Positions 1 through 33,849 of a stretch of 33,849 nt of DNA are shown here, one piece after another. The notes beneath the pieces are model-generated. The model was not told where the DNA came from. It saw only the letters and a program-made list of their open reading frames with translations, and did not search any database. Numbering within the stretch: position 1 is the stretch's first letter; each line of letters starts with the position of its first letter. The stretch covers positions 1 to 33,849 of the IMG/VR virus record IMGVR_UViG_3300043120_000151; one strand, 5' to 3'. This DNA comes from a virus (lineage: Duplodnaviria > Caudoviricetes). A program made the translations under genes and the position numbers.

Positions 1-31
1 GAAGCCTGTTCGGCGAATAGCGGAGTATCCC

Positions 32-277
32 ATGAGCAGAATGAGCAAGACCATGGTTATCGCGTTGGTGGCCAAGGCAGAGGGCGGCGTGGATTATGAC
101 CGGCAGCTCGGCAAGGCGCTGTGTCCTGCATGCGGTAAGCGGGCCAAGGTTGTGACAACCCGTAACTGGGACGGGAACGTGCGGTTGCGCTATCACAAGT
201 GCATGAACAAACAATGCCTTTTATATCGAACTGGTACGACTATCAAGAGCATCGAAACAGACGCCTTGGCGGCGTAG
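32..277 (+). CDS. Ogr/Delta-like zinc-finger late transcription activator
   Basis: CPACG-x~17-RYHKCMNKQC matches the P2 Ogr pattern CPxC...RYHxCxNxxC. GGAG RBS upstream; lies ahead of the head genes. Confidence 0.75.
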   Translation: MSRMSKTMVIALVAKAEGGVDYDRQLGKALCPACGKRAKVVTTRNWDGNVRLRYHKCMNKQCLLYRTGTTIKSIETDALAA

Positions 278-290
278 TTGTCTGCCAGTT

Positions 291-310
291 TTCCCCGCCA
301 CGGCGGGGAA
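291..310. other. GC-rich hairpin TTCCCCGCC-AC-GGCGGGGAA
   Basis: Perfect 9-bp inverted repeat directly after the Ogr-like stop codon. No U-tract on either strand. Confidence 0.5.
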
Positions 311-345
311 CGCAACACAACTTTCATGCAATCGGAGACGGGGAA

Positions 346-861
346 ATGAGAGAACAAAGACCGAAGATGGCGCACCTGACCATAAAGCTGGCTGACGGAA
401 CATGCCGCAGCCTTGCCATATACGATGCCGAGGAATGGCCGGAAAGAAACGGGCCGCACGGGCTGCTGCGTGTGCAGGACGGTGAACGCTGGGTGAGCCG
501 TGACGGTAGCAAATATGACTGGCACACGCCGGAAGCTGTGGGCGCGCTGCTTGCCGAGCTGCTGCGCGAGCAGATGGGAACCATAGAGCCGGAACCCCAT
601 ATTGCGCCGGATACTCCTGCAGGTTCGCGCGTGCTGGTACGCTCTGCTGATGATGAAGAGAATGTTTTCAAAACCCACACGCGCACCTCACCCTTTGACC
701 GTGGTGGCCAGTGGAAAGTGTATGTGGTGGGGTGCAGGACGCCCTTGCCTCTGGAATGTGTGCAGCTTGTCAGCGAGATAGAGAAAAGTGCCACTTTCGC
801 CATTCCAAAATCAGGCAGCAACCCGCACCATCACTTAGCGGAGCAGGTGCCGCCGATCTAG
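346..861 (+). CDS. Hypothetical phage protein (~171 aa)
   Basis: ORF with purine-rich GGAGACGGGG upstream of ATG 346; alternative start at 367. No recognisable motif. Confidence 0.7.
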   Translation: MREQRPKMAHLTIKLADGTCRSLAIYDAEEWPERNGPHGLLRVQDGERWVSRDGSKYDWHTPEAVGALLAELLREQMGTIEPEPHIAPDTPAGSRVLVRSADDEENVFKTHTRTSPFDRGGQWKVYVVGCRTPLPLECVQLVSEIEKSATFAIPKSGSNPHHHLAEQVPPI

Positions 862-864
862 TAT

Positions 865-919
865 TGTACTAATATAGTACACACTTGCTTGCATTACATA
901 CGCCCCATGGTGGTATTTT
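865..919 (+). promoter_or_regulatory. Putative activator-dependent late promoter
   Basis: Palindrome TGTACTA-ATA-TAGTACA (865-881), extended -10 TGgTATTTT (911-919), no good -35 at 17-bp spacing. AT-rich gap directly upstream of the head operon. Confidence 0.55.
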
Positions 920-946
920 CTTATGAAACTACACCATGGGGCTTTT
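902..946 (+). promoter_or_regulatory. Hairpin sequestering the RBS of the first head gene / possible terminator for read-through
   Basis: GCCCCATGGTG (902-912) pairs with CACCATGGGGC (932-942), followed by TTTT; ATG at 949. Confidence 0.55.
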
Positions 947-948
947 GC

Positions 949-1161
949 ATGACAGACGCCGAATTGACCCAGAGCAGACTTGATGCCTACCTTGCCGCAG
1001 AGGCCGCGATTCTTGCGAGTCACCAGTCCTACACAGTGGAAGGAACCACCTACACCCGCGCCAACCTGCAGGACGTGCAGCGCATGATACACCAGCTGCG
1101 CAACGAACTGGCAGGCATGCGGCGCGGCGGTTCGCTCAAGCAGACGCAGGTGATTTTCTGA
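949..1161 (+). CDS. Head-tail adaptor, lambda gpW-like (70 aa)
   Basis: LDAYLAAEAAIL...QSYTVEGTTYTRANL pattern; immediately upstream of the portal with a TGATG overlap. Confidence 0.8.
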   Translation: MTDAELTQSRLDAYLAAEAAILASHQSYTVEGTTYTRANLQDVQRMIHQLRNELAGMRRGGSLKQTQVIF

Positions 1162-2717
1162 TGCGGCCCATGCAGGCCATATCCGGCAGCATGACCGCGC
1201 TGGCTGCATTCCCCTCTTCCGCGTGGCGGTCGCTCTCCGAAACTGCGTTCAACATGGTCGCCTCTGTGCGCTGCGGCATGTTGGCTCTCAGCAATCCGCG
1301 TGCGGCTCTTGTCTATCGTACAGAGCTTGAACACTACCTTTCCTATTCCGCAGCCAGCCGTAAGGGGCCAAACAAAAACTGGCGGCCCAGCAACAAGACG
1401 GCTGACGAACAGATCATGCGCGGCTGGTCCGATGTTATGGCCCGCGCCCGTGACCTTGTCCGCAACAACCCGAACATTTCCGGCGCGCTGCGCAAAATCT
1501 GCAACAACGTGGTGTTCAAGGGCATTATGCCGCAGGCGCAGCTGATGCGCGGCGATGTGGCGGACGAGGCTAACAACCGCCTTATCGAGCACCAGTTCAA
1601 AAAGTGGGCGCGGCAGGTCAAGTTCCGCAGCAAGCAGAAGCAGGTTGTCCGCTCCATGTGGTCTGACGGTGGTTCGTTCGTTCACTGCTTCGCCAGCGAA
1701 ACATTGCACAAGCGCGGCGTGGTGCCGATGGGCATAGAGATTCTTGAGGTGGACCATCTTGACCGCGACCGCAACGAGGAATTGGAAAACGGCCACGTGA
1801 TCAACCGGGGGATTGAATACACCCCCGATGGTTTTGTGGCCGCGTATTGGCTCTTCCCCAACCACCCCGGCAATACCCGCAATTTCATGCGCCGCATGCA
1901 CCAGAGCCAGCGCGTTCCCGCCGACACCTGTTTTCTGATCATGGACCCTGAGCGCCCCAGCCAGAGCCTGCCTATTCCGCTGCTGGCAAGCGTGATCATG
2001 TCCATGCACAATTTCAACGAGTATCAGGACGCAGAACAGATTGCTGCACGAATCGGAGCCGCCTTCTCGGTTTTCGTGAAAACCACATCCGGCGGCATTG
2101 TCGGCAATACCCTGAGTGGAGCCCCCATGGCCACGCTGGCAGAGGGTGGAACCACTGAGGGCGGAACTGTTCCCGGATTCGTCGGCAGCGGCAACATCAT
2201 TGAGCTGCCCCCCGGTAAAGAGATTCAGGTAGCCAACAACCCCCGCCCCGGCGAGAACTACGCCGACTTTGTGCGCACCAGCCTGCGCAACGCATCTACC
2301 GGCGTGGGCATGAGTTCTTCGGCCTTCAGCAACGACTATTCCGATGCCAACTATTCCAGCATCCGCCAGAGCGTTCTTGAAGAACGCCGCAGTTATCAGG
2401 ACCAGCAGCAGCTTCTGAAAGATGAAATGCTTGATCCCGTGTTTGAGCTGTGGGTCATGTACCGCTGGCTGTTCGGATACGGGCAGGAGCGGGAAATTCC
2501 TGTTGTGTGGCAGACCCCCGGCTGGGAATGGGTTGACCCGCTCAAGGATGCAACCGCCGCCAAGCTGCTCAAGGAAATGGGCATAGAGAACGAAATTGAC
2601 CTCGCTGCCAGCCGTGGGCGCGACTACGAAGAAAACGTGGAAAAGCAGGCCCGCGCCAAGGAAATGCGCAAGCGCAAAGGTCTGGATACGGAACAGGAGG
2701 CAACCCCCAATGCTTAG
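1161..2717 (+). CDS. Portal protein, lambda family
   Basis: ARARDLVRNN, GIEYTPDGFVAAYW, DYSDANYSSIR and WEWVDPLKD motifs typical of lambda gpB-type portals. Confidence 0.95.
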   Translation: MRPMQAISGSMTALAAFPSSAWRSLSETAFNMVASVRCGMLALSNPRAALVYRTELEHYLSYSAASRKGPNKNWRPSNKTADEQIMRGWSDVMARARDLVRNNPNISGALRKICNNVVFKGIMPQAQLMRGDVADEANNRLIEHQFKKWARQVKFRSKQKQVVRSMWSDGGSFVHCFASETLHKRGVVPMGIEILEVDHLDRDRNEELENGHVINRGIEYTPDGFVAAYWLFPNHPGNTRNFMRRMHQSQRVPADTCFLIMDPERPSQSLPIPLLASVIMSMHNFNEYQDAEQIAARIGAAFSVFVKTTSGGIVGNTLSGAPMATLAEGGTTEGGTVPGFVGSGNIIELPPGKEIQVANNPRPGENYADFVRTSLRNASTGVGMSSSAFSNDYSDANYSSIRQSVLEERRSYQDQQQLLKDEMLDPVFELWVMYRWLFGYGQEREIPVVWQTPGWEWVDPLKDATAAKLLKEMGIENEIDLAASRGRDYEENVEKQARAKEMRKRKGLDTEQEATPNA

Positions 2718-4923
2718 ACCGAAGAAGGGCGAAGGCAAGCAGGCGTTCATGAAGCGCGCTGTCAGCGAGCTGATGAAACAGGGCAAGAAGGAGGCCGAGG
2801 CCATGGCAGAGGCTGCCCGCCTGTGGAACGCCGCCAACCTTTCCGCCGAAGAGGCCGGGGGTTTTACCCTTTCCTCTGTCGGCCCTGTGCGGCTGGCGGA
2901 CAGTGACGGCGAAGACAAGCCCCGCCGGTTCTCCATTCTCGCCAACACGGGCGGCGTCAATGACCTTGGGTATTACCGGTTCATACTCAACATGAGCGGG
3001 TGCAAGTATCACGACAAGTTCCCCGCCCTGTATGAGCATGGCCGTCAGCAGATTGTCGGTTTCCACGACACTGTGAAGGTAACCAAGGAAGGTCTGTTCC
3101 TGTCCGGCCAGTTCGTGGGAACCGACATTGCTCAGAATATTATCAAGCTCGCTGATGAGGGGTACCCGTGGCAGTCGTCCGTTGGAGTTCGGGCGTTGCA
3201 GACGCGCTTCCTCAAGGCTGGCGAAAAGGCAACCGTAAACGGCCAGAAGTTCGAAGGGCCGTTGGAAATTTGGGAAGAGTGGAAGCTTCAGGAAAATTCC
3301 TTCTGCTCGCTCGGCGTTGACGATGAAACGGCGGCAATTGTGATGAGCCGCGAAAACCATAACCCGGAGGGTACCATGAAGTACTCGGTAGAATTGAAAC
3401 TGGCTCTTGGTCTTGCCGCCGACGCCACTGACGACGAAGTGCGGGCCAAGCTTGCCGCCATGAAGCTGGCAGAAGATGCCACCGAAGCACAGGTGTTTGC
3501 GCACCTGCTGGCGCAGAAGGCCAAGCAGGAACCGGACAAGGGCGGCAAAGAACTGAGCCAGCCCGGCAACCCCGCACAGCCTGCACACCCCGGCACCACC
3601 GCCCCTGCTGATCTGTCCGCAGAGGTTGCGCGTCAGTTGGCCGTGGAAAAGGAACGTGCCAGCGGCATCATGGGTCTGACCGTCAAGCTGGGTCTGTCCA
3701 AGGAATGGGCCTATGCCGTTATCGACAAGGGAACCAGCCTTGCCGATGCCCGCGCGCTGGCCATTGAAGAAGCCACCAAGACCAACAGCCCGTTCGGGGC
3801 AGGTCGCCTTTCTGAAGGAGCCTCCGACAGCGACAAGTTCCGCAAGCTGGCATCCGAAGGTATCGGCCTGCGCTTCGGCATGGGTGATGCTTCCAAGGCA
3901 GACAACGAAACCATGCAGTTCAGCCGCATGGGGCTGCTTTCTCTCGCTTCTTTCTGCCTGCAGCGCGGCGGTCTGAACCCCGCGCTGATGGGTAAGGAAG
4001 AGATTGCCCGCAAGGTGCTTTCCCGCTCTTTCAACCTCGCAGGCTCCACTAGCGACTTCAAGAACATCATGATGGACGTTGCCAACAAGCGTATGCTGGA
4101 AAGCTTCGGCACTGTGGAAGAAACTTGGCGCACCTTCTGCGATGTTGTCACCGCCTCCGACTTCAAGGACATGCACGGCGTTTCTCTGGACGGCGCGCCC
4201 GAACTGCTGCCCGTTCCGGAAAGCGGTGAATACAAGTCCGCTGCCCTTTCCGACGGCAAGGAAAGCTACCGCATCGGGAAATACGGTCGCATCATCCCCC
4301 TGACGTGGGAAGCCATCGTCAACGACGACATGCGCGCCTTCATGAAGATTCCCGGCATGTTCGGTTCCGCTGCGGCCCGTCTGGTTCTGGATATTGTCTA
4401 CGGCCTGCTGAAGAGCAACCCCGTTCTGGGTGACGGCAAGGCCCTGTTCCATGTGGACCGTGGCAACATTGCCACCGGTTCCGATATCGGACGCGTGACC
4501 ATGGGAACCATGAAGGCTATGCGCAAGTCCATGGGTACCCGTACTGACCGCAGCGGCAATCTGGTCAAGGTTACCCCCTCCACCCTGATCATTTCCGTTG
4601 ATCAGGCCACCGACGTGGACGTGCTGCTCACCTCTGCCGCAAACCCCGAAGGCACCAACAGCGGCGTCAACAACCCCTTCCGTAACGCATTCATGCCCGT
4701 TTCCGACCCGCACGTTGACGAGATCCACGACAACGCGTGGTTCGCGTTCGCGAAGCCCGGTCAGTACGACGGCATTGAAGTGGCCTTCCTTGACGGTAAG
4801 CAGCAGCCCGAACTGACTGAGGAAGAATCTTTCGATTCCGATTCCATCCGCTACAAGGGCCGCATCTGCTGCGGAGCAGGTGTGATGGGTACCCTTGGCT
4901 GCTACCATAACCCCGGCGCGTAA
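2710..4923 (+). CDS. Prohead protease - scaffold - major capsid protein fusion (737 aa)
   Basis: AGGAGG RBS at 2695. Protease motifs (PALYEH, GYPWQSSVG, ENSFCSLGVD), Ala/Lys-rich linker, C-terminal capsid region (STSDF, SDFK, ESYRIGKYGR, IVNDD, IEVAFLDG). Confidence 0.9.
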   Translation: MLRPKKGEGKQAFMKRAVSELMKQGKKEAEAMAEAARLWNAANLSAEEAGGFTLSSVGPVRLADSDGEDKPRRFSILANTGGVNDLGYYRFILNMSGCKYHDKFPALYEHGRQQIVGFHDTVKVTKEGLFLSGQFVGTDIAQNIIKLADEGYPWQSSVGVRALQTRFLKAGEKATVNGQKFEGPLEIWEEWKLQENSFCSLGVDDETAAIVMSRENHNPEGTMKYSVELKLALGLAADATDDEVRAKLAAMKLAEDATEAQVFAHLLAQKAKQEPDKGGKELSQPGNPAQPAHPGTTAPADLSAEVARQLAVEKERASGIMGLTVKLGLSKEWAYAVIDKGTSLADARALAIEEATKTNSPFGAGRLSEGASDSDKFRKLASEGIGLRFGMGDASKADNETMQFSRMGLLSLASFCLQRGGLNPALMGKEEIARKVLSRSFNLAGSTSDFKNIMMDVANKRMLESFGTVEETWRTFCDVVTASDFKDMHGVSLDGAPELLPVPESGEYKSAALSDGKESYRIGKYGRIIPLTWEAIVNDDMRAFMKIPGMFGSAAARLVLDIVYGLLKSNPVLGDGKALFHVDRGNIATGSDIGRVTMGTMKAMRKSMGTRTDRSGNLVKVTPSTLIISVDQATDVDVLLTSAANPEGTNSGVNNPFRNAFMPVSDPHVDEIHDNAWFAFAKPGQYDGIEVAFLDGKQQPELTEEESFDSDSIRYKGRICCGAGVMGTLGCYHNPGA

Positions 4924-4959
4924 CCCGAACGGGTAACGGCTGAATAAGGAGCTATCATC

Positions 4960-5316
4960 ATGGCAAATAACCATGTTCAGGAAGGCAAAAAAATGAATTG
5001 GACCAACGGCGGCGCGGCTGCTGTTGTGTCCGGTCAGGCTGTGGTTGTCGGCACGCTGGTAGGCGTGGCCGAAACCGACATTGCCGTGGGCGAAGTAGGC
5101 GTGCTGGTTGTGGCGGAAGTCTGGTCCCTGCCCAAGGCCGCCGAGGCCATTACGCAGGGCGCAAAGCTCTATTGGGATGCCAACGGCAACCCCGTAGGCG
5201 GCGTGGCCGGTTCCGGCTGCCTGACCGCCACGGCCACCGACAACACCTATGCCGGTGTGGCCTTCGCGCCTGCGGCATCCGGTGACGCCACTGTGGATAT
5301 CAAGCTTAACGCATAG
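4960..5316 (+). CDS. DUF2190-like capsid cement/decoration protein
   Basis: MANNHVQEG...SGQAVVVG.LVGVA.TDIA.GE.G...ITQGAKLYWD pattern; directly after the capsid gene; AAGGAG RBS. Confidence 0.85.
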   Translation: MANNHVQEGKKMNWTNGGAAAVVSGQAVVVGTLVGVAETDIAVGEVGVLVVAEVWSLPKAAEAITQGAKLYWDANGNPVGGVAGSGCLTATATDNTYAGVAFAPAASGDATVDIKLNA

Positions 5317-5334
5317 TTCCTTCGCCTCCCGCAC

Positions 5335-5379
5335 ACAGGGGCCACCCGAATGGTGTGGCAGCCACCGGGTGGCCCCTGT
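5335..5379. repeat. 14-bp perfect inverted repeat with 17-nt loop upstream of the holin
   Basis: ACAGGGGCCACCCG (5335-5348) / CGGGTGGCCCCTGT (5366-5379). No U-tract. Confidence 0.75.
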
Positions 5380-5408
5380 ACCACACAATCAACCCAAGCG
5401 AGGCCAGC

Positions 5409-5885
5409 ATGATGGATACAGCCAGCCAGTACCTGAGACAGCTACTGGACTGCGGCAGCGGCAAGGGTCTGCTCTCGGCGCTCATCGGCTTTTTTGCTTC
5501 CGTGCTGGGCGGTGTGGGTCCGCTGCTGGGAACGCTGGTTGCGCTGTGGGCCATGGACTTCTTTCTCGGGTTCATGCGGGCGTGGTCCGAAAGCACCATA
5601 TCCGTGTGCAAGATGCGCGCGGGCGTGGTGAAGGCTCTGCTCTACTTCGCCACCGTGCTGGTGATGGCCATCATGGATTACGCGCTCTCGCAGACCATTT
5701 CGTTTATCCACATTCCCGTTCGGGATTTTGTCTGCGTGTACCTGTGCCTGACTGAGAGCATCAGCTGTCTCGGGCATCTCAAATATTTCGGCGTACCCAT
5801 TCCCGCATGGATAGCGACCCGCCTTGCAGGCTACCGCACCGCCATGGACGCCGGGCCTTCTTCCTCATCCGGAGGTAGCAAATGA
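5409..5885 (+). CDS. Holin (phage holin 4 / toxin-secretion family-like)
   Basis: Several hydrophobic segments, MDFFLG...S..MR.G..K and E.IS...L...GVPIP motifs; ATGA overlap with the endolysin. Confidence 0.85.
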   Translation: MMDTASQYLRQLLDCGSGKGLLSALIGFFASVLGGVGPLLGTLVALWAMDFFLGFMRAWSESTISVCKMRAGVVKALLYFATVLVMAIMDYALSQTISFIHIPVRDFVCVYLCLTESISCLGHLKYFGVPIPAWIATRLAGYRTAMDAGPSSSSGGSK

Positions 5886-6508
5886 CCACCATGACCCCCG
5901 AATTTACCCGCGCCTATGCCGTGCTGATGGCCCATGAAGGCGGCTACAGCAACAACCCCAATGATCGGGGCGGCGAGACGTACAAGGGCATCAGCCGCAA
6001 GTATCATCCCGGCTGGCAGGGCTGGTCCATGATTGACGCTGCCAAGGCGCTGAGCGGATTCCCCGCCTGCCTTGAGGGCAACGCCCTGCTGCAGACGCTG
6101 GTGAAGAGTTTCTACAAGGGCACTTTCTGGGACCACTTCTATTGCGACAGCCTGCCCCCTGCGTTGGCCGTGGAGCTGTTTGAGCAGTCCGTAAATCTGG
6201 GGGTGGCCCGCACCACCAGGCACGTGCAGGAGGCATGCAACGCCCTGAACCGCAACGGCAGGCTGTATGCCGACCTGAAGGTTGACGGCCAGTTCGGGCG
6301 GCTCACCCTGCAGGCGCTGTCGTTTCTGGTGCATGGCGGCGATCTGGAAACGCTCATGACGGCCCTGAACGTGATGCAGGGGCGGCACTATCTCGCGGAG
6401 ATGGCAGCCCATACCGAACAGGAAGAATTCGCACGCGGCTGGCTGAGCCGTGTGGAGCTGACTACGGACACACGGCGGCGGCACTGCTCCAATGCACAGG
6501 CCGCGTAA
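5882..6508 (+). CDS. Endolysin, glycoside hydrolase family 108 with C-terminal peptidoglycan-binding domain
   Basis: HEGGYSNNPNDRGGETYKGI catalytic motif; VDGQFG and FARGWLSR motifs. Confidence 0.93.
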   Translation: MTTMTPEFTRAYAVLMAHEGGYSNNPNDRGGETYKGISRKYHPGWQGWSMIDAAKALSGFPACLEGNALLQTLVKSFYKGTFWDHFYCDSLPPALAVELFEQSVNLGVARTTRHVQEACNALNRNGRLYADLKVDGQFGRLTLQALSFLVHGGDLETLMTALNVMQGRHYLAEMAAHTEQEEFARGWLSRVELTTDTRRRHCSNAQAA

Positions 6509-6536
6509 CATAAACCCCCGAACGGAGGAAAACCAC

Positions 6537-6971
6537 GTGAAGCGTTTTTACTGTTTCGTACTCGCGGTGGCCATCGCCTGTCTGATGGCGGTGAGCGTAA
6601 CCGGCTGTGGCGGCACCGGCAGCAATCAGAATGCCACGGTGACTGCCGAGACGTTTGTAACCCAGAGCTACCTTGCCCTGCAGGATGTGGAATCTGCGCT
6701 GACCATTGCCACCAAGGGCGTGGGCGCAGCCTATCAGGCCGGGCAGATCAGCGAAGAGAAATTTCATGATCTGATCGACGGTATTGAGCTTGTGGATACC
6801 TGTTGGAACGAGGCCAGCAAGGCGCTGTTTGCTTACCGGATTGCGCTGGATACCGGCATGCCGCCCAACAAGGCCGCGTGGGATGCCGCATGGAAAACCC
6901 TGATCGAAAACCGCGACCGGCTTGTGCTGCTGCTCAAGGAGGTCCCTGCCCTTGCAGGGCTGCTTGCCTGA
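6537..6971 (+). CDS. Helical lipoprotein in the lysis cassette (spanin-position protein)
   Basis: GGAGG RBS, GTG start, signal peptide MKRFYCFVLAVAIACLMAVSVTG-C with lipobox. Confidence 0.75.
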   Translation: MKRFYCFVLAVAIACLMAVSVTGCGGTGSNQNATVTAETFVTQSYLALQDVESALTIATKGVGAAYQAGQISEEKFHDLIDGIELVDTCWNEASKALFAYRIALDTGMPPNKAAWDAAWKTLIENRDRLVLLLKEVPALAGLLA

Positions 6972-7025
6972 CGCTGCTCAGATCAGAACCAACCCGCGCC
7001 GACATAACACCACAGGAGTAACACC

Positions 7026-7226
7026 ATGCCCATAACCCCCGAATCCATTCTGCTGGCAAGATCCATTATCGATCTTGTGGCCGACGTAGGCCATGCCGCT
7101 GCGGACGCCTATGTGCGCCACAAGGAGCAGCGAGACGAACCCATTACCGCCGACGAAATCAACAGCATGATCAACGATCACAAGTCCACCCGCGAAATCC
7201 TCGCGGCCATGGGCATTGATTATTAG
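7026..7226 (+). CDS. Small hypothetical protein (66 aa)
   Basis: AGGAG RBS; follows the lipoprotein. Confidence 0.75.
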   Translation: MPITPESILLARSIIDLVADVGHAAADAYVRHKEQRDEPITADEINSMINDHKSTREILAAMGIDY

Positions 7227-7251
7227 GCCCATACCTCCCCACGGCCCAAAC

Positions 7252-7298
7252 GGTTGCGCCGGGTTTATCCCCGCTGCCCACAGTGACCCGGCGCAACC
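7252..7298. repeat. 13-bp perfect inverted repeat with 21-nt loop after the lysis cassette
   Basis: GGTTGCGCCGGGT (7252-7264) / ACCCGGCGCAACC (7286-7298). Confidence 0.75.
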
Positions 7299-7331
7299 AA
7301 CCCAACAACGCAGGCACACAGGAGAACGTCC

Positions 7332-7736
7332 ATGCCCGAAAAGTATAATCCCGCAATTCTGAACGCGACCGGCAACAAGGTTGTCGAACTGGCAGATGCC
7401 GGAGCAGGCCCTGCCGTGCTGACCATTTATAACGGCACCCAGCCCGCAACCGGCGGGGGAGCGCCCACCGGATGCACGGCCCTTGCCGTGTTCCAGCTCG
7501 GTGATCCCATGGCACCCGCTGCTGTAAACGGCATTGTGACCGTGAATGCTATCCCCGCCGTGCTGCCCGCAGCCATTGGCACTGCCACGTGGGCGCGCCT
7601 GACGGACAGTGACGGAACGTGGGTTGCTGACCACACCGCAGGCGTGAGCACAGGCGTGGTGCGGATTCCTGCGATCACCAACCTTGATAATTCCGTGAAG
7701 ATCACCAGCTACATTTTCACCCAGAACGCTGCATAG
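7332..7736 (+). CDS. Putative virion structural protein (beta-rich, Gly/Ala/Thr-rich)
   Basis: AGGAG RBS. LTIYNGTQPA...GTATWARL.DSDG pattern resembles small proteins I associate with fibre genes; function inferred from position. Confidence 0.6.
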   Translation: MPEKYNPAILNATGNKVVELADAGAGPAVLTIYNGTQPATGGGAPTGCTALAVFQLGDPMAPAAVNGIVTVNAIPAVLPAAIGTATWARLTDSDGTWVADHTAGVSTGVVRIPAITNLDNSVKITSYIFTQNAA

Positions 7737-7747
7737 CGGGTTAGCCC

Positions 7748-9736
7748 ATGCTCATACAGCGCAACGCCACAACCTATGAAGCCGCAGGGCTGCCCGCGAC
7801 CGTTGTTATCGGCGGTCGCGATGAAGCCCGTGTGCTGCCGAACACGAATATTTCGTTCCCGTGCGGCAGCGGTACAGAACGGTATTGGCTCAACCTCAAC
7901 CGCACCGGCGCGCCTGCGTGCTCTGCGATTGCGGCCGAGCCGACAACCAACGGCATTATTACCGAGGTTGGCGATGCGTTTTCGTTTGATGCGCAGGGGC
8001 GGTTGAAATGGGATGTGGTGTTTGCTGCGCACCCCGGCGTGTACGCTTGGGAATGGTCTGTTAAGCACAGCCCCGGCGTGACATTTCACCACCAGCCCGA
8101 GCTGACTGCGGAAGAAATAGCAGAGGGCCATATACGGTCTGCTGACGTTGTGGGCAGCTATGCTGTCTACGGCGACCGTTCCGGCCGGTTTGTCGGCCGC
8201 GACGGCACTGTGCTGGCTGACTATGGCACGGGAAAGCTCTGCCACATCTACAGGCCCTTGTTCATCGACGCGAACGGGCGAGAGGCGTATGGCACGCTGG
8301 ATATTACCGACGGCATTATGACCGTGGGCATGGATGCTGCGTGGATGGATTCGGCTGCGTATCCGGTGCGGCTTGATCCGACGCTCGGGTACGAGGCGAC
8401 CGGTGCCTCTGCCATTCCGCTGGCAAACTCGCAGCATGCCAACTGGGCATACGACGAAACGATTGCCGCCGACATAACCCTGCAGAGTGGCCACATCTAT
8501 TGCGGGTCGCTCTCCGGCGGCATAGGCGCGTTTGTTATCGGCCTGTATTCCAAGGGCGCCACGCTTGCGGCGTCTGCGCTGCTGGCATCGTCCGGCAGCA
8601 TTGCGCTGGGGAGCGGCTCGGAATTCACGTGGCGGTCTGCGTCGATGCCCGGATCTGTCGCGGCCAACACTCCGATGGTGATCTCATGCCTTGAAACCAA
8701 CACCGACGGTTCGGTTCGGTCCCAGTATGACACAGTGTCGTGGGGCAGCGGGAAGTCTGGATCAAATGCCACGGGGGCCATGTTGCCGACGCTGTCGGGC
8801 CTGTCTGACAACAGCCGCCAGCTGTCCATGTACGTCACCTACGAGGTGGCACAGGCAGAAACGATTGAGGCCACCGTGGCCGCCGTCATGCCTGCGCCGG
8901 TTGTTTCCGCCACGGCCGAAATTCTTGACCCTGTTGCGGCCACTGTTGCCGCAGCCCTGCCGGCACCTGTTGCCAGTGTGACGGCTGAGACGCTTGAGCC
9001 CGTGGAATGCACGGTTTACGCCATGCTGCCCGCGCCGCTGGTTACCTGCACCATAGAATTTGATGAGCCGGACGAAGTGCAGGTGATTATTGCAGCCGGT
9101 CTGCCCGCGCCGTTGGTCGGCATTGTTGCCGAGGTGCTTGAGCCATTAGAGGTCACCGTTGCCGCAGCCCTGCCCGCACCTGTTGCGAGTGCCACGGCAG
9201 ACGTGCTTGAGCCGCTAACGGCGTCTGTGGCTGCCGGGCTGCCCTCGCCGGTTGCATCCGTCTCGGGCGAAATTCTTGAGCCGCTGGAATGCACCGTTGC
9301 CGCCATGCTGCCTGCACCACAGGCGCAGGTTGTTGCAGGGGCGGAGGTGGTGCCTGTTCCCCCCATAGTTGCCCAATACATTGCCGATTGGCGCGCGGCA
9401 CTGAACCCCGCAACCGGCGGACCGGGCGAGTCAGTTTCCATCACTCCCGTGGGTGGCACACAGTTTACCGTGCCGCTGGCCATGGTCAGCCGCAAGGGCA
9501 TGGTTGCCCCTGCGGAGCTGCCCCGCGAATACGCAGGCCGTGCCGGAAGCTGGGTTGTTGTGCGCCTGCTGATGGATGATCTGCCCAAGGAAAACGGTGT
9601 GCCTGACGTTCCGCCCACAGACAGCCTGATCATGGTTGACGGTCGCGGACACTTTATCCGCTGCATTCAGCCCCTAGGCCCGCAAGGGTGCGGCGTGCGG
9701 CTGTATGCGGTGGGTGACCAGTGGGGGAGGCGGTAA
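7748..9736 (+). CDS. Multi-domain neck/fibre protein: adhesin-like N-terminal domains, 7-repeat stalk, C-terminal gpFII-like head-closure domain
   Basis: 662-aa ORF; YPVRLDPT domain end, beta-sandwich-like middle region, ~23-aa repeats. The last ~120 aa resemble head-closure proteins and sit in the gpFII slot. Confidence 0.65.
   Translation: MLIQRNATTYEAAGLPATVVIGGRDEARVLPNTNISFPCGSGTERYWLNLNRTGAPACSAIAAEPTTNGIITEVGDAFSFDAQGRLKWDVVFAAHPGVYAWEWSVKHSPGVTFHHQPELTAEEIAEGHIRSADVVGSYAVYGDRSGRFVGRDGTVLADYGTGKLCHIYRPLFIDANGREAYGTLDITDGIMTVGMDAAWMDSAAYPVRLDPTLGYEATGASAIPLANSQHANWAYDETIAADITLQSGHIYCGSLSGGIGAFVIGLYSKGATLAASALLASSGSIALGSGSEFTWRSASMPGSVAANTPMVISCLETNTDGSVRSQYDTVSWGSGKSGSNATGAMLPTLSGLSDNSRQLSMYVTYEVAQAETIEATVAAVMPAPVVSATAEILDPVAATVAAALPAPVASVTAETLEPVECTVYAMLPAPLVTCTIEFDEPDEVQVIIAAGLPAPLVGIVAEVLEPLEVTVAAALPAPVASATADVLEPLTASVAAGLPSPVASVSGEILEPLECTVAAMLPAPQAQVVAGAEVVPVPPIVAQYIADWRAALNPATGGPGESVSITPVGGTQFTVPLAMVSRKGMVAPAELPREYAGRAGSWVVVRLLMDDLPKENGVPDVPPTDSLIMVDGRGHFIRCIQPLGPQGCGVRLYAVGDQWGRR
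8855..9350 (+). repeat. Seven ~23-aa (~69-bp) intragenic repeats, consensus LEP(L/V)ExTVAA(A/M/G)LPAP(V/L)(A/V)SxxAE(I/V)
   Basis: Visible in the translation of 7748..9736. Confidence 0.9.
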
Positions 9737-10473
9737 TGGCTAAAGAAATTGTCTACCTCGCCTATACGCGCAAGGGCGTTTTAAAATACCGCCCATACAA
9801 ATTCTATGGCGATGAAAGCATCCTCGACGTTTCCATGGAAGATAACGTGGGGGCGTTTCTCGGTGCGGTTGGCAAGCAGATGCCGCAGCAGGTTTCCAAG
9901 GCGCTTTCGTCTATTGGCTGGCATCTCCATAAGCAGATGAAGCAGGCCATAAAAGATGGCGGCCCCCTTGGAGAACACTGGCCGGAGCTATCGGGCGTGA
10001 CAAAGCGCTCGCGTGTTGCCGGTGGGTTTGAGCTTTTTTACCGCAAGGCGGCACATCACACCTTCTACGGCGCGCTTGCCAGAACCATTGGCTACTACAG
10101 GCCGGAACTCCCTGCACTGAAGGTTTCCGTAGGTTGGCTGTCGCTTGCTGCGGCCAAGCGCGGCGAGCAGCTGCAGCGCGGATTCACCACGAAGCCCACC
10201 CGTAAACAGCGCTGGCTGTTCACTGCTTCTGCAAGATGGGACAAGCGCCGCGAGTTTCTGCGTTCCGGCAGCATCTTCCCCATGAAGAAAGACAGCATAA
10301 CAGTGCCTGGTCGTAACCTTGTGGCCCCTGTCTATGCGCGGCAGCAGCAGAACATACTGCCAATCATGGAAAGGAAGCTGAAGCTGTATATGCGCAAGCA
10401 GGAAGGGTGGTTCCAGATGACCAGAAGTAACGCGAAAACAGCACTGAAAAGCTATGCCGAGGCACATTCATGA
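9736..10473 (+). CDS. Neck / tail-completion protein (lambda gpZ slot)
   Basis: Basic protein (WPELS, VSVGW motifs) between the head-closure domain and the tail terminator; TAATG coupling. Confidence 0.6.
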   Translation: MAKEIVYLAYTRKGVLKYRPYKFYGDESILDVSMEDNVGAFLGAVGKQMPQQVSKALSSIGWHLHKQMKQAIKDGGPLGEHWPELSGVTKRSRVAGGFELFYRKAAHHTFYGALARTIGYYRPELPALKVSVGWLSLAAAKRGEQLQRGFTTKPTRKQRWLFTASARWDKRREFLRSGSIFPMKKDSITVPGRNLVAPVYARQQQNILPIMERKLKLYMRKQEGWFQMTRSNAKTALKSYAEAHS

Positions 10474-10958
10474 GCTCATTCATTATGACCAGCCTGACCA
10501 AGATTGCCCGCGCATGGGCCGCCGCGCTGACCACGGATGCCGACCTTGCCGCATGGTGCCAGCAGGAATGCGGAAAAGCCCCTGCCGTGTTCATGGCAAC
10601 AGCAAATTCGCAGGACTGCGAATGGGGCCGCCAAGATGCCCCCTATATCGCCATATTGCCGCCCAGCTCTCGCACGGGTGCGGAAGTGGATGTGCATGAA
10701 TATGAGTTTTTTCTGCACCTCGGGCTGGTGATGACCGGCTATGTGGAAGGCGTTGCATGGAAGGAGCCCAAAGGATTCGGCGCGCTGGAACAGAGTTTTG
10801 CCACCCTTGTTCTGGAAGCGCTGGCAACCACGGACTATGCGCCCGATGAGATTGAGGCGGAGACGTTCCCCGCGCAGGCGAATTTTTTTGAAATGGTCAT
10901 GGCGATCACGGTCCGCGTGCCGTTCACGATAAGCGGCCCTGAAGGGACCATCGGATAA
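10470..10958 (+). CDS. Tail terminator-like protein (lambda gpU slot)
   Basis: Acidic ~160-aa protein immediately before the tail tube gene; ATGA overlap. Confidence 0.6.
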   Translation: MSSFIMTSLTKIARAWAAALTTDADLAAWCQQECGKAPAVFMATANSQDCEWGRQDAPYIAILPPSSRTGAEVDVHEYEFFLHLGLVMTGYVEGVAWKEPKGFGALEQSFATLVLEALATTDYAPDEIEAETFPAQANFFEMVMAITVRVPFTISGPEGTIG

Positions 10959-10976
10959 CAACAACAGGAGGCCAAC

Positions 10977-11930
10977 ATGACACAGGCACGCGGTTATAAA
11001 GCAAAGATCCAGATCGACTTTGAAAGCGAATTCGGTGTTGCGCCCGGCAGCCCCAACGGGCGGCTTGTTCCCATCAACAAGGCGGACGGCGGCGCAACCC
11101 GCAACCTGAACACAGCGGAAACCATTTCCGGCACCCGCAACCCTGTTAAGCCCTTTGCGGGCAACACGGCCATGTCGCGCAATCTGACCGTGCCGCTGGA
11201 TGTGCGCAACACCGGGCTGTGGCTCATGGGTGTTTTCGGTGAGCCTGTGACCACCGGCACCGGCCCCTATGTGCACACGTTCAAGGTGGGCGACAGTCAG
11301 CCCAGCATGATTGCAGAAATCGCCTTTCCTGATGTGGGCATGTATCTGCGCGGTTCCGGCTGCAAGGTCGGCAGCTTTGGCATTACCGTGGGCGGCGACG
11401 GCGAGCAGGTGGCCACCATCGGCCTGACCGGCAAGAACGAATCCAAGGAAGCCGCGGCATACGATGCCACCCCCGCAGAATTCGCCTTTGACCGCTTTGA
11501 AGGCTTTCAGGCCGTGATCAAGGAAGGCGGTTCGCAGAAGTCCGGACGCTTCACCGAGTTTACGCTGAATCTCGACATGGGGCTGGACACGGACGGCTAC
11601 ACCATAGGCGATCAGGGAACGCTGGGCGACATTCCGGAAGGGCTTGTCGGCATCAGCGGCAGCGTTACCGCGCTGTTCAAGGATACCGCCCTGTTCGACA
11701 AGGCGGATGCCGGAACCGAAACCAGCCTTGAGCTGGTGTTCACCAACGGGGCGCACATTCTTTCCATCAAGCTGCCCGAGGCCATGTTCAGCAAGTCCGC
11801 CCCCGGCATTGAAGGCCCGCGCGGTGTGCGCGAAAGCTACGATTTTCAGGGCTATCTGGACGATTCCGCAGACGGCAGCGCCATTGTGGTGACCCTGACC
11901 AATGATGTTGCCAGCTACGCGCTGGTGTAA
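10977..11930 (+). CDS. Major tail tube protein
   Basis: ESEFGVAP, YVHTFKVG.SQPSM..E, GCKV...ITV and ISGSVTALFKD motifs; AGGAGG RBS; precedes the chaperones and tape measure. Confidence 0.88.
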   Translation: MTQARGYKAKIQIDFESEFGVAPGSPNGRLVPINKADGGATRNLNTAETISGTRNPVKPFAGNTAMSRNLTVPLDVRNTGLWLMGVFGEPVTTGTGPYVHTFKVGDSQPSMIAEIAFPDVGMYLRGSGCKVGSFGITVGGDGEQVATIGLTGKNESKEAAAYDATPAEFAFDRFEGFQAVIKEGGSQKSGRFTEFTLNLDMGLDTDGYTIGDQGTLGDIPEGLVGISGSVTALFKDTALFDKADAGTETSLELVFTNGAHILSIKLPEAMFSKSAPGIEGPRGVRESYDFQGYLDDSADGSAIVVTLTNDVASYALV

Positions 11931-11961
11931 CCCGTACCATTTTCCTGTGGAGGAGATTGCC

Positions 11962-12318
11962 ATGATTGTGACGCTACCCGCCTGCGGTAAGGACGTTGAA
12001 GTGCAGAGCCTGAGCCGCGCCAATGCCAAGCGCGTCGGGCAGATAGACGGCAAGGTAAGTTCATTGCTCAACAGCGCCAAGGCTTCCGACACGGTCAAGG
12101 AAGATAAGGATGCGGCAGTGGAAGAAATGACTGCATTGCTCGACGAGAAAGAATCCTTGGTTGCCGAACTGTATCCTGAGTTCGACTTTGCCCAGTTGGG
12201 CAACCGTGACGTGATTACCCTTATTACTGTGACCATGGACTACTCCCTCAACGTGCCGGAGGAAGAGATAAAAAACTGGCTGCGGTCTGGGAATGGCGAA
12301 ACGACCCGGACCGAATAA
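11962..12318 (+). CDS. Tail assembly chaperone (gpG-like)
   Basis: GGAGGAG RBS; lies between tube and tape measure genes; ends with a slippery site. Confidence 0.8.
   Translation: MIVTLPACGKDVEVQSLSRANAKRVGQIDGKVSSLLNSAKASDTVKEDKDAAVEEMTALLDEKESLVAELYPEFDFAQLGNRDVITLITVTMDYSLNVPEEEIKNWLRSGNGETTRTE
12270..12276 (+). promoter_or_regulatory. -1 programmed frameshift heptamer A AAA AAC
   Basis: X XXY YYZ heptamer in the gpG frame; the -1 frame is open from here to 12644. Confidence 0.85.
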
Positions 12319-12644
12319 GCTACTGCGCAACCTGCAGGGCGGCGTCTGACGATGCGCCGCCCTGTTCCACCTGCGAGAACGTGACCGAGGCCCCCCAGCC
12401 ATTGCCGTGCAACAGGCCGGTGCTGGCCCTGTGGGCCGAAGTGCAGCTTGATTGGCACTATGCCCCGAGCGCGCTGGTAACAGACAAGGGCGTGGTTATC
12501 CCCACAGCCCGCGCCACAGGGCTGAACTGGCAGGCGGTGGACTGGCGGGTGCAGTTTCTGGGCATTGAATGGACCATGGGCCTGTATCGCAAGTTGCAGC
12601 ACCTTGAGCGGCTTGAACTGAACGCACAGAACAAAACGCGCTGA
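12276..12644 (+). CDS. Frameshift extension of the tail chaperone (gpT-like part of gpGT)
   Basis: -1 frame reads LAAVWEWRNDPDRISYCATC...CSTCENVTEAPQPLPCN...LNWQAV, in frame with track ORF 12381..12644, which has no obvious RBS of its own. Confidence 0.8.
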   Translation: MAAVWEWRNDPDRISYCATCRAASDDAPPCSTCENVTEAPQPLPCNRPVLALWAEVQLDWHYAPSALVTDKGVVIPTARATGLNWQAVDWRVQFLGIEWTMGLYRKLQHLERLELNAQNKTR

Positions 12645-12663
12645 TGTAATAACGGAGCACCTG

Positions 12664-15255
12664 ATGGCCGGAACGGTAGCAACACGAATAGAGATTAACG
12701 CGCAGGACAATGCCAGCGCTGTTATCCGCCGTGCTGAACAGAGCATGGGCGGGCTTGCCGGTGCCGTGAGCCGGTTCGGCGGGGTGGCCGGTGCGGCATT
12801 GGGCGCTGCCGGTATCGGTGGGCTTGGCATGGGAATATCTCATGCCGTTGACCAGTTTGCCGCATTCGACAAGGGCCTTATCGGTGTGCGCAAGACCACG
12901 GGGCTTGCAGGCCGTGACCTTGGCGCGTTCGGTGAGCAGATCACCGACATGTCGCGCCGTATGCCGAACACGGCAGAAGAACTGCTCGCCATTGCGCAGT
13001 CTGCCGGGCAGCTCGGTGTAAGCGGGTCTGCCAACCTTCTCAAATTTTCAGAGACGGTTGCCAAGCTGGGTGACGCCTCGGACCTTTCCGGCGATGCCGC
13101 AGCAACAACGCTTGCCCGCCTGCTCACTGTAACCGGCGAAGATGTTGGCAATGTAGACGAGCTGGCATCGGTTATTGTGCGGCTGGGTAACAACATGGCT
13201 GCCACGGAAAGCGAAATTGCCAGCATGTCCACGGAGATTGCGCAGGCCACGGCATCGTTCAATGTATCGTCTGCCGAGGCGTCTGCCCTTGGCGCTGCCA
13301 TGCGTGCCATGGGCATGCGGGCTGAAGCTTCCGGCTCTGCGGTTGGCCGCACCTTCCGCGTGATTGAAGATGCCGTGTTCTCCGGCGGCGAGAAAATGTC
13401 GCGGCTCAGCAAGCTGACCGGCATGGCCGCAGAGGATATTGCAACACAGTTCCGCGACAAGCCCGTGCAGGTGTTTCAGGCATTCGTTGAAGGGCTTGGC
13501 AAGGTTGTGGCATCCGGTGGGTCTGCTGCCAAGGTTCTCGGGCAGTTCGGCCTTTCGGGCGAAGAAGTGCTCAAGATTCTGCCCACCATGGCAGCCAACA
13601 GCGGCAAGCTGGCAACGGCCCTGCAGCTCATGGACAGTGAGCTGCAAAATGTATCTGCGCTGAACAGCGAAGCCGCGTCTGCTGCTGAAGCACATCAAAA
13701 GCAAATGCAGATACTGCAAAACCGTCTTGATGCTGTATCTGAGACAATTGGCTCGCGGCTCGCTCCCGCAATGGAGAGAAGCAAAGGTGTCTTTGTGGGT
13801 ATGCTTGAAGCTCTTGACGGAGTTGCTGAAAGAGCGACGAAAACAAATTCTGTGCTGCAAGAAATGGTGTCTCGCGGTGTTCAGCTAAGAAATATAAGTG
13901 ATGCTGATGCAAGAAATCTTATTTTGCAAGGTGTTGAAAACGAATACACGATACAAGCGCAAATTAATAATCTTATTGAGCAGAGGAACAAAGCTTTATT
14001 CCCAAGCACGAAAGCAAAATTAGATGAGCAACTGACTGCCTTGCGAGAACAGTATGAACTGCTCAAGGCAAAAAATGAAATGTCTCGGCTTGGAGTCAAC
14101 TACACCCCTGCGCCTTCTTCTGCTGCGTCTGCAAGCGGAACAACGGTTGACCCCATTGTAGACGATACCGCAGCCAAGAAGGCCGCCACCGCGCTGAAGA
14201 GCGTGAACGACGAAATTGCCAAGCTGACCATGAGCGACCTTGCCTATAGCAAGCACCAGCTCGGCACACAGGTGCAGGAATATGCCGATGCCCTTGGCGC
14301 GGCCCACCCCGCCCTTGTGCGCTACAACCAGCTTGCGTCTGAGCGGCTTGATCTTGAGGCCAGCATTGCCGGTTACACCCAGCACAACCAGTTCCCCGAT
14401 TTTTCTGCCCGCGACAGCAAGCTGGACGAAGCCTTTGCCCGCGCCCGCACCAGCAAGCGCGAAGAGGATCTGCATCTGCAGACCGAGTTTGCCGAGAAGC
14501 ACCGCGAAATAGTGCTGGGCGAAACCGAATTCAAGCTGCAGCAGATTGAGGCGCAGGCCGATGCCTACCGCCGTGCCGGTGCTGATTCTGTGGCCGTTGA
14601 ACAATGGGCGTCGGAAGAACGCCTGCGGCTGTCGCGCGATTGGGCAGACGGTGCCGTGCGTGCGCTGCGTGAATATAACGACGAGGCCACCAACGCGGCG
14701 CGGAACGTGGAAAACGCCATTACCAGCGCGGCAGGCAGTATTGAGGATGCGCTTGTAAACGCCTTTACCACCGGCAAGTTCGAGGCGCGGGATATGGTCA
14801 ACTCCATTATCGCAGACATGGCCCGCATAGCGGTGCGCCAGAGCATAACCGGCCCGTTAACCGGCATGCTGGGCGGCCTGTTCAGCTTCAACGCACTTGG
14901 CGGCGTGTATTCCGGCCCCGGCATATCTGCCTACAGCGGCAAGGTTGTGGACAGCCCCACCGTGTTCCCCTTTGCCAAGGGCATTGGCCTTATGGGCGAG
15001 GCAGGCGCGGAAGCCATTATGCCGCTTACCCGCACCAGTGGCGGCGAACTTGGCGTGCAGGCTGTGGGCGGTGCCGCAGCCGCGCCGCAGATAGAGATTG
15101 TAATCAACAACGATTCCGGCGTGCGCAGCCGTGTTGCCAGCCAGCAGACCAGTTTTGACAGCGGGCGCATGATCACCCGCATTGTGGTGGAAAACCTTGC
15201 CAGCAACACAGACGGCATGGGCGATGCCATGCGCGGCGTGATGGGCGTTCGATAA
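12664..15255 (+). CDS. Tail tape measure protein
   Basis: 863 aa, Ala-rich helical. TP901-type core (VRKTTGL, AGQLG, LGNNMAATESEI) and lambda-type C-terminus (GLMGEAGAEAIMPL). Confidence 0.95.
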   Translation: MAGTVATRIEINAQDNASAVIRRAEQSMGGLAGAVSRFGGVAGAALGAAGIGGLGMGISHAVDQFAAFDKGLIGVRKTTGLAGRDLGAFGEQITDMSRRMPNTAEELLAIAQSAGQLGVSGSANLLKFSETVAKLGDASDLSGDAAATTLARLLTVTGEDVGNVDELASVIVRLGNNMAATESEIASMSTEIAQATASFNVSSAEASALGAAMRAMGMRAEASGSAVGRTFRVIEDAVFSGGEKMSRLSKLTGMAAEDIATQFRDKPVQVFQAFVEGLGKVVASGGSAAKVLGQFGLSGEEVLKILPTMAANSGKLATALQLMDSELQNVSALNSEAASAAEAHQKQMQILQNRLDAVSETIGSRLAPAMERSKGVFVGMLEALDGVAERATKTNSVLQEMVSRGVQLRNISDADARNLILQGVENEYTIQAQINNLIEQRNKALFPSTKAKLDEQLTALREQYELLKAKNEMSRLGVNYTPAPSSAASASGTTVDPIVDDTAAKKAATALKSVNDEIAKLTMSDLAYSKHQLGTQVQEYADALGAAHPALVRYNQLASERLDLEASIAGYTQHNQFPDFSARDSKLDEAFARARTSKREEDLHLQTEFAEKHREIVLGETEFKLQQIEAQADAYRRAGADSVAVEQWASEERLRLSRDWADGAVRALREYNDEATNAARNVENAITSAAGSIEDALVNAFTTGKFEARDMVNSIIADMARIAVRQSITGPLTGMLGGLFSFNALGGVYSGPGISAYSGKVVDSPTVFPFAKGIGLMGEAGAEAIMPLTRTSGGELGVQAVGGAAAAPQIEIVINNDSGVRSRVASQQTSFDSGRMITRIVVENLASNTDGMGDAMRGVMGVR

Positions 15256-15279
15256 CAGTAGCCGACAGGAGCCTGCACC

Positions 15280-15639
15280 ATGGACACATTCCCCGCTATC
15301 CCCCTGCCTTCTGCCTGTCCCATGGGCGTGAAGGACCCGCTCATTGAAGACGACTACATGAGCGGCGACGATGCCGCCCGCCCGCAGGTTTCGCGCCCTC
15401 GCATGCAGGCTGTGCAGGTGGAGTGGGACGCCATGACAAAGGCTGACCTTGCCGTGCTGCGTTCCTTTCGCGCTGCGCACAGGGCAACCCTGTTTCTGTG
15501 GACCGATCCGTTTACCGGAGAGGTGTATGAAACGCGCTTTGCCGGAGAATCGCCCATTGCATGGAAGCCCCTGCCCAAATATCCCGGCCGCGCCAAGGTG
15601 GTAATAAATCTGCTGCCCGTGCGGCCCTATGAGGTGTAG
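15280..15639 (+). CDS. Distal tail protein (lambda gpM-like)
   Basis: Position after the tape measure gene; FLWTDP motif. Confidence 0.7.
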   Translation: MDTFPAIPLPSACPMGVKDPLIEDDYMSGDDAARPQVSRPRMQAVQVEWDAMTKADLAVLRSFRAAHRATLFLWTDPFTGEVYETRFAGESPIAWKPLPKYPGRAKVVINLLPVRPYEV

Positions 15640-15641
15640 CC

Positions 15642-16532
15642 ATGCCGAGTCTTGCCCAGATCATTGAACGCAACCGCACGCACAGCGAGCATGCGTATCC
15701 CATGCTGTGCGAACTGATTCTGCCGGACGGTACCTCCGTGCGCCTTGCCCGCAATACCGAGAGCATTGCATGGCCGAACGCGGGCAGTGCTTCCGGCGTG
15801 CTGGCTGCTGCGGGTGAAGTTGTATCCGTGCTGTGCGCGGAGGCTGGCAGCATAGAGATTGCCCTGACAGGTGACTTTGCCGGTGAGATTGCGCTGGAAC
15901 ATGACGATGGCGCGGGCGGCAGCTGGACGGAGATTGCCGCATATACCGGCCCTTCGGGCGGGGAATACCTTTGCCTTGCTGGCCGCACCTACCGGCTTAT
16001 CGTGCGCAGCCTGACCGATGGCGCGCCGCATGCGCTTATCGCCCCCAAGGGCACTGTGTGGACGGCGTTCGACTTTCTGCCCGACGACATTGAAGAATCC
16101 GGCAACGTGGAAACGCGCGGGGTGACTGTGCGCGTGGGCAACGCATCACAGGCCATGTACGACCTGATGCGCCAGCTCATGGACTGGCGCAAACTGCACG
16201 GGCCGGAACTCATACAGGTGCGGCTGTGCGTGGTGAACACCGGCCTGCTCGATGAGCCTGAGCCGGAGGCGGAATACTGGTTTGTGGATGAGGATATAAG
16301 CTGCCCGCCGCCCATGCAGACCGTTGAAATAAAGCTCGGGCTGGAAAATATTTGGGACAGGCCCGTGCCGCGCCGCTCCATCACCCGCGATTTCTGCCAG
16401 TGGGATGCGGCAGACGACTGCCCCTATTATGCCGTGTGCAACCACACCCTCACGGCCTGCCGCGTGACCTATGCCAACACCCTGAATTTTGGCGGGTTCC
16501 CCACCGTGGAACAGGGGGGCGTGAATGCGTAG
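15642..16532 (+). CDS. Tail tip protein (lambda gpL-like) with internal ~90-aa insertion
   Basis: C-terminal CQW...CPY...CNHTLTAC...NFGGFP four-Cys motif typical of gpL. Confidence 0.8.
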   Translation: MPSLAQIIERNRTHSEHAYPMLCELILPDGTSVRLARNTESIAWPNAGSASGVLAAAGEVVSVLCAEAGSIEIALTGDFAGEIALEHDDGAGGSWTEIAAYTGPSGGEYLCLAGRTYRLIVRSLTDGAPHALIAPKGTVWTAFDFLPDDIEESGNVETRGVTVRVGNASQAMYDLMRQLMDWRKLHGPELIQVRLCVVNTGLLDEPEPEAEYWFVDEDISCPPPMQTVEIKLGLENIWDRPVPRRSITRDFCQWDAADDCPYYAVCNHTLTACRVTYANTLNFGGFPTVEQGGVNA

Positions 16533-16959
16533 CCCCCTGCCGCTGTTGGCTGACCTTGGCCCGTTGTTTCACAGCCGCTTTGCCGATGGCGGACGCGGCG
16601 AGCAGGATGCGGACGGCGTGCGCCTTTTTGACTGCTGGGGCCTGTGTATGGCCGTGTTTGAGTGTTACGGCCTTGTGGTGCCGGACTTTGCCATACATGC
16701 GGACAACCTGCGCGCGGCCCACAGGGCATTCACGCGAGAGGAAAAGAGCGGGCGCTGGATACCGCTTGCGCAGCCTGTGGCCCCGTGTGTGGTTGCCATG
16801 GCCACAACGCAGGTGACCCGGGCAAAAAACCATTTTGGCGTGTATGTGGGCGGCGGCAGGTTTGTGCATATTTTCCGTGGCATGGGTGTGCATACCTGCA
16901 CGGTAACATCCCACCCGTGGACAAAGCGCATAAGGGGGTTCTGGGCATGGGCAGCGTAA
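16525..16959 (+). CDS. NlpC/P60 tail tip assembly protein (gpK-like)
   Basis: GGRG...FDCWGL and NHFGVYVGGGRFVH catalytic motifs. Confidence 0.9.
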   Translation: MRSPLPLLADLGPLFHSRFADGGRGEQDADGVRLFDCWGLCMAVFECYGLVVPDFAIHADNLRAAHRAFTREEKSGRWIPLAQPVAPCVVAMATTQVTRAKNHFGVYVGGGRFVHIFRGMGVHTCTVTSHPWTKRIRGFWAWAA

Positions 16960-19727
16960 ACATGGTGGCCTCTGCACCGAGGTTGGACAGTGTGCTTGTA
17001 ACCAGCGCGCTCAATTTTCTGGACCCATTTGACCGCGAAACCGCGTATCTGCCGTGGCGACAGGGCATGACCCTGCACGCCTGCGTGCCGCCGGTGCTCA
17101 ATGTGCCAGCGGAGCTGGACGTGGTGCCGGTGCTGAACGGCCGCCTGCTCACGCTGCAGGAGGCAGAATGCGTGACTCTGCTGCCCTGCGATGCAGTAAC
17201 GTGGGTGGTGGTACCGCGCGGTGGTGGCGGGGGCGGGAAGAACATTATCAGCACGGTTGCTATGCTGGCCGTTCTCGTTGCCGCCAACGCAATGGGCCAG
17301 TGGTATGCGAACTATGCATTCATGGGGCCTATGCAGGCAGGGGCGGCTGCATCATGGGGGGTTGGTTCATACGCTATTGCAGGCGGCATCATGGCCGGAG
17401 GGGGCCTTGTTGTTTCTTCTCTGGCAAACTCTTCCATTTCTGCTCCTTCATATTCTGGCGGTGTTTCTTCCGCTGCGGCCGCGCTGGACGAATCGCCCAC
17501 GTATGGGTGGAATCCCGCCAACCCCACATCAAACGGCAGGCCGGTTGCCGTGGCGCTTGGCACCTGCACGCTGGCATCGCCCTTTAAGCTGGCGCAGTTT
17601 GTGACCACGGATGGCGACAAACAATTTCTGAACATGCTCTTTGCCTGCAGCGAGGGCGGTACAGCCGGTGAGGTGACGGTTTCTGACGTGCGCATAGACG
17701 GCAACCCTCCGGAAAACTATGAGGGCGTTGCGGTTACCATAAGCCCCGGCACGGCAGACCAGGATGTGATACCCGCCTTTGCTGATGCCGTGTATGAGCG
17801 ATCTGTTTCCCAAAAACTTTCCGCCAGCAAATGGGCAACGGTAGAGGGCAACGGCAACAATATTCAGGGCGTGGGGTTTGGCATATCAGCCCCTTCCGGC
17901 CTGTGGTTTGCCAACGACAAGGGCGGGCTTGACGCTGTTTCCATCGCCGTGGAGATGCGGCGCGCCCCTGTGGATACCGAGGATTGGGTAAGTCTTGGCA
18001 CCACAACCCTTTCCGCTGCGCAGCGCACTGCCGTGCGCCGGTATGTGCGGTACGACAGCCCTGCAGGGGGATGGCGCTATCAGGCTCGGCTTACGGCGGA
18101 GCCGCCCACAGGCAGCAGGTACAGCACGGACATATGGTGGGAATATATCCACGAGATTGTGCCGGATGATTTCCGCTACCCCAATACCGTGCTGCTGGCC
18201 GTAAAGGCTCTGGCAACGGATCAGCTTTCCGGCTCTGCGCCGCATGTGACCTGCACGGTCAGCCGCACGGCGGCCCTGCTGCCTGCCAGCGACGGCACCA
18301 CGGTTTCGCGCAGCCTTGCCAACCCTGCATGGGCGGCGCTGTTTGTGCTGCTGGACAGGCGTTTCGGCGGTCGGGTGCCAGCATCGCGCGTTTTGCTGGA
18401 GGAATTTGAGAGCGCTGCCGAGTGGTGCGACATGAAGGGCATTACCGGCTCTCTGTACATAGACAGCCGCATGACCGTGAAGGGCATAATGGAGCTGCTT
18501 GGCACCTTCGGGCGGTTCTCTGTTGTGCCGCGCGGCACGCGCATAGGCTGCTTCAGCGACAGACCGGCGGCGCTGCCTGATCAGGGATTTATTGCCGGTG
18601 AGGGCAATATCATTTCCGGCACGCTCGGCGTGAAGGCCATGAGCGTGAAGGACAGGGCAGACGCCATAGAGGTGACATGGTACCACCCCGAGCAGGGGCG
18701 CAAGGTGCTCACCCGGCGCAGCCCCTTCTATCATACGCTGACCACCCGCACGCCCATAACCAAGAGCGAAACCCTTGCCTGCTGCAACAGCTTTGAGCAG
18801 GCGTGGCAGTATGCGGGCTACCGCCTGAACTGCAACCGCTACATTATGCAGACGCTGGAGCTGACGGCCAGCCACGACGCCATTCACGTGCGGCACGGCG
18901 ATGTGCTGCAGGTGCCTGTGGACAGCGTGACATATGATCAATCGTGCCGGGTGCTGCGGGTTGTGAGCGCCACGCAGGTGCGGCTTTCCAAACCCGTGCG
19001 ACTGACGGGCGGCGCCACGCACAAGCTGGTGATACGGCACGGTGACGTGGTGCACCCTGACACGGGCCGCGAGCTGGTTGAGGAAGTGGCCCTGCAGGTG
19101 ACCGGCGCGGATGTGGAAACTGAGGTTGTCACCCTTGCCGCCCCGCTTGAGCACACGCCCATGGAAGGTGTGGTTTGTGCCGTTGGGCTGGTGGACAGGC
19201 GGTTGCCGTGGTTTCGCGTAACGCGCATTGGCCGCAGCCACAACGGGCGGCGCACCATAGAATGCCTTGAATACGCGCCGGAGGTCTATGCGGACGACGG
19301 CGAAGCGCCAGCCATTGCCGAGCCTGATTTCACCCCGCAGGCCAAGGGCCTGCAGCTCTCATACATGCAGATGGAAGAAGACGGGCTGACCAAGGCCCTG
19401 CCGCACATAACATGGCGCGGCAATGCTGTGGTGTGGAACATATTTGTGCGGCGCGTGGGCGGCAGCACAACGGCATGGCGGCTGCTCGATAGCACAAAGG
19501 AAACGGAATTCACCCTGCGCGGACTTGCGAACGGCTATATATGGCGTATTGCCGTAACCTCTACCATGGTTCCCGGTGACGGTGCCGTGGTGGATGTGGA
19601 TGCCACCAGCGACCTGCTGACCATGGGAACAATACGCCCCATCAACTCGGTGCTGACAGATGGTTCTGTTGTGCCGCTGTACACGGAAATTGACGGAGAA
19701 CTGATCCAGATCATGGAGGCATTCTGA
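16947..19727 (+). CDS. Central tail / host-specificity protein (gpI-gpJ-like fusion)
   Basis: AAGGGGG RBS before ATG 16947. Ubiquitin-like N-terminus with PRGGGGGGKN and a hydrophobic segment (gpI-like), then SPTYGW, YPNTVLLAVKALATDQLSG and NPAW (gpJ-like). Confidence 0.88.
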   Translation: MGSVNMVASAPRLDSVLVTSALNFLDPFDRETAYLPWRQGMTLHACVPPVLNVPAELDVVPVLNGRLLTLQEAECVTLLPCDAVTWVVVPRGGGGGGKNIISTVAMLAVLVAANAMGQWYANYAFMGPMQAGAAASWGVGSYAIAGGIMAGGGLVVSSLANSSISAPSYSGGVSSAAAALDESPTYGWNPANPTSNGRPVAVALGTCTLASPFKLAQFVTTDGDKQFLNMLFACSEGGTAGEVTVSDVRIDGNPPENYEGVAVTISPGTADQDVIPAFADAVYERSVSQKLSASKWATVEGNGNNIQGVGFGISAPSGLWFANDKGGLDAVSIAVEMRRAPVDTEDWVSLGTTTLSAAQRTAVRRYVRYDSPAGGWRYQARLTAEPPTGSRYSTDIWWEYIHEIVPDDFRYPNTVLLAVKALATDQLSGSAPHVTCTVSRTAALLPASDGTTVSRSLANPAWAALFVLLDRRFGGRVPASRVLLEEFESAAEWCDMKGITGSLYIDSRMTVKGIMELLGTFGRFSVVPRGTRIGCFSDRPAALPDQGFIAGEGNIISGTLGVKAMSVKDRADAIEVTWYHPEQGRKVLTRRSPFYHTLTTRTPITKSETLACCNSFEQAWQYAGYRLNCNRYIMQTLELTASHDAIHVRHGDVLQVPVDSVTYDQSCRVLRVVSATQVRLSKPVRLTGGATHKLVIRHGDVVHPDTGRELVEEVALQVTGADVETEVVTLAAPLEHTPMEGVVCAVGLVDRRLPWFRVTRIGRSHNGRRTIECLEYAPEVYADDGEAPAIAEPDFTPQAKGLQLSYMQMEEDGLTKALPHITWRGNAVVWNIFVRRVGGSTTAWRLLDSTKETEFTLRGLANGYIWRIAVTSTMVPGDGAVVDVDATSDLLTMGTIRPINSVLTDGSVVPLYTEIDGELIQIMEAF

Positions 19728-21208
19728 TGACAATAATGCATAGAGACCAGAAAGGGACGCAGGTGCACGTTATCCACTTTGCGGAATACCCAGACGCTGC
19801 AGCCCGCGAGTCGGACACATCGCTTGATTCCACGCATGAGGGCAAAATTGCGTTGCAGCTTGACGATGGCAGCTTCTGGCGCTTGCTCTCAGGCGGCAGC
19901 ACTCCGGAGTGGGAGCGTTTCGGGCGAGCCGGTACGGCGTCTCTGCGCAACGTAGGCACAGGTGACAATGATGTTGCAACCGTAGGAACGGTTAAAAGCC
20001 TGTCGAACGCGTATATGTATGTTCCTCAGTCTGTCGTAAGGGGTATTGTAGGCAAGCGCCCCGAGGGATGGAGTGCTGCCGAATGCGCAACCCAGACAAT
20101 TGCGCTGCTCGGGAACACGCTTTCCAAGCATCGCGGGGCGTGGAGCCCGTCCGGTGTTGCCAGCGCGAGCAGTACCTATAGTGCCGCATATCCTGCATGG
20201 AGTGCTGTGGATGGTATAGCGAACACCTTGTGGCTCTCTGCGGATGTGTTCCCCGGTGCTGTGGGTAGCGCAATATTCATCTACGAGCTACCGGCCCCTA
20301 GAGATTTTGATTCCATTGAGTTTTCGGAATTCAACGGTTCCGGTTCAACGGCCGCATTCCCCAAGAACTTTGACATATACATTGACGGTGCTCTGAACAC
20401 GTCTGTAGTCGGCGCTGTTACCGCAGGCGCTAACGTCATAAAGTCGTTTCCCCTCACAACCCCGGTTGCCGGAGGTAAAAAAGTTGAGTTGCGCATTACA
20501 GCCACAAACGGATTGGCGCGAACAGGATTCAACAACTTCGGGATTGGATTCACGGACGTTGGAGCCGCGAGTGTGGGGGCTGTGCAGGGTCTGCAGGTAG
20601 CCTATGCAGAGAAAGGACAGGTGAAGCTCTCTGAGCCTGCCCCGGCTGTTCTTGCGCGTGCACTTACCGGAGAGCCTGACGGCCGCTATTTCATTGCGGC
20701 AAACCTTAATGCTGACGGTTCCCACGCATCGCTCACATACACAGGCATACGCCCTGAAGTGGGGAATGTTCGTGCTGTTGTCGGCGCAGACCTGTACGAT
20801 CCCGCGACAGTAACCATGATAGATTCCGGAAATGCAGAAGTGCGCCGCGTGTATCTGGGGTATGTGGACAAGTCTGGTGACGACGTGATTGCGTTCAGCT
20901 TCTTTGCCGGACGATCTGCAAAGATTCCCCTCAATGCAGGGGGTAATATCGGCATAGGGGCGCAGTACAAAACGGAGATCCCCTTCCTCTCCAATGAACT
21001 GCCCAGTGTAATGAGGTATGACAGCACGAGGGGGTGGTCGCACATGAATGATCTGTTTATCTCCGCAACAGGGAAATACGGATATTCTGCATCGTGGCTG
21101 GATGAAGAAGATCATTTTATAAAATTTGATAACTACGTTGACTATTTAACGGACGGAAGCAACATCACGAGCGCAAAGGCTGTGCTCGAGTTTTACAGGG
21201 GGTATTAG
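19727..21208 (+). CDS. Tail fibre / receptor-binding protein with a discoidin (F5/8C)-like domain
   Basis: ASASSTYS..YPAWSAVDG...W...FPKNFDIY motif; followed by a fibre assembly gene. Confidence 0.75.
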   Translation: MTIMHRDQKGTQVHVIHFAEYPDAAARESDTSLDSTHEGKIALQLDDGSFWRLLSGGSTPEWERFGRAGTASLRNVGTGDNDVATVGTVKSLSNAYMYVPQSVVRGIVGKRPEGWSAAECATQTIALLGNTLSKHRGAWSPSGVASASSTYSAAYPAWSAVDGIANTLWLSADVFPGAVGSAIFIYELPAPRDFDSIEFSEFNGSGSTAAFPKNFDIYIDGALNTSVVGAVTAGANVIKSFPLTTPVAGGKKVELRITATNGLARTGFNNFGIGFTDVGAASVGAVQGLQVAYAEKGQVKLSEPAPAVLARALTGEPDGRYFIAANLNADGSHASLTYTGIRPEVGNVRAVVGADLYDPATVTMIDSGNAEVRRVYLGYVDKSGDDVIAFSFFAGRSAKIPLNAGGNIGIGAQYKTEIPFLSNELPSVMRYDSTRGWSHMNDLFISATGKYGYSASWLDEEDHFIKFDNYVDYLTDGSNITSAKAVLEFYRGY

Positions 21209-21209
21209 G

Positions 21210-21527
21210 ATGGCACAATTTGCAATCCCGGGAGAATCTGTTGTGCATGTGGGGTACTGCCCTGACGGTGCCGTGCTCATGATCGAGGACCGCCCGACAT
21301 GTGACGCAGTGGCTCAGGCTGACGGGACGTGGGGCTACTGCGCAGAGACAATACGGGCCGAACGTGACAGGCGGCTTGCGAGTTGCGACTTTACCCAGCT
21401 GCCCGATGCCCCCATTTCTGCCGCCCAGAAGGCGAAATGGAGTGCCTACCGGCAGGAACTGCGGGATATTCCCCTGCAGGCAGGGTTTCCCAATTCTGTT
21501 GTCTGGCCCATCGCACCGGAGGAATAG
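21210..21527 (+). CDS. Tail fibre assembly chaperone
   Basis: IRAERDRRLASCDFTQLPDAP...WSAYRQELRDIP.Q.GFP..V.WP motif. Confidence 0.9.
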   Translation: MAQFAIPGESVVHVGYCPDGAVLMIEDRPTCDAVAQADGTWGYCAETIRAERDRRLASCDFTQLPDAPISAAQKAKWSAYRQELRDIPLQAGFPNSVVWPIAPEE

Positions 21528-21529
21528 CC

Positions 21530-21775
21530 ATGGCTGACATAATAGACACCGCCAGCGAGCAGGAAACGCGCGAACGGGAGGCGGCCATATCCGCCGCCGT
21601 GGTTGAACTGAACTACCCCGCGCCGGAGTATGAGCACGGGGTGGCGATGTGCGTTGACTGCGGTGAGCCCATACCGGCCGAGCGGATCAGGGCTATGCCT
21701 GCCTGCGGGCTGTGCGTGGAATGTGCTGAAGAATGGGCGCAGGAACAGGCGCGTATGCAGGGGCTGGCAGCGTAA
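21530..21775 (+). CDS. TraR/DksA family C4 zinc-finger protein
   Basis: N-terminal MADIIDTASE (DxxDxA) and CVDCGEPIPAERIRAMPACGLCVEC. Confidence 0.92.
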   Translation: MADIIDTASEQETREREAAISAAVVELNYPAPEYEHGVAMCVDCGEPIPAERIRAMPACGLCVECAEEWAQEQARMQGLAA

Positions 21776-21787
21776 GATACGGTGAGA

Positions 21788-21813
21788 GAAAAGCCCCCTT
21801 TCGGGGGCTTTTC
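21788..21813. terminator. Bidirectional intrinsic terminator
   Basis: GAAAAGCCCCC-TTTC-GGGGGCTTTTC between convergent genes. Confidence 0.9.
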
Positions 21814-21985
21814 ATTTCTCGTGATTCTCTGCACGGGTAATTTTCTCGTACCAGTCTGCGATTGCTTCCTCAACCGCCTGCCCGATGGTGATTCCCTGCA
21901 TGGCGGCCGCGGCTTTGATCTTGCGGCGGGTGTCTTCGGAAACGCCTTTTACCTGCCACGGGGGGATTGGTTTGGTGGTGGTCAT
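21812..21985 (-). CDS. Small ribbon-helix-helix-like regulator (57 aa), Aca-like position
   Basis: PWQVKGVSEDTRRKIKAAAAMQGITIGQAVEEAI strand-helix-helix pattern; AGGA RBS before ATG 21985. Confidence 0.7.
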   Translation of the reverse strand: MTTTKPIPPWQVKGVSEDTRRKIKAAAAMQGITIGQAVEEAIADWYEKITRAENHEK

Positions 21986-21995
21986 GGTTTGCGTC

Positions 21996-22217
21996 CTAGC
22001 GTTCATCGATCTTTATGTATGCAGCATCATCCCAAGGGTACATACCAGCATCGTCTATGTCGTCTACGCCGGGGAGATCAGAAAAGTCCCACGTCACGCG
22101 TACATCGTTGCCGTTGTTGTCCGTACCAGATGCTGCAAACTCATACATGGCGCGGTTGGTAGGCTCTGCGTCCGTCAGAGTGTAAGCTGTACCGTTGATG
22201 GTGATCTGAGTAGCCAT
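21996..22217 (-). CDS. Small acidic protein (73 aa), candidate anti-defence / anti-CRISPR
   Basis: AAGGAG RBS; 15 D/E versus 4 K/R; first gene behind a near-consensus promoter. The CDS is well supported, the function is inferred. Confidence 0.7.
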   Translation of the reverse strand: MATQITINGTAYTLTDAEPTNRAMYEFAASGTDNNGNDVRVTWDFSDLPGVDDIDDAGMYPWDDAAYIKIDER

Positions 22218-22270
22218 GTTTTATCTCCTTGGTTTGTTCCGGCTGCCCCATTGCTGCCGTTGTTGAGTAC

Positions 22271-22299
22271 ATACTAGTAATGCCAGCACTACCTGTCAA
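22271..22299 (-). promoter_or_regulatory. Strong sigma70 promoter with operator palindrome in the spacer
   Basis: Minus strand TTGACA-17 bp-TAGTAT; spacer contains GTAGTGC-TG-GCATTAC (1 mismatch); AT-rich UP-like tract at 22311-22330. Confidence 0.85.
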
Positions 22300-22320
22300 C
22301 ACCTATTCTCACATTTTTTC

Positions 22321-22359
22321 AAAAAAAGAATACGCCCCCGCTCCAACCGGAACGGGGGC
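22321..22359 (-). terminator. Intrinsic terminator after the PAS-HTH gene
   Basis: Minus strand GCCCCCGTTCC-GGTT-GGAGCGGGGGC then GTATTCTTTTTTT. Confidence 0.7.
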
Positions 22360-22370
22360 TTTGCTGTTTG

Positions 22371-23288
22371 TTACTCCCTATCCTCCCTCTTCGGCGCGCC
22401 CCTGCCCGTGAGCAGCCAGTCCGCGCTTGCCCCTGTGCGGTTGAAACAATCCACTATCCAGCCGGGCGGCACGTCGTCTGCCTGCCGCCTGCGGCTGATG
22501 GTTGTGGGGCTCACCCCCATGGCTCTGGCCAGCGCGGCCGCGCTCGGCACATCGTATGCCAGCATGAGCCTGTCCACTATCTGCTCACCCACGGGACCGA
22601 GCAGTCTGGTGGTGGAGTAATAGCGACCCGTGCCACTCTCGCCCATGCGGTAGACAATGCGCACCACCACCCGCCGCATGCCCGTGCGGCGCTGGCCCGT
22701 CACCTGCCCGATAATTACCTGCCCCGGCCGCGCCTTGGCCTGCTCGAACCTCTCGCGCAGCATTTCCGCTTCGCCGCCGTGCACAAGGTCCGTTGCCAGC
22801 TGCCCTGTGCTGGTACGGGCAATGCTGTCTCTGTCGCCCTGCGCGGCGAGGATGCGGTAATCCTCGTTGAGTATCCACAGGTTATCCACGGGGCTGCCTG
22901 CAATCTGCCGGGCATATTGCAGCTCAAGCGCCAGATACTGCGCCAGCGGCAGCACAGTGGTTATGCTGCCGGCAAGGCTTTGGGCATCGTCCGGAGTATA
23001 TGCGGGGCATGTTTCCCAGCGCACCGGCACGGGCCTGCCGCCTGCGGTGATAATGATATCCGCCGCGCAGCTGCGCCGCGAATCCAGCGCGGTATCGTCC
23101 ACAGTCTGCGGGCTGGCATCCACAGGCGCAAGGTGGGCTGGCAGGCCCAGAGTGCGCGGGTTGCCCCACAATTTGAGGAATGCGGTGTTGGCATGCTCCA
23201 CCATGCCTGCGGCATCGCGCAGCACGGCGGGGCGTTCCATTGCGTCCACGAGAGACGCGAGTACGGTTGCAATAGTCTGATGTACCAC
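22371..23288 (-). CDS. PAS-PAS-HTH regulator with C-terminal phage CI-type HTH
   Basis: LVDAMERPAVLRDAAGMVEHANTAFLKLWG (PAS start); second PAS-like region (LWILNEDYRIL...DLVH...ERFEQAK); C-terminal IVDRLMLAY...ALARAMGVSPTTISRR...SADWLLTG. Start codon uncertain. Confidence 0.75.
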   Translation of the reverse strand: MVHQTIATVLASLVDAMERPAVLRDAAGMVEHANTAFLKLWGNPRTLGLPAHLAPVDASPQTVDDTALDSRRSCAADIIITAGGRPVPVRWETCPAYTPDDAQSLAGSITTVLPLAQYLALELQYARQIAGSPVDNLWILNEDYRILAAQGDRDSIARTSTGQLATDLVHGGEAEMLRERFEQAKARPGQVIIGQVTGQRRTGMRRVVVRIVYRMGESGTGRYYSTTRLLGPVGEQIVDRLMLAYDVPSAAALARAMGVSPTTISRRRQADDVPPGWIVDCFNRTGASADWLLTGRGAPKREDRE

Positions 23289-23425
23289 GATTGACCCTGA
23301 AGTTGATTTGTTGACCTACGCGCACCTTGTATATCATGCGGGCGGGTTTGTGTTGACTATATGTTATCAGTACATGCTATGCGGATTACCTATCTCATTG
23401 TCCTGATAACAGTATGGAGGATGGT

Positions 23426-23656
23426 ATGGCGGATGATACGACCGAGGGAAGGCGCCCCGGCTGCATGGCAGCCGAGCTGCGGGGTGGATCTGCTGCGCTC
23501 GCGCTGGTGCGGCAGCATGTGGGGGATGATGCAGGGCATGTGCTGCTGCTGGTGCAGCGCAGCATGGAGGCGATGGCCACAGCCTGCATAGCGGGGGATT
23601 GCACGCGCTGCAAGACGGCGACAGGAGGGCGCTGCCCTCTGGCAGGGGATAACTGA
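23426..23656 (+). CDS. Small Cys-containing protein (76 aa) divergent from the PAS-HTH gene
   Basis: GGAGG RBS 5 nt before ATG 23426; C-x4-C-x2-C-x7-C tail; own terminator downstream. Confidence 0.6.
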   Translation: MADDTTEGRRPGCMAAELRGGSAALALVRQHVGDDAGHVLLLVQRSMEAMATACIAGDCTRCKTATGGRCPLAGDN

Positions 23657-23693
23657 TTTGGAGGGGGCTATAAAGCGGGGGTGGAAAATGAGA

Positions 23694-23728
23694 GCGGCGG
23701 CCGCGCTGGGGTAGCGGGCCGCCGTTTT
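23694..23728 (+). terminator. Intrinsic terminator between the small ORF and the convergent lipoprotein gene
   Basis: GCGGCGGCC(G)CGCT-loop-AGCGGGCCGCCGT followed by a T run. Confidence 0.65.
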
Positions 23729-23729
23729 G

Positions 23730-24338
23730 TTACTTGAAGGGCTTTAGCATTTTGTATGAGACTTCGATGTTTGAAGCCTTGAGGATTTCAAACCGTGCGC
23801 CTTTTACCCCGACTACCGGATCTTCCGAAATATCGAAGGTCAGGTCTTGGCTGTAACTCGGTCGGGCCATGTCGTTGGTAAATTCCCGATAGGAAAAGTA
23901 CACGTTGTCTTTGCTCCTGCCATTATAGAGCAGTTGCTGGCGGAAATAGTTTGAGGACTGCAGCACAATGTCCTTGGTTACAGTCTTTGCCCCAATCTTT
24001 TCCAGAGCACCGGCAAGGCCGAGCTTGTCAAAATAAATCTCTTGCATGTGCGGGGGCATGATGCCCTGCCTGCACAGGATATAGCGCCCCTTGTATCTTT
24101 CGATAAACACGTCGCCTACAGCAAGCTGAGTTGCGTTGTCGGCAGGAAGCTCGACAACCTCAATCCCCTGATACACGGCCAAAGTACCTTGGTCGCACAT
24201 TGGGTCGCCTACCTCCACGGTATGGACCTCCCCGATCTTCGGGAAGTCCGCGCTTTTGTAGGTTGGCGGGATTGGTTCCAGTGTTGCGCAAGCAGTAAGC
24301 AACAGCAGCAGTAAAGCAGAACAGATAGCCCTGATCAC
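23730..24338 (-). CDS. Lipoprotein probably co-transcribed with the repressor (candidate superinfection exclusion)
   Basis: MIRAICSALLLLLLTA-C lipobox; 17 bp downstream of the repressor stop; AAGGGGG RBS; looks lower in GC than its neighbours. Confidence 0.8.
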   Translation of the reverse strand: MIRAICSALLLLLLTACATLEPIPPTYKSADFPKIGEVHTVEVGDPMCDQGTLAVYQGIEVVELPADNATQLAVGDVFIERYKGRYILCRQGIMPPHMQEIYFDKLGLAGALEKIGAKTVTKDIVLQSSNYFRQQLLYNGRSKDNVYFSYREFTNDMARPSYSQDLTFDISEDPVVGVKGARFEILKASNIEVSYKMLKPFK

Positions 24339-24355
24339 GATAACCCCCTTAAAGT

Positions 24356-25357
24356 TTACGCCCGCCTCTTCACATATACGACAGGCGCAATCACGGTAAC
24401 GGATTTTCTATCCACATCCAAATGGAAAACACCCGCGCCGTTGCGCTTGGGCAGCCAGCCATGCAACCTCACCATGCCTTTACGGTCCGGTGAATCGCCG
24501 AGCCACAGCTTGATGGTGGCCCGCCCATCTGCTTCCACATACACGGCGTCGCCTTGTTCCGGTGCGCGGTCGGGGTCGCAGTAGCAGACCATGCCCTCGC
24601 GGATGCCCTCCGGCAGCATGCTATCCCCCACGGGCAGCGCGGCAAAGGCGCGCGGGCCTAAGCCTGCCAGCCTGTCCACATCCACGGCCATGCGGCGGCC
24701 TGTTTCCCACCCCTGCACACCACATGGAGCAAGGCCGGTAACCGGAAGCTTGCCAATAGCCGCAGCCTGCAGGGGCGGGACGGGGGGTATCAAATTTTGC
24801 ACGGCAGTTGTCAAAGATTCCTTGTCTACTGCCGTCTGCTGGGTTGCCTTCTTTCCATCCATGCCCGTGCGCGGGTCGCCCATGCCGAGCAGAAGCCAAT
24901 CCGGATGCAGGCCGAACACGCTGGCCAGCTTTTCCAGATCATCACTGCTGGGGCGCTGCCCCTTCTTCCATGCCTGATGCTTGCCGTGGGTAATGCCCGC
25001 TTCCTTGGCGAACTGCAGTTCGCTCATGGGCAGCTGGTTGTCTGCGGCGAACTTCTTCCACGCCTTCATGATCACGGGATATTGCGCGGCCCAATCTGCG
25101 CGCGGGGCATCGTCCGGAATGGTGCGGCCTTCGGGCTGGCCCTCGCCTGTGAGCAGCCATGTGGGGGAGATGCCGCACTTGCGGGCAATGGATTCGAGAT
25201 CGTTGGCGCTTGGGCGCTGCCCCGTCTTCCAGACATGAACCTTGCTCGTAGACTCCCCAAGGAAGTCGGAAACACCCTTCCCACTTCGCGACACATTATC
25301 AGAAATCTTGAAAATAATTTCTGAAATAATTTCAAATTGTTTGGCGAAGTTTTGCAT
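24356..25357 (-). CDS. CI-like repressor with two tandem HTH domains and S24 peptidase domain
   Basis: Two WKxGQRPSxxDL...GxxPxWLLxGxGxP units; APCG cleavage-type site; GDSM Ser motif and ATIK Lys motif. Start at 25357 is supported by alignment of the two units. Confidence 0.9.
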   Translation of the reverse strand: MQNFAKQFEIISEIIFKISDNVSRSGKGVSDFLGESTSKVHVWKTGQRPSANDLESIARKCGISPTWLLTGEGQPEGRTIPDDAPRADWAAQYPVIMKAWKKFAADNQLPMSELQFAKEAGITHGKHQAWKKGQRPSSDDLEKLASVFGLHPDWLLLGMGDPRTGMDGKKATQQTAVDKESLTTAVQNLIPPVPPLQAAAIGKLPVTGLAPCGVQGWETGRRMAVDVDRLAGLGPRAFAALPVGDSMLPEGIREGMVCYCDPDRAPEQGDAVYVEADGRATIKLWLGDSPDRKGMVRLHGWLPKRNGAGVFHLDVDRKSVTVIAPVVYVKRRA

Positions 25358-25369
25358 AATTATAAAACC

Positions 25370-25415
25370 AAATTCAGGATTTGCTATTGTCAATATCTTG
25401 GATTTAACCTATCTC
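25370..25415 (+). promoter_or_regulatory. Lytic (PR-like) promoter and two candidate operators
   Basis: TTGTCA (25387-92)-17 bp-TATCTC (25410-15). Imperfect AAATCC-N-GGATTT palindromes at 25370-25382 and 25393-25405, 23 bp apart. Confidence 0.55.
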
Positions 25416-25458
25416 ACAATTAACGCACGGAACAAAAACAATGCACGGAGGAAAAACC

Positions 25459-25731
25459 ATGCAACAAATTAATCCCGTAACCAATTTGACCCGTTTTGAA
25501 AAGCTTGGCGTTGCTCTTGAGCGGGCTGGCGTGAAGATTGCCACCATCGCTGCTTATATGGGCGTCTCCGCACCTGCCGTCAGCCGCATGCTGCGCCAGC
25601 CTACCATTGCCCCGCATCGCCATGACCAGCTCACCGCCTTCGGGATTTCTCCCGAGCTGCTTCCCCGCCCCGAATACATCACCCCCGGACCCAAGCCGCA
25701 GGCGGACGACAGTCTGGGCGAAGCTGCCTAG
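25459..25731 (+). CDS. Cro-like HTH regulator
   Basis: IATIAAYMGVSAPAVSRML HTH; divergent from the repressor; GGAGG RBS. Confidence 0.85.
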   Translation: MQQINPVTNLTRFEKLGVALERAGVKIATIAAYMGVSAPAVSRMLRQPTIAPHRHDQLTAFGISPELLPRPEYITPGPKPQADDSLGEAA

Positions 25732-25816
25732 TCGAAATCCCATCTGCCACAGACAAAATTTCATCAAAAAGCTGTCATGATTTAATCCATACACAACTCC
25801 AACCCCCTAGAAAAGT

Positions 25817-26329
25817 ATGAAAAAGACACAAAAAAACACCTTGGGCCAGCGTGATTACTTTTTGAACATGTCGTTCGCGGCGGCCATGGAGCTTGCCGTG
25901 GGGCGCAGCCCGCTGAGCCGCGAGGATGTGGCTTTTCGCATGGGGTGGTCGCCTTCGTTCGCGGGCCGCATCTTCAACCCTTCTGAAAACTATTGGCCTT
26001 CTGTGCTTTCCATCCCGCAGCTGTGCGCCACGCTTGGCAACACCGACCTTATCGACTGGCTGCAGGTGCAGGCCGCCGCGCTGATGGAAGGGCAGTTCTG
26101 TTCCGGTTCCCCCCTGCGGGAAGAAGGCCCGCTGCTGCGCCACATGACAAGCATAGGCGCGGAGCTTGGCGACATGCTGCACGCAGTGGAGGCGGCTGTG
26201 GAAGGGGACGGCAACGTGGACGGGACCGAGGCCAAGCGCATTATCAGGGAAGCCCGCACCATGCTGCAGAAGCTGGACGAGCTGGTGGGTGCCATGACGG
26301 CAATCCGCGAAGAAGAACGGGACGCCTAA
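25817..26329 (+). CDS. Phage regulatory CII-family protein (186/HP1 type)
   Basis: N-terminal HTH (REDVAFRMGWS) and C-terminal ELGD...A..GDG.VD..EAKRIIRE helical domain; follows cro. Confidence 0.7.
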   Translation: MKKTQKNTLGQRDYFLNMSFAAAMELAVGRSPLSREDVAFRMGWSPSFAGRIFNPSENYWPSVLSIPQLCATLGNTDLIDWLQVQAAALMEGQFCSGSPLREEGPLLRHMTSIGAELGDMLHAVEAAVEGDGNVDGTEAKRIIREARTMLQKLDELVGAMTAIREEERDA

Positions 26330-26353
26330 CAGGAACCGTGGAGGAGAGAAGAG

Positions 26354-26749
26354 ATGAAAGCCGATACCGTGATTGATCGTCGCATGAGCGTTCTCAAGCT
26401 TGCTGTGCGCATGAACGAAGAAAAGGGATTGGACGCTGTGCTTGAAGCCTATGACGCCCTTTGGGGCAGGCTCACTACCGGCGAGGGGCTTGGAATTACC
26501 AGCGAGGAATTTGCAACAAGCCAAGTGGAGCGGTTCTTTTCCGCATGTGTTGAGGTGACCAACTCTGACGCGCACAAGGTGCAGCACAAGGTTCTCTTTT
26601 CCGCGTTCAAGGAATGGTGTGCCTCAGAAGGTGAACACGCCATAGGCATGCGCAAGTTCGGCGGCATTGTCGCTTCTCTGGTGGATAAGCATATCAGCTG
26701 CGTCACTTGGTACATGGGCATCCGCCTGAAGGAGACGCCCGATGCGTAG
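26354..26749 (+). CDS. Protein with primase C-terminal-like winged-helix domain
   Basis: VERFF..CV...LFSAFKEWC.SEG...MRKFG...YMGIRL resembles the C-terminal domain of D5/P4-type primase-helicases. Confidence 0.6.
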   Translation: MKADTVIDRRMSVLKLAVRMNEEKGLDAVLEAYDALWGRLTTGEGLGITSEEFATSQVERFFSACVEVTNSDAHKVQHKVLFSAFKEWCASEGEHAIGMRKFGGIVASLVDKHISCVTWYMGIRLKETPDA

Positions 26750-26966
26750 CACCCCCATGCCCCCCATTGTTGTCCCCATCGGCACCCGCGACCCGAACCC
26801 GTTTGAGGCCATGCTGATTGCCAACGCCATGATGGACGACAGACGCGCCGCGCTCGGCAACAGCATCTACGCCAAGCTGTATCCGCAGGGCTACCGCCTG
26901 CAGATGGACGACGACTTTTCCCGCGCCCGCCTGGTGCGGTCAAGTTCATGCGAGGTGTCCAGATGA
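26742..26966 (+). CDS. Hypothetical protein (74 aa)
   Basis: AAGGAG RBS; overlaps both neighbours. Confidence 0.7.
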   Translation: MRSTPMPPIVVPIGTRDPNPFEAMLIANAMMDDRRAALGNSIYAKLYPQGYRLQMDDDFSRARLVRSSSCEVSR

Positions 26967-27499
26967 CTCTGCCCATTATTGAGATTCACGATTTCTCTAT
27001 GGCTTGCCCCTGCTGCGGTGCCAATATTCTTCAGTGGAACTGCCGTAACGGCAAGGTGCTCGTTGAGGCTGATATCAACCTCCACGGCGGAGAGTTCTTT
27101 GATGCTTTGGAAGATATCGCGACCGCCTCTTCAGAGATGGCCTATGTCGAATGCACTTCCTGCGGGGCTATGCTGCTGGATGTATTCCTTGCTGTAGCAT
27201 CTGAAGCTCATGAAGATCGTGAATTCAACTACAGCGGGTTTGAAGAGGCAGAGTCTGAGCGCTTGCTGCTGTTTGAAGACATCGCAGCCGAACTGCAATG
27301 GATAGCACAGCAACAGTTTAATGTTGACGATCTTCTCCCTCTCTTCGGTGGTCCTTCCGCCAAATACAGCCAGATTCATCTGCACAGACTTGGATTGTTC
27401 CCGTCCACGGTTCTCGGACGCAAGCATGCGCAGTTGATGCTTGAAGCTGTTCTGCCGAATGCCCTCTCCTTCATGAAAGAATCAATGCAACCTCCCTAA
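26963..27499 (+). CDS. Hypothetical zinc-ribbon protein (two CxxC), AT-richer
   Basis: ATGA coupling, GAGG RBS; CPCCG and CTSCG. Confidence 0.7.
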   Translation: MTLPIIEIHDFSMACPCCGANILQWNCRNGKVLVEADINLHGGEFFDALEDIATASSEMAYVECTSCGAMLLDVFLAVASEAHEDREFNYSGFEEAESERLLLFEDIAAELQWIAQQQFNVDDLLPLFGGPSAKYSQIHLHRLGLFPSTVLGRKHAQLMLEAVLPNALSFMKESMQPP

Positions 27500-27507
27500 C
27501 CCTCTCT

Positions 27508-27722
27508 AGGGCCGTTCCGGCCCTCCGTGGTGGCGCGCCACGGGCTGCAATCGGGGTTCCCCTCCTTTTCCCCGACTCTTCAGCACATCCCCGCCCGCGC
27601 CATCACGGACAGCCGGAACACCGCCACGGCGGATGATGGCTGTATGCGGTACGCGCGGCACACCTACGCTGCGCCACCCGCATCAACTGAGGCAAGCGGC
27701 CCTTGCCCTGTGCAGGGGCCGC
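27508..27722 (+). ncRNA. Candidate structured cis-acting RNA in the early operon
   Basis: Nested helices 27514-21/27612-19, 27524-37/27596-609 and 27551-56/27570-75, plus hairpins at 27621-32, 27644-83 and 27696-722. Confidence 0.5.
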
Positions 27723-27758
27723 CCCTCTCACCAACCGGCACCGATTACGGAGGCAACC

Positions 27759-28142
27759 ATGTTTCAGCCCAACCCCCATCCCGTTCAGGCACACAAGGTG
27801 CGCTCGGCCAAGGCCGTAAGGCAGTGTGATGAGTTGCGCGCCCGCGTGCTGCGTCTTGAACTGCTGCTCAGAACCAGCCCTGCGGATGAAGCAGACCTCG
27901 CGGCACTGAACAAGGCCATAGGCAATCTGCTGCATCGTCACCGGGCCGCGCTCGGATATGAGCGGTGCACGGTGATTGATGCGTACCCCAAGGCGTTTTC
28001 GTTCGATGCGCTCACCCCCGCAGAGCGCGCCCTTGCAACCACAGCGGCCCGCCAGCGCGGGCAGGGAGTAGGCCATGGACTTGGACAAACTTCGGGAAGC
28101 GATGGAGCAGACAGCGGCTGGCATGGACCTGATGCTGCGTGA
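27759..28142 (+). CDS. Hypothetical protein (127 aa)
   Basis: GGAGG RBS before ATG 27759. Confidence 0.7.
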   Translation: MFQPNPHPVQAHKVRSAKAVRQCDELRARVLRLELLLRTSPADEADLAALNKAIGNLLHRHRAALGYERCTVIDAYPKAFSFDALTPAERALATTAARQRGQGVGHGLGQTSGSDGADSGWHGPDAA

Positions 28143-28251
28143 CCCGTGGATAATCGGCTGCCTCATTTTCACCGCAATCATCACCATCATCTGCGCCTTC
28201 GGGGCGCTCTATTCAAGGACGGAATCACGATGGCCAAAATCAACGAACTGA
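28075..28251 (+). CDS. Small membrane protein (58 aa, not in the ORF track)
   Basis: GGGAG RBS; MDLDKLREAMEQTAAGMDLMLRDPWIIGCLIFTAIITIICAFGALYSRTESRWPKSTN with one hydrophobic segment; fills the gap before 28230. Confidence 0.65.
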   Translation: MDLDKLREAMEQTAAGMDLMLRDPWIIGCLIFTAIITIICAFGALYSRTESRWPKSTN

Positions 28252-28487
28252 CCCCCAAGGCACGGGCAGCGCACATTCCGCAGACATGCCGGGAAATCGC
28301 ACAGCAGGCGGGTGCGTTTCTCGCCACCATGGATTGGGCAGCGCGGCGGGGATTCGACAAGGTGACGCCCGATCTGCTGCGCAACTATGCCCAGCACTGC
28401 GAGCTGCTGCAGAGCCTGCTTGTTGCCCGCGCCGAGGAACTGGAAGCTGCGCACAACGCCAAGACCCTGCAGGGGGTGGCCGCGTGA
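28230..28487 (+). CDS. Hypothetical helical protein (85 aa)
   Basis: AAGGACGGA upstream of ATG 28230; TGATG coupling to the next gene. Confidence 0.65.
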   Translation: MAKINELTPKARAAHIPQTCREIAQQAGAFLATMDWAARRGFDKVTPDLLRNYAQHCELLQSLLVARAEELEAAHNAKTLQGVAA

Positions 28488-28960
28488 TGCCTGACCAGCT
28501 GACCCACGTGTACCTTGCAACCCCGTATTCGCATGCCGATGCCCGCGTGCGCCACGCCCGCTTTCTGGCCGTGACCGCCAAGGCCGCCGAGATGTGGCGG
28601 GCAGGGTTCGGCGTGTACTCGCCCATTACCCTGACCCACGAAGCGGCTGTGCGCCACGATCTGCCGACAGACTGGAGGTTCTGGCAAGCCCTGTGCCGCG
28701 ACACCCTTGCCCGTATGCATGAGCTGCACGTGCTCTGTCTGCCCCTGTGGGAAAAGAGCCCGGGTGTGCGTGCCGAAATCGACCTTGCCCGCAGCATGGG
28801 CCTGCCCGTGATCTACCACGCGCCCGACATGCTGTGCAGGGTTTGCCCCGAGCAGGTTGTTGGCCTGCATCCCGATGCCCTTTCGTGCTCATGGGGCGAC
28901 TGTGCGTATGAAGTCCCGCTGCCTGCTGCGGAATATCCCGCAGGTGCCAAGGCGGCGTAA
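28487..28960 (+). CDS. DUF1937-like protein (nucleoside deoxyribosyltransferase-like fold)
   Basis: YLATPYSH...VYSPITLTH...W...LHVLCLP.WEKSPGVRAEI..A...GLPV motif. Confidence 0.8.
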   Translation: MPDQLTHVYLATPYSHADARVRHARFLAVTAKAAEMWRAGFGVYSPITLTHEAAVRHDLPTDWRFWQALCRDTLARMHELHVLCLPLWEKSPGVRAEIDLARSMGLPVIYHAPDMLCRVCPEQVVGLHPDALSCSWGDCAYEVPLPAAEYPAGAKAA

Positions 28961-28992
28961 ACAGCAACATTAACTGTGTGGAGGATTGGAAG

Positions 28993-29394
28993 ATGGAAGA
29001 GAAGAAGATTGACCGTGTGTTCACACTGGTGAGGGAAGATCAGTCCGCAGCGCTGGCCCTGCATGGCGGTTACCCGCGCAATGTTGTTTCCAGTTCACGC
29101 AAGTGCACGATTGAATGCCAGATGGTTGAGAAGGAATACCGCCGTACTCGCAAACAGTTGAACAAGCATGGCTGGCGCGTAACCCACATTGACGGCGATG
29201 AGTGCGACACCTGCGAAGATTGCGGGATGCCGATTGCCTACAACGAAGAATGCGGAAGGGATGAAGAAGGAATCGTGACCTGCATTCCCTGCTTGTCCAA
29301 GATGGTTGTGGATTGTGAAGAGGCGGAAAGCGGCAAGACCACCATGGCTGAATGCCTGAAATGCGATAACCTGCATGATTGTTGGAGGGACTAA
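28993..29394 (+). CDS. Cys-rich hypothetical protein
   Basis: GGAGG upstream; CEDCG, CIPC and CLKC motifs. Confidence 0.7.
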   Translation: MEEKKIDRVFTLVREDQSAALALHGGYPRNVVSSSRKCTIECQMVEKEYRRTRKQLNKHGWRVTHIDGDECDTCEDCGMPIAYNEECGRDEEGIVTCIPCLSKMVVDCEEAESGKTTMAECLKCDNLHDCWRD

Positions 29395-29397
29395 GCC

Positions 29398-29799
29398 ATG
29401 ACTGAGAAGAACATCACCCCTTTGCTGGATAAGCTCGACAGCGCATCGGCCATTATCGGTGACCTCATCGTTGAGGTTGAAACGTTTATCAAACAGACCG
29501 ACCCTGAGTTCCGTGAATTCCCCATGAATGCAAACATGTGCTCATTGAAGGCCAACAAGCTGTTGCTGGATGCACGGAAACACTTGACCCGCATGCCTGC
29601 CGTGATGGCAGCGCAGGCAGAGATAGACGCGCAAATATCAGGCTGCAACGGATGCGGTTATCTGACCACTGCGCGGCGGTTACACGAAGAGAACTATCAG
29701 CTCTATTGCGCTGCGTTCGACAAGTTCCTCCCGAAGCCGTTCCGCAAGGAAGGCATTACCTGCCGTGAACTGGCGAACAAGACGACGGAGGTGGCATAG
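29398..29799 (+). CDS. Hypothetical protein (133 aa)
   Basis: GGAGG RBS; C-terminal CNGC...C...C. Confidence 0.7.
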   Translation: MTEKNITPLLDKLDSASAIIGDLIVEVETFIKQTDPEFREFPMNANMCSLKANKLLLDARKHLTRMPAVMAAQAEIDAQISGCNGCGYLTTARRLHEENYQLYCAAFDKFLPKPFRKEGITCRELANKTTEVA

Positions 29800-29801
29800 C
29801 C

Positions 29802-30497
29802 ATGCCTGATATGCGCGACATTATCCGTGCCGGTCTGACGGCCCTTGGCTATGACGGTCTGTTCTACGCAGGCGAATGCGGCTGCGACATGAATGACCTT
29901 ATCGCCTGCAACCATATCGGCGAAGGCTGCGAACCGGGCTACAGGGTTTGCCCTCCCGAATCCAAGGACGCTGAAGATTACTATATCACCGGCATCAAGC
30001 CTGTGTCTGCCGAAGGGCAGGCCATGCTTTCTGCACCGCCTACCAACACCGAAATCATCGCCATCCTCAAGCGCTCGCTGCGCCTTGCCATTGTTACCGG
30101 CTCTCTGGGGCTGGAAAACCATATCCGCAGCCTGATGACCCGCATGGGCGTACCCTATGAGGATACGCTGATTGCCGAGTCTGTGGATGCTGGCAATGCG
30201 ATGGAAGGCGTGCTGCTTATCCAGCGTGAACGCCTGCGCCAGATCAGCGAAGAGGGCTGCACTGCCGAGCATGACGATGCCCACACCGGCTACGAGCTGT
30301 CGCAGGCTGCGGCCTATTACTGCATTGCCGACGATTGCCACGACTCGGAACTGGTTTTCCCCTCTACGTGGGGCAACGCCCACATGAAGCGCAAGGGCTT
30401 CCCCTTCCCGACCATCAAGGACCTCATCAAGGCCGGTGCCTTGTGCGCCGCCGAGATTGACCGCCTGCAGCGTTTGCAGGCGAAGGAGGCAGCATAG
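29802..30497 (+). CDS. Two-domain phage early protein
   Basis: N-terminal GYDGL..GECGC domain; C-terminal ERLRQ..EG...EHDD...ELSQAA...DLIKAGAL.AAEIDRL, a pattern I recognise from phage early regions. Confidence 0.75.
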   Translation: MPDMRDIIRAGLTALGYDGLFYAGECGCDMNDLIACNHIGEGCEPGYRVCPPESKDAEDYYITGIKPVSAEGQAMLSAPPTNTEIIAILKRSLRLAIVTGSLGLENHIRSLMTRMGVPYEDTLIAESVDAGNAMEGVLLIQRERLRQISEEGCTAEHDDAHTGYELSQAAAYYCIADDCHDSELVFPSTWGNAHMKRKGFPFPTIKDLIKAGALCAAEIDRLQRLQAKEAA

Positions 30498-30499
30498 CC

Positions 30500-30799
30500 A
30501 TGACCCCCACTCTCAAAGTCGATTCCCGTCTGTTCTGGCTGGTGGCACAGTTCCGCAGCCTTGACCCTGATCTGGAATCAATCCATTGCGTGGCCGTGCA
30601 GCCTCATCCCGAAAAGGGTGTGTATATCGTGGCCCTGAACGGGTTTCATGCCGGTATTGCCCACGACGAAAACGGCGAGGCCAGCGAAAGCTTTGTGCTG
30701 CGCTACTGCAAAGATGCCGCAAACCCCGGTCTTGCTGCCCGCCTTGTGTGGGAACCTGAGCCGGTTATGGAACAATGCAACCTGTTGGAGGTGGCGTGA
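30500..30799 (+). CDS. Hypothetical protein, possibly a truncated beta-clamp-like phage protein
   Basis: V.VQPHP.KGVYIVALNGF resembles the IVATDGH motif; short, ending in the LLEVA junction. Confidence 0.5.
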   Translation: MTPTLKVDSRLFWLVAQFRSLDPDLESIHCVAVQPHPEKGVYIVALNGFHAGIAHDENGEASESFVLRYCKDAANPGLAARLVWEPEPVMEQCNLLEVA

Positions 30800-31626
30800 T
30801 GGTTACCCGCCCTGTACTCCGCTATCACGGTGGCAAATGGAAGCTGGCAAAGTGGGTTATCGCGCACTTCCCGCAGCACGACATTTACGTGGAGCCGTTC
30901 GGCGGTGCCGCGTCTGTGTTGCTGCAGAAAGAACGGTCAAGGTCCGAGGTCTACAACGACAAGTATGACAATGTGGTGAATGTGTTTCGCGTATTGCGCG
31001 ACCCAGATGCAGCAAAAGAATTGCAACGCCTTTGCTTGCTCACTCCGTTTTCCAAATCCGAATTGGAGCTCGCCGGAGAGCCATCAGGAGACCCCGTTGA
31101 GCAGGCAAGGCGGACAATAGTCTTGTCGTTTATGGGCAGGCAGCCTGAAGGGGTGACGGGCTCAAGAACGCGCACGTTACGATTCTATCGCGATGGAAAC
31201 TCCGTATCGAGAGAGTGGGCCGTCTGGCCGGAAGAAATCGCGGCTTTCGTTGACAGATTGCGAGGGGTGACAATTGAACAGCAGGACGCTCTTTCAGTCA
31301 TAGCCAAGTACGACACCCCGTCTACGTTGCTGTTTGTTGACCCCCCGTATGTGCACTCTACAAGGAGCGATATCCAAGCATCTAGGGGCAGCTATCATCA
31401 TGAGATGAGCGATGCGGACCATGAAGGTTTGTCCCGAGTTCTCCATTCCTGCAAAGGCATGGTTGTCCTGTCAGGATACTCCTGTGAGCTGTACCGAGAC
31501 CTGTACTCTGATTGGAACATTGTGACTCGCAAGCACTATGCAGAACAGGCAAGTCCGCGCACCGAGTGCCTGTGGTTATCGCCCAATGTCACGCCCGCAC
31601 AGGGCAAACTGTTGGAGGTGGCTTAG
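30799..31626 (+). CDS. DNA adenine methyltransferase (Dam/D12 family)
   Basis: LRYHGGK, YVEPFGGAASV, EVYND and FVDPPY motifs. Confidence 0.95.
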   Translation: MVTRPVLRYHGGKWKLAKWVIAHFPQHDIYVEPFGGAASVLLQKERSRSEVYNDKYDNVVNVFRVLRDPDAAKELQRLCLLTPFSKSELELAGEPSGDPVEQARRTIVLSFMGRQPEGVTGSRTRTLRFYRDGNSVSREWAVWPEEIAAFVDRLRGVTIEQQDALSVIAKYDTPSTLLFVDPPYVHSTRSDIQASRGSYHHEMSDADHEGLSRVLHSCKGMVVLSGYSCELYRDLYSDWNIVTRKHYAEQASPRTECLWLSPNVTPAQGKLLEVA

Positions 31627-31628
31627 CC

Positions 31629-32174
31629 ATGTCAAAGCCCGATAAGCAATCCAGAATCGAGGCCGCCCGCACGGCGCGCCGTACCCATATGTGCCTTGCC
31701 ATGCTGCAGGAGGATGTTGAAACCCTGCGCAACAGCGGGGCCATGAGCGACAAGCTGAACGCGCAGGCCGACAAGGTGCTGCGCTGGATAAAGGACGCCA
31801 TGCGCGACGCTGGCACCAACTGTCACAGCGCTGCCTACTGGCGCGAGTTCCGCGCCGACATGGCCGCCTGTCTGCGTCTGCGCGACACGCATCTGGACGC
31901 TGTACCAGGCCGTGACGGCTATACGGTAATTGAGGTGGCTGGCAGCCTGCTCGGCACGGCCACGCTTGTATGGGACTGCCGCGCACTGAGTACCCGCCGT
32001 TCCCTGCCGTGGCGCTATCTGGACATGACCTTGACCACCTTCCTTTCCGTCATTCTCGGCGAGTTGGCAGAGTTTGCCGTGGAAGCATCCGGCCATGCCC
32101 TCTATGAGCGCCTGCAGGCCGTGATCTTCGGAACCGATCAACCCGCCGCCGGTTCACTCGCGGCGGCCGCGTAG
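31629..32174 (+). CDS. Hypothetical helical protein (181 aa)
   Basis: GGAGG...TAGCCATG junction. Confidence 0.7.
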   Translation: MSKPDKQSRIEAARTARRTHMCLAMLQEDVETLRNSGAMSDKLNAQADKVLRWIKDAMRDAGTNCHSAAYWREFRADMAACLRLRDTHLDAVPGRDGYTVIEVAGSLLGTATLVWDCRALSTRRSLPWRYLDMTLTTFLSVILGELAEFAVEASGHALYERLQAVIFGTDQPAAGSLAAAA

Positions 32175-32185
32175 GGGGTGGGGTG

Positions 32186-32473
32186 ATGACACAGGTTATC
32201 GTCATGACTCCGGAAGAGGTGCAGGATCTCATCCGTACCACGGTTGAACAAGCTGTTGCGGCAAGGGCGGCGCTTCCTGCTCCCAAAAGGCTGATGACAG
32301 TGGAGCAGGTGGAAGAAGAGTACGGCCTGAACAAGAAGAATCTGGAACGCTGGCGCTCTGCGGGCGAGGGGCCGCCGTACTCGAAGATAGGAAAGCGGGT
32401 GTTCTACCAGCGTGCGGAATTGGAGAAGTTCGTGGAGGAAAACAGGATTCTGACTACCGGGAGGGCTGCCTAG
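32186..32473 (+). CDS. xis: Excisionase-like HTH (MerR/HTH_17 type)
   Basis: LMTVEQVEEEYGL.KKNLERWR..GEGP.Y.KIGKRVFY...LEKFV; adjacent to the integrase. Confidence 0.85.
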   Translation: MTQVIVMTPEEVQDLIRTTVEQAVAARAALPAPKRLMTVEQVEEEYGLNKKNLERWRSAGEGPPYSKIGKRVFYQRAELEKFVEENRILTTGRAA

Positions 32474-33681
32474 CCATGTGCCGAATTCAGCGTGGAGTCG
32501 ATAATGGACAGGCGCTTTCGTTCCTGCCCCGGTATCAGGTGGGCATACCGCTGCGTCATGGACAGCGTTCTGTGCCGCATGAGGGTCTTCAATTCGATCA
32601 GCGATACTTCTCCGCTCTGGGCAAGCCAGCTGCCGAAGGTGTGGCGAAGCGTGTGGAAGGTAATCGCGAATCGCGAATCGCCGCCGCTGGTGTCTATGCC
32701 GAGTTCGTGCACTGTGCGCATGAAGGTGTCGCTGATCCGGTCCACAGGTTCGCCGCTGTCGCCGCGCTTCTGAAAAATGTATTCGCTGCCGGTGCGGCCG
32801 TATTCCATCAGCATGGCGATAATATCGTCCGGCGCGTGGATGGACTCCATTTTGCCACCCTTTGCCGTGATGTGCAGCACACCTGCCTGTGCGTTTACAT
32901 CCTGCCCGCGCAGCTTGAATATCTCGGTGGCGCGTATGCCCGTCTTGAGCGACAGGTACGCCATGTCATGCAGTTGCGGGCTTTTCTCGCGCAGGCTGGC
33001 GAGCAGGGCGGTTGCTTCCTGCGGGGTGAAGAAGCGCAGGCGTCCGTTTTCAACCTTTGGCATCTGCCATGCCCCGTTCTGTCTGCTGGAAAACGGGTTG
33101 CTGCCGTTCCAGTCTCCCGTGGCTATGGCTCTGTTGACGGCGCGGCGGAGAAAGCTGAACTGGTGGGCGATGGTCTGCGGAGAAAGAGTTCGTGCAGGGG
33201 GAGCAACATAGCCTGCCTTAATGCGTTTGGGCGTTTTGAGTTCCGCCCGTGTGTTGGCAAGCTCGGCTTTGATGCTGGACAGGACACCCGCTGTGATGGC
33301 GGTTATGGGCATGGCGTGGAGCTTGGCGCGCAAGTGCTTGTCGTACTGCTGCATGGGGCGGTCTACATGCTTGCCTTCTGCGCTGGCCCATACGGCGTAA
33401 GCGTCTACCGCCTGACCGACAGTGAACTGGACGCGCCGGGCAGGGTTCGTTCCCGCTTCAAGCTGGGCAAGGAACTCGCTTCTGGCTTGCCGAGCGAACT
33501 GAGGGCGAACCCCCTTGCTGTGTCTGCCAACGGTTTTCCAGTGGCCTTTGCCTGCGGCATCACTCCACCAGAAACAATACACGCGGTCCGGCTCGCCGGT
33601 GCGGGCATCCTTCTTCTGGGACAGGCGATAGTACACGCCGTCGAACTTTGTTTTGATGTATTTTCTGCTCTGCGCTGCCAT
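32470..33681 (-). CDS. int: Tyrosine recombinase / phage integrase
   Basis: TGIRATEI (R), AKGG (K), FHTLRHTFG (HxxR), MRH and TQRYAH (Y). Confidence 0.97.
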   Translation of the reverse strand: MAAQSRKYIKTKFDGVYYRLSQKKDARTGEPDRVYCFWWSDAAGKGHWKTVGRHSKGVRPQFARQARSEFLAQLEAGTNPARRVQFTVGQAVDAYAVWASAEGKHVDRPMQQYDKHLRAKLHAMPITAITAGVLSSIKAELANTRAELKTPKRIKAGYVAPPARTLSPQTIAHQFSFLRRAVNRAIATGDWNGSNPFSSRQNGAWQMPKVENGRLRFFTPQEATALLASLREKSPQLHDMAYLSLKTGIRATEIFKLRGQDVNAQAGVLHITAKGGKMESIHAPDDIIAMLMEYGRTGSEYIFQKRGDSGEPVDRISDTFMRTVHELGIDTSGGDSRFAITFHTLRHTFGSWLAQSGEVSLIELKTLMRHRTLSMTQRYAHLIPGQERKRLSIIDSTLNSAHG

Positions 33682-33720
33682 GCTCCCTATCTACGCGTTG
33701 CCCCCCTTTGCAGCAAGATA

Positions 33721-33742
33721 CTTATCCAAAACTTATCCAAAA
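33721..33742. repeat. Tandem 11-bp direct repeat CTTATCCAAAA x2 (candidate integrase arm-type sites)
   Basis: 33721-33731 and 33732-33742, between int and the tRNA 3' end. Confidence 0.7.
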
Positions 33743-33744
33743 CG

Positions 33745-33779
33745 AAAAAAGCGGCCAGCCTGTTTAAGGCTAACCGCTT
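33745..33779 (-). terminator. Terminator downstream of the tRNA
   Basis: Minus strand AAGCGGTTAGCCT-TAAAC-AGGCTGGCCGCTT followed by a T run. Confidence 0.8.
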
Positions 33780-33788
33780 GTATTTACA

Positions 33789-33849
33789 TGGTGGGTCGTG
33801 CGGGGCTCGAACCTGCGACTCTCTGCTTAAAAGGCAGATACTCTACCGA
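33789..33849 (-). tRNA. tRNA-Lys(TTT), 5' part outside the window; integration site
   Basis: Minus strand ...TCGGTAGAGTA TCTGC-CTTTTAA-GCAGA GAGTC GCAGG-TTCGAGC-CCCGC ACGACCC A CCA: anticodon TTT, T-loop and encoded CCA. Confidence 0.95.

Follow-up and report, generated by a model that had tools for sequence, protein, structure and literature searches.

A tandem-PAS regulator facing a small gene, with predicted operators between them, in prophages of Desulfovibrionaceae

Introduction

VqmA is said to combine one PAS domain with a LuxR-type helix-turn-helix (HTH) and to bind DPO, and the antirepressors of the 186 Tum, Gifsy and N15 types are reportedly LexA-controlled. The characterised examples of ligand-sensing induction modules come from linear plasmid phages infecting Vibrio and Aeromonas, with more predicted elsewhere (accessible text of PMC10432266). 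In phage VP882, which has an S24-type cI, the PAS-containing VqmA(Phage) faces the small gene qtip (available portions of 10.1101/2022.09.16.508337 and PMC12802170). The same layout, a regulator divergent from a small ORF, defines the tested TF-smORF modules (available portion of 10.1101/2022.09.16.508337), in which specificity is set by a few recognition-helix residues (accessible text of PMC10432266).

The module described here is real and conserved: a sensor gene and a small gene, with predicted operators, arranged like VqmA-Qtip and lying outside that family. It was found in a 33.8-kb virus record (IMGVR_UViG_3300043120_000151; 33,849 nucleotides, all of which is referred to as the window). 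Like VqmA(Phage)-Qtip it pairs a PAS-containing factor with a facing small gene, and the phage has a cI of the S24 type, but it has two PAS domains and an HTH of the phage 186 CI type, and is carried by integrated prophages of Desulfovibrionaceae rather than linear plasmid phages. As far as the accessible text on the TF-smORF modules goes (phages 72, 63, Apop and ARM81ld; Silpe et al.), the divergent regulator, the small ORF without a family and the absence of homology between the small ORFs of different clades are common to both. In contrast to those modules, the one in the window has a built-in tandem-PAS sensor, lacks a repA-telN or par context and shows no linear plasmid-like phage character; the family described here also occurs beside repressors without a peptidase domain, which the available part of the TF-smORF study set aside. 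The literature covered, with few subscription papers and no supplements, described neither a module of the PAS-PAS-CI-HTH kind nor any Desulfovibrio prophage in which a sensor is paired with a small ORF, and the available part of the main text of PMC6006170 mentions neither PAS nor antirepressors.

Results

Organisation of the window

Head and tail gene blocks in the window are followed by accessory genes, cI-cro-CII and the early region, then by an integrase gene and a terminal tRNA fragment. The main features are as follows.

22334..22359, minus strand: intrinsic-terminator-like hairpin 3′ of the regulator gene (z -3.9)
22371..23288, minus strand: PAS-PAS-HTH regulator, 305 aa, GTG start, with PAS-A (about residues 10-115), PAS-B (132-230) and 186-CI-type HTH (237-299), from Pfam, an AlphaFold model, structure comparison and profile search
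23291..23325, no strand: tandem pair of imperfect palindromes with half-site TTGAC and a spacer of 5-6 bp; predicted regulator operators
23353..23383, plus strand: candidate small-ORF promoter (putative assignment): TTGACT, 19-bp spacer, weak extended -10
23416..23420, plus strand: GGAGG ribosome-binding site of the small ORF, from the sequence and from SD-like motifs before the small ORF in related loci
23426..23656, plus strand: small ORF, 76 aa, ATG at 23426, stop at 23654-23656, CxxC tail, from coding-selection and homology tests
23690..23729, no strand: hairpin separating the small ORF from the lipoprotein gene that converges on it (z -2.65 on the plus strand, -4.74 on the minus strand), likely a bidirectional terminator
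23730..24338, minus strand: lipoprotein-like accessory gene, 202 aa, phrog_1353; outside the conserved module, replaced or absent in relatives
24356..25360, minus strand: cI, two HTH domains and S24 peptidase (Pfam); candidate target of the small protein
32470-33681, minus strand: integrase, tyrosine-recombinase motifs read by eye in the translation
33792-33849: tRNA fragment (att) at the window end

A first-pass annotation had proposed that a divergent pair of genes, bounded by terminators, lies about 0.7 kb from the end of cI in an integrated prophage. All of this held up: hairpins flank the pair on both sides, 700 bp separate the cI stop (24356) from the small-ORF stop, with the 202-aa lipoprotein-like gene in between, and the integrase together with the tRNA fragment is consistent with an integrating phage. 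Relatives of the module sit within chromosomal contigs, the closest named protein (83% identity) is from Desulfovibrio mangrovi, and all genome matches fall within the family and order to which a genome labelled Desulfovibrionaceae belongs. Elsewhere in the window, a DksA/TraR-type zinc-finger gene (21530-21775; also present in L001 and L003) closes the tail operon, and a separate small leftward unit (21812-22299) lies between two terminators, with a promoter-like site (22299-22271), a 73-aa ORF and a 64-aa ribbon-helix-helix-like ORF; L001 has a 98-aa ORF in its place.

The regulator

The C-terminal HTH of the 305-aa minus-strand protein, described as CI-type in the first-pass annotation, matches Pfam Phage_CI_repr (PF07022; residues 237-299, E 8e-11), and its best solved relative in a profile search is phage 186 CI (2fjr, E 1e-9). 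The two proteins share this HTH family, but in 186 CI it is the N-terminal domain, whereas here it follows two PAS domains at the C-terminal end of a protein that is not the immunity repressor. Single-sequence Pfam matches to the PAS part were weak (PAS_8, E 0.018, under the cut-off). The two PAS folds proposed earlier were recovered by structure and family profile: tandem-PAS structures (LOV-PAS, FixL; E ~3e-9) headed the Foldseek matches of an AlphaFold model built from five sequences (mean pLDDT 70.7; residues 1-52 weak), VIA-align superposed residues 132-230 on a PAS-B domain (Z 14.3, rmsd 2.1 over 99 residues) and tandem Cache/PAS domains on residues 1-231, and a 15-sequence family profile matched PAS domains in its N-terminal part (3ewk, E 1.5e-6; 4gw9 over profile positions 7-118, E 4e-5).

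The best-kept PAS-B residues are Asp135 (42/44 sequences) and Trp138 (37/44). A LOV or haem-PAS identity was considered and rejected, both signatures being missing in the 44 sequences: none has the LOV Cys motif, and no His or Cys column of the haem-ligand type in the PAS region is conserved in more than 12. Membership of the VqmA family was likewise rejected, the HTH being PF07022 with no Pfam match to a LuxR-type HTH; no VqmA chain appeared among the 50 profile matches listed or the listed fold matches. The earlier comparison with VqmA-Qtip stands for the divergent layout and, through the covariation described below, very likely for control of the small ORF by the regulator.

Conservation and distribution of the pair

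Within Desulfovibrionaceae the divergent pair is present at 14 phage-type loci, in unrelated phage types and with regulator identity down to ~20%; its conservation across prophages, asked about at the outset, is supported. In all 14 with upstream DNA (the window, L001, L007, L008, L048, L004, L006, L009 and L051-L056; the L001 ORF is cut by a contig end) an oppositely oriented ORF of 57-101 codons starts 121-185 nt away from the regulator. L001 and L007 differ from the window by at most 6%. Not counted were L003, which starts inside the gene, and two loci identical to the window, L002 and L005. The carriers differ in head and tail gene sets, and neighbouring accessory genes change while the divergent pair stays.

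At E<=1e-30, 40 representatives were recovered by a full profile search, 34 of them single-stretch proteins of 235-314 aa. When the best five candidates per genome were scored, at least 13 two-PAS regulator genes were found in at least 11 of 401 family genomes, nine of the 13 with phage genes around them. The other four, in G081, G158, G032 and (as a split copy) G126, have no evident phage genes nearby. With all candidates scored, the regulator was present in 2/14 and 5/26 genomes of two genera, a patchy occurrence as expected of a mobile gene. At two of these four non-phage loci the facing gene is a lone HTH gene; the other two have no comparable neighbour. L049:9131-10446, L050:885-2342 and L058:8948-9840 hold two-PAS regulators outside evident prophages; two of them face a lone same-family HTH gene of 85-104 aa and one is split into two frames. 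With P0046, one distant family member, as query, none of 85 matching records from isolated phages covered 80% of it; scans of viral contigs with distant family members gave no new context, recovering the L056 locus again.

The small ORF

The small ORF (23426-23656, plus strand) is a real gene under purifying selection, as homology, selection and ribosome-binding sites attest, and the divergent 76-aa ORF with GGAGG and a Cys tail seen in the first pass is confirmed. Its dN/dS was 0.23-0.33 against three relatives; across nine pairs values were 0.05-0.33 in six, 0.64 in one and saturated in two. The other two frames across its span contain stops in 6/6 loci checked, and a second, distinct 76-aa ORF (23361-23591) is present in another frame. 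It is 26-27% identical to the small ORFs of L004, L006 and L009 (z 6.4 against L004 and 6.1 against L009; 0/300 shuffles as good), and small-ORF identity tracks regulator identity in the clade of the window (83/66% and 40/26%). The arrangement resembles the TF-smORF modules in that the factor is divergent from the small ORF in 14/14 loci and the small ORF is real and without a known domain.

The product is predicted to form a two-helix hairpin (H14-29, H34-55), with the Cys tail modelled at low confidence. No family was found in Pfam, PHROG or NCBIfam; a fold search gave no match at E<=0.001 in BFVD and no usable match in the Atlas, and PADLOC gave no match for the regulator or four small ORFs, a weak negative. 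The Cys tail is limited to the clade of the window and missing from the small ORFs of L051-L056, so the suggestion that the tail senses redox state has no family-wide basis and was dropped. Between the clade of the window and that of L051-L055 the small ORFs show no profile similarity (hhalign probability 0.1%), and a single family for all of them is unsupported, the pooled alignment (A5) recovering only its own members. A small ORF of L055, from a phage with a short repressor, resembles that of L052, which has an S24 repressor (z 6.1).

Helical small ORFs like that of the module are also found next to a BRO-N/ANT antirepressor gene or as the first gene of an early operon: in L056 (11167-12415) a homolog lies directly behind the BRO-N/ANT antirepressor (z 6.6 to the L054 small ORF), and in L055 (11698-11883) one heads the ERF early operon (z 15.9).

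Intergenic sites and recognition-helix covariation

The intergenic alignment revealed a pair of imperfect 15-bp palindromes, spaced 19-20 bp, at the regulator start, followed by a TTGAC element. In the window the palindromes (23291..23325) overlap the ribosome-binding region of the regulator, and the -35 of the candidate small-ORF promoter doubles as a third operator-like site (23353-23367). Phage 186 CI reportedly binds inverted repeats with a similar half-site. The tandem palindromes scored better than 500 shuffles (p<=0.014) in 11/15 loci, p-values that are optimistic because the motifs were chosen from these same sequences; they were not found in L056, L049, L050 or L059. With a leave-one-out matrix the intergenic pair ranked top in all four phage stretches scanned, narrowly so in the window (14.7, next site 14.6), and no second tandem operator was prominent elsewhere in these stretches. 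Direct action of the regulator on the cI-cro switch was rejected, there being no operator-like site there in the stretches scanned. Nor is a CI operator proposed in the small-ORF promoter, since the repeated 10-mer (23388, 25407) is not conserved between cI and cro in L048.

The third base of the palindrome follows one recognition-helix residue, Arg with G and Asn with C. The phage Ser-Arg regulators (window, L048, L004 and L054) have G, the phage Ser-Asn regulators (L051-L053) have C, and L055, with an Ala-Ala helix, has A; L009 has no strict-pattern site and L008 is cut before the helix. L054 groups with the Ser-Asn clade of L051-L053 in the tree, yet carries Arg and G. Host relatives, with the third position left free, served as an independent check on this rule: the helix is Ser-Asn in 20/20 and C stands at the free position in 74/78 half-sites (39 sites, 20 loci). 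Related sequences share states, so this covariation represents few independent changes rather than dozens.

Together, the palindromes and the helix covariation make the sites likely operators of the regulator and the facing gene its likely target. Judged from these patterns, there is good reason to regard the palindromes as the regulator's operators, where binding would damp its own expression, and the regulator very likely controls the small gene. The sign of this control is read from geometry, which on balance favours activation over repression: the centre of operator 2 falls near -72 relative to a weak promoter whose spacer is 19 bp long, and such a position is typical of class I activators. 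Against a simple activation geometry are the third operator-like site over the -35 and the spacing of the promoter in L051-L054, which differs from that in the window, so that the activator geometry is not uniform.

Repressors and the neighbourhood of cI

The cI of the window scores over the cut-off for Peptidase_S24, with the Ser and Lys motifs conserved. Cys-Gly is the cleavage site of S24 proteases; the presumed site is Cys-Gly in the window cI and Cys-Ser in L048, and between these two proteins the first HTH differs (55% identity over the first 80 residues) while the second is almost identical. The S24 domains of the clade of the window and that of L051-L055 are 33-43% identical. The first-pass annotation placed the module near the repressor, which applies to most carriers: of the 12 loci with context, 9 have an S24-type cI no more than about 3 kb away. 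It does not apply to L054 (~30 kb away), L055 or L056. No gene separates module and cI in L004, L009 and L053, and elsewhere the intervening accessory genes vary.

The apparent repressors of L054 and L055, so assigned from their position, are short (119 and 114 aa), related to each other (E 1e-6) and without a peptidase domain; an autoproteolytic cI is present in the window and lacking in these two, which have a common repressor type and different small-ORF types. Repressors without a peptidase domain need a helper for inactivation. The carrier phages have CP76-type CII genes, and in L053 (12397-14196) an NAD-dependent DNA ligase gene follows a CII-like gene in the early region. The tail-cI junction is a hotspot for accessory genes (an AbiE pair, DUF4875, a nuclease); in L054 (10665-12370) an AbiEi/AbiEii toxin-antitoxin pair lies directly past the module at the prophage end.

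Canonical LexA, taken as a DNA-binding domain over the Pfam cut-off that a divergent LexA could escape, was found in none of five host genomes (G237, G001, G321, G353 and G256, the window's own host not being among them) and in 9 of 14 controls; RecA is present in all five. The module is like the LexA-controlled antirepressors in having an antirepressor-sized gene with its own promoter at the phage edge or immunity region, but the sites upstream of this gene follow the helix of the neighbouring regulator.

Host relatives facing fadL

A longer chromosomal relative (~550-660 aa) faces a FadL/OmpP1 gene in 20/21 loci examined. The phage regulator corresponds to the last two PAS domains and HTH of this four-PAS protein (profile match 99.6% over residues 235-545 of a 551-aa host protein). 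These multi-PAS and PF07022 regulators of Desulfovibrionales have the same divergent layout and 15-bp palindromes, but differ in extra N-terminal PAS domains, in operators 30 bp apart rather than 19-20, and in facing a transporter gene. L060 (6786-9994) and L095-L115 mostly have a pair of TTCAY-N5-NTGAA palindromes at a distance of 30 bp, together with a sigma-70 promoter close to consensus. This is apparently an undescribed regulon; the literature search found no paper characterising a multi-PAS and PF07022 regulator facing fadL.

Discussion

In the mechanism proposed here, the PAS-PAS-HTH protein would bind the two palindromes at its own start and, on sensing a ligand or cell state, would activate the facing small gene, whose helical product would then turn the prophage lytic; the most likely route would be inactivation, with no cleavage, of the phage repressor. 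The antirepressor step is proposed by analogy only. Taken as a whole, with the small protein as antirepressor, this is the best explanation of the module, held tentatively and at a little under an even chance. A link to induction is supported by the nearness of an S24-type cI in 9/12 loci with variable genes in between, by the spread of the module over different phage types, including two with peptidase-less repressors, by the tested hosts being without canonical LexA and by small-ORF homologs in early operons. It is weakened by the poor pairing of small-ORF type with repressor type, by a site that is an accessory-gene hotspot and by a regulator family that also serves host genes: 4/13 two-PAS genes are chromosomal and host four-PAS forms face fadL, so the family is not tied to phage decisions.

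Alternatively, the small protein could serve lysogenic conversion, acting on the host or on superinfecting phages through exclusion, growth arrest or metabolic adjustment. The module sits amid lipoproteins, a nuclease and an AbiE pair, lies ~30 kb from the repressor in L054 and has small ORFs that do not follow repressor type, and host relatives regulate an outer-membrane channel gene; however, the neighbouring accessory genes turn over while the module persists, homologs of the small ORF are found in early lytic operons and PADLOC matched neither regulator nor small ORFs (a weak negative), which leaves conversion a possible but doubtful reading. The positional evidence would also fit a small protein that protects CI or supports CII under the sensed condition, and these phages do have CP76-type CII genes. 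The homologs in early operons beside an ANT antirepressor speak against such a pro-lysogenic role, as does the pro-lytic action of all TF-smORF modules described in the available portion of 10.1101/2022.09.16.508337, and it appears improbable. Small-ORF identity following regulator identity in the clade of the window, and the lone same-family HTH that takes the place of the facing gene in L049 and L050, could alternatively reflect closed feedback, the small protein binding the PAS regulator as anti-activator or co-factor or being a second-tier regulator, with the output elsewhere; no outside target is evident, since no second tandem operator is prominent in the four phage stretches, and this appears quite improbable.

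Antirepression can also be joined with the host relatives in a broader and still more speculative account, which is unlikely to hold in all its parts: temperate phages of sulfate reducers would have borrowed from a host sensor, one that faces a fatty-acid-type outer-membrane channel gene, its HTH and last two PAS domains, re-tuned one helix residue, in some lineages only, to private operators and wired the sensor to interchangeable small antirepressors. The inducing cue would then be chemical, possibly a lipid or other hydrophobic signal, and no DNA damage would be needed. If so, even prophages with non-cleavable repressors in LexA-less hosts would have a chemical trigger.

What is new here is the pair of tandem palindromes at the regulator start whose third base follows a recognition-helix residue. 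Should the module induce lysis, the principle of ligand-sensing induction would reach integrated prophages of anaerobic sulfate reducers; it would have arisen there independently, from a one-component sensor of the host, and would give an indication of a natural inducing cue. Prophage induction free of DNA damage would become testable in sulfate reducers, and this could be relevant to controlling the bacteria responsible for souring and corrosion. Under the alternative explanations as well, the module represents a sensor family carried by phages that has not been described before, one that has predicted operators and a specificity code of a single residue.
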